Origin: Microcoleaceae cyanobacterium
Lineage (GTDB): Bacteria > Cyanobacteriota > Cyanobacteriia > Cyanobacteriales > Microcoleaceae
DNA: 45,078 bases
Assembly: GCA_051652765.1 (NCBI GenBank)
Contig: JBOFUV010000116.1
Coordinates: 1-45,078 of the forward strand
Reading direction: 5' to 3'
Of the stretch, positions 1-45,078 are shown one piece after another. The notes under the pieces were generated by a model. It was not told the DNA's origin. It searched no databases and was given only the letters and a program-made list of their open reading frames with translations. How positions within the stretch are numbered: the first letter of the stretch is position 1; the number at the start of each line of letters is the position of its first letter. Both the position numbers and the translations under genes were made by a program.

Positions 1-138
1 GTTAGCTTGACTTGGGCGAGCTGACTGTCTCTTAACTCAGCAAAACGACCAGCGCAGATGATGCAAACCCTCTCTCAACATAGTCAGTCGCCCTTCGGTT
101 CAACTCCACAGGGAAGCTGTGGTGCGCTGGCAAGATAA
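1..138 (-). other. Gene-less integron cassette ending in the R'' box (AGCTAAC) of the next attC at the window edge
   Basis: Minus strand begins G/TTATCTTG at the attC crossover (139) and ends CAAGCTAAC (9-1), its near-complement, as expected for one cassette; no ORF. Confidence 0.7.
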
Positions 139-219
139 CGGATCAAATCAGCGGCGGCAGATAACTTTGAACTCAGCGCCAGTGGCTCTCAACCGTCCTC
201 TGCATTTGAATTGTTAGAC
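133..219 (-). other. attC site (87 bp)
   Basis: Minus strand: R'' GTCTAAC ... TCAAAT-G-CAG pairing with CTGATTTGA (bulged base) ... R' GTTATCT; lies 12 bp after the DUF5615 stop. Confidence 0.88.
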
Positions 220-231
220 TGAGCTAGGACT

Positions 232-585
232 TTAACGGAGAGGTAGATATTGCACTTGTCCTTCCCATTCGCCCTCAAAGCTTCCCTCCGCGATCAATAT
301 GATCTCTTCAATCGCCAGCCCAACTGGGACGCTGCGACTAATTTCAAAGACTCCTGGCATTTCTAATCCTGCCTGTACACGCTCGTAAGCATATCGGGTC
401 ATTGTTTCTACATCGTGAGTCAGCAAAACCCGACCTTGTTGCGCCGCCCATTCCAGAATGACTCGATCATCCGTTGTGGACAGACCTACATCTTGAACTC
501 TGACAATATCAATTTCAGGTCTTCGTCGCAGAATACCCCGAACAATTTGGTTGTTAAAGTTCTCGTCCGCTAAAAAGCGTAGCAT
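232..585 (-). CDS. DUF5615 family PIN-like toxin (VapC45-type)
   Basis: MLRFLADENF..., D..IL.WA....RVLLTHD motifs; coupled to the DUF433 gene; start moved to ATG 585. Confidence 0.88.
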   Translation of the reverse strand: MLRFLADENFNNQIVRGILRRRPEIDIVRVQDVGLSTTDDRVILEWAAQQGRVLLTHDVETMTRYAYERVQAGLEMPGVFEISRSVPVGLAIEEIILIAEGSFEGEWEGQVQYLPLR

Positions 586-586
586 C

Positions 587-925
587 TCAACTCTGTCTTT
601 GATGGTCAAGTCTTGACATTAGCCGATCGCGGATACCAATTGGATTGAAACGACGCTCGTTTTCTTGACGAACTTGTGCAGCACGCTCTTGTCGCATTTT
701 CAGATAAGCATCAACTTCAGTTTTTCGTCGTAGGTAGTAAGCAATCACCGAGTACACATCTGCGAGTTGAAGCGATGGATATTGCTCGACAATCTCTTCT
801 GCGGTGGCACCCTCCAAGAAGGCAGCAACCACAGTATCCAATGTGACGCGAGTTTTTCCGACAAGAACCACGCCATCCTCATTCAATTTTAGAGGAGTCG
901 GCTCAGTCACGATCGCTAGTGTCAT
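587..925 (-). CDS. DUF433 domain antitoxin
   Basis: GKTRVTLDTVV..F..GATAEEIVEQYPSLQLADVYSVIAYY is the DUF433 pattern; likely ATG 925; extended -10-like TGCTACCAT upstream. Confidence 0.88.
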   Translation of the reverse strand: MTLAIVTEPTPLKLNEDGVVLVGKTRVTLDTVVAAFLEGATAEEIVEQYPSLQLADVYSVIAYYLRRKTEVDAYLKMRQERAAQVRQENERRFNPIGIRDRLMSRLDHQRQS

Positions 926-1001
926 AACCACCACCAAGTTCACTGATTTGATGGTAGCAGACCTTCGTAGGATTTAGGGCATATGGTTTAGGCTGCCTAC
1001 C

Positions 1002-1121
1002 CTATTGCCCGACCAGTGCTTGGAATTGCTTATCTCGGCGGATGCTATCAAAGTCAGCGTCGGTTTTTGCTGTATCCCGAAAGCCTGCATCTAAATCAAT
1101 GGTTCGTTGCAAGTTCTCTAG
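1002..1121 (-). pseudogene. 3' remnant of a TPR-protein gene
   Basis: Hand translation LENLQRTIDLDAGFRDTAKTDADFDSIRRDKQFQALVGQ* resembles the C-terminal capping motif of cyanobacterial TPR proteins. Confidence 0.65.
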
Positions 1122-1319
1122 GAACGTGCTCCATCGCTTCTCGCAACGTATCGAACTCATTTAAGCTCTTACGAATGCGGCTCTTGAGCCATGACCAACA
1201 CCGCTCAATCTGGTTGAGGTCAGGGGAATAGGGAGGCAAGTACCATACCTCGCAGCCCGCCGCCTTCACCAACTGTTCAATGTGCCCCCCCTTATGAAAG
1301 GTGGCATTGTCAATTATAG
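1122..1319 (-). mobile_element. IS630-family transposase fragment
   Basis: IIDNATFHK ... YLPPYSPDLNQIERCWSWLK DDE motif; N-terminus missing. Confidence 0.85.
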
Positions 1320-1367
1320 CAGTCGCCCTTCGGTTCAACTCCACAGGGAAGTTGTGGTGCGCTGGCA

Positions 1368-1453
1368 AGATAACGACCAAGATAAGTGGCGGTAGATAAC
1401 CTCGGCATCACCACCAAGATCTCTCGCCCGTCCGCTTCATCGACTTGTTAGGC
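1368..1453 (-). other. attC site (86 bp)
   Basis: Minus strand: R'' GCCTAAC ... GAT-G-AAG pairing with CTTATC ... R' GTTATCT; similar length and internal motif to the attC at 133-219. Confidence 0.88.
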
Positions 1454-1502
1454 TGCGATCGCTACTCAACTATTGATCTATAATCGTCCATCTAAACGAG
1501 CC

Positions 1503-2000
1503 TCACTCCTGATTAGCATGGATCGCTCTCTTTTTCGGTGTTTCAACAAGTACAGAAATCACGAGCAAACTTAGCCCAATGATTTTGATAAAGGCGTTTG
1601 CCGCGTGTGCATACTCCCATTGGTCACGATACCGCGTCCAATTTACTGGAACGGGATTCGTCAACCATCTGGCGAATTCAGCGTTCATTGGTGCGACAAA
1701 CATTATCCAACTCACAAATGCCAACACCAAGAGAATCGCTCCGCTCAACGTCCAGTAAAAAGTTGAACCGCGTCTGCGAACAAGAAATGTCAGCACAATT
1801 GCCGTCAGAATCGCTGTAATTTCAAAAGCTGCGCCGACTGAGCCAAACAACCGATAAATATTTTCAAAAACCGTCACTCTAACCCAAAGTTGCTGGTTAA
1901 ACTGCATTCTTTGCGGTAACTCCAGCAAATGTGCCATAGACAAGCTGAGACTAAGCGAAGTCAGCATAAGTGTTATGAATCGCCACGCTCGTATGAACAT
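1503..2000 (-). CDS. DUF1772/anthrone oxygenase-like membrane protein (gene cassette)
   Basis: Four hydrophobic helices, AHLLELP, P.N..F..W, W...R..WE..H motifs; followed by attC; start ATG 2000 or GTG 2018. Confidence 0.75.
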   Translation of the reverse strand: MFIRAWRFITLMLTSLSLSLSMAHLLELPQRMQFNQQLWVRVTVFENIYRLFGSVGAAFEITAILTAIVLTFLVRRRGSTFYWTLSGAILLVLAFVSWIMFVAPMNAEFARWLTNPVPVNWTRYRDQWEYAHAANAFIKIIGLSLLVISVLVETPKKRAIHANQE

Positions 2001-2169
2001 TATTTTGCTTTGCCTCACAACAGCCGCCTCGGTGTCTTATGTTACACATACACTGAAATGCTGCGTAACTACCAAATGGCATAACTAATTAGTAGATGGG
2101 CTTAAAGTTTCCAACCAGTAATTTCCTAGAATAACTTTCTTCGAGTAGTTCCCACCGATAACGTGAGCA

Positions 2170-2188
2170 GCCTAACTAGCTGTTATAT
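2170..2188 (-). other. attI-like core site
   Basis: Minus strand ATATAAC-AGCTA-GTTAGGC (L box, 5 bp, R box); GTTAGGCTGC is the exact complement of the R'' GCAGCCTAAC of the first cassette's attC; lies between the array and the intI start. Confidence 0.72.
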
Positions 2189-2405
2189 TGAAATTTTCTG
2201 CATAACCAACGCTTTTAGGATGATTACCTTGAAACTTTCCATATAATCCACCCTGATACTGCAACTATACTGAAACCTTCTGGGTATACATCCTAAATTT
2301 GAGGATTATCCTGAAATTTTCCGTATATTCTCATGATGAAACACAGCAATGTTCGGCCTAATATCGATTTATTCGGAGCATTACCTTGAAATTTTCTGTA
2401 TAACC
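2189..2405. repeat. Five TGAAA(T/C)(T/C)TTC..TATA-like direct repeats between attI and intI
   Basis: Copies start at 2189, 2230, 2271, 2312 (41-bp period) and 2387. Confidence 0.75.
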
Positions 2406-2409
2406 CCAA

Positions 2410-2493
2410 ATGGAACAACGCCCCAAAAAGCTGTTGGAGCAGGTGCGCGATGTGATTCAGCTCAAGCACTATGATAGAAGAAGCTATTTCTAG
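2410..2493 (+). pseudogene. intI: Truncated integron integrase (N-terminal stub)
   Basis: MEQRPKKLLEQVRDVIQLKHY matches the IntI N-terminus (KLLDQVR..IRLKHYS); divergent from the cassettes; similarity lost after ~2472. Confidence 0.85.
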
Positions 2494-2537
2494 CTCAATA
2501 GTTGAATAAATCTGTGGTGAGTTACGCTTGAGTTCAG

Positions 2538-2672
2538 ATTGATCTCACACTAAACCCGCGTTGATCTCAAACTCAGATCAAGTTGATCGCAGAGCATTTG
2601 CCCGTTGATCTCATACTAAACCCGCGTTGATCTCACACTAAACCCGCGTTGATCTCATACCAAACCCGCGTT
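2538..2672 (+). repeat. Six 22-bp tandem units, consensus GTTGATCTCACACTAAACCCGC
   Basis: GATC at 2541, 2563, 2585, 2607, 2629, 2651. Confidence 0.9.
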
Positions 2673-2780
2673 AGTTGTGATCCCTTATACTATCAAATCC
2701 GGCTGATTGCTGGTGATCAGGGAGGTGTAGAGGCTGATAATATCCTAGCCAACTCATTAGTTACAACATTTCATAAGAGA

Positions 2781-2866
2781 GTTTAACGGTTCGCTTGATC
2801 GGCTGCAAATAACTTTCGCAATGTGCTAAGTTCTTTGGGCAATTCGCTTGGAGCGAATTGTTAGAA
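2781..2866 (-). other. attC site (86 bp)
   Basis: Minus strand: R'' TTCTAAC (contains the hydrolase stop TAA) ... TTCGCT/AGCGAA stem ... R' GTTAAAC. Confidence 0.8.
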
Positions 2867-3595
2867 AGACTTTTGCAAATGTTTGTTAAAGAACTGGATA
2901 AGCTCATGCCATGAGTCTTCAGCAGCCAAGCGGTTGTAGGAAGAACGCTCATGGCAGAAAAAACCATGATCGGCATCAGGATAAACCTTCAATGTGTATT
3001 CCTTGCCAAGTTCCTTGAACCGTGACTCGACTTGATGAATACGTTCAATTGAAATGAATGGATCAACACCACCGTGAAACAAATATACAGGTACCGTGAT
3101 GTTGGACACGGACTCAATCCACTCAGCTAAAACCATTCCGTAGAAGGGAGCCGCTGCAACAATTTTGTCCGAAAACTTGCAAGCAGTGAGAAAGGTCAGA
3201 CCGCCACCCAAACAGAATCCAGTTACTCCGACCCGCTCTGGAGAAACGTCGGGTTGTGACTGCACGTAAGCGATCGCCGCTCTAATATCCTCCTCTACTG
3301 GCTTGCCGAAATCGAGGCGGTACATCATTGCCATCGCTTGCTCAACTTCGCTATATTCAAACTTGTTGTTGGGCAACTCACGATAGTAGAGATCTGGCGT
3401 GAGAACTACGTAGCCTTCCTTTGCAATTCGGGTTGCTACATCTCGGATATGGGGAGTCAAGCCGAATGCTTCCATCAAAAGAATCACGCCTGGTTGTTGT
3501 TCGCCCTCAGCAGACTTGTACAAGAATGCAGGCATTTGTCCCTCAGGCGTAGAAATTATGACCTCTGTCTCTTTGATTGGCACGTTATTCAGCAA
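2861..3595 (-). CDS. Dienelactone hydrolase family protein
   Basis: EAFGL, GVTGFCLGG nucleophile motif, DP, YPDADHGF; true start may be GTG 3583. Confidence 0.93.
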   Translation of the reverse strand: MLNNVPIKETEVIISTPEGQMPAFLYKSAEGEQQPGVILLMEAFGLTPHIRDVATRIAKEGYVVLTPDLYYRELPNNKFEYSEVEQAMAMMYRLDFGKPVEEDIRAAIAYVQSQPDVSPERVGVTGFCLGGGLTFLTACKFSDKIVAAAPFYGMVLAEWIESVSNITVPVYLFHGGVDPFISIERIHQVESRFKELGKEYTLKVYPDADHGFFCHERSSYNRLAAEDSWHELIQFFNKHLQKSF

Positions 3596-3614
3596 CGCCG
3601 AAAATTCCTCAATC

Positions 3615-3655
3615 TTATCAACAATTCTTTATCAACAATTCTTTATCAACAATTC
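3615..3655. repeat. 3 x 14-bp tandem repeat TTATCAACAATTCT
   Basis: Direct reading. Confidence 0.85.
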
Positions 3656-3810
3656 GGATTTGCTCCTCAAGAGGAGGAAGAGCAATAGGGCTCCAAACTC
3701 TGCTTTACCTGGAAAAAAGGCAACCCTGCTCTATTCCTATTGTAGGTTTCAAATGGAGGTAACGATCTCATAATGCGGGCGATCGCCCGCCAAATCCCAT
3801 CTCTTTACCG

Positions 3811-5529
3811 TTACGCCAAATCCTGTTGCTGCACCGGGATTTCGATCGTAAACTTTGTGCCTGCTCCCGGTGTTGAATCACAGTAGAGTTTGCCGTTGTG
3901 CTTCTCGGTGATGATTTGATAGCTAATGGAGAGTCCTAAACCCGTGCCTTTGCCGACATCTTTGGTGGTGTAGAATGGATCAAAGATGCGCGATCGCACG
4001 TCTTCGGGAATGCCTATTCCATTATCGGTGATGGTGGTTTTGATGTGATTGTGATCGCCAACTTCCGTATGAATCCAAATGCTATTCGGGTTACGCTCAA
4101 TGTCCTGAAATGTGCGGCGCTGATTCGAGTCTTCGAGGGCATCAATGGCATTACTGAGCAGATTCATAAACACTTGGTTCAGTTGTCCGGCATAGCATTC
4201 CACTTCGGGCAGATCGCCATACTGTTTAATGACTTGAATCGCTGGACGGTTTGCGGTGGCCTGAAACCGATGCTGCAAAATCAGCAGAGTATTATCAATG
4301 CCTTCATGGATATCCACCGCCTTGAATTCTGATTCATCCAAACGCGAGAAGTTGCGTAGCGAGAGCACAATTGTGCGAATGCGATCGGTGCCAATTTGCA
4401 TCGATTTTAGGATCTGGGTGATATCTTCGGTTAAGAAGTCGAGATCAGTCGCTTCGATCTGGTCTTGCAGGGCTGGGGGCGGTTCGGGAACATATTGCTG
4501 ATACGTGTGGACGAGTCCTAAAAGATCCTGAGTGTAGGTGTTGATATGGGTTAAATTGCCGTGAATAAAACTGACGGGGTTATTGATCTCGTGGGCAACA
4601 CCAGCCACCATTTGACCTAGGGCCGACATTTTTTCTGCCTGAATCATTTGGTTTTGGGTACTATGCAGTTCGGTTAAGGTGGTTTTGAGCTGGATATTTT
4701 TGGCGCTTAATTCCTGGATTGCGGTTGCCAACTCTTGAGCTTGCAGGTGCAGTTCTTGCTGGTATGCCTCTACTTTGGTCGCCGCCGATTGCATGGTCTG
4801 AGCCAGGAATCGGATTTCGTTATCAGGCAATCCCTGGGGCATGACAAACTGGTCAATGCCATTGCGATCGGTGATGGCTTTATTCAATTTTTGGAGGGGA
4901 TTCAAGACTGTGCGCTGAATTAGCAACGTCATCAGGGCCAAAATGGCAGCCATACCCATCAGCAGGGTGAGGGTAGAAGTCCAGAAGGTTTGCCAAGCTT
5001 GCTGTTGCAGCTCTTTGGTATCGAGAATGGCAATCGCCAGCCCCCGGCGATCGGCCTGACCAAATAGGGTGCTGCTAAAGGGCAAAACGGCGACTAGGGC
5101 CGACTTGCCATCGATCGTGGTTCTGAAATTCGTTTCCAAACCGGTTTGAGCCGCCTGTTCTAATACTTGAGCCAATTCTGGGTGAATGGAAGCATAAAGT
5201 GAGTTTTGGTGTGCTGATCCGCTCCGCGCCAGGGTTTGGCCATTGGGGCTAACGATCGCCACTTCTACCACCGTGGGCAGGGTTGCGTAGTTTTGCACCA
5301 CGCGCTTGATAATGCTGGTATTTCCCAGTTCGATTAATCCCTCCGTAGAAAACCCGACTCCCTGGGTAATCGATTGGGCGCGTTGCTCTAGCTCTTTCTC
5401 TAATTTTCCTTGAATCAAGACGTAGTTGAATCCTAAGGTGGTTAAGCCGACCGTTGCCAGAGAAATAGCAAATCCCATCAAGAGTTGACGGGATAAGTGA
5501 CGTTTAGGTTGCTGGATCATGGCTTCCAT
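3811..5529 (-). CDS. Membrane sensor histidine kinase (2 TM, periplasmic domain, HAMP-like, HisKA, HATPase)
   Basis: AGVAHEINNP H-box; NLLSNAIDA, DNGIGI, FDPFYTTK, GTGLGL. Confidence 0.95.
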   Translation of the reverse strand: MEAMIQQPKRHLSRQLLMGFAISLATVGLTTLGFNYVLIQGKLEKELEQRAQSITQGVGFSTEGLIELGNTSIIKRVVQNYATLPTVVEVAIVSPNGQTLARSGSAHQNSLYASIHPELAQVLEQAAQTGLETNFRTTIDGKSALVAVLPFSSTLFGQADRRGLAIAILDTKELQQQAWQTFWTSTLTLLMGMAAILALMTLLIQRTVLNPLQKLNKAITDRNGIDQFVMPQGLPDNEIRFLAQTMQSAATKVEAYQQELHLQAQELATAIQELSAKNIQLKTTLTELHSTQNQMIQAEKMSALGQMVAGVAHEINNPVSFIHGNLTHINTYTQDLLGLVHTYQQYVPEPPPALQDQIEATDLDFLTEDITQILKSMQIGTDRIRTIVLSLRNFSRLDESEFKAVDIHEGIDNTLLILQHRFQATANRPAIQVIKQYGDLPEVECYAGQLNQVFMNLLSNAIDALEDSNQRRTFQDIERNPNSIWIHTEVGDHNHIKTTITDNGIGIPEDVRSRIFDPFYTTKDVGKGTGLGLSISYQIITEKHNGKLYCDSTPGAGTKFTIEIPVQQQDLA

Positions 5530-6569
5530 CCTGCGATTGCTTCATTCACGAGGGTGCCATCAATCTCCATATCTTGCTGAATCACCCGGCCATGACGCGG
5601 ATCGGCTTTGAGCAATTGGATAATTTCTGCCTTTGCCGACTTGAGCCGCCCCTCTGGGGCAAACAGCCGCTGGTTCAAAGCTATATCGCCCTTTTTCAAC
5701 CCCGCATAATCACTGGCAAACGCCTCCCCACTTTGCCCTAGGGCTTTGCCAACGGTGCTAAATACCTCGGACGGCTGGGTTTCCACGGCGTGCATGACAT
5801 CAAACCAGGCCAGCATAAATTGTTTAAGTTCGGCTTTTTTCGTGTTCACGATCTGGTCACTCGACATCAAGATATCAATCACTAAACTATCCACCTGCTT
5901 AGTGGTGTGAATGATATTCCCCTTGATGAGCTTGGCTGTTTCCCCCAGCATCGGCTCCCACAACACCGCCCCATCGATCGCACCGGCTTTAATTTTCTCG
6001 GCTGCGACCTCATTGGAGTAATCCAAAATCTCCACGTCAGCGGGCTGAATTTGATGGGCTTTCAACGCCTCCAGTAAAATTAAGTGATTGACAGTGCCAA
6101 GCTTGGCACCTACTTTTTTGCCGCGCAAATCAGCGACGGATTTAACGCCTGGTTGGGCAACAATGCCGTCCGCTCCCGCAGAAATATTGGTTGTCAAAAG
6201 CACCAGAGGTTTGCTATCTCCCGGATCAACCTGCATCACATCCCAGAAAGATGCAAATGCGGCATCTAAGCTACCGCGCATCACAGCCCGACTGGAATCT
6301 TGCTGGTTATCAAATTGCACCAATTCCACGGTTAGCCCCCGCTGCTTGAAGATCCCTGCGGGTTGGGCATAGCGAATAACGTCAAACCCCATCCAACTGG
6401 TAATGCCAATCCGGAGTGGCTGGAGTGATTGGTTTGACCCGATACTACAGGCATGGGTCAGAAACGCGAGGGAAAGGGCGATCGCAAACAAACAGGCTCG
6501 CTTGATCCCGACCTTCAATGCGTGCTTCCACCCAATTCTCAATATGTCGATCAGCAGAGCAATTTTCAT
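5517..6569 (-). CDS. ABC-type substrate-binding lipoprotein (SsuA/THI5-like)
   Basis: Lipobox-like THAC; W.G, S.GADGIVA, SVADLRGKKVG, WEP motifs; overlaps the kinase start. Confidence 0.85.
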   Translation of the reverse strand: MKIALLIDILRIGWKHALKVGIKRACLFAIALSLAFLTHACSIGSNQSLQPLRIGITSWMGFDVIRYAQPAGIFKQRGLTVELVQFDNQQDSSRAVMRGSLDAAFASFWDVMQVDPGDSKPLVLLTTNISAGADGIVAQPGVKSVADLRGKKVGAKLGTVNHLILLEALKAHQIQPADVEILDYSNEVAAEKIKAGAIDGAVLWEPMLGETAKLIKGNIIHTTKQVDSLVIDILMSSDQIVNTKKAELKQFMLAWFDVMHAVETQPSEVFSTVGKALGQSGEAFASDYAGLKKGDIALNQRLFAPEGRLKSAKAEIIQLLKADPRHGRVIQQDMEIDGTLVNEAIAGWKP

Positions 6570-6695
6570 GATTGGTGCTCCTTTTGGGAAAACTCCTATT
6601 AACCTTTAAGATTCCCCAAAACTATCGTTGGCAGAACAATGCTGTGAATATTTTACAGTCTTACAAACTACCTCAGCATTACAGGTTTGAAGAAA

Positions 6696-6871
6696 GATCA
6701 ACGCGGGTGCAGAGTATGATCAACTTGAATTTAGGTCGAGATCAACTCAGGTTTAAGGACAGATCAACTTGAGCTTAGGTGTAGATCAACGCTAACTCAC
6801 TCCCTGTCTGCGTTGAACCTAGATCAAGATCAACAGTAACATGATCTAAGTTCAACCTGAACTAACACACA
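6696..6871 (-). repeat. 22-bp-period GATCAAC array, inverted relative to 2538-2672
   Basis: GATCAAC at 6696, 6718, 6740, 6762, 6784, 6828 and GTTCAAC at 6850, all in phase; ends ...AACACACA. Confidence 0.85.
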
Positions 6872-7243
6872 ACCCACCGGGAAGTTACTCTAGAACCAAG
6901 CTGGAAATATTTTCTTCCATTAAAAGTAGTAAGGAATTTCAGCGTATTGGTCAGATTAGTATTCTCCAAAACCTTAGCCGTGATACTGAGTCCCAGAGGG
7001 ATAAGAGGAATAACCTGTTCCGAAACATCGTCTCTCCGCTTGGGGAAAAACAGATGTTAGTGCGCTCTGCTTTGGGGATTGGTGCGGGCATCAGGTTGCA
7101 ATTTACCTATTGCCTCTGAATAGTTGTTGAAGTATGATGCCAGTCAAGGCCAAACCGTTGTGGGGTCGGGGTATTTTGGGTAATGAAGTTATAATCAATG
7201 TTTTTAGTGGCGTAATCCTAAAACCTGAAGCGTTGGAGAACCA

Positions 7244-7567
7244 ATGATGACCTTAATCGAATCCCCAAAAAGAATAGTCACTCCTTTAGGGCTGACCATC
7301 GACCCCAAAAAATTAGAGGAGCGAGTCAAAAAACTCAAGGAGTTTGGTGATCAGTGCTCTCAAATTTACGAAGAACTGAAACCTCAGCTCACACTTCAAC
7401 ATCCAGGTTGGTTTATTGCCGTCAACCCTTACACTCAGGAATATCTGCTTTCAGACAGTCGAACTGACTTATCCTACCAAATCAAACAGAAATATAAAGG
7501 CTGTAGAACTCCTCAAGTCACTGTCTTTCGACTAGCTGAAAACCGAACAGTAGGAGCACTGTTATGA
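7244..7567 (+). CDS. Small hypothetical protein, DUF5678-like
   Basis: L..QHPGWFIAVNP.T.EYLL pattern; ATGA overlap with the protease gene. Confidence 0.6.
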   Translation: MMTLIESPKRIVTPLGLTIDPKKLEERVKKLKEFGDQCSQIYEELKPQLTLQHPGWFIAVNPYTQEYLLSDSRTDLSYQIKQKYKGCRTPQVTVFRLAENRTVGALL

Positions 7568-7947
7568 TTCAGGGTCGCTTTGGGCCAAAGAACGAGTTGA
7601 TTTTTCCAATTGAGTTGATTGCTGCTAATGGAGAAAGATTTGAAGTAGAAGCGATGCTTGATACAGGCTTCACATCAGAGATTTTATATCTTGACTCTCA
7701 AGATGCCGATGCTTTAGGTTGGGAACCTACTCCAGAAATCAGAAGACTGGCTACGGCTTGGGGGGAAGGAGAGTTCCAAATTTATGAAGCCAAAATTGCT
7801 TTGGATAGTAAAGAGTTTGAGGTAGAAGCAGTGATTGGCGATCGCTTGATAGAACTCCTTCTCGGTTCCCCTGTCTTTAATATCGCTCGTCTACAGGTTG
7901 ATAAGCATCGGCAGGTTTTAACCCTAGAAATCATAGATGAAAACTGA
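7564..7947 (+). CDS. Clan AA (retropepsin-like) aspartyl protease
   Basis: VEAMLDTGFT catalytic motif and LLG flap motif. Confidence 0.88.
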   Translation: MIQGRFGPKNELIFPIELIAANGERFEVEAMLDTGFTSEILYLDSQDADALGWEPTPEIRRLATAWGEGEFQIYEAKIALDSKEFEVEAVIGDRLIELLLGSPVFNIARLQVDKHRQVLTLEIIDEN

Positions 7948-8069
7948 TGGAACTTCCAGTTGAACGCATCCGCCTAAGCCACAACAAGTTTCTGTATTCA
8001 TGCTGATGTGGATGAATGGGCATTGAAGGCTATAACAGATAATGAAACTGTCGTAACCTCGTCAATCCC

Positions 8070-8411
8070 ATGTCAGACTTAGAACAGCTTTGGATTACTG
8101 TCGAAGAACCCATCAAAGGAGCCAGAGAAACCTTTGATACGGGCGGGGGCTTTGGAACTGTGGCTGAACAGGTGGGTGGGCTATTCAAGCGCAGAGTGCC
8201 TGTGGATGCTCTCGCTTTAAAATCCCAGATGAACGGTCTGCTGAATGTGGTTGGAGATTTGTTTGATGAGGCTGAACAACAAACCGGAATGCAACTGACG
8301 GAGGTGACCCTCTCGGTTGAAATTAACGGTGAAGGGAAGGTTAGTTTAGTGGGAACTGGCGGGACATTGGGCAATAAGGGAGGCATCACACTCAAGTTCA
8401 CTCGCTCTTAA
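8070..8411 (+). CDS. Pepco/Trypco-like peptidase co-occurring small protein
   Basis: Helix then L.EV.LSVEI.GEG.V.L.GTGG..G..GGITLKF beta-hairpin; directly upstream of a caspase. Confidence 0.7.
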   Translation: MSDLEQLWITVEEPIKGARETFDTGGGFGTVAEQVGGLFKRRVPVDALALKSQMNGLLNVVGDLFDEAEQQTGMQLTEVTLSVEINGEGKVSLVGTGGTLGNKGGITLKFTRS

Positions 8412-8453
8412 AACCGTTTAATCAGACCGTTTAAAAGAGCTAAAGGGGGAAAT

Positions 8454-10343
8454 ATGGGAAAGAACTGGGCGAGCGCCATTGGGATTAATCAATACGACAA
8501 CTTGCAAGCACTGGACTACGCCAAGGGAGATGCGGGGTCGGTGCGAGACTTTTTTATCCAGGAAGCTGGGTTTGAGCAGGTGTACTTCTTCACAGAAGAT
8601 TCCCCGCCAATTCAGGGATCTGAAGGGCCACCGATTCGATCTCTGCCCACCTATGCCACTCTGAAACGGTTTCTGCGGGTTAGGTTTGAGCAACCGTTCC
8701 TCCGAACTGGTGATAACTTCTGGTTTTTCTTTGCGGGACATGGAACTCAGCATGAAGGACGAGACTACCTGATGCCCTTGGATGCCGATCCTGGGAGTAT
8801 TGACGATACAGCCATTCCGGTTTCCTTCATAACAGAACGGCTCCAACGGTGCGGTGCGGACAACGTGATCTTGTTGCTGGATGCCTGTCGGAGTTGGCAG
8901 AGTCGGGATGGGCAAGGTGTAGGTACAGAACTCCAGAAAGGCGTGATCACCCTGTTTTCCTGTAGTCCCCGTGAAAGGTCTTATGAAATCGAAGAACTCA
9001 AACAGGGTTCCTTTACCTATTCCCTGTTGGAAGGGCTAAGACTTCAGGGAGCTAGCAACTGTGCCACAGTCGAACGTTTGGATCATTATCTTTACCATCG
9101 AGTGCCCGAACTGAATCGCAATTATGGTAAACCGCCTCAGACCCCGCGAACCACGATTGAACCGATAACGAAGAATCACTTAATTTTGTTGCCCCAGCAA
9201 ACAACTCTGCTGGCCGATGTGAAGGAATTAAAATTGGATGCCTACAAAGCTGAACGTCGGAAAGATTGGTTTACGGCTCAACAATTCTGGACAAGGGTGT
9301 TGGCAGTTTCACCTGCGGATCAAGAGGCAATCGACGGGCTAATCCACATGGGCCGCTCTTCGGGAGAATCAACACCTGTAGCAACACCTGTAGCAACACT
9401 TGTACCATCCCCAAGTCGAGAGTCTAGTAAAACCCTCCCAACGTTCTCGTTTGAAGTTGTGACCGTCAACGCCCAGGGCAAAATCACAAACCGCCAGCAA
9501 AAACAAGTTAGGAACTTAATTGAAGACCTGGGTAACGGAGTCAGCCTGGACATGGTGGAAATCCCTGGTGGCAGATTCTTGATGGGTTCTCCAAAGAATG
9601 AACCGGATCGACGTGAGAATGAAGGCCCTCAACACGAAGTAACTGTTCCAGCTTTCCTGATGGGTCGCTATCCAATTACCCAAGCTCAGTGGAGGGCAAT
9701 TGTGACTCAAGTGCCAAAAATCCAACGGGATCTTGAACCTGACCCGTCCAGGTTCAAAGGAGATAATCGCCCGGTAGAACGGGTTTCCTGGCTTGACGCA
9801 GTAGAATTTTGCGCTCGACCAACTCGGGAAACAGGCCGAATCTATCGTCTTCCCAGCGAAGCTGAATGGGAATATGCTTGTCGGGCTGGAACGACTACCC
9901 CGTTTCACTTTGGCGAAACGATCACACCTGAGGTGGTTAATTATGATGGAAATCGCACCTATGGCTCTGGCCCAAAAGGAAAATACCGGGAAGAAACGAC
10001 TCCTGTGGGTAGCTTCAAAGTGGCCAATGGCTTTGGCCTCTGCGATATGCACGGCAATGTCTGGGAATGGTGTGCTGACCCGTGGCATAGCAGTTACGAC
10101 GGTGCACCAAATGATGGCAATGTCTGGGATGAAAACAATAATGATAATCGTTATCAAGTTTATAGTGATGAAAACTTAGTCAACTTATTGAATGATAATC
10201 GCAGCAGAATACGTCGTGGCGGCTCTTGGGACGGCACTCCGAGGAATTGCCGTTCTGCGTATCGTAGCAACTACAACCCCGTCTACGTGAGCAACAGTCT
10301 CGGGTTTCGAGTTGTACGTATTCTCCCCAGGGCTCTTCAGTAG
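8454..10343 (+). CDS. Caspase-like (Peptidase C14) + FGE-sulfatase domain protein
   Basis: FFFAGHG and LLDACR dyad intact; C-terminal F.MGS, PVERVSW, RLPSEAEWEYACRAGT, DMHGNVWEW, RGGSW, GFRV. Confidence 0.93.
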   Translation: MGKNWASAIGINQYDNLQALDYAKGDAGSVRDFFIQEAGFEQVYFFTEDSPPIQGSEGPPIRSLPTYATLKRFLRVRFEQPFLRTGDNFWFFFAGHGTQHEGRDYLMPLDADPGSIDDTAIPVSFITERLQRCGADNVILLLDACRSWQSRDGQGVGTELQKGVITLFSCSPRERSYEIEELKQGSFTYSLLEGLRLQGASNCATVERLDHYLYHRVPELNRNYGKPPQTPRTTIEPITKNHLILLPQQTTLLADVKELKLDAYKAERRKDWFTAQQFWTRVLAVSPADQEAIDGLIHMGRSSGESTPVATPVATLVPSPSRESSKTLPTFSFEVVTVNAQGKITNRQQKQVRNLIEDLGNGVSLDMVEIPGGRFLMGSPKNEPDRRENEGPQHEVTVPAFLMGRYPITQAQWRAIVTQVPKIQRDLEPDPSRFKGDNRPVERVSWLDAVEFCARPTRETGRIYRLPSEAEWEYACRAGTTTPFHFGETITPEVVNYDGNRTYGSGPKGKYREETTPVGSFKVANGFGLCDMHGNVWEWCADPWHSSYDGAPNDGNVWDENNNDNRYQVYSDENLVNLLNDNRSRIRRGGSWDGTPRNCRSAYRSNYNPVYVSNSLGFRVVRILPRALQ

Positions 10344-10447
10344 CTCTTTGCTCTTTTGCCCTTTTGTTCTCGCCCTTGGCGATGTTGGCAACAGCATCCG
10401 AAAATAAACCAGAGCCAGTTAGCGGAGTAGGTTCGCTAGTTACCAAC

Positions 10448-10990
10448 TTATGCCAACAGCCGACTCACTAAAACTTCAAGTTTGGGAAAAACTAGCGGCG
10501 AAATTTCCCCCTGATTCACATCTTGTTGGGATAAATAATCATCCCCCTGCGGTTGACAAAACACCTTCAGAACATTGGCATTCACATCAACAATCCAATA
10601 TTCCTGAATCTCAGCAGAGGCATAGATTTTTTTCTTCTCATCCAAGTCTCTAGCCAAAGTCGTATCCGCCACCTCAATTAACCAAAAGAGATCCTCTGGC
10701 CGGGGGTGTTTGGTGTCATAGTTCGACTCAGGTGGCTGCGCGATCGCAATGTCCGGTTAGGGTTCAGAATCAGCCAGTGTAATTGGATGCGCTTCCGAAA
10801 TGACCGCCAACTCACCCAACAGCGATCGCAGATATCCAGCAATTCTACGAACACGGGCCGCATGAATTGGCCCCTCTGGACTCATCTCAACAATATCTCC
10901 TGCGAGTAGTTCCACCCGGCGATTGGTCAAGATTCCAGCGGCAATCATCCGGCGGTAGTCTTCCACTGACCATTTCACTGACGTGCCCAT
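10448..10990 (-). pseudogene. Uma2-family endonuclease interrupted by an in-frame TAA
   Basis: MGTSVKWSVEDY...DSEP*PDIAI...WLIEVADTTL..D..EK..IYA...I.EYWIVD; stop at 10757-10759 where GAA (SEPEPD) is expected. Confidence 0.88.
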
Positions 10991-11165
10991 GACAAATCCC
11001 ACACTGACGATACCGTTTACGAGTTGAGTTGACGATGAGCAATCAACCCATTCATTCATCATAATCAAATCAAATCCGAGACACAATACAGCTAAAGGGA
11101 TTCCAACTTCGTTTGCGAGTTCACGATCTCAAAATCTGGAATGTACCAGTTCCATCGTCCGAAAG

Positions 11166-11260
11166 TATAGCGATTTTCAATCGCGTGAGGTACGGATTTG
11201 GGAGGTTGTGGCGCGCTGCGCCACAACCTCCCGTACTCCAGCAGCGTGAGAAACGCTGTA
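11166..11260. mobile_element. MITE-like element
   Basis: Imperfect terminal IRs TATAGCGATTTTCA / TGAGAAACGCTGTA; perfect internal hairpin GGGAGGTTGTGGCGC-GCT-GCGCCACAACCTCCC. Confidence 0.65.
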
Positions 11261-11268
11261 TTGGCATC

Positions 11269-12570
11269 CTAATCTATCTTGGAATAAATGCTAATTTCCA
11301 GATTGGAAAAAGAGTATTTATTCCGTCCGTTTGCATCATTTCCTTGATATCCTACCGAGTTAATTTGACGGTTTTTCTGGAGTTCAACTTCAAAAAGTCC
11401 TGAACTTCTACGTGAACTTTGTCCATGAATAACAGTTGTACAATTTTTAAAAAAATCAAGGGCTAAATTAATAAATCCAGGAGAATCTTCCTCCATTTGT
11501 TGAACTTGATCACAATCACCAAAAACCTGTTCTGAATTCAAAATAAGATATTGATTTTGACAAATGATTGGGTGTTTCCAAGGCGCAATTGTTACCGTCT
11601 GAGACTGAGGATGATACTGATCTCCATCTGTCAAATAACTCATGAGCACATTGGAAATTGACCAATAGCCATTGTGTTCTATAACTTTAGCAGCAGACAA
11701 ATTGAAGATAGAAACTCCGTGTTCCCCAATCACATCTAAAGTATCTGGCTCGGTATCTGAATCTGTTACAATCAACGCTGTATTTTCATCAACTCCAAAG
11801 GCAAAAGCAACATTGAATTCAGCAGCCAATCGAATGATTCTGCCTTGTCGTTCTCGTTCGCTAAAATGAGTGTCCGTGATGCCATAGGTGAAAAAATTAA
11901 AGCCCCCCAAGGGATTGTAATATAACGTCCGGCTTCGGGGTGGAGAGCCGATCAGAGGGACTGGATCGTTCAACAGCGCTTCATAACTTTCTCCCTCTGT
12001 AATCATGGGAATTCCAGCCTGTACAGTAGTCCCAGCACTCGTTCCAACCATGACAGAATTATTGATATACTGAGTCTTTAATGCCTCAAAAACTTTACTT
12101 TCAGTTCGAGTTTGAGTGATTGAGTTCTCCTCAAAGAAACAGGTGACAATCAGGGCTTGATCTCCCCCACTAAATACAAATGTATTGCGACTGTTAATTA
12201 AGTTAACCAGGTCGGGACTATTTTTTTGAGCTTGGCAATTGCCAATATGAAATGGAATCCAGATCACGTCAATATTTGGATAGAGAGTCCGGAAGTTTTC
12301 GATATAAAATTGTCCACTCGCTTCAGCGTTTTCTGCACTGGTTTGAGCGGTTGTAAATATCCCGATTTTGGCGTTTTCGGCTCCCCTTGCCAATTGAATG
12401 ACTTTCTCATAAATTGCAATTCCATTTGGATCGCCTGTTGCTGGCCACCTCCATCCGCCGCCGACTAAAACCAGAGTTGTTCCCCACGCTGGCGTTGCCA
12501 GACATAGGCTGAAGCTCATGGATAGTGCAACGAAGGTCAATACTGCACGCTGAAGGCTCCGAAAAATCAT
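11269..12570 (-). CDS. Cyanophycinase-like S51 peptidase with signal peptide
   Basis: LVLVGGG, FSGGDQ, GTSAG, DTHFSERERQGR, GVDENTA; N-terminal signal sequence ending near PAWG. Confidence 0.88.
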   Translation of the reverse strand: MIFRSLQRAVLTFVALSMSFSLCLATPAWGTTLVLVGGGWRWPATGDPNGIAIYEKVIQLARGAENAKIGIFTTAQTSAENAEASGQFYIENFRTLYPNIDVIWIPFHIGNCQAQKNSPDLVNLINSRNTFVFSGGDQALIVTCFFEENSITQTRTESKVFEALKTQYINNSVMVGTSAGTTVQAGIPMITEGESYEALLNDPVPLIGSPPRSRTLYYNPLGGFNFFTYGITDTHFSERERQGRIIRLAAEFNVAFAFGVDENTALIVTDSDTEPDTLDVIGEHGVSIFNLSAAKVIEHNGYWSISNVLMSYLTDGDQYHPQSQTVTIAPWKHPIICQNQYLILNSEQVFGDCDQVQQMEEDSPGFINLALDFFKNCTTVIHGQSSRRSSGLFEVELQKNRQINSVGYQGNDANGRNKYSFSNLEISIYSKID

Positions 12571-12635
12571 TGAAGGTTATTCAAAAGTGAGATGGTTAAG
12601 ATGCCTCAGAGATTATAGAGGAATTAGTCATAATC

Positions 12636-12681
12636 TATGAATATGAAAACTTATGAATATGAAAACTTATGAATATGAAAA
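12636..12681. repeat. 3 x 16-bp tandem repeat TATGAATATGAAAACT
   Basis: Direct reading. Confidence 0.8.
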
Positions 12682-12834
12682 TGTCTGTTGTTCGGGCAAA
12701 ATGCCCGAACAAGCAAGAAGCCTGAACCAAATTTACAGTTCTAGTGAGATCGTCATCGACCCCTTTTCAACCCTCCTTTCAACCCTCCTTTTAAGTCCCT
12801 TTTCGGCACCTCCTCAGCCCCTCCTCAGCACCTC

Positions 12835-13431
12835 CTAAATAGTTCCCCAATTTAAATAGGGAAGTTGGGCGGCTGTGACTTTAATTTGAGCTGAATTTGT
12901 GACCAACTGCCCACAACTATCCCACTGACCCGAAAGGAACATTTGTCGGGAACCTGAGTTCATTTTCACAGGAATAATAGATTGATTCCACTGAATTTGT
13001 AGGGTATTTAAATCAACAGTTAGTGTAGCTTGAGGAGTTGCTTTTAGAGCAGCTTGCAATTGTTGAATTGCTTCTGATTCAGCCGTAACACAAGGAATTC
13101 CAATTGCCACACAATTGCCCAAGAAAATCTCAGCAAAACTTTCTCCCACCAAGGCTTGAATTCCCCATTTTGCTAGGGCTTGCGGGGCGTGTTCTCGGGA
13201 GGAACCACAGCCAAAGTTCCCATTCACCACCAAAATACTTGCCCCCTGAAATTCAGGTAAATCAAAGGGATGACGACCTTGTAATTGCTGACGATCGTCA
13301 GTAAATACTTGCTTTCCTAACCCATCAAACGTCACACATCGTAGGAATCGTGCCGGAATAATGCGGTCAGTATCAATATCACTCCCCGCCAATGGAATGC
13401 CTGTGCCTGAAATGGATTGAATTTGACTCAT
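12835..13431 (-). CDS. leuD: 3-isopropylmalate dehydratase small subunit
   Basis: DIDTDRIIPARFL, NFGCGSSREHAP, SFAEIF. Confidence 0.97.
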   Translation of the reverse strand: MSQIQSISGTGIPLAGSDIDTDRIIPARFLRCVTFDGLGKQVFTDDRQQLQGRHPFDLPEFQGASILVVNGNFGCGSSREHAPQALAKWGIQALVGESFAEIFLGNCVAIGIPCVTAESEAIQQLQAALKATPQATLTVDLNTLQIQWNQSIIPVKMNSGSRQMFLSGQWDSCGQLVTNSAQIKVTAAQLPYLNWGTI

Positions 13432-13545
13432 GCTGTTCTCCTAACTCTCCATGAATTCCCTAAGTTATGTTCTGAATTAATGCTCTGAAAATTCCCTAAA
13501 GTTCCCTAAAATTCCCTAAAATTCCTAAAAATTCTCTAAATTAAT

Positions 13546-14952
13546 TTAAGGAATTAATTCCCGCACATCAGCCACTTCTCCCTTAATGGCTGCTGCCACC
13601 ACCATGGCCGGACTCATCAATAGGGTGCGACCTGTTGCCGAACCCTGGCGACCTTTAAAATTGCGATTGGAGGACGAGGCACTGATTTGGTTGCCCTGAA
13701 GCTTGTCAGGATTCATCGCCAAACACATGGAACATCCAGCCTCCCGCCACTCAAACCCGGCTTCTTGGAAGATTTTGTCTAATCCTTCTGATTCCGCCTG
13801 TTGCTTGACCCGTTCTGAACCCGGCACCACGAAGGCTGTGACCGTGTTTGCGACCTTATGACCCTGGGCAAACTTCGCGGCTTCCCGGAGATCACTTAAT
13901 CGCCCGTTCGTACAACTGCCGATGAAACACACGTCTACTTTAGTTCCTTTAATCCGTTGACCCGGTGTAAAGATCATATACTGATAGGCTTCCTCTGCAA
14001 TATTGCGATCGCCCTCTGGTAGCATATCCAAAGTTGGAATCGCTTCGTCTACGCCAATCCCCTGTCCAGGGGTAATTCCCCAAGTTACTGTGGGAGAGAT
14101 TTCAGCCGCATCGAAGGTGACAACATCGTCATAGATGGCATTCGCATCACTGTGAATTCCCTGCCACCAAGCCACTGCCTTTTCCCACGCTTCTCCTTTA
14201 GGGGCAAAATCCCGGCCTTGAAGATAATCGAACGTAATCTGATCGGGATTAATATAGCCACAACGGGCACCGCCTTCAATCGCCATATTGCAAATGGTCA
14301 TCCGTTCTTCCATGGACATGGCGACAATGGTGCTGCCCCCATATTCATAGGCATAGCCCACACCCCCTTTGACTCCAAGCTTCCGAATAATGTGTAGAAT
14401 CACGTCTTTGGCGTAAACGCCGGGGCGCAGTGCTCCATTCACCTCAATGCGTCTAACCTTTAACTTTGCCAACGCCAAGGTTTGAGATGCAAGCACATCT
14501 CGCACCTGAGATGTGCCAATCCCAAAGGCGATTGCGCCAAACGCTCCATGGGTAGAAGTATGAGAATCACCACAGGCAATGGTCATGCCGGGTTGAGTCA
14601 ACCCCTGTTCTGGGGCAATCACATGGACAATCCCTTGGTTCCCAGACCCAATATTGTAGAACTGAATGCCATACTCCCGGCAACTGGTTTCCAGGGCACA
14701 TATCATTTCTTCCGCCAGCACATCGACAAAGGGGCGGGCCTGATTTTCTGTCGGAACGATATGATCGACAGTGGCAACGGTGCGTTTTGGGAACAGAACG
14801 TTGAGCTGGCGATCGCGCAGCATTTCAAAGGCTTGAGGGCTGGTCACTTCGTGGATGAGGTGCAGACCAATGAAAAGTTGAGTTTGACCTGAGGGCAACG
14901 TTGTAACTGTGTGTAAGTCCCAAACTTTATCAAAGAGTGTTCCAGTACTCAT
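13546..14952 (-). CDS. leuC: 3-isopropylmalate dehydratase large subunit
   Basis: [41 protein letters not shown]. Confidence 0.98.
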
Positions 14953-15098
14953 AAGGATTCGTGAATATTCTGCTCAAGGCAAGCTTTAACGTTAATCCTT
15001 TATTATAAGCCTTGTTAAGCTTCTTCCGCTGTCTACTGGCTTTCCCGGATCAGGTGATCTGATTCCAGGTGGCACGGAGGGATATGATATAAGCGGTA

Positions 15099-16313
15099 GT
15101 GGAGACCCATAATATGTTGAGTCTGATTCAGGGTTTGACCATTGGAGTTCAGGGGCTCGGTCTAGTGATTGGGATCAACTTAACGGGAGCTTTTCTTGGA
15201 AAACCTCCAAAGCCTCAACTCGTTCAAAGTGTAAGAGGGGTTCATCTGACTCAAGTCCTTCCCAACCCAGCGGTTGAGTTAGGGGAGCCCGTGGAAATCG
15301 TCGCCAAGCTTTCTCAGGGGCCGGGGAATATTACCATCACACCGGATGGGCGCATCTTCATTAGCTTGCATCAGTTTTATGCAACGACAGACCGAGTCGT
15401 AGAACTGAAACCGGATGGACAGTTGACCCCATTTCCCAACATTGCCTGGACTCGGGGTCGAAACACTGACGGAACGGGGTTAGATACGGTGCTGGGAATT
15501 CAGTCTGATGGCAATGACATCGTCTGGATGTTGGATAACGGGATGCGGGGCCAAGTCACGCCTCAATTGGTGGGATGGAATACGCGCACCAATCGCTTAG
15601 AGCGGATGATTCCCTTACCGTCTCCGGTAACCGCTAAAAACTCCTTTTTAAATGATCTCGCTGTAGACCCCACCCATCAGACGATCTATATTGCAGACAC
15701 AACTCAGGGAGGGGTTCCGGCGTTAATTGTTGTTGATCTGAAGACAGACAAGGCTCGGCGGATTTTGGCCGGACACGTTAGCGTTCTCCCGGAAAAGCTG
15801 GATTTAATCATTGATGGTCAGCCTGTTCAGGTGGTTCAACCGGATGGCACCTTGGCCCGACCGCAGATCGGAGTGAACCCTATTGCCCTTGATGCTAAAA
15901 ATGAATGGCTCTACTACGGCCCTATGCATGGCCGTCATCTGTTCCGGGTGCAAACCTCAGATATTTTGAATCCCGATCTTAAACCTGACCAACTTGCCCA
16001 ACGGGTTGAAACCTACGCTGAAAAGCCAATTTGCGACGGAATTTCGATTGATCAAGCAGGAAATATCTACATCACTGATATTGGAGCTAATGCGATTGGC
16101 GTGATTCGACCTGACCGCACTTACCAACGTCTCGTCTCGGCACCCTGGCTCAGTTGGCCGGATGCCTTCAGCTTTTCTCCAGATGGGTATCTTTACGGCG
16201 TGGTCAACCAACTTCACCGTACCCCGGTCTTAAATGCTGGCGTTGATGCCACTCAACCGCCATTTTTGATCATCCGGTTAAAGCCTCTGGCCCCAGGAGT
16301 TGCAGGGCGCTAG
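15099..16313 (+). CDS. Major royal jelly/yellow family beta-propeller protein
   Basis: GPGNITITPDGRIF, WMLDNG, FLNDLAVD, DGISID..GNIY, WPD.F. Confidence 0.85.
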   Translation: METHNMLSLIQGLTIGVQGLGLVIGINLTGAFLGKPPKPQLVQSVRGVHLTQVLPNPAVELGEPVEIVAKLSQGPGNITITPDGRIFISLHQFYATTDRVVELKPDGQLTPFPNIAWTRGRNTDGTGLDTVLGIQSDGNDIVWMLDNGMRGQVTPQLVGWNTRTNRLERMIPLPSPVTAKNSFLNDLAVDPTHQTIYIADTTQGGVPALIVVDLKTDKARRILAGHVSVLPEKLDLIIDGQPVQVVQPDGTLARPQIGVNPIALDAKNEWLYYGPMHGRHLFRVQTSDILNPDLKPDQLAQRVETYAEKPICDGISIDQAGNIYITDIGANAIGVIRPDRTYQRLVSAPWLSWPDAFSFSPDGYLYGVVNQLHRTPVLNAGVDATQPPFLIIRLKPLAPGVAGR

Positions 16314-18115
16314 GGCCTCAACCCATATAGCCAGGTAATCAGCAGCGGGGTGAGAACGGTCAAAATGCAATTGAGGGGTAAGCCCACTCGGGTAAAGTCA
16401 AAAAACTTGTAGCCCCCTGGGCCGTAAACCATGGTATTCGTTTGATAACCAATGGGGGTGAGATAGCTGTTTGAGGCGGCAAACGTCACGGCATAGATGA
16501 AGGCCAAGGGATTCAAGCCCAGTTGTTTCGCGACTTCGGCCGCAATCGGAATCATCAGGACTACCGCTGCATTGTTTGAGAGAATTTCAGTCAAAAATGT
16601 AGTAACCAGGTAGAAAATGATCAGAACTACAAGACCAGGAGCATTCCCGCCAATAACGGTTAAGTTCTGGGCCAGCCATTCCGTTGTGCCAGAGTTCTTC
16701 ATCGCTGTTCCTAGGGGAATCAGACCTGCCAGCAAGAAAATCACATCCCAACGCACTGATCCATAGATTTCTCCAGGCTTCAGGCAACCTGTGATCACCA
16801 TCAGAATTACACCCACCATGGCAGATACCAGAATATCCGCCCAATCAAAAGCCGCGACCACAATCACGCTCAGAATAATCGTAACTGCAATCCAAGCTTT
16901 GTCTAGACGCAACGATTCAGCTTCCTTGGGTTCCATCACCAGTAGTTCTCGGGTCGTTTGTAACCCGGTGAAGCTTTCTCTTGGCCCCTGAACTAATAGT
17001 AAATCGCCAAATTTGAGGGGAACTTGACCTAGGCGATCGCGCACCAACTCTTCTCCTCGTCGAATAGCTAGGACGGTTGCGTTGTAGCGTTGACGGAAGC
17101 GCATTTCCTTTAGGGTAGAGCCAGCCAGTCGGGAGTTCGAGAGGATCAAAACTTCAGCAATCTCTTCTTCTCCGGTGCTGAGTTCAGTCTCGACTTCTTC
17201 TCTGAACTTCACGTCAGGGGCAATTTCTAGACCCCTTTCCTCACGGATTTTCAACAGGTCATCGCGGCCACCACGAACCAAAAGAATATCTCCTGCCAGG
17301 AGAACTTTGTCAGCCAAAGGCTGGGGAAAATGTTCACCCTCTCGGATCAGTTCGAGGATGTCAATATCAAATTTGCGTTGGATTTGAGTGGAGCGTAGCG
17401 TTTGTCCAATCAGAGTAGAGCGAGGGGTGATAATAACTTCACTAACGTAATCTTTCAAGCCGTAGTCAGCAAGGTTTGGAGTCGGAGACTTCCGATCTGG
17501 CAAGAGTCGTGGAGCAGCAAAGGTGAGATAAGTTAAACCCACAATAAATGTGATCACTCCCAGGGCCGTGAAATCAAACAAGCCAAATTTGCCATAGCCT
17601 AGTTGTTCAGACACGCCGCTAGCCAGCAGGTTAGTAGATGTGCCGATCACCGTAATCATCCCCCCCAATACGGTGACATAGGAAAGCGGGATTAACAGTT
17701 TAGACGGAGAAACATTTTGCTTTCTACACCACTCCTCAATGATGGGTAGAAAAACTGCAACAACGGCGGTATTATTAATGAAAGCAGTGATCGGCCCAAC
17801 TAGGATTCCCATCACAAAAATCTGTCGAGACGGGTTCTTGCCTCCCCATTTCATGAGCCAATCTCTCACAATCTGAATCACCCCTGTTTTAGCGATCCCG
17901 GCACTCAGGATGAACATAAATAGGACAGTGATCGTTGCTGCGTTGCCAAAACCAGCAATGCCTTCTTCAGCAGAAACTAATCCCAATAGCATCAGAACGA
18001 TTGCAACGACAATAGCTGTCAAATCTACTGGGAGCCATTCTGCTACAAAAGCAATCAAGGCACCGATTAAGACCGACAGCGTCAGAAAGATTGGGTTTTG
18101 CAGAATTTCCATCAA
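16310..18115 (-). CDS. SLC13/CitMHS-type permease with TrkA-C domains
   Basis: AFINNT, IGTSTNL, SNNA, TPIGYQTN motifs; two TrkA-C repeats. Confidence 0.92.
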   Translation of the reverse strand: MMEILQNPIFLTLSVLIGALIAFVAEWLPVDLTAIVVAIVLMLLGLVSAEEGIAGFGNAATITVLFMFILSAGIAKTGVIQIVRDWLMKWGGKNPSRQIFVMGILVGPITAFINNTAVVAVFLPIIEEWCRKQNVSPSKLLIPLSYVTVLGGMITVIGTSTNLLASGVSEQLGYGKFGLFDFTALGVITFIVGLTYLTFAAPRLLPDRKSPTPNLADYGLKDYVSEVIITPRSTLIGQTLRSTQIQRKFDIDILELIREGEHFPQPLADKVLLAGDILLVRGGRDDLLKIREERGLEIAPDVKFREEVETELSTGEEEIAEVLILSNSRLAGSTLKEMRFRQRYNATVLAIRRGEELVRDRLGQVPLKFGDLLLVQGPRESFTGLQTTRELLVMEPKEAESLRLDKAWIAVTIILSVIVVAAFDWADILVSAMVGVILMVITGCLKPGEIYGSVRWDVIFLLAGLIPLGTAMKNSGTTEWLAQNLTVIGGNAPGLVVLIIFYLVTTFLTEILSNNAAVVLMIPIAAEVAKQLGLNPLAFIYAVTFAASNSYLTPIGYQTNTMVYGPGGYKFFDFTRVGLPLNCILTVLTPLLITWLYGLRP

Positions 18116-18284
18116 TCAAGTCTAAATGAAAAGGACACTGAAAATCGTTCCAGACGGAACCTGGGTATCTAAAAGAGCTGCCCAAACATACCTTTAGAGA
18201 GGTTTGGGCAGTCTTGAAGCAGGGTTTACACCATCCTACTCTCAGAGAATGGGAATTGTCACTAGCAATCCTGGGTCTAACCCC

Positions 18285-19106
18285 CTACTGATATCGCTCT
18301 AGAAAATCTAAGGCTTGATTTCTCAGTTCGTAATACTCCTTGGACTCTCGCAATTCATGGCGATCGCGGGGACGAGGCAAGGGGATCTCTAACACCTGCC
18401 CAATCGTTGCTTTAGGGCCATTCGTCATCATCACCACTCGATCTGACATGAAGATGGCTTCATCGACATCATGGGTAATCATCATCACTGCTTGGCGATG
18501 ATTTTCCCAGATATCCAGAACCTGCTGTTGTAGCTTGGGCCGAGTCAAGGCATCTAACGCGCCAAAGGGTTCGTCGAGCAAGAGCATTTTTGGGCGAGTT
18601 GCTAAGGCCCGAGCCACACCAACCCGCTGTTTCATCCCCCCTGAAAGCTCATCGGGATATTTATCTGCCGCCGCTGTCAAGTTCACCATCTCAATATGCT
18701 CATTGACAATGCCGATTCTCTCCGCCTTGCTAGAGGTTTTAAAGACTTCATCCACGGCCAAGCGAATATTTTCCCGCACCGTTAGCCAAGGCAGCAAGGA
18801 ATAGCCTTGAAACACCATCATCCGTTCAGCACCAGGTTTGCGAATTGCTTTTCCGTCCAGGGTGACCAAACCCGAGGTCGGCTTTTCTAACCCAGCCACA
18901 ATTCGGACAAGGGTTGACTTGCCACAGCCGGAGTGACCAATCACAGAAACGTACTCCTTCTCGCCGACCGTGACATCCACGCCATTCAGGACAACAAAAT
19001 CACTACCGTCAGGCTTGCGAAAGGACTTCACGACATTCTCAACGACCAAAAATGCTGCGTTCGTTGAGTTGCTTTTTGGGGTTACAGATTGCGTTGCAGG
19101 TGTCAT
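18285..19106 (-). CDS. NrtD/CmpD-type ABC ATPase
   Basis: GHSGCGKST, LSGGMKQR, LLLDEPFGALD. Confidence 0.93.
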   Translation of the reverse strand: MTPATQSVTPKSNSTNAAFLVVENVVKSFRKPDGSDFVVLNGVDVTVGEKEYVSVIGHSGCGKSTLVRIVAGLEKPTSGLVTLDGKAIRKPGAERMMVFQGYSLLPWLTVRENIRLAVDEVFKTSSKAERIGIVNEHIEMVNLTAAADKYPDELSGGMKQRVGVARALATRPKMLLLDEPFGALDALTRPKLQQQVLDIWENHRQAVMMITHDVDEAIFMSDRVVMMTNGPKATIGQVLEIPLPRPRDRHELRESKEYYELRNQALDFLERYQ

Positions 19107-19135
19107 AAACTCTCCTGGTTGTTAGGGTGGAAAAC

Positions 19136-20545
19136 TTATCCCAGAAGATAGGTCTGGGGCCGATTAGCACGAATTTCAAAACTTTTGAGATAGCCCACCG
19201 GGTCACTGGGATCAAACAATTTTTGGTCGATAAAAGCAGTCGCAGGCTCAACTTTATAGTCATCCGAGGGACAGTTAATCCCCAGTTCGGCTGCAATTTC
19301 TCGATACAAATCTGTTCTCCAGGCTTGGCGGACAACTTCTTCGGCATCCTGGGGAAACTCTGGAATTTGCCCCCAGCGTGCTGCCTGGGTGACCAACCAA
19401 AGACCTTGGGACTGCCAGAGAAACGTTGAGTGATCATTCGCAACCGATGAAACACCAGAAGGCAGATCAAAGAAAAGCGTTGTCTCTAAACTGTCCTTAA
19501 TTCGCGGTTGATTGTCAAACCCACCGTAGTTATAGTTCCCAACGATACCCGGTTGAGTAATTCCGATCTTTGCTCCAGTAAATGAACGTTGAGAAATAAT
19601 TTTAGCCACTTCTTCGCGATTTGCCGGTTCGCTGCAATACTGACACGCTTCAATCATTGCTTTCACAACAGAGCGATAGGTTTTGGGGTAGTTATTGATA
19701 AAAGATTCATTCACCGCTAGCAGTCGATCGGGGTGACCGCGCCAGATCTCCCGACCTTGAACAAAGGTGAAGCCAATCCCTTCATTGCCCGTAATTGCCC
19801 GTGTGTTCCAGGGTTCGGCGACCATGTAAGCCTGCATGGCATCGATTCTCATGTTACTGACCATTTGAGGCGGCGGCGTAATAATCAAACGCAACTGCTC
19901 AATTGGATTGATGCCAGCGGCTGCAACCAAATATCGGACAAAGTATTCATAGATGGAGGAACTCAGGACAACAGCCCAAACTCGCTCATTCAGAGGGGAC
20001 TGCTCCCAATAGGTTCGTAGCGTCTGTCCAAATGATTCCAAATCTCCCCCGTAGGTGTGCCAAGGACGAATGCCTCCGTCCCAGAGCTTTTGATTCATGG
20101 TCAGGGCATTACCGTGGCGATGAATCGTCATAGCAGCACAGAGGGGAAAGCTGCGTGCGCCTTCCGCCCCCAACCGGGCATTCGTGACCGCACCAGAGAC
20201 AACCGGAGAGGCATCCAGTCGTCCAAAAATCAGCCCGTCTCGGGAGTTCGCCCAACTTGCTTCTCGACTGAGTTGAACATTAAGGCCGTACTTCCGAAAC
20301 AGCCCTTTTTCCCAGGCAATGGCAAAGGGAGCACAGTCATTCACAGGCACAAAGCCAATCGTTAAATTCGGCTTTTCCAGACTTTCAGGTTTAATGATTG
20401 GCTCCATCGCCAAGGCCATCTCAGACATCCCAGACGGGTTGCGCGTCTCCTGGCGACATGCAGAAAATGCGATCACGGAGGCAGCAGCACCTGCACCTTG
20501 GAGGAATGATCTCCGAGTCCACTGTTGAGTCATCAGAACCTCCAA
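19136..20545 (-). CDS. NrtA/CmpA-family substrate-binding protein (Tat-like lipoprotein)
   Basis: TRRSFL signal, LEKPNLTIGFVP, PPPQMV, EPWN, W.GHP; start may be ATG 20533. Confidence 0.92.
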   Translation of the reverse strand: MEVLMTQQWTRRSFLQGAGAAASVIAFSACRQETRNPSGMSEMALAMEPIIKPESLEKPNLTIGFVPVNDCAPFAIAWEKGLFRKYGLNVQLSREASWANSRDGLIFGRLDASPVVSGAVTNARLGAEGARSFPLCAAMTIHRHGNALTMNQKLWDGGIRPWHTYGGDLESFGQTLRTYWEQSPLNERVWAVVLSSSIYEYFVRYLVAAAGINPIEQLRLIITPPPQMVSNMRIDAMQAYMVAEPWNTRAITGNEGIGFTFVQGREIWRGHPDRLLAVNESFINNYPKTYRSVVKAMIEACQYCSEPANREEVAKIISQRSFTGAKIGITQPGIVGNYNYGGFDNQPRIKDSLETTLFFDLPSGVSSVANDHSTFLWQSQGLWLVTQAARWGQIPEFPQDAEEVVRQAWRTDLYREIAAELGINCPSDDYKVEPATAFIDQKLFDPSDPVGYLKSFEIRANRPQTYLLG

Positions 20546-20548
20546 ATT

Positions 20549-21385
20549 TTAAGACCGTGCCGGACGATGGGTAATAATGGTTTGCAGCCTTGCCAGGGCA
20601 TAGTCCAAAATCAACCCCGTCAAACCAATCACAAACACAGCCAAAAATACAGAACTGACGTTCAGTCGGTTCCACTCATCCCACACAAAAAAGCCAATCC
20701 CAATTCCGCCCGTTAGCATTTCTACCGCAACGATGACTAACCAAGCAATCCCCAAACTAATCCGTAAGCCTGTAAAAATATAGGGCAAGCTCGCAGGCAG
20801 AACCACCTTGACCAACTGTTTCCAGCGAGGCATTTCCAGAACCTGAGCCACCTCCAAATAATCCTTGGGAACATTACTCACTCCCTCTGCGGTGTTGATA
20901 ATTGTAGACCAGAGAGAAGTGATGAAAATCACAAAAATCGCCGAGGGTTCAGCCGAATTAAAAATGGCAAGCGCAATTGGCAGCCAAACCAATGGCGAAA
21001 CGGGTTTAAACACCTGAATAATCGGGTTCAAGGCCAACCAAGCAGACTTGGATAAACCAATCAGAAAACCAACTGGAACAGCAACAATTGCTCCCAGCAA
21101 AAAGCCAATGCAGACCCGACGCAAACTGGCTAGGAGCAACCATCCAAGGCCAATATCACCAGGGCCACGACGGTAGAATGGATGCAGAATAAAGTCTAAG
21201 TTTTTGATCAATGCTTCTGGGGGAGTAGGCATCATTTCCTGCCTAAAGAGAGCAATTAGCCACCACAAGGCGATCACTCCCGCAAATCCAGCAATAGGTA
21301 GCAGCACATTAGGATGAACAATGCTACCCCAAAAACGCCTCGGCAGGGAAGGCCGAGCGTTTGTTGCCAAGCCCATCAAAATCAT
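20549..21385 (-). CDS. NrtB/CmpB-type ABC permease
   Basis: SLRRV..G, PVSPLVWLPI, IFTGLRISLGIAWLVIVAVEML. Confidence 0.92.
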   Translation of the reverse strand: MILMGLATNARPSLPRRFWGSIVHPNVLLPIAGFAGVIALWWLIALFRQEMMPTPPEALIKNLDFILHPFYRRGPGDIGLGWLLLASLRRVCIGFLLGAIVAVPVGFLIGLSKSAWLALNPIIQVFKPVSPLVWLPIALAIFNSAEPSAIFVIFITSLWSTIINTAEGVSNVPKDYLEVAQVLEMPRWKQLVKVVLPASLPYIFTGLRISLGIAWLVIVAVEMLTGGIGIGFFVWDEWNRLNVSSVFLAVFVIGLTGLILDYALARLQTIITHRPARS

Positions 21386-21516
21386 AGTTTATAGCACCTT
21401 AGCTTTAGCAGTGGACTAGGATCACTGAAAGTACGATCAAGAATCCTGCTGCGACGAATCCCACCTGCAAAAAACGCAAAAAACGCCTGAGCGAGTAGCA
21501 ACTACGCTATCACAGT

Positions 21517-21671
21517 CTTCTCCCGATGCCTACGAGGTTAGCTGACGGGCTAGGGCTGAGAGATGCCCCCCTTCAAAATTTTCAGCTTTGAAAGTATGCC
21601 CCTATGCTCAAAAGAGCTTGGTTCCCCCGCTTTCTCCTTCATTCCTCGTCAACTCGTAAGTTTGAAAGAAC
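21517..21671 (-). ncRNA. c-di-AMP riboswitch (ydaO/yuaA class)
   Basis: Minus strand AGCGGGGGAACC ... GGGGC ... CCCGTCAGCTAACCTCGTAGGC hallmark segments; 5' of the ABC operon; U-rich tract downstream. Confidence 0.88.
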
Positions 21672-21996
21672 AGAGTTTAAAAGCAATGAAGTCTAAATTA
21701 AGCTGACTTATTCAGTCTAGTGGATCGTAGCACCAACAACTCTCATTTGTAAATGAGATCGATCAAAGCTCTAACGCTCCGCCCTCAAGGGAGTATGCTC
21801 AGTGACTAAGCCTAGAAATTATCTCTATCCCCGCAAGCAAGAAAATTTCTGCTGGGGCTTACCTTCGAGGATGTTCTCCACTGGAAAATCTTGTCCGGCC
21901 AAGTTTGATTTCAAAACTAAAACTTTAAACCTAATTTTAAGTTAAATTTAGAATTAAATTTCAAGGGCTGATTTTAAAGAGCTGATTTTAACTAGA

Positions 21997-22105
21997 TATA
22001 GCAATCTCAAATGATTGGGAAGAAAGGGGCGTTGCCCCCTTCCTTAGGGGCGAAGTCCCCAAACCCCTCTCTAAGATCTCTCATGATTGATTTAGGATTG
22101 CTATA
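21997..22105. mobile_element. MITE-like element with IS630-type ends
   Basis: TATAGCAATCTCAAATGATT ... GATTGATTTAGGATTGCTATA inverted termini around GC-rich hairpins. Confidence 0.7.
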
Positions 22106-22175
22106 TTTCGATTAAAATTTTTGATATCGAGCTAAGTTCGAGCTCTTAGTCTTGGATTGGTAGAAGTAGGCTCTT

Positions 22176-22928
22176 ATGGTCTGTTATGGTGTTAGGATGA
22201 ACCAAAATTATCAGGATGAAATGAACCCTAATTCAACTACCGAGACTTCTAGAGTTGCTCCTGGCTCAGAAGGAGGAGCTGTGAACATTGACCCTCAGGC
22301 AGAAGCACAAACCCCTGAGCTAGAGTTTTCTGCGGAGTCTCCTGACTCCTCGACAGCCGCCTCATCCGTTTCTCAAGCAGAGGATGTTCGGGAAACAGAT
22401 GGCAGCGAACAGGGGCAAGTAGACTTCGTCTCCCTAGCTCGGGCCAATGAGTTATTAAACACCCAGTTAGAAGATATCAATGGGCAGTATCGTCGCTTGG
22501 CGGCGGACTTTGAGAATTTCCGTAAACGTTCTCAGAAGGAGAAAGAGGAGTTAGAAGTCCGGATCAAAAGCACCACAATTCAGAAGTTACTCCCTGTTGT
22601 TGATAGTTTTGAGCGGGCGCGATCGCACATCAAGCCTGAATCCGAGGGCGAAATGACTATCCACAAGAGCTACCAGGGTGTTTATAAACAGATGGTGGAT
22701 TGCCTAAAACAAGTTGGCGTTTCTGTAATGCGTCCTGAAGGCGAAATGTTTAACCCTAGCCTTCATGAGGCGGTGATGCGGGAACCAACAGACCAGCATC
22801 CTGAAGGCACTGTCATTGAAGAACTTGTGCGCGGGTATATTATGGAAGACCGGGTTCTACGGCACGCCATGGTCAAAGTTGCAGCCCCTCTCGAATCTGA
22901 TGAGTCTGAACCGACCCCAGAAGGATGA
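22176..22928 (+). CDS. grpE: Nucleotide exchange factor GrpE
   Basis: [32 protein letters not shown]....[10 protein letters not shown]; start may be 22197. Confidence 0.96.
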
Positions 22929-23171
22929 TAGGGCACTAACCTCAACGACTTACCTAGGCTAGAGGTTAAACTAGGTAATGTGCTGATCGCCAAATCTAGA
23001 GCAGGATCAATCTTGAAAGCCCTAGCCTTAGGAAGGCCAAACCTTAGGAAGGCCAAACTAAAGATCTGGCTTTGGCAGATCCCAGGGATAGGATATTTCT
23101 AAAGTACAGATTAAAAGTACAGATTATCCGTTCTAGTTCATCGCTTTGCACCAGTCTATTGCCAAGGCACT

Positions 23172-26490
<3,319 letters not shown>

Positions 26491-26499
26491 GCAATTAAA

Positions 26500-26600
26500 A
26501 TTCAGCGTTTAGCGTTCAGTATTTAGCGTTTAGCACTTAGCATTCAGAACTTAGCATTCAGAACTTAGCATTCAGAACTTAGAACTTAGGAGCTTTAGCG
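26500..26600. repeat. 7/14-bp short tandem repeats (TTAGCATTCAGAAC)
   Basis: Direct reading; STRR-like. Confidence 0.75.
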
Positions 26601-26605
26601 TAAGT

Positions 26606-26863
26606 ATGACTCAAGTAGCAACTTCAGGCCCTGATGCTCAGATGGATTTGCGGGGAACGCCTTGTCCTCTCAACTTTGTTAAAACGAAGTTATGTCTAGA
26701 AAAGATGGCACCGGGCTCAAGGTTAGAGGTCTGGCTTGATCCGGGTGAGCCGATTGAGCAAGTTCCAGACAGCTTACGAATGGAAGGATATGAGATTGAG
26801 AACATTGAAGACCATTCTGAGTTTTTTGCGGTTTGGGTTCGGTGTCCCCAAACTCAGGTATGA
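26606..26863 (+). CDS. TusA/SirA-family sulfur carrier
   Basis: DLRGTPCPLNFVKTKL motif. Confidence 0.9.
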   Translation: MTQVATSGPDAQMDLRGTPCPLNFVKTKLCLEKMAPGSRLEVWLDPGEPIEQVPDSLRMEGYEIENIEDHSEFFAVWVRCPQTQV

Positions 26864-28152
26864 GTTCAACTGACCCTTGTCTTCCTCACTCTAACCCTTC
26901 TAAATCTAACCCTTCTAAATCTAACCCGTTTGAATCTACCCCTTCTAAACTCAACTTGCCTGAGCTTAATGTTTACGGCAATGACCCTCAAATATACGAT
27001 GCTCAAATCGATGTTGCAGCTTCACTTTTAGGAACAGTTTTAGGAACAGTAACAGCAGTTCAAGCCAACTTTTACCAAGTTCAGCTCGAACTTCCAGTTG
27101 ATGCTGACCATAGTTCTTCTATTACAACATTGCTCTGTACCCGCCGGACTCGCCTGAAAAAGATTGGCCAAAATGTCATGGTGGGGGATCAAGTGAGGAT
27201 TGAGGAGCCAGATTGGGCCGGAGGTCGTGGAGCGATCGCCCAAGTGTTCCCCCGCAGAACTGAGTTAACTCGTCCTCCCATTGCCAATGCCAACCAGATT
27301 TTGCTAGTCTTCGCTGTTACTGAACCTGATCTAGACCCCTACACCCTCAGTCGGTTCTTAGTCAAAGCTGAATCTACCCAGTTAAGGGTGAGATTGTGTT
27401 TGAATAAGTGTGATTTAGTGACAACGGCAGTCTTGGAGCATTGGCAAAATCGTCTCACAACTTGGGGCTACGACCCGGTTTTTTTGAGCGTGCAGCAACA
27501 ACAGGAATATCAGCCTTCAGTTCAAGCGGAAGGTATAGAGCCTGTGACCCTCCTCCATCACCTTCAGGAAAGAATTACAATTATTTCTGGCCCCTCAGGG
27601 GTTGGGAAGTCTAGCCTGATCAACTGGCTGATTCCTCAGATGAACTTGAGGGTCGGGGCTGTTTCGGGAAAACTGGGACGGGGGAGACATACAACTCGCC
27701 ATGTTGAGCTGTTCGAGTTGCCAACAGGGGGGTTACTGGCGGATTCCCCTGGGTTTAATCAAGCCCCATTGGACTGCGATCCTCAGACCCTAGTTCAGTG
27801 TTTTCCAGAAGCAAAGCAACTATTTGCCCAGAATACCTGTCAGTTTGGCGACTGTCTGCACCGAGATGAACCGAACTGCGGGGTTCGGGGAAACTGGGAA
27901 CGATATAAACATTACCTTGATTTTTTGGCCGAGGTGATTGCTTGCCAAGAAACCTTACAACAGCAGCCCGATACAGAATCTAGTCTAAAAACCAAGATGA
28001 AACCGGGCGGCAAGCAACACTCTGAACCCAAGCTAGCGACTAAAAAATACCGTCGTCCCTCTCGCCGCCTCCAACATCAAATCCTACAAACAACCTACGA
28101 CGGCATGACCCATAAAGATATTGCAGCATCAGAAGAAATGACCGAGGAATGA
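26860..28152 (+). CDS. rsgA: Ribosome small subunit-dependent GTPase RsgA
   Basis: NKCD, GPSGVGKSS, GRHTT, DSPG, CQFGDCLH.DEPNC; ATG 26860 overlaps the upstream stop. Confidence 0.95.
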   Translation: MSSTDPCLPHSNPSKSNPSKSNPFESTPSKLNLPELNVYGNDPQIYDAQIDVAASLLGTVLGTVTAVQANFYQVQLELPVDADHSSSITTLLCTRRTRLKKIGQNVMVGDQVRIEEPDWAGGRGAIAQVFPRRTELTRPPIANANQILLVFAVTEPDLDPYTLSRFLVKAESTQLRVRLCLNKCDLVTTAVLEHWQNRLTTWGYDPVFLSVQQQQEYQPSVQAEGIEPVTLLHHLQERITIISGPSGVGKSSLINWLIPQMNLRVGAVSGKLGRGRHTTRHVELFELPTGGLLADSPGFNQAPLDCDPQTLVQCFPEAKQLFAQNTCQFGDCLHRDEPNCGVRGNWERYKHYLDFLAEVIACQETLQQQPDTESSLKTKMKPGGKQHSEPKLATKKYRRPSRRLQHQILQTTYDGMTHKDIAASEEMTEE

Positions 28153-28231
28153 TGAACTTTACATTGGAGTTTATGCTGGGCTGCTAGTTGCTACTTTCAG
28201 AAGGCTTTATATTCAAATTGATTGATTCTAT

Positions 28232-29971
28232 CTACTGACCAAAATAGTAGTCATACAAATCAGGAACAAGCTGAAAGTTGTCTGATTGATAATCTTGAGG
28301 ATCAACAACGTCTTGAGAGGTTAGGTACTGAGCAATTAATTCTCGGATTCCCTCGGTGGATTGCCACAGGACTTGACCTGCTTTAAACATTTCATATCCT
28401 CCTCCTCCCAAAGCTCGATAGTTGTTCAATGCTACCTGGAAAAGTTGTCCGGGACGAACTTCTTTGCCTTGAAACTGTAGACGAGTCACTCGCCGCCCCA
28501 CAGGTTTAGTTAAATCAAGCGTGTAGTCAATCCCAGTGTAAAGATCCCAATTATAACTCTGCTGATTTTCAGCAATCATTGCCTCCGGAGAGTCGGGTAA
28601 TTCAGAGGGGACTGGCTTGAAATACGCCGCATTTTTTTCTAGGGCTTGGCGTAGCCCATCACCCGTAATTTCGACAACAAATAAAGAATTGTCAAATGGA
28701 TAAATGCTATAGGCATCCCGCAAGGTAATTTGCCCTTGCGGGATCTGTCCGGTGTTGGTGAAAATAGCCGTTAGCGCCAGATCAACTGGGTGTTCCGCTG
28801 CCTCAGCGGCCTGAATTTGAACTGTATTGACTAAGTTTGCCAAGGCACTACTGTGATAGCGGGCTGCTGTTCCGCCGACAAAGGCTGCCTTTGCTTGCCC
28901 AATGGGTTGATTGATATAATTCAGGGTCTGTTGATGATAGGGCGTGAACTGTTCCACAAAACTCGGATCGGGAATCACCTCCACAGCCGAAAGGTTAGTT
29001 GCGTCTTTGCTCACAATCTTCCACCCTTGGGGGCTCTGTTGAAGCTGTAGGGTGAATTTACTCAGGGCTTTACCCCAATAGGAAGGCTCGGCAATCAAGA
29101 CATTGTTGATGACTGCTTTAGGAACATTCAAGTGAGAATGTCCTGCCAGAATCAAATCAATGCCCGGTACGGTCTGGGCAAGAGCAATTGTGACATTATC
29201 TCCCACAGTTGATCCGGTGGATTCCCAAGTGCTGAGATCTTGTAACCAACTGGCAGGATTGGAGCGTTCTTGGGGAGCTTTTTCCCAGCCAGTATGTTGA
29301 GCCACGATAATCACATCGGCCCCCTGTTGACGCATTTGAGGAATATACCGCTGGGCAGTTGTGATCGGATCAGCCAACGATAGCTCTCCGAAGTTTTGTG
29401 GGGGGAGCCAGTTGACCACACCAGGGGTCGTCAACCCTAGAATTCCAACTTGAATCCCATCTAACTCACGGATCAGATAAGGCTTAAAGCCCGGAGTTCC
29501 ATCTGGACGAATCACGTTGGCACAGAGTACGGGAGCCGCGAGTTGGTCAGTCCAGCGGGTTAGAACCTCCATGCCAAAGTCAAAATCATGGTTTCCGAGA
29601 ACCACGGCATCGAACCCCATCTCGTTAAACGCGGTAGCAATCGGGTGGGGCGTTTGGATGTCCAGCGTGTTGTAATAGTTGGCCAAGGGAGTGCCCTGAA
29701 TGGTATCTCCGTTGTCAATCACAAGCACATTTGGGTTTTGCGATCGCTCCTGTTTAATCAGTGTTGTGATCTGGGCAAGTCCCCCTTGGGCAGGTTGATT
29801 TGCCAGGTAATCCCAGGGCATCAAATTGCCATGAATATCACTGGTTTCTAGAATGGTAATGGTTTTGATTAAGGTCGATTGAGCAGGGAACACAACTAAG
29901 ACAGTGAATAAGAGTGCAGAGCTAAACAGGAGTAACGAAAATATTGTTCGAAGTATCGTTCGACGGATCAT
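28232..29971 (-). CDS. Secreted 2',3'-cyclic-nucleotide phosphodiesterase/5'-nucleotidase (CpdB-like)
   Basis: TSDIHG, DNGDTIQG, GNHDFD, GHSH; C-terminal YPFDN, NNYRA.GGGGY. Confidence 0.9.
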   Translation of the reverse strand: MIRRTILRTIFSLLLFSSALLFTVLVVFPAQSTLIKTITILETSDIHGNLMPWDYLANQPAQGGLAQITTLIKQERSQNPNVLVIDNGDTIQGTPLANYYNTLDIQTPHPIATAFNEMGFDAVVLGNHDFDFGMEVLTRWTDQLAAPVLCANVIRPDGTPGFKPYLIRELDGIQVGILGLTTPGVVNWLPPQNFGELSLADPITTAQRYIPQMRQQGADVIIVAQHTGWEKAPQERSNPASWLQDLSTWESTGSTVGDNVTIALAQTVPGIDLILAGHSHLNVPKAVINNVLIAEPSYWGKALSKFTLQLQQSPQGWKIVSKDATNLSAVEVIPDPSFVEQFTPYHQQTLNYINQPIGQAKAAFVGGTAARYHSSALANLVNTVQIQAAEAAEHPVDLALTAIFTNTGQIPQGQITLRDAYSIYPFDNSLFVVEITGDGLRQALEKNAAYFKPVPSELPDSPEAMIAENQQSYNWDLYTGIDYTLDLTKPVGRRVTRLQFQGKEVRPGQLFQVALNNYRALGGGGYEMFKAGQVLWQSTEGIRELIAQYLTSQDVVDPQDYQSDNFQLVPDLYDYYFGQ

Positions 29972-30246
29972 AAGAGGATTGGAATCGTGCGGTTTAAACC
30001 TATGATTGTAAATGTTTCGTGAATTCTTTAAAGCTGACTTAAAGCGTTGATAAAGTCAATAAACTTTTTCAGTAAGACCTTATCGGGTAGAAATGGCTTT
30101 AGGCTAGAATATTTGCCCACAACATGGCTTATTTTAACAGTTAGTTAACCTGGGGGAGTTAATCTAAGACTGGGCTCTGAAAGCCTTGTCGATCTAGGTC
30201 AATCTTGATAAGATCTTGAGTAAATTGAAGGATTAAAAAGCTGCTA

Positions 30247-31455
30247 GTGAACGGGTTTTTAAATGATATCCTACTGACTCTAGCTATAGCCTTAGCGCTT
30301 CCAGTTAGCGTTCTTTTCATTGAATGTATTGTTGCCTTTTTTGCGAGACCCGTTGATGTCGATCAGAAGCAATCCATTCAGGGTAAGGTTTCTGTCCTCA
30401 TCCCAGCCCATAACGAAGCGTTGCAGATCCAACAAACTTTAGAGGCTTTGTTGCCTCAACTTCCAGCCCCTGAACAGATTGTCGTTGTCGCAGACAACTG
30501 TACCGATGAGACAGCGATGATCGCTCGTCACCTCGGAAGTACCGTAATTGAGCGCAATAATCTTGAACAGCTTGGCAAAGGATATGCCCTAGACTACGGC
30601 CTAGAGTTTCTGGCCAACAGCCCCCCCGAAGTTGTGGTGATGGTCGATGCCGATTGTCAGGTTCAACCTGGAGCGGTTTCTCGGATTGCTCAGTTGTCTC
30701 AGGAAACCGGGCGGCCTGTACAAGCTTTGTATTTGATGGAAACTCCAGTCAATCCAAGCTCCAAGGATTCCATCTCTGCCTTGGCCTTCCTGGTGAAAAA
30801 TTACGTCCGGCCTGAAGGATTGCGCCAACTAGGAATTCCTTGTGCTTTGACGGGAACGGGAATGGCATTTCCCTGGGAGTCTTTACAGCAGATTTCTCTG
30901 GCGAGCGGCAATATTGTTGAGGATATGCAATTGGGCCTAGACTTGGCGATCGCTGGATATCCGCCTCTGTTCTGCCCTGATGCCAAAGTGATGGGCATAT
31001 TGCCCCAACAGGAACAAGCCGCCACTCGCCAACGCACCCGCTGGGAACATGGCCATTTACAGTTGATTCTGACCCAAGCCCCTCGCTTGATTGGTGCGGC
31101 CCTGCAGCAAAAGCGTTGGGATTTGTTGGCAATGGCTTTGGACTTGAGTGTTCCACCCTTGTCTCTGCTGATTATGGTGTGGCTTGGGGTTACCATTATG
31201 GCAGGGCTGGCAACGTTAGTTGGATTGTCTGGGCAACCCTTGGTACTATTGACTGTTGAAGGCGGGCTACTGTTGTTGGCGATTGCCTTCGCGTGGGTAA
31301 AGTTCGGTCGGACTCAGATTCCCCTTCAAACGTTGCTGAGTATTCCGGGCTATATTCTCTGGAAGATTCCGCTGTACTTTGCTTTTGTGTTCAAGCGTCA
31401 ACAGGAATGGGTGCGAACGGATCGGGACTCAACTAGCACGTCTAAACCCTCATGA
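30247..31455 (+). CDS. Glycosyltransferase family 2
   Basis: IPAHNE, DNCTD, GKG.AL, DAD, VED, QRTRW. Confidence 0.93.
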   Translation: MNGFLNDILLTLAIALALPVSVLFIECIVAFFARPVDVDQKQSIQGKVSVLIPAHNEALQIQQTLEALLPQLPAPEQIVVVADNCTDETAMIARHLGSTVIERNNLEQLGKGYALDYGLEFLANSPPEVVVMVDADCQVQPGAVSRIAQLSQETGRPVQALYLMETPVNPSSKDSISALAFLVKNYVRPEGLRQLGIPCALTGTGMAFPWESLQQISLASGNIVEDMQLGLDLAIAGYPPLFCPDAKVMGILPQQEQAATRQRTRWEHGHLQLILTQAPRLIGAALQQKRWDLLAMALDLSVPPLSLLIMVWLGVTIMAGLATLVGLSGQPLVLLTVEGGLLLLAIAFAWVKFGRTQIPLQTLLSIPGYILWKIPLYFAFVFKRQQEWVRTDRDSTSTSKPS

Positions 31456-32675
31456 AAATTGCGTACTTTGTTAATCTGTATCCTAAGGTCAGTCATAGTT
31501 TTATCCGGCGCGAAATTTTAGGGGTTGAAGCCTGTGGGATAGAAGTCCTGAGGGTAGCTGTCCGTCGTGTTAATGAAGAATTGGTTGATGAAGCAGACCA
31601 ATTGGAGCAGGAAAAAACTCGTTACCTGCTGAGCGTCGGTTGGTTTGGCTTGTTGTCCCATAGCTTAAAAGTGATTCTGACTCGTCCTGCCTTATTTTTT
31701 CAAGCTCTGGGGCTGACGTATCAGATCGGGATCAACTCCGAACGGGGACTGCTGTATAACTTTATTTATCTCGCTGAAGCCTGCGTCTTGTTGCACTGGC
31801 TCCTAGAGGCCCAAGTTGACCAGGTTCATGTACACTTTGGGACTAACTCCGCAACGGTAGCCATGTTGTGTAACGCCCTGGGAGGGCCGCCTTATAGTTT
31901 GACCGTGCATGGCCCAGAAGAATTTGACAAACCCCAGGCGATCGCCCTTACTGAAAAAATTCAACGCTCCAGCTTCGTGGTTGCGATTAGTTCCTACGGC
32001 AAAAGTCAACTGTTTCGCTGGTGTCCCTATACTCAGTGGCCCAAAATTCATGTGGTGCGGTGTGGAGTAGATCAGTTGTTCTTGGAGCAGCCTTGCCGTC
32101 CAATTCCAAATGAACCACGGCTGATTTGTGTCGGTCGCCTGAGTGAACAGAAGGGGCATTTGATGTTGGTAGAAGCAGCCAATCAGTTGGCTCTGGAGGG
32201 ACTCAGGTTCAAACTCATCTTGGTTGGCGATGGTTCTCTCCGACCCCAAATCGAAGCCCGGATTGCTCAGTGTGGTTTGGAAGACTGGATTGAAATTACA
32301 GGCTGGGCGACGAATGAGGAAGTTCAGCAGCAGATTTTAGCAGCTCAGATCCTAGTATTACCTAGCTTTGCTGAGGGATTACCCGTGGTGATTATGGAGG
32401 CCCTAGCCCTTTCCCGCCCGGTGATTAGTACCTATGTTGCCGGAATTCCCGAGTTGGTGGAACCTGGTGAGAATGGTTGGTTAGTCCCCGCAGGCTCTGT
32501 GGAAGCCTTGGTTGAGGTCATGCGAACCGCTCTGAATACTCCTGTGGAGCAACTGGCAACTATGGGTAAACATGGAGCTGAAAAAGTGTTTAAGCTTCAC
32601 AATATTGCTACCGAATCTTCTCGATTAGCCACTCTATTTCAAGAGATGAAAGACAAGCGTTCATTGATAACTTGA
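31452..32675 (+). CDS. Glycosyltransferase family 4 (WcaL-like)
   Basis: SHSFIRREI, HVHF, VGRLSEQKG, EGLPVVIMEA. Confidence 0.93.
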   Translation: MKIAYFVNLYPKVSHSFIRREILGVEACGIEVLRVAVRRVNEELVDEADQLEQEKTRYLLSVGWFGLLSHSLKVILTRPALFFQALGLTYQIGINSERGLLYNFIYLAEACVLLHWLLEAQVDQVHVHFGTNSATVAMLCNALGGPPYSLTVHGPEEFDKPQAIALTEKIQRSSFVVAISSYGKSQLFRWCPYTQWPKIHVVRCGVDQLFLEQPCRPIPNEPRLICVGRLSEQKGHLMLVEAANQLALEGLRFKLILVGDGSLRPQIEARIAQCGLEDWIEITGWATNEEVQQQILAAQILVLPSFAEGLPVVIMEALALSRPVISTYVAGIPELVEPGENGWLVPAGSVEALVEVMRTALNTPVEQLATMGKHGAEKVFKLHNIATESSRLATLFQEMKDKRSLIT

Positions 32676-32769
32676 TGGTTTGATACCTTGCTTCAGCCTT
32701 TGAAAATTACCTTTTTTTGACTAATCTTTTGGAGAGGAAGTTTTGTGGTTTCTAGCATTGAGCCAAGAT

Positions 32770-34287
32770 TTAGGGAGATAGTTTGTGAGCATTCAGATCT
32801 AACTTGGCTTGTAATTCCGCTTTGATTCGATTCAAAATGGAGGCTTCATCAAGGGACGCTAAAATCTGTTTGACCACTGCCTTTGGCCCTTCCTCTCCCC
32901 AAGATGCACCATTGGCTAAGTATGCCTTTGTCACCTGACCAATGCCGTAGGAAGAAACGCCTGCAACTCCTGCTTGAGTCACTGCGACTGAAAGATAAGG
33001 AATTAAGCTCGCGCCTCCTGTTGCCGGAATCGCTAGCCCCAACAATCCCTTGAGGGAGCTTAAACCTAAATTGGCTAGGAGTTCGCTGGCACCAATCCCG
33101 CCCACACTCAAGGCAATTCTTTGGAGCAAATCGACTGCCCCTTGCTGGGTCATGGAAATCCCATACAGTTTTGACAAGGCTAGAATCATGGTGACATCAA
33201 TCGCAACGCCACTCAACAAATCAATGAATGTCAGGGGATTAAGGGCGATCGCCACAGACTTGGTCATGACAGCGCTCCAAATCGCTCGATTGGCATTCTC
33301 CTCCCGAATTGCCATTTTCCGTTGCACCAATTGTTCATTTACGTCTCCGGCATAGAGCATGGTGTTGAGGGCAACCAGGGATTTACCTTCCCGATCAAGA
33401 ATTTCCAAGATTTTTAGCTTCAGGTCAGCAATTTGGGGTTCTCCCCGGATCAGCTCTGCTTTGAGAGTGCCATCAGGCCGACGGGCTGCCGTGGCAATCA
33501 ACGGAGAAGCCGCCGCCATGACAATCTCATCAGGGGACAGCAACTCCTTCACCCGTTCATCCCGAATTTTTTGGTAAATTGCCATCCGATCGGCTTCGGG
33601 ATACTGATCAATCTTGTTGAACACCAGTAACATCGGCTTGCCCGCTTCCCGCAGTTGGGACAGGGCTTCATATTCTACCTGGGTAATGTCTCCAGAAACC
33701 ACGAACAGGAGTAAATCTACCTGTTGCGCGACTTGCTTGGCCATGGCCTCCCGAGTTTTGCCATCCACTTCATCAATGCCGGGGGTATCAATCAATTCCA
33801 CCTGGGAGATGTGGTAAGAAATAGGAGCCTGGGGTGCAGGAGCAGGAACAGGGGGGGAGAGGGGAAAATCAGGAATCGGGGGGAATAGGTCGTCTAGGTC
33901 ATCTGGATGATTGGATTCGGAGGTGTCCCCAGTTCTAATTTCCGGTTCTGTGGTTTCTAGCTGCCAATCCTGGGACTGATGAACCCGAGTCACCCCGTGA
34001 ATCGGGCCTGTTTCAAATACGTTCCGACCCAGGAGAGCGTTCAGCACCGAGGATTTACCCCGTCCCACCATCCCAAATACGGCGATTTGAATCCGAGTTT
34101 CTTCCAACTTGGTGAGCATAGACTCTAACCCAGTAATTTCTGTATCGAGTCCGGCCCGCTCCTCTGGGGTGAGGTCTAGGTTTGTGACCAAATCCCGCAT
34201 TGCATCTCGGGCGCGACGCAGGTTCAGCTCTTCTTGGATTTCAGTGAAATCCAGCAGTGTTCGGTTCAGGTCTTCGTCTAGGCTCAT
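32770..34287 (-). CDS. Era-like GTP-binding protein with DUF697 C-terminus
   Basis: GMVGRGKSS, DTPG, NKID; hydrophobic C-terminal domain. Confidence 0.88.
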   Translation of the reverse strand: MSLDEDLNRTLLDFTEIQEELNLRRARDAMRDLVTNLDLTPEERAGLDTEITGLESMLTKLEETRIQIAVFGMVGRGKSSVLNALLGRNVFETGPIHGVTRVHQSQDWQLETTEPEIRTGDTSESNHPDDLDDLFPPIPDFPLSPPVPAPAPQAPISYHISQVELIDTPGIDEVDGKTREAMAKQVAQQVDLLLFVVSGDITQVEYEALSQLREAGKPMLLVFNKIDQYPEADRMAIYQKIRDERVKELLSPDEIVMAAASPLIATAARRPDGTLKAELIRGEPQIADLKLKILEILDREGKSLVALNTMLYAGDVNEQLVQRKMAIREENANRAIWSAVMTKSVAIALNPLTFIDLLSGVAIDVTMILALSKLYGISMTQQGAVDLLQRIALSVGGIGASELLANLGLSSLKGLLGLAIPATGGASLIPYLSVAVTQAGVAGVSSYGIGQVTKAYLANGASWGEEGPKAVVKQILASLDEASILNRIKAELQAKLDLNAHKLSP

Positions 34288-34444
34288 CGGCGGTGACAGA
34301 GTTGAAGAGTGTTAGTGACTATCCTATTACGATCTATTGTGGTCTTAAGTGTGGTTTTAAGTGTGGTCTTGGGTGTGTGGGTTAACTGATGGGGGAAGCC
34401 GTCCTAGCTGTCTAAGTCAGGCAAGATGCCCAACCCACAACCTT

Positions 34445-34573
34445 TCAGGGGTTATTTTTTCTCATTGCTGAGTGCAGGCCATTCCGAGCCAACAAAATCG
34501 GTTTCACTTGGTCAAACCCAAACTTCTGGTAAAAAGCCTGCATTTCTGGTAAGCAACACAGCATGATCCCTTC
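34445..34573 (-). pseudogene. 3' end of a GNAT N-acetyltransferase gene, interrupted at 34573
   Basis: Hand translation EGIMLCCLPEMQAFYQKFGFDQVKPILLARNGLHSAMRKNNP*; FY.K.GF is the GNAT C-terminal motif; an in-frame TAG lies two codons upstream, inside the element. Confidence 0.75.
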
Positions 34574-34593
34574 ACTCTAGGATATTCCGAACC

Positions 34594-35874
34594 TCAAAAA
34601 AAGAGAAGCCTCGGAATTTCACTTTGGATTCTGCAAAACTCTTGCTTCAGATTTTTGTAGAGTTCGTAAGTCGTTCTGAACAATAACCTAATAATCGCGT
34701 CATCTCCCCCAATTGCATCATCACCTGCTTTCATTCGACCATTGCCGATGTCATGTAGACGACGGTGGGTTTTGTGCTTCTCCCAAATCGCTTGTCCCTG
34801 TTCAGATGGAATGTATTTACCTCTTTCCTTGTCAAACCTACCCTTAGCCCACATATAGAGACTGGAACGGCAAATCTTGGAGCCGTGAAATTTCTTCTTG
34901 AGCTGGCCGCTATCTCCTGACTTTTCCAAGGTGTAGCTCAAGCCCAAATAAGCCTGAAACTGCCTTTGAGAGTAGTCATGTTTACTACGCTTCCCTTTGC
35001 TGTTGGTGTGATGTTCGAGATAGACTCGACCGTCGATCAGGAACTTCTCAAAGGGATAGATCTTGCACAGCAAGTAGCTCTTGTTTTTGACCCCAAACTT
35101 GAACGGGCTCATGGCCTGTAAGTATGGCTCAAACTCAGGTTTCCTTAAGAACTCTTCCATCTTCTCCAGGACGTGCAGCTCTTGGCGCTTCAGGTCGCAA
35201 AGGCGCTTAGCATGAAAGCGAGTATAATCACTTAAGCCTGCACCTACAGTTGAACTGTAGGCTTTTCTGAATTGGGAGTAGGTGTGCTCTCCGGCAAGTG
35301 CAGACCAGAACGGGTGACACCCCAACTTGGGGTTAATGCCACAGTCCTTGGCCTCATGCTGAGCCCATTCTGGGAACTCATAGCAAAGCCTTTGCCGAAT
35401 TTGATTAATCAGGCTATTACCAACCTTGTCAATCTGTTCAACCTCATAGAACCAATCCTGGAGCAGCCGGATATCTTGGTTGAACTTGATGAACCTTTTC
35501 TGACCATGCTTGTCAATGAATCTTTCATCGAAATAACAGGCCCCTAAACATAGTGCATCTTCGGGATCTCGTTTATTTTTGAAGCCGTAGCTCATGCGCT
35601 GCGCCTTCAGATCGGCATGACCAATCCACAAGACCTCAATTCCCTGATCCTCGCATCTCTCAGCAATCAACCTGCTATACCACCCTCCAGTTGGCTCCAT
35701 TACGACCTTGTCTGGATTCATCCCCCAAAGCAGATCAAACCCATCCTTATTGCAATCAACCCGAACAAATTCTTTTCGATTCTGGGAGTAGTAGCGCTGG
35801 AGGTTGTTCGGAAAACAATCCAATGCAGCGGCTACGGCGTGGTTACGCCCCACGTCAAGTCCAACAACTATCAT
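34594..35874 (-). CDS. IS110-family (DEDD/RuvC-like) recombinase, divergent
   Basis: GLDVG, MEPTG, KRDPEDA (DEDD set); coiled coil; C-terminal F.AYLGL....EKSG...GS...R..LY with the catalytic Ser. Confidence 0.88.
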   Translation of the reverse strand: MIVVGLDVGRNHAVAAALDCFPNNLQRYYSQNRKEFVRVDCNKDGFDLLWGMNPDKVVMEPTGGWYSRLIAERCEDQGIEVLWIGHADLKAQRMSYGFKNKRDPEDALCLGACYFDERFIDKHGQKRFIKFNQDIRLLQDWFYEVEQIDKVGNSLINQIRQRLCYEFPEWAQHEAKDCGINPKLGCHPFWSALAGEHTYSQFRKAYSSTVGAGLSDYTRFHAKRLCDLKRQELHVLEKMEEFLRKPEFEPYLQAMSPFKFGVKNKSYLLCKIYPFEKFLIDGRVYLEHHTNSKGKRSKHDYSQRQFQAYLGLSYTLEKSGDSGQLKKKFHGSKICRSSLYMWAKGRFDKERGKYIPSEQGQAIWEKHKTHRRLHDIGNGRMKAGDDAIGGDDAIIRLLFRTTYELYKNLKQEFCRIQSEIPRLLFF

Positions 35875-35921
35875 TATTTAAAAATTAAACTGGTTTGGAT
35901 CGTCGCTGTTCTCCCTTAAAA

Positions 35922-36164
35922 GGACATATAACTTCCGAATCCATTGAAAGCCCACAACCAATACGGGGAGCTTAATTCACTCTGTAAGTGTGTCCAGGAG
36001 TGGAAGGCGGCGAAGAGGAGCTTTTGAAGGAATTCAAGCCCGCGCCCATTGCTGGGGGTGCTTACTTCTACTTAGAAGCCCTCAATCTCCGACCTTCCAA
36101 CTACTCCGAAGAGCAGGCGAACAAGGGAGCGACCCTTTGTCCGCAATCCCAGGAACGTGGGATT
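35922..36164 (-). ncRNA. Predicted bridge RNA (5' hairpins, target-binding loop, donor-binding loop)
   Basis: Hairpins at 36145-36164 and 36117-36144; stem-loops 36107-35997 and 35995-35922, each reading guide(..GAA)-NN-AAGC(A/U)CCCC...GGGCUU-linker-guide(..UUC); guides match 34566-34578. Confidence 0.8.
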
Positions 36165-36249
36165 TCTGAGCCACATCAGCTCCACCAACTAGCCGATCCT
36201 GCTAGTGGCGATCGCCTCGCTAGAGACGATTCATCAGGCGGTATTTAGG

Positions 36250-36597
36250 CTACATCTGATCTAATTTATTCTGTGTCAGGTAGGTTTGATATTCTTGCCT
36301 AGACAGCAATGGGAAGATCCCATAAGCTGCTGCTCTAATAGTCCACTGGCTGATCTCTTCTGTAGAACCTAGGGTTCTGACATCTAGCTTCAGTCTTTGC
36401 AACTCTGATCGCCTTGAGTAACAAGGAGCTGCCACGTAGTAAAGCAAGTAGGCTTTCACCAATAGGAACCGCGCATCAGAGCAGTAGCCCCACTTAACGT
36501 CCCTGACGGACAATAAAAGTTCAGGGCATTCTTTTTTCAGATAATCAAACTGGACGGGCCGCCCGCAAGTAAGGTAGGGAGGTCTGAAATCGTTCAT
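36250..36597 (-). CDS. Hypothetical protein
   Basis: ATG-initiated ORF in a tight leftward operon. Confidence 0.6.
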   Translation of the reverse strand: MNDFRPPYLTCGRPVQFDYLKKECPELLLSVRDVKWGYCSDARFLLVKAYLLYYVAAPCYSRRSELQRLKLDVRTLGSTEEISQWTIRAAAYGIFPLLSRQEYQTYLTQNKLDQM

Positions 36598-36601
36598 TTG
36601 T

Positions 36602-37006
36602 TTACACCCGATCTAAAGATTTGGACGCGACCACTTCAAGGTTGTTGAAAACCCTTCTTAGGTTTGAGTCTGTTTCCTCTACTTTCTCTTCCGAGATAGG
36701 CGCACATAGGATGGCGATCGCCTCAACCAGAGAGTTATTGATATCAATCAGGCTTTCCCAGATTGACGTGTATGCCCAGCTTGGATCGGTCGGGCTGTGA
36801 AACGGCTTACTGCAACCGTCAAGTCTGAGACTCCAGCGGTCTAAGACCTCCATAAATTCTTCAGCCTCATCGCCAGATAGAAAGAACGTTGACCCACCTC
36901 TGAGGGAGATCTTTACCCGGACTAACGCTTGATCCTGGAAGACCTCACACCCGGCGATCTCCTCCAAGTCAATCCATATTTGTTCAAACTTAATTAAGTG
37001 TTTCAT
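36602..37006 (-). CDS. Hypothetical protein
   Basis: ORF with AGGAGG-type RBS, overlapping the upstream gene. Confidence 0.65.
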   Translation of the reverse strand: MKHLIKFEQIWIDLEEIAGCEVFQDQALVRVKISLRGGSTFFLSGDEAEEFMEVLDRWSLRLDGCSKPFHSPTDPSWAYTSIWESLIDINNSLVEAIAILCAPISEEKVEETDSNLRRVFNNLEVVASKSLDRV

Positions 37007-37289
37007 TTTTTCTTCCTCCTAAATCGTTTAAGAAATTCCATTGCCACTGTTCCAGCGCTTCTCCAATGTCTCTAGGGGCGAACCCCAGACATTTGTCAAA
37101 AATTTTCATCCATTCGACAATCTCCTTCGGTGAAAGGGAGAATTCATAGATCCGACTAACAGAACTCCCACCCTGAGAGAGAGTGAGCGTTAGTCGAGGT
37201 TCTCTGGGTGTTCGGGTTAGTGGTTGTTCCTCGCACATAAGCCATTTTTTGACATTGCTTTCCTTGACAGACCCCCATTGATTTCTCAT
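36990..37289 (-). CDS. Hypothetical protein
   Basis: First ORF of the leftward operon; start uncertain. Confidence 0.5.
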   Translation of the reverse strand: MRNQWGSVKESNVKKWLMCEEQPLTRTPREPRLTLTLSQGGSSVSRIYEFSLSPKEIVEWMKIFDKCLGFAPRDIGEALEQWQWNFLNDLGGRKNETLN

Positions 37290-37353
37290 ATGAGAATCTA
37301 AAATCCATAATTACTTATATGAGATAATATTGTCAAGGATTCTCATATGTAAA
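37283..37353. promoter_or_regulatory. Divergent control region with three palindromic operator-like sites
   Basis: TTCTCATATGAGAA (37283, perfect), TACTTATATGAGAT (37312), TTCTCATATGTAAA (37340); TTGACA on the minus strand at 37336-37331. Confidence 0.7.
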
Positions 37354-37388
37354 ATTAGAGGTAATGCAGATAGAGATGGGAGCAAATC

Positions 37389-37586
37389 ATGAATCAAGAC
37401 AAGAAGCAACCGGGAAGACCGCCAACAGGGAGAATGAACGCCTCATTCAGGGTCAACCCGTCCCTGTGGGAGAGATTCTCTCGACTGGCGGAGCAGAAAT
37501 CGGTAAACAAATCCGACATTCTAGAAGAATTCCTGATCAACTATTTGGAGGGAAAATTTCATCTGTCGATCAGGCAATCGTCATAG
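37389..37586 (+). CDS. Ribbon-helix-helix (CopG/Arc-like) regulator
   Basis: GRP, beta strand ASFRV, helices LWERFSRLAEQ and NKSDILEEFL; GGGAG RBS. Confidence 0.75.
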   Translation: MNQDKKQPGRPPTGRMNASFRVNPSLWERFSRLAEQKSVNKSDILEEFLINYLEGKFHLSIRQSS

Positions 37587-37589
37587 AAA

Positions 37590-37729
37590 TGATTGATCAA
37601 TGTCGAGAACAGCTTGAAGAATCCGCCGCATGTATCGAGTGGTACCAAAACCAGGAAGCAAAGATTCTAAAGCGATTGAACAACCTGGAACAAATTCTTA
37701 AACGAGCATCGGCAGACGAAGAAGAATAA
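37590..37729 (+). CDS. Small coiled-coil protein (3' part of ORF 37364-37729)
   Basis: MIDQCREQLEES...LKRLNNLEQIL heptads; followed by a terminator; start uncertain. Confidence 0.45.
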
Positions 37730-37734
37730 CTCCC

Positions 37735-37770
37735 ACACTCGCACCCATTGAATGGGTGCGAGTGTTTTTT
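37735..37770 (+). terminator. Intrinsic terminator
   Basis: ACACTCGCACCCATT-G-AATGGGTGCGAGTGT then T-tract. Confidence 0.85.
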
Positions 37771-37825
37771 CTATGCCAAACTCGCACTATTCCAAACAAC
37801 CCTTGAATAAACACCCATTAGCCGT

Positions 37826-38353
37826 ATGAATCAACTCAAAATCAACTTAAACGGTCACGCCCTACTGCCACCCACCCAGTTCGAACAACACGACAAGCGC
37901 TTAACCCTCGTCTATATAGAAGAGAATCCGGGGGCATCCCACAGAGAAATACTGGCTCACCTCAACAACGTTAGGGCAGTTCCCCTGAGACTGGAGCAGT
38001 TGAAATACTTCACCAGTCAGCTCGAACAGAAAGGAGTGTTGGGGCTACAAATAATTCGTTCCCCAAAAAAATCTCAGTCCGATATTTTTTTTTGGGAACG
38101 AATTAAATTAGAGATTCGGTGGTTGAAAGCTGGTGGAAAAGCCAGGGGGGATCACAAGTACCCCTGGCTGTGCGAGGGGAAGAAACCAATCAAATATATT
38201 GGTGGTGGTAATCAAGAAAGTGCGATCGCTCAAGCCAGAGTCGAACTGATTGAGGATTGGATTCTACAAGGGCTTGGCAAAGACGAAATCATAGCCCTAG
38301 TGCCCAGGCTTCAGAGTAGTTTGAAAAAAGTCAAGAAGAAGCCTAAGGATTGA
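37826..38353 (+). CDS. Hypothetical basic protein, possible winged-helix DNA-binding N-terminus
   Basis: YIEENPGASHREIL pattern; Lys-rich C-terminus. Confidence 0.55.
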   Translation: MNQLKINLNGHALLPPTQFEQHDKRLTLVYIEENPGASHREILAHLNNVRAVPLRLEQLKYFTSQLEQKGVLGLQIIRSPKKSQSDIFFWERIKLEIRWLKAGGKARGDHKYPWLCEGKKPIKYIGGGNQESAIAQARVELIEDWILQGLGKDEIIALVPRLQSSLKKVKKKPKD

Positions 38354-38583
38354 GATAGTTCGCATGGTAAGATACACACATTAAACCAGACTGAATTCTC
38401 TACCAAAAAGGGCATCTTCACTCAATATTGAAAATTGCGCTTTTAGATAAAAGAGCAAATGCAAAAGCCCCGGCAAAACCCCCTATTTTCCGGGGCTTAC
38501 GGCCAAAACCCTTTAGGAAATCTGCCGATTCAATTTGCTAATATGTAGTCAGTTCCGGGAAACAGCAAATAGATTTTAATGAT

Positions 38584-39174
38584 ATGGCTAAAAATCGCGG
38601 GCACGGAAAAGCCACTATTTTAAGCAATAAGGATTACGAGAAAATTTACGACCAATTGGTCACAGATCAACAGCGGTGCATCTTCTCCCTGTTGCGATAC
38701 ACGGGTGAGCGAATCTCTGCCGTGCTTCAACTTGAAGTCAGCGACGCTTACCAGAACCCCTGGGAGTGCGAACCCAGAGATCAGATCACCTACAGGGCCA
38801 TCACCCGAAAAAAGTCAGACGGCAAGGCTATCACCCGGCAGGTTCCAGTCAACCGAGCAATGCGGGCTGAGCTGAAGAACTTCCAACCCCCGTTGACTGG
38901 GTTCTTGTTTCCCAGTCCGTTACGACCAGATGCTTCCATTTCTCGACAGAGTGTAGATCATTGGTTCCGGCGTGCTTGTTCATCAGCCGGACTGGGACGA
39001 CAGGGGATATCATTGCACAGCCCCCGGCGAACCTTGATTACCAAGCTTGCCCGTGAGGGAGTGCCCGTGGCGATCCTGAAGCAGGTCACCGGACATCAAT
39101 CGACAGAGACCCTAATCAAACACTATGTGGATGTAGACGAAAAAGCAGTTGTTCGGGCAATGGAGCTGATCTAA
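38584..39174 (+). CDS. Tyrosine recombinase (catalytic domain only)
   Basis: YTGERISA (R), K, HSPRRT (HxxR), TGH, HY (Y nucleophile). Confidence 0.93.
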   Translation: MAKNRGHGKATILSNKDYEKIYDQLVTDQQRCIFSLLRYTGERISAVLQLEVSDAYQNPWECEPRDQITYRAITRKKSDGKAITRQVPVNRAMRAELKNFQPPLTGFLFPSPLRPDASISRQSVDHWFRRACSSAGLGRQGISLHSPRRTLITKLAREGVPVAILKQVTGHQSTETLIKHYVDVDEKAVVRAMELI

Positions 39175-39477
39175 CATTCCCCTCAGGCTTGGTTTGCGTT
39201 TAAGCACCTGGCGTTGAAAAATTACCCCGGCAAAGTTCACCCGGCGCTCGGTCTAAAATCCTTTTAGTTCAAAAGTTCCCCCTTGGTAGGGATCAGGGTT
39301 GAGTAGATGTAGATGAGAAAGCAGTCGTTCGGGCAATGGAGTTAATCTAAGATCCCCCTGGTCTTGCGACTACCCCAAAGTATTGCTATCAAAGGATCGT
39401 CTCCGAGAGAAATCACCCGGCGCTCGATCTAGAATCCTTTCAGCTCAAAAGTTCCCCCTTGGTAGGGGTCAGGGTTG
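39127..39477. repeat. 176-bp-period tandem duplication covering the 3' ends of two convergent genes
   Basis: 39127-39174 ~ 39303-39350 and 39237-39301 ~ 39413-39477; the intervening 62-bp segments differ. Confidence 0.9.
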
Positions 39478-40379
39478 GGCGTGTATTTGGAAACAACCAC
39501 AGTGTCATACTTCCCTGTACCTGGATTTGTCGCTACAAACCTTCCCACGTAGCTAGTCATGGTAGGGCTAAGGGTGAGCAAGTTGTTTTGTACGTTACTT
39601 GCCCAGAGGTTCTGACTTAATGCCCCGGCGATCGCCGAATCAATTGAACCGTATTCTGGATTGATTACATCACTAGCCACAGCCCCAATCAGCCCCATGA
39701 TCCGCTCCAGATCCAGCCACTGGAACCCAACAACGCTAGAAGTAACAGTAACGACAGGATCAGCTGTAACCGCAAAATTGATAGCTTGCCCCATCTGAAA
39801 TTGATCAACAATCACCACCTTGTAGCCCGTGATATTCTGTTCGGAGTCGAGGAACTTGACCGCATTCTGCTCAAACTCATTGCTAGGGTTATCAAAGAAT
39901 CGTTCAAATGGAGAACTGTAATTTTCCCCGGTGCCAATGGCTAGCTTAATCTTTATGGATACAGGCATTTCATCTTCCTCAGCTCCAATAATTCCTGCGA
40001 TTGTGAAGTTTGACCGGACAATCAATTCAATCGTAGCGTCAGCTTGCCCCTGGATGCTCACCTGTTGCTTGTTGGTCTGTTCTCGGAATGTTTGACCAGG
40101 GGCTAGTCGGAATGGGATCTTAGAGCTACCCACAAACACCAAAAGCTCATCATTTGAGGTATTTGTGATGATGACTTCTCGAACATAGGTTTTGTCAGTG
40201 ATTTTGGCTTCAGTTAGGATAGTTTGATTAGAGCCGTCAAGGGCAATTCTTGCCCCGTCTGTATGACTGAGATCTGGATTGCCAACAATCCCATTAAAAT
40301 TTAAATTATTCAGCTTGTCTAGGATTTTATCTAGATGTTCAGAATAGTCAAACGCAAATGAATTACCAGAGAACGGCAT
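39429..40379 (-). CDS. Hypothetical beta-rich protein, possible virion component
   Basis: VIITNTSNDELLVFVG...RLAPGQTF beta-sandwich-like pattern. Confidence 0.55.
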   Translation of the reverse strand: MPFSGNSFAFDYSEHLDKILDKLNNLNFNGIVGNPDLSHTDGARIALDGSNQTILTEAKITDKTYVREVIITNTSNDELLVFVGSSKIPFRLAPGQTFREQTNKQQVSIQGQADATIELIVRSNFTIAGIIGAEEDEMPVSIKIKLAIGTGENYSSPFERFFDNPSNEFEQNAVKFLDSEQNITGYKVVIVDQFQMGQAINFAVTADPVVTVTSSVVGFQWLDLERIMGLIGAVASDVINPEYGSIDSAIAGALSQNLWASNVQNNLLTLSPTMTSYVGRFVATNPGTGKYDTVVVSKYTPNPDPYQGGTFELKGF

Positions 40380-40406
40380 AATTCAATAAAACAAAATTTT
40401 GTTTTT

Positions 40407-41195
40407 ATGGTAACTTACTCAGGATCAGCCTTTGTACAGATGAGCTTTGCTGGAACGCCTATTTTAAGAACAGCTACACTACTCAGCTTCAATCAATTAA
40501 CAAATGAGTATTTGGAAGATGAGATCTTAACTCGGTCTTTCAGATTGGAAATTTTTAATCTGATTTTGATTAGCCATATTAGATCATTGCCTGTATCGGC
40601 TCCACCCAAAATCAGAGACTTTGACTCATCCTATGATCGTTGGATGGCTCTGGAAGAGCATTTTCAGGACAAAGTTCACATGAAAGCCCGAGTGGCGATA
40701 GGAAACTATCCCCTGATGGAAGCTAGGATTTTCAACTATAAATCACCATGGAAAAATAATTTAACGGAAGATTTCAACCAAACTGGAAAGCGACTACAGA
40801 TTGGTAAGAATCAGTCTGTTGAATTAATGCTACATCAGGACTACTACCAAGGGGTAGAGGGTGATATTCTTGATTTGCATTGCAACTATGTTCTGTATCG
40901 TGATACTGAGTCAGAGGGGCTTTCTAGGAGTGTAAGCTCAAAGAGTATGGAGGTTTCAGAGTTTAAAACCACTGTCCTAAACAACACCTCTGTTTATTCA
41001 ATTGACCTAAAAAACGATGGGGAAGAAATCATTTTTATTGATTTCTCTTCTGATCCATCTAGTGACGGTATTTCCCTTAAGTCCGGTGAATCCTTCTGTT
41101 TCAATGAAGAGGGAATACTTCTCCGCGAAATAAACCTTAAAACATATTGCTTACCCAAAAAAACATCTAGACTTGGAATCATTTATAAATATTAA
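40407..41195 (+). CDS. Hypothetical protein, possible virion component
   Basis: C-terminal IDLKNDGEEIIFIDF...GISLKSGESF pattern like that of the neighbouring protein. Confidence 0.55.
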   Translation: MVTYSGSAFVQMSFAGTPILRTATLLSFNQLTNEYLEDEILTRSFRLEIFNLILISHIRSLPVSAPPKIRDFDSSYDRWMALEEHFQDKVHMKARVAIGNYPLMEARIFNYKSPWKNNLTEDFNQTGKRLQIGKNQSVELMLHQDYYQGVEGDILDLHCNYVLYRDTESEGLSRSVSSKSMEVSEFKTTVLNNTSVYSIDLKNDGEEIIFIDFSSDPSSDGISLKSGESFCFNEEGILLREINLKTYCLPKKTSRLGIIYKY

Positions 41196-41203
41196 ATCTA
41201 AAA

Positions 41204-43171
41204 ATGGCAGAAACAGCCCTCGGCTATCAAGACGGCCCGTCTATTTCTGAAGTCAAAGAAACTCTAAGAGAAGTTGCCTCACAAGATCCTCACTTAGATA
41301 CCTTTGAGGAAAGATCAAGTCCTTACGATGAGGGAGACAAAGGGATAGAAGAAGTCCGTAGACAGAGAGAGCTGCAAGATCTAGAGATTGCAGTTGAAGA
41401 ATTGGATATTGACGCTCAACAAACTTACTTTGATGAATACGATGGCTCTGCCGGGGGGCTGAGGAAAGATAGAGATATCAACAGGGGAATAGACAAGGGC
41501 AATCCTACTGAGTTCATGAGAGATGAAATAGAAGAAGGTCATTCTAGTGCTACTTTTGAGAGTTTCGAGGGATCTGAAGGAATGGATCTTTGGCCCGAAA
41601 TCGAAGAAGCCATCAAGGATGGGGCTACCGCTGCCGAAGAGGAGAATAATTCCTCAGCACATAGAGAGACTCAGTTTGGAGAGGGTAGTACTACGGTTAA
41701 TGGAAGGAAAGTAGATCGAAAAGGACTTAAAGACTGGCTTGAATCAGTGGGGCCTAGCAAGTGGGGAATTGGAAAAAGCTATAGCCAGCTTGCTCACGAA
41801 ACAAGGGTTAGAAGCAGTAAAGGTGGTGTAAGCATATCTACTGGAGGGTTTAGTAAACGAATAAAAGTAGGGGGGATCGTTAGGTATGACGATCTATACT
41901 TTCAACGCCCTTGGAGTTCGAGTAATCCATATGGGAGTCCGGCAAGTAATGACTATGCTCGCGCTTACTGTGAAGGGCTATCATCTGCAAGCTTTGGCGG
42001 TAGCAATGCGTCCGGATCTAAGAGGGCAGAAACTCGCAGGGAATCGGATAGCGGCATCAGCGGCGGAAGATGGCTAAGTCCTAGGGAACTAATTGATGAT
42101 TTATTTTTTTTCCCTGAGGGTCATTATGGTTGCGGTTATGATATATGCCCTAAAAATACGACCCGAACATGGGTTGAACGAAACGGAGTTGTTGTTACTT
42201 CTACGCATCACAGAACCTACAAAGGTAGCCAGTCAGCAGTAATTGGTGGGTATGATCTAGATGGTGGCTTAATAGATGTTCCTCCAAGAATAATTATCGA
42301 TGACTCTATGGAAAAGTCTTGCTGTCAGATGATTGCGCGAATTTACGATGTCATTAATCCGGATCAATATCCCGGAGAGATGCCATCTACCATGCTTAAT
42401 GACGATCCCGATCCTAAAACAATTAATTCCCTCACTGACTTGCTGCTTCACAAATTTCGCTTATGGGACGAGGCAACGGGTCAGTATCCAGTGAAAATCA
42501 AAATTCCTGACGCGGATCGAACCCAGGAAGGGGAACAGAGCCTTGATCTAAAATTTCCTAATCAAGCCGAACTTTTGGCAGAAATTTACGGGTTAGTGAT
42601 GAACCAGAGCGTAGACAATGACCTCTATGAAGATTATCTAGCCCGAATCATTACTGAGATAGGCTTAACTCGAATATCGGCACGACAGGCTTATGATGCC
42701 TTGAAAGAGATCTTAGACTGGCTAGGGGTTGACTGGGAAAAACGAGAAGGCAAGATGCAAATGACCTTTACGCCGGGGGAGGAGATGGCCGAAAAAGTAC
42801 TGCAAAATTCAACCCAACCCTATCAGCAACCTCATATTAAAGAGGGAGAACAAAGTCTAAAGGAAATTCTCCAACAGCTTCTAAATGCTGCTGCAATTAT
42901 CCGCTCCGTTCACTTCAGACCAGTAGACAGGAAGGGGGATGTTAAAGGGCAAATTATCAACAACCTCAAGCGAGGTATTGACTTGTATGACAAGCTCTCT
43001 AACATTGAAAGCAAGTCTGACGATGGTCAATCATGGGAAAAATTTAAGGAGATGGTTCAAGCCAATTTTTCGACACCTGGAGATACTCAGAAAAGTGATA
43101 ATCCCCTAATCAAAGATTTCAAACCAGGAAGCGTCCCAGGCTCCAGTCCCAAACCCAAGTCCCAACCCTAA
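41204..43171 (+). CDS. Large hypothetical protein (acidic N-terminus, Gly/Ser-rich middle, helical C-terminus)
   Basis: 655-aa uninterrupted ORF. Confidence 0.7.
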   Translation: MAETALGYQDGPSISEVKETLREVASQDPHLDTFEERSSPYDEGDKGIEEVRRQRELQDLEIAVEELDIDAQQTYFDEYDGSAGGLRKDRDINRGIDKGNPTEFMRDEIEEGHSSATFESFEGSEGMDLWPEIEEAIKDGATAAEEENNSSAHRETQFGEGSTTVNGRKVDRKGLKDWLESVGPSKWGIGKSYSQLAHETRVRSSKGGVSISTGGFSKRIKVGGIVRYDDLYFQRPWSSSNPYGSPASNDYARAYCEGLSSASFGGSNASGSKRAETRRESDSGISGGRWLSPRELIDDLFFFPEGHYGCGYDICPKNTTRTWVERNGVVVTSTHHRTYKGSQSAVIGGYDLDGGLIDVPPRIIIDDSMEKSCCQMIARIYDVINPDQYPGEMPSTMLNDDPDPKTINSLTDLLLHKFRLWDEATGQYPVKIKIPDADRTQEGEQSLDLKFPNQAELLAEIYGLVMNQSVDNDLYEDYLARIITEIGLTRISARQAYDALKEILDWLGVDWEKREGKMQMTFTPGEEMAEKVLQNSTQPYQQPHIKEGEQSLKEILQQLLNAAAIIRSVHFRPVDRKGDVKGQIINNLKRGIDLYDKLSNIESKSDDGQSWEKFKEMVQANFSTPGDTQKSDNPLIKDFKPGSVPGSSPKPKSQP

Positions 43172-43270
43172 ACATGAATTTGACAGATTAATACAACGAG
43201 ACAAAGCGATCTCAATTTGACCCTAGCTTTTAATCCTAAAAAGTCTCTAGAGAGTAATTTCAAAATGGTT

Positions 43271-43370
43271 AGGGTTTAAATTCTAATAACCAGAGTTTAA
43301 ATTTTAATAGTCAGAGTTTAAATTTTAATAGTTAGGGCTTAAATTCTAGTGGCTAGGATTTAAATTCTAA
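43271..43370. repeat. 5 x 21-bp AT-rich direct repeats (AGRGTTTAAATTYTAATARYY)
   Basis: Units start at 43271, 43292, 43313, 43334, 43355. Confidence 0.85.
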
Positions 43371-43452
43371 AATTGTCTTAAAAGGTCTCGCAAATTATCT
43401 AAAACTTCCCTAATCCCAAACCCAACCCCAAACCCAACCCCAAACCCAGATC

Positions 43453-44991
43453 ATGAGCTTTGCTATTCTTGCTAAAAATTTGCCCTCAAGAAAGGTCAGG
43501 GCGGCAATCACCGGATCACCTGGCGGGGTGAGGATCTTTGCCAAGTCCGATGAACTGGCGGCGGCGGCCTCTGGTATTGGGGGATTTATCAGGTCTGCAT
43601 TCAGGCGGCTGGTTGGGTTCATCTCTCAAGCCCTGAATTTGGCATTTCAAGCTATTCGGTTCTCGTTCACTAAGTTGTGGCAGTGGACAGTTAATACTGT
43701 TCAGTACTTGTGGACATTCAACTGGGACGTGTCCGATACAAGCATCGATGCTGAACTTCAGAGGATGTGGAATTCAACTGGAGGACTGCTAGGAGGGTTT
43801 GCCGGACAACTCGTTGGTTGGACTGCTTGCGGGTTCGCTCCAGGTGCTGTCATTGCTGTATTTAATGAACCCCTTGGACGTTACCTCATGGCGGAAGTTG
43901 GGCAAGAGGCAGTAGAGGAGCTGGCTGGATCACTTGCATCTATCATTCAAATCAGCGCTCAAAACCTTGCTAAGGCAACATTTCTGTGGACGTTTAAGTC
44001 AATCAGGAGTCTAATCAAGCGCGGGTTGAAGCCTCAAGGTATCGATCTAACGGGTTGGGGGAACGATGAAGAAAAGGACTGGAGTTTTGCGAGACAGCTA
44101 CAAAAGAAGGTTGGAAGTATCCAAAATGAATGGTGGCAAGAATTCGTTGAAGAGTTCTTCGAGGAAGCGTTTGACAGTTGCCAAGAGGCAGGATATGCCC
44201 TGGCTGGAGCTGCCGATAGTTGGTATGCTCAACAGGAAGAATTGAAGCGTTCAGGGTTGTTAGGACAAAGTCGAACAATTGAGTTTTACCCAAACAAGGA
44301 AGTCAAGTCCGAACGTCTGATCCTCACGGGCCCCGAACAATTAGTTAAAGCCGGGGTAATTTCCGCTCTCAATACCAGGGAGCTGCTGGATAACCGACAA
44401 GCTGAGATGGTGAGCAGTCAGGTGGATTTGGATGTCATCACTCCATTAGAATCGGTTGGCTTGGAATTAAAGCTAGAATTCTACAACTTTCCCGAAACGC
44501 CTTATTTTACTAAAGACCGAAGGAAGGATGTAGTCAGAAGTCAATTAGTTGTCCCTAATGCAAACCGAGCCAAACTGGGCTGGAACGAATTTAAGGGATT
44601 GTTCTCAGGGCAAGTTTTCAGCAAGGGAATTTATAGTGGTCTAGCAGTTCTAGACAACGGTAAAAGATTGAAGTTGTACGCTTCAAGCGAACAAGAAGTT
44701 GAGCAAATGTTAGTCAAAATGGCTCAATTGACAACCGCTGAAATTATTTATCCATTGCACATTACCAAGCGAACAAAGTTTGAAGATACCGCTAAAAAGC
44801 CAGACATCAAACCTCAATACTTAGGCTACGTTCACATCGTCAACTGGCCTAAAATCACCAACTACCAAAAGAAGAAAGGAATTAGACCAACTGGCAAGTA
44901 TGGCAAGGTTAGACTCCCGATGCAGGCAAAAGAAAAACCGAGCTGGTGGGATGAGGATTTAAGAAAAGCTCTGTCTACAGGTCTAGCCTAG
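43453..44991 (+). CDS. Hypothetical protein with Trp-rich amphipathic and Gly-zipper helices
   Basis: 512-aa ORF; GGLLGGFAGQLVGW segment; followed by a terminator. Confidence 0.7.
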   Translation: MSFAILAKNLPSRKVRAAITGSPGGVRIFAKSDELAAAASGIGGFIRSAFRRLVGFISQALNLAFQAIRFSFTKLWQWTVNTVQYLWTFNWDVSDTSIDAELQRMWNSTGGLLGGFAGQLVGWTACGFAPGAVIAVFNEPLGRYLMAEVGQEAVEELAGSLASIIQISAQNLAKATFLWTFKSIRSLIKRGLKPQGIDLTGWGNDEEKDWSFARQLQKKVGSIQNEWWQEFVEEFFEEAFDSCQEAGYALAGAADSWYAQQEELKRSGLLGQSRTIEFYPNKEVKSERLILTGPEQLVKAGVISALNTRELLDNRQAEMVSSQVDLDVITPLESVGLELKLEFYNFPETPYFTKDRRKDVVRSQLVVPNANRAKLGWNEFKGLFSGQVFSKGIYSGLAVLDNGKRLKLYASSEQEVEQMLVKMAQLTTAEIIYPLHITKRTKFEDTAKKPDIKPQYLGYVHIVNWPKITNYQKKKGIRPTGKYGKVRLPMQAKEKPSWWDEDLRKALSTGLA

Positions 44992-45027
44992 AAAAGTTGC
45001 TGCACCTCTAGAGGCGCAGCAACTTTT
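44992..45027. terminator. Bidirectional-type intrinsic terminator
   Basis: AAAAGTTGCTGCACCTC-TA-GAGGCGCAGCAACTTTT. Confidence 0.8.
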
Positions 45028-45078
45028 GATAGCTTGCCAGAAACAAAAATTTTATTAATGATGAAAAAGTCCAGTTAA

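Follow-up and report, generated by a model that had tools for sequence, protein, structure and literature searches.

A bridge RNA and an IS110-family recombinase as the probable integration module of a multi-gene element in a Microcoleaceae cyanobacterium

Gene content of the locus

The window, meaning the whole stretch of DNA that was analysed (45,078 nt), is the entire contig C116. Its features between a fragment of a GNAT acetyltransferase gene and the contig end are listed in Table 1. As the original prediction had claimed, the IS110 gene ends about 20 bp from the junction with this fragment (the stop codon is 20 nt from the core TTC at 34571-34573), and neither GNAT sequence nor a second junction is found upstream of the RNA; instead, small ORFs, a divergent region, a tyrosine recombinase, and large ORFs occupy the sequence up to the contig end. 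Because the window is the full contig, the element continues beyond it.

Table 1. Features of the right-hand part of the element and its host flank (window coordinates)
Feature	Position	Strand	Remarks
GNAT acetyltransferase 3' fragment (right target half)	34448..34573	-	Starts with the GAA core codon; stop codon 34445-34447; aligns to residues 103-142 of intact homologues
Core trinucleotide GAA (plus strand TTC), right-end junction	34571..34573	-	GAA found at each of the two junctions in all delimited elements
Right end (RE) of the element, terminating ...CCTAGAGT = left donor half	34574..34593	-	Left donor guide match; identical end in copy C92
IS110-family DEDD/serine recombinase, 426 aa	34594..35874	-	NCBIfam NF051857
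Donor-binding loop stem-loop	35931..35989	-	Left donor guide 35976-35985, right donor guide 35937-35947; P3 and P4 covary
Target-binding loop stem-loop	36016..36081	-	Left target guide 36066-36075, right target guide 36026-36035; P1 covaries
Structured leader (about five hairpins) upstream of both loops	36082..36242	-	Conserved in all three copies of the genome
Three small co-oriented ORFs, 115/134/99 aa, upstream of the RNA	36250..37289	-	Without family matches
Divergent intergenic region	37281..37363	.	Inverted repeat (18 nt) together with promoter-like sites
ORFs of 121 aa and 175 aa	37364..38353	+	175-aa protein kept in three elements of the genome
Short tyrosine recombinase, 196 aa, catalytic domain only	38584..39174	+	Pfam PF00589
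316-aa protein, without family match	39429..40379	-	Kept in three elements of the genome
Cargo ORFs of 262/655/512 aa, without family matches	40407..45078	+	Run to the contig end; element continues by C94 synteny

Profile comparison confirmed the product of the 426-aa ORF as an IS110-family transposase, with 361.9 bits to NCBIfam NF051857 (cut-off 180). The matches to Pfam PF01548 and PF02371 were below their cut-offs (PF01548, 21.4 bits against a cut-off of 29). Residues D7, E60, D103, D106, and S319 are invariant among 16 homologues, and the first four form the D-E-D-D tetrad of an N-terminal RuvC-like domain. S319-G320, assigned to the catalytic serine of the C-terminal Tnp domain, is likewise invariant; a weak profile alignment (E 0.01) places it on the SG motif of ISCro4 transposase 9t56, and the match to the IS621 transposase was also weak. 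A recombinase relative occurs on one IMG/VR contig.

The RNA just upstream of the recombinase gene contains two internal loops with four guide segments of 8-10 nt each. Its geometry is fixed, and the P1, P3, and P4 pairings show compensatory changes in 11 sequences; the GAA core is invariant across all four guide segments. A search of the RNA against Rfam returned no match.

The divergent region contains inverted repeat arms at 37281-37298 and 37338-37355, and minus-strand promoter-like sites at 37353-37307 that are consensus matches only; this arrangement suggests that the region may act as a regulatory switch. A perfect hairpin terminator is located at 37735-37765. The tyrosine recombinase matched Pfam PF00589 with 62.6 bits, and the C87 cargo includes a weak homologue of the 134-aa ORF. 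The 316-, 262-, 655-, and 512-aa ORFs had no family matches in Pfam, NCBIfam, or PHROGs. The 512-aa family comprises 475 representative homologues; neither the AF2 model of this protein (pLDDT 83) nor a search against phage GenBank gave, respectively, an informative fold match or a sequence match. The cargo shows no recognisable capsid, terminase, or replication gene, and the same three databases revealed no plasmid or resistance families among the cargo ORFs. The only phage-like signals were a Peptidase_C39_2 endolysin-like gene (phrog_10051, E 2e-54 in C94) and matches to collagen-like 'minor tail' repeats. The other cargo ORFs could be assigned to no family.

The far junction and the four guides

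The right junction adjoins a 43-aa C-terminal GNAT fragment (34445..34576, minus strand). The original prediction placed the other half of this gene past a far junction reading approximately ATGGA-TTC-TACTT on the plus strand. The 103-aa N-terminal half is indeed present on contig C19 (C19:2571-2879, minus strand; Pfam PF00583, 31.9 bits), and the two halves meet exactly at E103, a single GAA codon, of intact 142-aa homologues. The junction itself reads AACGA-TTC-TACTT (C19:2566-2578): the eight target-side nucleotides, TTC-TACTT (C19:2571-2578), are exactly as predicted, whereas only three of the five donor-side positions agree. This deviation arises because one RNA base is bulged in the right donor guide. 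The GAA core is the only repeat shared by the two junctions, and longer att direct repeats are absent.

The target-side site comes immediately after the last cargo gene. An endolysin-like ORF (C19:1974-2567) terminates inside the junction; its protein has a tblastn match at C19:1989-2543, and the junction was found 24 nt (2544-2567) downstream of this match. Because of the synteny with C94, we infer that C19:1-2570 probably continues the element past C116:45078. No overlap between the ends of C116 and C19 was found.

All four guide-to-DNA matches are present at the two ends. The left donor guide ACAGAGUGAA fits AGAGT plus GAA of RE, and the right donor guide fits GAA-TC|GTT of the far left end (LE) if one RNA base bulges and one G:U pair is allowed; read naively, without the bulge, the right donor guide does not fit. 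The rule of a one-base bulge holds in all 13 delimited elements. On the host side, the left target guide CUAAGUAGAA equals CCAAGTA-GAA at C19:2571-2580 (reverse complement), and the right target guide GAAUUCCUUC pairs with GAA-GGGAT of the GNAT fragment with one G:U. The circle junction is predicted to read AGAGT-GAA-TCGTT, and not to end in TCCAT.

Since the guide RNA fits both distant ends, the whole element of about 13 kb, rather than a small insertion sequence, appears to be the inserted unit. On these sequence comparisons, an integrative element of about 13 kb very probably has its right-hand 10.5 kb between 34571 and the window end, with the IS110-family recombinase and its bridge RNA as the integration module.

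Paralogous and homologous elements

Two diverged paralogous elements of the same genome, C84+C94 and C92+C87, follow the same guide code. For C84+C94, the left target guide UUAGCA-GAA has an exact match at C94:13799-13807, between the final cargo gene and the gene for a host CCA-adding enzyme. In 8 of 12 relatives the flanks of this element adjoin each other as an empty site; G001 has ...ACATTAACA-GAA-AGGG... once. The junction of C92+C87 reads AACGA-TTC-TCTATGG (C87:15534-15549) with one G:T; an empty site for this pair was looked for and not found. The three diverged paralogues occupy three different targets, each fitting its own guides. Taken one by one, the short guide matches lack uniqueness in the genome: there are 11 occurrences of an 11-mer around the C94 junction.

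The C92 copy is 75% identical to the window, and this homology is restricted to 34571..36242 (1.67 kb); the homology of the window with C84 also ends at about 36242. A complete insertion sequence of 1.67 kb with these limits was considered on the C92 homology alone and rejected, as its boundary does not fit the RNA guides.

An ordinary compact IS110 at 34571..36242 would have its other end just upstream of the RNA and lie beside an unrelated island, the cargo being a separate insertion or a rearrangement. The exact extent of the C92 homology, the canonical size, and an LE-like site, GAA-TCGTC, in the leader (36223-36232) all speak for such an arrangement. However, the flank from 36243 fits neither the left target guide nor GNAT, while the GNAT 5' half and the exact match to the left target guide are located beyond the cargo. 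Moreover, the cargo adjoining all three copies in the genome is collinear and homologous, a solo copy was looked for in this genome and not found, and in 10 of 11 loci from other genomes the guide-predicted junctions are 8.5-14.5 kb away. A compact IS110 is therefore largely refuted already, and we regard it as highly improbable. Because the C92 and C84 homology stops at about 36242, where the LE-like site is located, the 1.67-kb module might also be mobile by itself, or might correspond to an ancestral compact insertion sequence.

We fetched 18 loci from other genomes and could read the guides in 13. The RE side fits the guides in all 13 readable loci; seven fits were computed and five were read by eye, with L060 (g270) covered by the computed set. 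Among those read by eye, L059 has one G:T, and L063 and L070 have one mismatch each. Of the 11 loci with at least 15 kb of upstream sequence, 10 contain the predicted far junction, LT5-GAA-[A/T]C-CCC, at 8.5-14.5 kb upstream; in L061 it was absent within 18 kb. An exact 10-mer is expected by chance about 0.017 times per 18 kb. The code was found in 12 delimited elements besides that of the window. The ends of the delimited elements are 9.8-17.4 kb apart, compared with the approximately 1.2-1.6 kb of a compact IS110, whose RNA adjoins the left end and whose promoter is rebuilt at the circle junction. The survey of homologues suggested with the original prediction thus came out in its favour.

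Homologues of the tyrosine recombinase occur in 12 of the 14 loci surveyed and in all eight elements compared; this short enzyme and the IS110 gene are all that the eight elements have in common. Islands and prophages usually integrate by means of tyrosine recombinases, and this enzyme, rather than the IS110 module, could have integrated the element, with the latter as a resident passenger at the edge. We consider this extremely improbable. Nothing but the 3-nt GAA core is repeated at the flanks, and the bridge RNA specifies both element ends and both host flanks. The tyrosine recombinases (about 190-207 aa) consist of the catalytic domain only and are internal, with varying position and orientation; the att repeats and the DNA-binding N-terminal domain near an element end that mark an integrase are lacking for the enzyme in the window.

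Proposed mechanism and comparison with known systems

By analogy with IS621, the excised circle would join RE-GAA-LE. In the donor loop, the left guide has the same sense as AGAGT-GAA (RE), and the right guide is complementary to GAA-TC|GTT (far LE); in the target loop, the left guide has the same sense as AAGTA-GAA, and the right guide is complementary to GAA-GGGAT. The complex of recombinase and RNA would pair the circle junction with the GNAT site ...CCAAGTA-GAA-GGGATC..., and strands would be exchanged at the GAA core. The entire circle would thereby be inserted, with GAA alone duplicated. Since the RNA is more than 10 kb from the left end, a junction promoter of the IS621 type cannot drive it; the RNA would probably be transcribed from the operon promoter near 37330. 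Circle formation, catalysis, and present-day activity are likewise presumed, and to call the integration module 'domesticated' is an interpretation.

More speculatively, these elements may belong to a family of autonomous integrative elements that is widespread in cyanobacteria and whose members may be temperate viruses of a type not yet recognised. Their insertion into the chromosome would be RNA-guided, with the bridge recombinase in place of the phage integrase, and mutation of four short guides would give rise to new attachment sites. The ever-present short tyrosine recombinase would be a second dedicated partner, for example in resolving junctions or circle dimers, or in controlling excision. 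We put this forward as a tentative possibility. Why the short tyrosine recombinase is so constantly co-inherited is a question that the locus raises.

IS621 and the IS110 group with bridge RNA were described by Durrant et al. (2024, PMC11208160; structures 8wt6-8wt9). The likeness of the locus to these insertion sequences includes a DEDD and serine recombinase, a non-coding RNA 5' of the gene with a target and a donor loop, and scarless insertion with core duplication. Each loop has a 5' guide in the sense of the left half plus core and a 3' guide that complements the core plus right half. In contrast to IS621, the element here is 10-17 kb long instead of about 1.3 kb, its RNA is 8-15 kb from the left end, and one base bulges out where the right donor guide pairs; the protein is only marginally similar (profile E 0.07 to 8wt6). 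The core of IS621 is CT, whereas the core here is GAA (3 nt).

The integrases of temperate phages and integrative elements, whether tyrosine or serine recombinases, similarly insert a circular multi-gene element site-specifically into a host gene, and have the integration module at one end, adjoining a divergent regulatory region. Here, in contrast, the choice of site is encoded in RNA and shifts between paralogues through guide changes, and att repeats are at most 3 nt. The Tn7-like CAST systems share with the locus the natural RNA-guided insertion of multi-kb cargo; however, CAST uses a Cas effector with TnsABC, has terminal inverted repeats, and inserts at a distance from the target, whereas a single recombinase and one bispecific RNA are found here. 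Bridge recombinases are under development for the insertion of large DNA at programmable sites. To these the locus adds a natural lineage, spread over many cyanobacterial genera, whose single recombinase and single RNA appear to insert a conserved unit of 10-17 kb, and it supplies 13 natural guide-and-target sets for tests of specificity rules.

Cargo-bearing IS110 loci were already reported in August 2026 by Hu, Xie, Yang, and Rubin (bioRxiv 10.64898/2026.08.14.744561), who recovered a 9.2-kb circle. In that preprint, an IS110 recombinase and bridge RNA bound multi-kb cargo, and the target guides complement far-apart flanks; the locus described here likewise has more than 2 kb of cargo between flanks that fit the target guides. 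The loci reported there carry mostly plasmid-derived, resistance-enriched cargo, with growth by half-matches and declining whole-unit mobility. The elements here differ in their conserved syntenic gene set, full four-arm matches, including both donor arms, co-conserved tyrosine recombinase, cyanobacterial host, and the absence of recognisable plasmid or resistance genes; the main text of the preprint contains neither 'prophage' nor 'cyanobacteri'.

The locus could be an expanded IS110 in their sense, that is, a compact insertion sequence grown by half-match capture, of which partial segments can still move but no longer the whole. The size continuum to about 100 kb with declining whole-unit mobility reported in the preprint is consistent with this, and the internal LE-like site and leader (36082-36242) could be relics of a compact ancestor. 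We nevertheless think it unlikely, because both ends show full four-arm matches, not half-matches, in 13 elements, and three diverged paralogues each match their own guides at three targets. That the cargo is syntenic and the tyrosine recombinase co-conserved in different genera points to whole units having integrated repeatedly over long periods, and 10-17 kb is below the limit of about 20 kb above which, in that study, no whole-unit movement was seen. Integration of the whole element by its bridge recombinase would mean that a multi-gene element has stably relied on RNA-guided recombination for its integration, and that its paralogues have been redirected to other sites in the host, in contrast to the picture drawn by Hu et al. 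of IS110 loci swelling by sloppy half-match capture.

Gene content, the right junction and the split GNAT gene

The window is the complete 45,078 bp of C116, one of 158 contigs in the assembly, and its content (see the table) was described accurately by the original prediction: the IS110 gene, its junction and RNA, the operon, the tyrosine recombinase and the large ORFs. Pfam IS110 domains match the 426-aa ORF only beneath their cut-offs. A profile of 16 homologues, in which D7, E60, D103, D106 and S319 are invariant, gave weak matches to the DEDD and serine regions of the ISCro4 (9t56, E 0.01) and IS621 (8wt6, E 0.07) transposases. A phmmer search of the recombinase against the PDB returned no match, and no close relatives were confirmed in the genome and metagenome contig collections. 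An Rfam scan of 33000-45078 (E up to 1) found no match.

Features of the window (C116) and of contig C19, on which the element continues by synteny
Feature	Position	Strand	Remarks
Repeated stretch	34397-34473		just 3' of the GNAT stop
IS110 family recombinase, 426 aa	34594..35874	-	NCBIfam NF051857 'IS110 family transposase', 361.9 bits, cut-off 180
Non-coding region, 369 nt	directly upstream of IS110 gene		three small co-oriented ORFs beyond
Conserved leader, ~160 nt	36082-36242	-	about five predicted hairpins; between cargo and two guide loops
Left-end-like GAA-TCGTC	36223-36232	-	7 nt as in the true left end, GAA-TCGTT
Divergent intergenic region	after the small ORFs		18-nt inverted repeat and promoter-like sites
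Strong terminator-like site	37735-37765		perfect 15-bp hairpin and T-run after 121-aa ORF, within element
Tyrosine recombinase, 196 aa	38584-39174		beyond divergent intergenic region
ORFs of 316, 262, 655 and 512 aa	beyond tyrosine recombinase (512 aa: 43453-44991)		no family match
Endolysin-like ORF	C19:1974-2567		terminates inside far junction
tblastn match to endolysin-like protein	C19:1989-2543		far junction 24 nt (2544-2567) 3' of it
Far junction	C19:2566-2578		AACGA-TTC-TACTT
GNAT N-terminal half	C19:2879 to 2571	-	103 residues; Pfam PF00583, 31.9 bits, profile positions 11-86 of 116

In gene orientation the right junction reads ...CCTAGAGT-GAA-GGGATCATG..., 20 nt past the IS110 stop codon, and the DNA from its GAA onward codes for the C-terminal 41 residues of a GNAT acetyltransferase. 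When the 43-aa GNAT fragment was searched against the protein collection for longer proteins, there was no match; against genomes of the order it gave weak matches only. The GTPase gene on the GNAT side is kept in relatives, but GNAT is not its neighbour there. No fewer than eight further contigs (C47, C64, C125, C133, C4, C34, C74 and C37) carry copies, 77-97% identical, of the ~60-75-nt repeated stretch beyond the GNAT stop, which is probably a small dispersed repeat.

A canonical-looking IS of 1.67 kb, with its other end just upstream of the RNA, was at first favoured, as the alignment between the window and a second copy on contig C92 (75% DNA and 79% protein identity) is confined to 34571..36242. 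The flank at 36243, however, does not belong to GNAT, and at that boundary neither copy carries the sequence predicted by its own RNA. The left-end-like sequence stands some 10 nt within the edge of the homology to C92 and to C84, the contig of a third copy. It may be left over from a compact ancestor, or it may serve the partial excision of the 1.67-kb module.

The far end of the larger element was located only through cargo homology. Contig-end overlaps from C116 were absent, and a naive search of the whole genome for junctions of the AAGTAGAATCCATT type returned many chance near-matches, none with GNAT. The distal cargo genes of contig C94, which continues the C84 copy, have homologues at the start of C19, the final one encoding a Peptidase_C39_2 endolysin-like protein (phrog_10051, E 2e-54). 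Directly after it stands the far junction, followed by the GNAT 5' half that had been predicted to lie there. Aligned to intact homologues of 137-149 aa, the N-terminal half finishes with ...SQVE, and EGIM... opens the window fragment, both at column E103 with nothing missing, which indicates that all the DNA between C19:2570 and window position 34574 interrupts the GNAT gene at one GAA codon. This amounts to at least 13.1 kb plus the gap between C116 and C19, and synteny with C94 suggests that the gap is small. The excised circle junction would read ...CCTAGAGT-GAA-TCGTTAGG..., and the vacant GNAT site ...TCCCAAGTA-GAA-GGGATCATG....

The bridge RNA and its guide code

In gene orientation the RNA contains two stem-loops, each with internal loops, and a fixed geometry is common to 11 sequences. 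Stem-loop 1 has the form P1(6 bp)-7 nt-GAA-2 nt-P2 ... P2'-7 or 8 nt-UUC-2 nt-P1', and stem-loop 2 the form P3(4 bp)-7 nt-GAA-2 nt-P4 ... P4'-8 nt-UUC-2 nt-P3'. P1, P3 and P4 are paired in nearly all of them, with compensatory changes such as GGGCUU/AAGCCC, GGAUUU/GAGUCC and GUGCUU/AAGCAC. The leader between these loops and the cargo is kept even in the C84 copy, whose recombinase is only 36% identical in protein to that of the window. Transcription of the RNA is predicted to begin close to 37330 or inside the leader (36082-36242).

The 5' arm of stem-loop 2 equals the right end plus GAA, and the 3' arm of stem-loop 1 is complementary to GAA and the flank past the right end. The window copy (GAA-GGGAT, with one G:U), C92 (GAA-AATATT), C84 (AAGAT-GAA-AGGAG) and another genome, G007, all follow this code; from these matches we identify the first arm as the left donor guide and the second as the right target guide in a bridge RNA of the IS110 type. 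The other two arms predict a left junction of AAGTA-GAA-TC... for the window. In all three elements of the genome, pairing of the right donor guide with the left end requires one bulged RNA base, sixth from the core (GAATC|GTT, GAATC|GTT and GAATC|CCC). The far junction originally predicted, ATGGA-TTC-TACTT, was right in TTC-TACTT; that its donor-side pentamer was off is explained by the bulge.

Related elements in the same and other genomes

An assembly overlap of 99 nt links the start of C92 to that of contig C87, and the start of C84 to that of contig C94. At the protein level C87 and C94 run collinear with window 36244-44415 over their initial 8-10 kb, including the 175-aa, tyrosine recombinase, 316-aa, 655-aa and 512-aa genes, so that all three recombinase copies are joined to homologous cargo. 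The left target guide of the C84 copy, UUAGCA-GAA, has an exact match at C94:13799-13807, in an 80-nt spacer from the endolysin-like gene to a host CCA-adding enzyme gene. The two host flanks of this element are adjacent in 8 of the 12 relatives searched, and G001, of the same genus, carries its empty site once (...GCTACATTAACA-GAA-AGGGC...). The best far-end site for the C92 copy, at C87:15534-15549, includes one G:T. A search for an empty site of this element found none, and its flanks are on separate contigs in G001, G002 and G005.

G002, also of the same genus, has an insertion exactly at the target site of the C84+C94 element. Its junctions read ...ACATTAGCA|GAATCCATAG... on one contig and ...CTCGTAAGAT|GAAAGGAGAA... 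on the other (L073, G002:C90 around 26747; L077, G002:C163 around 43468), and the right-end octamer is the same. No IS110 or cargo homologue was found within 0.85-1.5 kb inside either junction; a different or non-autonomous element that shares these ends may account for the insertion.

Of 301 genomes in the order, 51 have recombinase homologues (E <= 1e-30). We took 18 loci, picked by similarity and contig extent, 14 of them with at least 15 kb upstream. Guides were readable in 13 (all except L057, L065, L066, L068 and L071), and the right-end side fits them in 13 of 13, seven computed, five by eye and L060 covered by the same computation; among those read by eye, L059 has one G:T, and L063 and L070 one mismatch each. 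Eleven loci had both readable guides and enough upstream sequence. In ten of these the predicted LT5-GAA-[A/T]C (LT, left target half), followed by CCC, lies 8.5-14.5 kb upstream of the gene, a favourable outcome for the survey of homologues originally proposed; the expectation for an exact 10-mer is about 0.017 occurrences per 18 kb. Four further, weaker matches lacking CCC were taken as chance. The elements measure about 9.8 to 17.4 kb.

The sole exception is L061 (G165:C1, around 2473378), one of two copies in a closed genome, where the predicted far junction is absent within 18 kb upstream. Its right end fits the guides, and no tyrosine recombinase occurs within the same 18 kb; it may be a larger, rearranged or decayed element.

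A short tyrosine recombinase homologue is found upstream in 12 of the 14 loci (absent from L061 and L071). When the ORFs of eight delimited elements were clustered, only the IS110 recombinase and short tyrosine recombinase families occurred in all eight; other genes are common to subsets of 3-4 elements, giving two cargo flavours. In the source genome all three elements have the tyrosine recombinase gene pointing away from the IS110 gene; in most other genomes (L058-L070) it is co-oriented and 3.4-5 kb upstream. The search for an invertible segment found none, only a hairpin of 20 nt (38052-38105) and an inverted repeat (77%) with 41145-41166.

Cargo identity and comparison with known IS110 loci

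Signals in the cargo are the endolysin-like peptidase and matches to collagen-like 'minor tail' repeats; the remaining ORFs have no family. For the 655-aa protein the ESM Atlas yielded no usable match, and its sole match in the protein collection was to itself. The 512-aa protein is a member of a large uncharacterised family with 475 cluster representatives at E <= 0.001, mostly of 505-545 aa. Its model is confident (pLDDT 83); it starts with long helices and ends in an alpha/beta domain. Foldseek gave nothing against the PDB at E <= 0.001 and one unnamed, uninformative match in BFVD (E 1.9e-4, TM 0.23); VIA wide gave generic helical-hairpin matches only (Z <= 10.6, residues 92-195), and tblastn against phage GenBank found no match. 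In IMG/VR, a 21-kb contig classed as viral (L088, match 1722-2927) carries, close to its end, a gene for a recombinase of 36-38% identity; the upstream RNA lacks the GAA/UUC geometry, and shared cargo was not detected downstream. Because neither the cargo ORFs nor this contig gives a clear viral identity, we treat a prophage as a hypothesis only.

The observation behind the original prediction, an IS110 gene and RNA at a GNAT junction with cargo genes through the window end, was confirmed, and the in silico evidence supports a large element that would use the IS110 bridge recombinase as an RNA-guided integrase. Full-text literature searches gave no paper joining IS110 and bridge RNA with temperate-phage integration. 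IS110 loci of up to ~100 kb, mostly plasmid-derived and with resistance genes, are reported in an August 2026 preprint (10.64898/2026.08.14.744561), which describes growth through half-matches and declining mobility of the whole unit. Loci similar to the present family may be contained in its supplements. Compared with the loci reported there, the family described here occurs in a different host group, the cyanobacteria, and has full four-arm matches, a conserved syntenic unit and a co-conserved tyrosine recombinase.

Follow-up and report, generated by a model that had tools for sequence, protein, structure and literature searches.

The window analysed here, a 45,078-nucleotide stretch of DNA that makes up the whole of one contig (C116) of a Microcoleaceae cyanobacterium (genome of 5.04 Mb in 158 contigs, 99.97% complete), contains a host gene split by one end of a large insertion. 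On the minus strand, positions 34581-34562 read CCT AGAGT GAA GGGAT CATG, which includes a right, attR-like junction (34566..34578) made up of the left-donor bases AGAGT (34578-34574), the core GAA (34573-34571) and the right-target bases GGGAT (34570-34566). From the GAA onward, the same strand encodes the last 42 residues of a GNAT acetyltransferase (34445..34573; stop codon at 34447-34445), beginning EGIMLCCLPEMQAFYQKFGF; both the junction and this reading frame had been proposed in an initial annotation of the sequence and were borne out. On the insertion's side of the junction, an IS110-family recombinase gene ends about 15 nt away.

The GNAT tail alone matched no Pfam family. Used as a query, it led to GNAT genes in 5 of 30 other genomes, three of which in turn retrieved the missing 5′ half (102 codons) on contig C19 of the host (2879-2574, minus strand). 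The initial annotation had placed this half on the minus strand beyond position 45078 and had predicted from the RNA guide that it would close with AAGTA-GAA; it does lie on the minus strand of a contig that overlaps the window, and it ends in S-Q-V-E, read on that strand as TCC CAA GTA|GAA|TCGTTAGG. The left junction (C19 2578-2566, minus strand) is AAGTA|GAA|TCGTT, and the two ends of the insert have only the 3-nt core GAA in common. The two contigs overlap by 84 nt (44995..45078 of the window) with a single mismatch, located in a hairpin, and C19 is the only contig of the genome to match the window's end. Joined, they delimit an insert of 12,994 bp, here called element A; the same genome carries the elements B (contigs C92 and C87) and C (contigs C84 and C94).

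Rejoined, the GNAT ORF is 144 aa long with the junction at residue 103, and it aligns with intact homologues without a gap at that point in four of four cases. No intact allele with the empty site was found: the same-genus orthologue (L002, on contig C102 of genome G002) is uninterrupted, lacks the target site and is too diverged, and a 25-letter pattern for the intact empty allele had 0 matches in genome contigs, a set possibly devoid of near-identical genomes. Genome G001 contains no close match to the genome of the window. Compared with the other homologues, L002 is missing about 20 residues close to the N-terminus, and the gene downstream of it differs.

The recombinase (426 aa; 34594..35874, minus strand) scores 362 bits against the NCBIfam model NF051857 (cut-off 180), a protein family already named by NCBI as an IS110 family transposase. 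It falls below the cut-off of NF033542 and matches Pfam PF01548 and PF02371 weakly and under their cut-offs, with the weak PF02371 match at residues 302-344. The DEDD RuvC-like tetrad (D7, E60, D103 and D106) is invariant in 26 of 26 aligned homologues, as is the catalytic serine S319 (S319-G320) of the C-terminal Tnp domain. Judged by its sequence, the enzyme is a member of the IS110 bridge recombinase family. NF051857 is above cut-off in 25 of the 301 genomes of the phylum, which points to a common and overlooked class of cyanobacterial proviruses, and recombinase homologues (E≤1e-20) occur in 40 of the 201 genomes of the order. With the recombinase alone as query, no locus was found in general genome-contig or viral-contig sets, nor any among GenBank phages.

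The 375-nt gap 5′ of the recombinase gene folds better than shuffled sequences (z −2.6) and, aligned with 14 relatives, shows two internal loops in which the guide segments are variable. It contains a predicted bridge RNA (35900..36144, minus strand; 3′ end approximate) with these two loops. In the target loop, the left target guide (LTG) AAGUAGAA (36073-36066) matches the left target, and the right target guide (RTG) AUUCCUUC (36033-36026) matches the right target with one G-U wobble, its perfect pairing partner being GAAGGAAT. In the donor loop, the left donor guide (LDG) AGAGUGAA (35983-35976) matches the left donor, and the right donor guide (RDG) (AAU)GGAUUC (ending at 35937) matches the right donor with one bulged base. 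The sequence TCCATTG was considered as the right-donor flank and rejected, as the actual flank pairs only with this one-base bulge. All four predicted guides match their counterparts, that is, both targets and both donors, and the GNAT gene is split in frame; on these sequence matches, guide-directed integration of element A is very likely.

The initial annotation had held that the element targets a specific 13-bp site, AAGTA-GAA-GGGAT, in a protein-coding gene. The RNA-guided character of the site and its predicted left half have stood, with two refinements: one G-U wobble, and a target that is not unique in the genome. The 13-mer is present once more, unoccupied, on the minus strand of contig C3 near 39576. 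A target that pairs perfectly with the guides of element A is absent from the host genome; three one-wobble sites are unoccupied, one of them identical to the used 13-mer.

Support for the guide assignment comes from related loci. Flanks were fetched for part of the recombinase matches, giving 42 loci, three of them from the host genome itself. Parsing yielded both a donor loop and a right junction in 33 of the 42 and no junction in the remaining nine. The RTG matched its own flank at 7.5 or more of 8 positions in 20 of the 33 parsed loci, as compared with 13 of 1,050 cross pairs. A left junction was present in 14 of 22 loci with more than 10 kb upstream (cross pairs, 47 of 456), and 12 of these 14 run on into donor bases beyond the two searched (TCCCCA in eight, TCGTTA in two, close variants in two). 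The left junctions of L044 and L064 were dropped as chance matches. All of these counts are descriptive, since the loci are kin and so not independent.

The elements of the host genome allow the same comparison at close range. Contigs C92, C87, C84 and C94 all begin in one 99-nt repeat, and the fit of the guides, the type of donor and the continuity of ORFs were used to pair them. The recombinase on C92 is 79% identical to that of element A, the one on C84 only 27%. The paralogous elements B and C have target loops of their own, each fitting the flanks of its element; on C92, the donor guide is still that of element A. Across the cyanobacterial relatives, the guides of the predicted bridge RNA vary together with the target. 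Dozens of natural guide–target pairs are in this way available from which pairing rules can be read out, among them the GAA core, the wobbles and the bulged donor guide. Two loci of one complete genome (L058 and L060, G158) have the same guides at two sites, the RTG being perfect at one and mismatched at the other. In L070 and L078, the non-coding region 5′ of the recombinase is longer and contains apparent extra guide-like loops.

Most relatives carry, immediately 5′ of the bridge RNA, the pattern CCGC-CUGANGA-stem-GAAA-stem-NUH-GCGG, which we take to be the core of a hammerhead ribozyme. In the window, a pattern parse gives a predicted type I hammerhead (36141..36241, minus strand) with CCGC-CUGAUGA, a long branched stem II, GAAA at 36166, stem III and an AUU triplet, and a predicted cut after 36145. 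A strict parse that demands all three stems succeeds in 24 of 41 genome loci and fails in 17; of the controls, 0 of 820 shuffles and 5 of 728 upstream regions from elsewhere pass. The NUH triplet is GUC in 17 of the 24 passing loci. Under a looser parse, 44 of 63 metagenomic loci pass. At the gathering score, no Rfam hammerhead was found in the window, and the best of 10 loci reached 25.1 against 48.5. The motif shares CUGANGA, GAAA, the NUH triplet and three stems of variable sequence with type I hammerheads (Rfam clan CL00010); it differs in scoring below the Rfam gathering scores, in the long branched stem II seen in the host genome and in its place directly 5′ of a bridge RNA.

Upstream of the ribozyme, three small ORFs (115, 134 and 99 aa; 36250..37289, minus strand), two of which have homologues in element B on C87, form a leftward operon that reads into the ribozyme, the bridge RNA and the recombinase. 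A sigma-70-like promoter candidate (37307..37336, minus strand; 10 of 12 consensus positions) heads this operon, in a scan that was weak overall (7 sites compared with 3.7 ± 2.1 in shuffles). The bridge RNA is about 11.4-13 kb from the left end, so a promoter formed at the junction of a circle cannot drive it. Its source is probably the early operon of the element, with the bridge RNA as the tail of that transcript, and processing by the predicted ribozyme would likely free the guide from the operon transcript. This arrangement suggests a route to a bridge RNA where the junction promoter is out of reach, and a ribozyme-processed guide is relevant to guide expression from long transcripts.

The rest of the element is cargo. 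A divergent regulator region encodes a 121-aa ORF of a conserved cargo family (37364..37729, plus strand), overlapped by a 65-aa ribbon-helix-helix ORF (37389-37586, plus strand). The product of the next gene (175 aa; 37826..38353, plus strand) belongs to the cargo family with the widest distribution (47 members), and one homologue weakly resembles an Arm DNA-binding domain. This gene is followed by an internal gene for a small tyrosine recombinase (196 aa; 38584..39174, plus strand; PF00589 E 5e-17; PHROG 216), which occurs in 22 of the 42 locus sets and is replaced by a serine resolvase family in three (L049, L057 and L063); we infer that it is an invertase or resolvase. The adjacent 316-aa cargo gene (39429..40379, minus strand), with homologues in elements B and C, is on the strand opposite to its neighbours and is possibly an invertible segment. 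In L058 (7293-9789) and L060 (6508-9007), the tyrosine recombinase is bracketed by oppositely oriented members of one cargo family, an arrangement that suggests an invertible receptor-binding switch. Positions 39127-39301 and 39303-39477 of the window form a 76%-identical direct duplication made up of the 3′ ends, facing each other, of the tyrosine recombinase gene and the 316-aa gene; it resembles a scar left when two related elements recombined.

The late module continues with ORFs of 262, 655 and 512 aa (40407..44991, plus strand), the last of which weakly matches a tape-measure PHROG at E 0.002. Related elements contain 10 members of the 655-aa family and 10 of the 512-aa family. Between these two genes lie short tandem repeats (43410-43450 and 43270-43345; GGGTTT-type hexamers and AT-rich units). 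On C19, the remaining 2.5 kb or so up to the left junction encode ORFs of 80, 187, 117, 112 and 120 aa, of which the 112- and 120-aa ORFs are hydrophobic and the 117-aa protein is a single jelly roll, and then a 197-aa endolysin (PHROG 10051, E 7e-54) that adjoins the left end. Several unrelated lysin families take this same end position among the relatives. Across the contig break, the cargo follows the order of element C, which is unbroken on C94. Of 28 loci with at least 10 kb upstream, 21 share three or more cargo families; the other seven share fewer, three of them none. L070 has none of the cargo families, and a transposase-like pair of ORFs interrupts the late region of L060.

A metagenome scan extended this picture. 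It returned 167 relatives, 80 of them listed, from which 79 recombinases were parsed, including one IMG/VR locus and some duplicate entries. Among the 79 listed loci, 24 have an integrated junction, 14 a rejoined donor junction (for example AGAGT|GAA|TCCCCA) and 7 an unclassified one, while 34, many on short contigs, have none. Two of the loci with a rejoined donor, L094 (12,017 bp) and L097 (12,350 bp), are whole contigs that bear 127-nt terminal repeats and keep the same early/late gene order; they appear to be closed circles, even if collapsed tandem arrays could look similar. A donor junction is not proof of excision, because tandem copies also yield one: L114 and L115 are a tandem pair of one element on a 75-kb contig with a donor junction between them. 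The evidence for an excised circular form comes from relatives of element A. The only IMG/VR relative, L088 (21,289 bp), is a tailed-phage contig with the same cassette of hammerhead, bridge RNA and recombinase and with what looks by eye like a donor junction. The cassette seems to be in use in more than one type of virus. The donor-junction pattern had three matches in IMG/VR, none near a recombinase or cargo gene, one cargo protein searched against IMG/VR gave no match, and a crude CRISPR finder gave 47 inter-repeat segments, none of which matched an element.

Several candidates for virion proteins were considered. Family searches of the cargo (Pfam, PHROG) recognised no capsid, terminase, portal or packaging ATPase, and at the level of motifs no GxxxxGK[ST] P-loop or Pfam/PHROG ATPase was found in the ORFs of element A. 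For the 117-aa protein, an eight-stranded jelly roll is predicted (pLDDT 92), whose structural neighbours tie: the non-viral PirA comes top (Z 9.3), followed by the STIV turret protein A223 (Z 8.9; rmsd 2.6 over 84 aligned residues) and a picornavirus capsid protein (Z 8.7). With a non-viral protein as top match, the fold is unspecific. Against BFVD, the 117-aa protein matched four phage proteins at E≤0.001. The conserved capsid candidate of element B, from a 200-aa family also found in eight other loci (705 representatives when clustered at 50% identity), has a confident predicted fold (pLDDT 89) and a best VIA Z of 3.7; at E≤0.001, Foldseek matched it to nothing in PDB or BFVD, which means neither a new fold nor a lack of relatives. 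Its positional counterpart in element A, the 187-aa ORF, showed no detectable homology to it and, used as a query, found only itself. In the atlas, the 187- and 262-aa ORFs had only sub-0.9 matches, to unnamed and mostly viral clusters. Of eight profile comparisons, the one between the 117-aa and 297-aa families gave a link (68%) and the other seven were negative.

Taken together, we favour reading the junction as the right-hand attachment site of a temperate, virus-like element of 13 kb that uses an IS110 bridge recombinase as its integrase, with a probability of roughly 0.7 for the full mechanism. A circular form with the donor AGAGT-GAA-TCGTT would have recombined into AAGTA-GAA-GGGAT under guide pairing with one wobble; the bridge RNA would arise as the tail of the early-operon transcript, its 5′ end freed by the hammerhead ribozyme. 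Induction would have the same recombinase–RNA complex excise the circle or copy it out, and the cargo would package it and lyse the cell. Element A has att sites, an integrase, a regulator and lysis genes, all features of temperate phages. A virus is its best reading, and the cargo probably makes virions.

The strongest competitor, which we consider improbable without being negligible, accepts the RNA-guided integration and takes the element to be something other than a virus: a non-packaged integrative element, a satellite or a degraded prophage, along the lines of large cargo-bearing IS110 elements. The failure of family searches to recognise a capsid or packaging gene speaks for it, as does the tailed-phage contig L088, which implies that the cassette can move between vehicles. 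Moreover, IS110 elements have been reported that reach ~100 kb and carry cargo derived from plasmids and phages; in these, as in element A, the IS110 gene bounds many kilobases and LTG and RTG match the flanks (10.64898/2026.08.14.744561). According to the accessible part of that report, however, those elements grow by progressive accretion of mostly plasmid DNA, whereas the element A family has a conserved phage-like module. Its cargo keeps an ordered early/late layout that the complete 12-kb circles retain, unrelated lysins occupy the same end position, and one late-gene family alone has 705 representatives at 50% identity clustering. These points weigh for the virus-like reading.

Filamentous phages offer the nearest precedent for an IS110 enzyme in viral integration. 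In Neisseria Nf and the Thermus phages phiOH16, Zuza8 and Zuza27, an IS110 transposase is thought to integrate and excise the phage, and an IS110-family gene lies at one end of the provirus as in element A; the accessible text describes neither guide–target mapping nor a ribozyme for them (PMC11437467). Element A differs from these phages, so far as they are described there, in having no P-loop morphogenesis ATPase motif, in its endolysin and hydrophobic holin-like ORFs and in its larger genome (PMC11437467). An inovirus with an IS110 integrase was rejected as an identity for element A because the motif-level test found no Zot-like P-loop ATPase.

The comparison with IS621 and other bridge recombinases of the IS110 group is closest at the level of the integration machinery. 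As far as the sections consulted describe them, both systems combine the DEDD and serine residues with a two-loop RNA 5′ of the ORF that holds LTG, RTG, LDG and RDG, and both have a core common to the two ends, a discontiguous RDG, a donor more conserved than the target and a circular donor (PMC11208160, PMC13626964). Judging from the same portions of these papers, IS621 is about 1.5 kb long with the core CT, as against 8-17 kb and the 3-nt core GAA in the present family, and its bridge RNA lies in the left end with a promoter formed at the circle junction, as against far inside in element A. Also unlike IS621 as presented there, the RNA of element A is headed by a hammerhead, and its recombinase belongs to the separate NCBIfam NF051857 and stays below the Pfam cut-offs. 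A compact insertion sequence of the IS621 type was rejected on account of the 12,994 bp of element A and the distance of its RNA from the left end.

Heterocyst elements (nifD/xisA, fdxN/xisF and hupL/xisC) and prophage switches of the sigK/comK type interrupt fixed developmental genes at sites specified by protein, that is, by tyrosine or serine recombinases. They bear comparison because, like element A, they are large inserts in a host ORF that precise excision can restore, and the initial annotation had likened the insertion to such elements. A domesticated switch of this kind, in which regulated excision restores GNAT, has in its favour that precise excision would give a full in-frame gene and that both halves are still open and well conserved. 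The likeness did not hold up beyond this, since the site of element A is specified by RNA and variable: the 12 two-ended elements (8.1-17.3 kb; elements B and C, also represented by L038, L072, L039 and L073, are 17.3 and 15.7 kb) occupy 12 different sites, of which 4 clearly split genes, 2 are ambiguous and 6 are intergenic, and the host has no nifD above the family cut-off in its 99.97% complete genome. A heterocyst gene-interrupting element was rejected on these two grounds. The lysis and virion-like genes of the insert and the uninterrupted same-genus orthologue without a target add to them, and a domesticated switch is accordingly very unlikely.

The variable targets, the intergenic half of the sites and the missing nifD argue instead that gene interruption is a by-product of guide matching rather than a conserved function, and the GNAT gene would have been hit through a guide match and a tolerated loss, not as a regulatory target. 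The other split genes are an NfeD-like gene, cut within its last 8 codons, and ORFs of 625 and 648 aa. Element B swaps those last 8 codons for 3 of its own, so the NfeD-like gene is nearly intact. The right junctions of L044, L046, L047, L055 and C84 lie about 20-60 nt upstream of a same-strand host start codon, and read-through from these elements could affect the host gene.

The initial annotation had further proposed that excision would restore the gene. An in-frame gene would indeed result if both strands were excised, yet restoration of GNAT is not certain, as the accessible portions of two reports on IS621 conflict: one describes mostly the release of a single-stranded circle, with the site left occupied (10.64898/2026.08.31.748434), which also tells against a switch, and the other the detection of post-excision junctions (PMC13626964).

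That the internal tyrosine recombinase is the real integrase, with the IS110 cassette a passenger at the edge, is suggested by its matches to integrase families (PF00589 E 5e-17; PHROG 216) and its presence in 22 of 42 locus sets, but we regard this as highly improbable, for both ends match RNA guides that vary with the target, the ends have just 3 nt in common, and the enzyme is short, internal and exchanged for a serine resolvase in three loci. Just as improbable is that C116 and C19 are not adjacent and the GNAT halves stem from different insertions: the link does span a contig break whose 84-nt overlap has one mismatch in a hairpin, but the window's end is matched by C19 only, the halves complement each other exactly at residue 103, and the cargo order over the break is that of the unbroken element C (C94).

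On the virus-like reading, a bridge recombinase would act as integrase for a whole lineage of 8-17 kb elements. Since a prophage lifestyle needs efficient excision, these enzymes may inform the question of IS110 directionality, cut-out versus copy-out, and they are possible native tools for large-cargo integration in cyanobacteria. More tentative, at somewhat less than even odds, is the wider proposal of a widespread and unrecognised family of 8-17 kb tailless temperate cyanophages with a capsid of unassigned fold, no packaging ATPase and a site chosen by a reprogrammable, hammerhead-cut bridge RNA. If true, it would represent a natural library of ribozyme-matured guides that drive the integration and excision of whole viral genomes. 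A literature search, with most subscription journals and preprint supplements outside its scope, found neither this cyanobacterial family nor a hammerhead-headed bridge RNA; the supplements may list such loci. In its available main text, the report on large IS110 elements uses neither 'cyanobact' nor 'prophage' (10.64898/2026.08.14.744561); a 2026 ncRNA atlas, in the part accessible, treats bridge RNAs and divergent hammerheads separately and likewise has neither term (10.64898/2026.10.21.760802); and the text at hand of a provirus-border survey does not contain 'IS110' (PMC13626063).

Outside the element, the window also contains a c-di-AMP riboswitch (RF00379, 53.9 bits; 21513-21661, minus strand) upstream of an ABC transporter operon, an ordinary feature of the host.

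Follow-up and report, generated by a model that had tools for sequence, protein, structure and literature searches.

Does a pair of stem-loops just ahead of a transposase gene serve as a guide RNA and, if so, what does it guide, and to which site? The stretch of Microcoleaceae DNA analysed here (the window, 45,078 nt) raises this question on its minus strand, where positions 36099-35922 form two stem/internal-loop modules with GAA or UUC in all four loop strands, and a 426-aa open reading frame (35874-34594, minus strand) lies directly downstream. Sequence comparison indicates a guide ('bridge') RNA with two loops, next to an IS110-type recombinase that has diverged very far, and we put the probability at roughly 87% that 36246-34571 (minus strand), comprising bridge RNA and recombinase, is the integration module of a 12,994-bp element. 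The features on which the argument draws are as follows.

34566..34570, minus strand: right target half-site RT, GGGAT, in the host flank; the first codons of the C-terminal half of a GNAT gene; pairs with the right target guide (RTG)
34571..34573, minus strand: right-hand copy of the 3-nt core GAA, where homology to the paralog on contig C92 stops; GAA stands at both junctions in 7 of 7 bounded elements
34574..34593, minus strand: right end of the element, 20 nt from stop codon to core; its final AGAGT (5 nt) forms the left donor half-site LD
34594..35874, minus strand: bridge-type DEDD recombinase, 426 aa (NCBIfam NF051857, E 4e-108)
35922..35995, minus strand: donor-binding loop, with outer stem GGACA/UGUCC, left donor guide (LDG) 35983-35976, inner hairpin 35973-35948 and right donor guide (RDG) strand 35947-35935
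36001..36099, minus strand: target-binding loop, with a long outer stem, left target guide (LTG) 36073-36066, inner hairpin 36063-36036 and RTG 36033-36026
36101..36144, minus strand: two 5' hairpins of the bridge RNA, the first starting GCGG, seen in single folds and in a three-sequence consensus with compensatory changes
36145..36241, minus strand: hammerhead-like 5' domain (CCGC 36241-36238, CUGAUGA 36237-36231, GAAA 36166-36163, stem III 36163-36146, U 36145, then GCGG)
36250..45078, continuing into contig C19, no single strand: cargo, with 10 open reading frames in the window and a gene order common to two paralogous elements
38584-39174, plus strand: tyrosine recombinase, 196 aa (PF00589, E 5e-17)

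A two-loop RNA beside a divergent IS110-type recombinase

In the target-binding loop, the left strand LTG (AAGTAGAA; as RNA, AAGUAGAA) and the right strand RTG (ATTCCTTC; as RNA, AUUCCUUC) are separated by the inner hairpin AAGCACCCCC..GCGGGCTT, which reads AAGCACCCCC..GCGGGCUU as RNA. The donor-binding loop repeats this plan with LDG (AGAGTGAA; as RNA, AGAGUGAA), the inner hairpin AAGCTCCCC..GTGGGCTT (as RNA, AAGCUCCCC..GUGGGCUU) and RDG (ATGGATTC at 35944-35937; as RNA, AUGGAUUC). The coordinates and strings of these guides and hairpins had been proposed in an original prediction made from the letters alone, and re-reading the minus strand found every one of them exact.

The structure is a property of the family. 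In an alignment of 31 of 39 anchored leaders (eight irregular or truncated leaders were excluded), the helices that close both loops and the donor inner hairpin have 96.4% of their cells paired, against 78.1% in shuffles; the covariation score of the closing helices was reached by none of 500 shuffles, 75 cells carry double changes, and pairing drops to 17-68% in slid controls. Between the window and its paralog on contig C92, the outer target stem changes in a compensatory manner from GGAAGG/CCUUCC to GAGAGAG/CUCUCUC and the outer donor stem from GGACA/UGUCC to GCCUA/UAGGC. Single-sequence folding energy gives z = -0.85 for the loops alone (35915-36132), with 41 of 200 shuffles folding equally well, and z = -3.1 for the whole leader. 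A search of the bridge RNA region against Rfam matched no family.

The protein is recognised by NF051857 ('IS110 family transposase') at 361.9 bits against a cut-off of 180, and falls below the cut-offs of NF033542 ('RNA-guided'; 38 bits against 140) and of both Pfam domains (PF01548, 21.4 against 29 bits; PF02371, 20.7 against 21.3 bits). The single sequence matched nothing in the PDB by phmmer, and as a query in the search for related loci the single protein likewise found no match. A profile built from 33 of 41 full-length homologues matched the ISCro4 recombinase (E 7e-8) and the IS621 recombinase (E 3e-5), its positions 4-158 aligning to ISCro4 10-158, the N-terminal RuvC-like domain. Across these 33 homologues D7, E60, D103 and D106 (the DEDD residues) and S319 are invariant, as is the pair S319-G320, which belongs to the C-terminal Tnp domain, where IS110 proteins have their conserved serine in a G-x-x-P...S-G motif, and aligns, weakly (8.2 bits), to the ..YESGSS.. 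stretch of ISCro4; the window's reading frame is intact. An AlphaFold (AF2) model of the protein has a pLDDT of 90, and its 10 best fold matches in the PDB are IS621 and ISCro4 chains in bridge-RNA complexes (E 3e-8 to 2e-7, ~16% identity), followed by Nop5 and RuvC. The fold match covers the full length of this divergent IS110-type protein, which keeps the DEDD tetrad and the catalytic serine. A protein-collection search returned 87 relatives at E<=1e-10, named 'IS110 family transposase', 'transposase' or 'hypothetical protein'; the organism names shown among them are all cyanobacterial. The suggestion that this is a distinct family stands in part: the RNA is without an Rfam match and the protein below Pfam cut-offs, but the protein has an existing NCBI model (NF051857), and published bridge RNAs include many divergent ones.

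The ends of a 13-kb element inside an acetyltransferase gene

The right end is bounded by the C92 paralog, which lies in the same genome (75% identical DNA, 79% identical protein). Both copies end in ..CCTAGAGTGAA, after which the flanks diverge (GGGATCATGC in the window, AATATTACTG in C92), and the reverse complement of RTG tracks the flank: it is TGAAGGAATTC in the window and TGAAAATATTG in C92, whose junction reads TGAAAATATTA. LDG equals LD plus core, 8 of 8 positions; this identity to the element end at 34578-34571 had been predicted, and C92 homology stops exactly at 34571. Also as predicted, RTG faces host GAAGGGAT (34573-34566) with 7 Watson-Crick pairs and one G-U, of which the pairing with RT itself makes up 4 Watson-Crick pairs and the G-U.

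Where is the left end? It lies outside the window, on contig C19, ~11.5 kb upstream of LTG and 13 kb from the right junction. The last 84 nt of the window overlap the start of C19 with one mismatch, and synteny, the LTG match and the two GNAT halves agree in joining the window's contig (C116) to C19 across this overlap. The junction, 2.5 kb into C19, reads ..CCCAAGTA-GAA-TCGTTAGG and contains AAGTAGAA, an 8 of 8 match to LTG; DNA homology to the C94 paralog starts ~29 nt inside it. Gene order is common to the window element and two paralogous elements up to the window's end. These paralogs are bounded in the same way: the element on C87 and C92 has the left junction CCCATAGA-GAA-TCGTTAGGG and LTG UCAUAGGGAAAU, with one G:T adjoining the core, and for the element on C94 and C84 the left junction is CATTAGCA-GAA-TCCCCACAG and the right one ..TAAGATGAA-AGGAG, both in agreement with that element's guides. 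In a second genome, G284, four copies show a loop-1 left strand that equals 6 nt of flank plus GAA at left junctions 6.9-7.4 kb upstream, and the common left end TCCCCAAAAAGG.. follows each of these junctions. The elements measure 12,994, 17,294 and 15,723 bp in the window's genome and 8,319-8,870 bp in G284.

In C19 the flank codes for residues 1-103 of a GNAT-type acetyltransferase and stops at the GAA codon; the remaining 41 residues are encoded by the right flank in the window, and taking out the 12,994-bp element rejoins the two gene halves. Homologues of the N-terminal half occur in 141 of 151 genomes of the order, and in 10 of 11 fetched loci the two halves stand at neighbouring codons of one open frame, as expected of an empty site. 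Because the halves are continuous in these 10 of 11 relatives, the insertion lies within a gene, each junction carrying one GAA. The genome holds no near-identical second copy of the element, and as its three elements are only ~75% alike, nothing shows recent movement. The host gene just past the insertion (32770-34287, minus strand) encodes a dynamin-like GTPase with a DUF697 domain and is not part of the element.

Two nearer left ends were considered and rejected. At 36246, where C92 DNA homology starts, the flank misfits LTG, and the upstream gene lies within the repeated unit in relatives; at 38267 (GTAGAATCCA, a 10-nt exact match) the site falls inside a reading frame that is contiguous and syntenic in two paralogs. 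A genome-wide search for the predicted junction with 2 mismatches allowed returned dozens of chance matches and was uninformative.

Guides follow junctions across relatives

For a wider comparison we drew 45 related loci from 401 genomes of the class and identified right ends by a simple rule, namely a leader 8-mer ending in GAA that recurs after the gene. This rule placed the right end in 27 of the 45 loci; the other 18 were dropped, in some cases with contigs that end and in some with donor loops that differ. The recurring 8-mer is the exact LDG, and its variants AGAGTGAA, AGAATGAA, AGAAAGAA and AAGATGAA covary with the end downstream of the gene. RTG matches the core-adjoining flank by at least 5 contiguous Watson-Crick pairs in 22 of the 27 loci, most often exactly 5, whereas exchanging flanks among loci gave at least 5 in 2 of 702 non-cognate pairings. 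By this strict count the window's own RTG scores 2: GG, then a G-U at RT position 3, then AU, with mismatches past position 5.

Both sides can be scored in seven fully bounded elements. Cognate runs are 5, 0 (a G:T wobble, then 5), 6, 6, 6, 6 and 6 for LT, the left target half-site, and 2 (then G:U, then 2), 6, 5, 5, 5, 5 and 5 for RT; the longest run among non-cognate guide/flank pairs is 3 (42 pairs per side). The left junction was sought further in nine GAA-core loci with upstream DNA, and in six of them, from four more genomes, LT followed by GAA and TCCCCA lies 9.8-14.2 kb upstream. For L025 and L046 the search returned only matches that are without the conserved end; within this extra left-junction set L054 has only 6.2 kb upstream, L036 has a different core, and L031 and L039 are without a parsed guide. 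A lack of covariation between guides and junctions in homologues had been set beforehand as one refutation of a guide function; the covariation is there: the target-loop strands match and covary with the flanks on the right (22 of 27 loci, against 2 of 702) and on the left (13 elements). The geometry originally proposed, LTG/RTG and then LDG/RDG as in IS621, is borne out on all four sides in the seven fully bounded elements and on the target side in six further ones.

The four G284 copies (L055-L058) are 92.6-94.4% identical overall, and they differ nearly everywhere in their target-loop guides and inner-hairpin loops. The stems flanking these variable loops are identical, and each guide set fits its own unique flank. 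From their sequences, these differences would amount to natural retargeting. The recombinase is broken into two frames in copy d, and in copy c its first 28 codons are missing.

A three-nucleotide core and an interrupted donor guide

The proposal of a 3-nt GAA core is upheld by the junctions, in which GAA is the sole sequence common to both sides while the bases on either side vary among elements. The family alignment agrees: amid otherwise variable loops, the conserved columns are GAA in the two left strands and UUC in the two right ones. One relative changes the core itself. The right end of L024 reads ..AAGGTAAA-GGATA, with RTG UAUCCUUU, LDG GGUAAA and RDG GAUUUG, so that all four guides have moved together to AAA/UUU and the core is AAA; L036 appears by eye to have the same AAA core.

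The donor side is less regular. The reverse complement of RDG is GAATC[C]ATT and the element's left end is GAATCGTT; with no bulge allowed, pairing between RDG and RD, the right donor half-site, covers the core plus 2 and ends there. We infer a pairing of core plus 2, a 1-nt RNA bulge and then 3-4 pairs, a fit that holds for both left-end types, TCGTT and TCCCCA, and these end types covary with the guide. The prediction of symmetric guides of ~8+8 nt needs qualifying: three guides are of about 5-6+3, 5+3 and 5+3, and the RDG-RD pairing is interrupted.

Some leaders depart further from this plan. L029 and L051 (G348) carry two target-loop-like modules in tandem ahead of the donor loop and have GGGGACUC in place of GUGAUUC as the donor-loop right strand; their core or architecture may differ. 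In L021, L028 and L035 a canonical hammerhead is followed by repeated ..GAGAGAAUAC.. / ..GAGAGGAUAUC.. units with no GUGAUUC donor loop, a further architecture of the bridge RNA family.

A hammerhead motif at the 5' side of the guide RNA

Leaders of relatives begin CCGC-CUGA(U/C)GA-hairpin-GAAA-hairpin-U-H-GCGG, which we take to be a hammerhead core with stem I open (type I). The signature is found in 16 of 45 loci by a strict script and in 27 of 45 by a looser one. In an alignment of 18 sequences (leaving out this genome's three copies, three with long insertions and three near-duplicates), the core CUGA-N-GA .. GAAA .. U-H, followed by GCGG, is invariant, and stems II and III covary, with 7 of 13 pairs showing double changes and 3-11 double changes per pair. 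The domain has the invariant core, covarying stems II and III and open stem I of a type-I hammerhead, and differs in a stem I of only 4-6 bp.

A covariance model of the domain, R1, matches 24 of 45 loci at E<=1e-6, six of them outside its training set, with scores of 33-71 bits (50-71 in 23). Searched against 151 genomes of the class, it returned 16 matches in 11 genomes, and 15 of the 16 are followed within ~350 nt by a gene for the family recombinase (one of these an 89-aa fragment); one match is without such a gene nearby. The Rfam hammerhead models recognised none of 20 loci at gathering score, none of 8 loci at E<=1 and nothing in the window. The type-I hammerhead abuts the 5' side of the bridge RNA in 24 of 45 loci (leaders among L019-L054, for example L034 1196-1262). 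Cleavage after H in these relatives would leave an RNA starting with GCGG, the first bridge-RNA hairpin.

The window's own copy is altered. Three hairpins stand where the stem II of a type-I hammerhead should be, U-U is present, and R1 scores 12.2 bits (E 0.81). Its unconstrained minimum-energy fold closes CCGC/GCGG around a five-way junction, and compensatory changes preserve this junction across the window and its two paralogs. We suggest that this hammerhead-like domain has been remodelled and that it may still self-cleave, a putative activity. L023 has a similar insertion with two hairpins, and leaders of the G284 type have no hammerhead core. Inside the window's extra hairpins, at 36214-36205, lies a HIP1-type cyanobacterial palindrome, GGCGATCGCC; the paralogs have GGTGAATCGCC there.

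In the literature that we searched, no paper links a hammerhead to IS110 or to bridge RNAs, and none is, to judge by titles, on bridge RNAs in cyanobacteria; one relevant text covers hammerheads and IS110/bridge RNAs as separate topics.

Cargo of the element

A compact insertion sequence of about 1-1.6 kb with the RNA in its left end is not what these junctions delimit: the elements span 8,319-17,294 bp, with LTG 6.9-15.8 kb from the left end. What the window carries is accordingly not a compact IS: the module occupies the right end of a cargo element of 12,994 bp. On the RNA strand, promoter-like sites occur only at 37353-37307, ahead of three small reading frames that run into the RNA.

Nine of the ten reading frames in the window belong to no Pfam, NCBIfam, PADLOC or PHROG family, and over the cargo as a whole (window 36250-45078 plus L061 1-2570) 10 of 12 are without a match in these collections; those without a family match include proteins of 655, 512, 316 and 262 aa. 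PADLOC returned no match. The leftmost gene (L061 1974-2567) encodes a C39-like peptidase similar to the phage endolysin family phrog_10051 (E 7e-54). The tyrosine recombinase (38584-39174, plus strand; L055 4950-5546, minus strand; 196-198 aa) consists of the catalytic domain only and is the sole cargo gene common to the window element and the G284 elements; its strand is opposite to that of the IS110-type gene in the window and the same in G284. It could take part in mobility. Cargo reading frames of similar size in the window and G284 showed no similarity. Two tandem ~175-bp units, 76% identical, occupy 39127-39477, between the tyrosine recombinase gene and the 316-aa reading frame, and a 31-nt near-perfect inverted repeat (96.8%) at 37735-37765, just after a 121-aa reading frame, is probably a terminator hairpin.

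Proposed mechanism and alternatives

How might such an element move? We propose that the module consists of a ~330-nt non-coding RNA followed by a divergent IS110-type recombinase, and we infer that the RNA is made, bound by the recombinase and used to direct recombination. LTG (AAGUAGAA) has the top-strand sense of the left target half-site plus core and would pair with the bottom strand, LDG (AGAGUGAA) would play the same role for the element's right end, and RDG, bulged by 1 nt, would read the core and the left end. If the reaction resembles that of IS621, the recombinase and its RNA would bring the joined ends of an excised circle (..AGAGT-GAA-TCGTT..) into synapsis with a target of 13-14 bp (5-6 nt + GAA + 5 nt), and strand exchange within GAA would insert the element without duplication beyond the core. 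At 11.5 kb from the left end, the RNA cannot depend on a promoter that circularisation restores, the arrangement in IS621; it is probably read through from the cargo operon, its 5' end probably set by processing. A fuller account would hold for the 8-17-kb cyanobacterial elements as a group: the bridge system acts as their integrase, every copy has a rewritten target loop that directs it to a unique chromosomal site (the interior of a GNAT gene, for example) and not to a repeat, the guide is carried in a long cargo transcript, and a hammerhead frees it, with the window's ribozyme in a five-way form. We rate that whole account at slightly worse than even odds.

Might the bridge module be a small IS110-type insertion sequence nested in an unrelated genomic island that its own tyrosine recombinase moved? 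A 196-aa tyrosine recombinase is indeed present in the cargo of the three G000 elements and a G284 element, and minimal IS110 elements are the rule in the literature. A nested element should, however, leave an LT-core-RD junction just upstream of the RNA, where none is found; the candidates at 36246 and 38269 lie in stretches that the paralogs carry unbroken and in the same gene order. Against it, too, the guide-specified ends bound the whole 8.3-17.3-kb unit in all seven bounded elements, the left junction fits six more, and a gene is split cleanly at GAA, so that we consider nesting very improbable. Still less credible, to the point of being negligible, is the idea that the twin hairpins are an ordinary structured leader of a transposase mRNA with chance complementarities. 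The loops' ordinary single-sequence folding (z = -0.85; 41 of 200 shuffles) would suit it, but guide-flank matching is cognate-specific, and the four-way covariation of the core comes on top of the covariation of the helices.

A more serious competitor grants the bridge system by descent and regards the window copy as an immobile relic, with a broken 5' domain, slightly decayed guides and a single diverged copy. The hammerhead model's 12 bits here against 33-71 in the 24 matching loci, an RTG with a G-U and distal mismatches, and a genome without a near-identical second copy all fit such a relic. They are countered by an intact reading frame with all invariant residues present, by a five-way junction in which CUGAUGA, GAAA, stem III and U-H-GCGG persist and which three paralogs share, with compensatory changes, and by the compatibility of G-U and G:T with pairing. 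We regard the relic as unlikely, though by a clear distance the likeliest of these alternatives. The reading of 36246-34571 as an integration module remains our preference.

Relation to known bridge RNA systems

In IS621, Durrant et al. (2024, PMC11208160) describe left guides with top-strand sense, right guides that are complementary, and a core in all four, and they describe an excision step that rebuilds a promoter for the bridge RNA. The window system resembles it in an RNA upstream of the recombinase, with 5' hairpins, a target loop and then a donor loop, and in a recombinase whose best PDB fold match is IS621 (structures 8wt6-8wt9). It differs in a core of GAA (3 nt) instead of CT, a protein of ~16% identity that is ~100 aa longer, a bulge-interrupted RDG and, in relatives, a hammerhead at the 5' side; unlike in IS621, 6.9-15.8 kb separate the RNA from the left end of an element of 8-17 kb, and no promoter can be rebuilt at the circle junction. 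ISCro4 and IS622 reportedly encode bridge recombinases too, according to a preprint by Perry et al. In our comparisons (9t56), ISCro4 is the best PDB profile match (E 7e-8) with a fold match equal to that of IS621, whereas without a profile it has no sequence-level match to the window protein; the other differences are as for IS621.

Large cargo-bearing IS110 loci are themselves on record. Hu et al. (2026, 10.64898/2026.08.14.744561) report recombinase/bRNA units that bound multi-gene cargo, with a 9,177-bp circle recovered, and stress plasmid-derived and resistance cargo and a progressive, sloppy expansion. Compared with those loci, the window lineage stands out as a conserved lineage with clean guide-specified ends, mostly unmatched cargo and a small tyrosine recombinase; in that text, words beginning cyanobacteri and the words tyrosine and trinucleotide do not occur. 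The seekRNA systems of IS1111/IS110 likewise pair an RNA guide with a DEDD transposase, and Siddiquee et al. (2024, PMC11187229) describe insertion without true duplication, with the repeated bases belonging to the element, and discuss repeated bases of other lengths at IS110/IS1111 ends. According to these authors, IS1111 has its RNA downstream of the gene, and subterminal inverted repeats, whereas the window RNA is upstream. Judged by sequence, the departures from the textbook system are a 3-nt core, an interrupted donor guide, an 8-17-kb element at unique sites and a hammerhead in relatives.

Bridge recombinases are under development as programmable genome-writing tools, and this lineage would add a very distant design, with ~16% identity to IS621, a 3-nt core, 10-11 programmable target positions and a predicted bulged donor guide, together with what appears to be the natural mobilisation of 8-17 kb of cargo with clean ends set by the guides. 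Another 2026 preprint presents many divergent bridge-RNA models from a pipeline that required both Pfam domains and searched no further than 1 kb from the gene; by our reckoning, surveys that depend on Pfam cut-offs and on so short a distance could miss whole bridge families. The fused hammerhead suggests how a guide within a long transcript gains a defined 5' end and, if our fuller account is true, these cyanobacterial elements would hold a natural ribozyme-processed guide RNA for a DNA recombinase.
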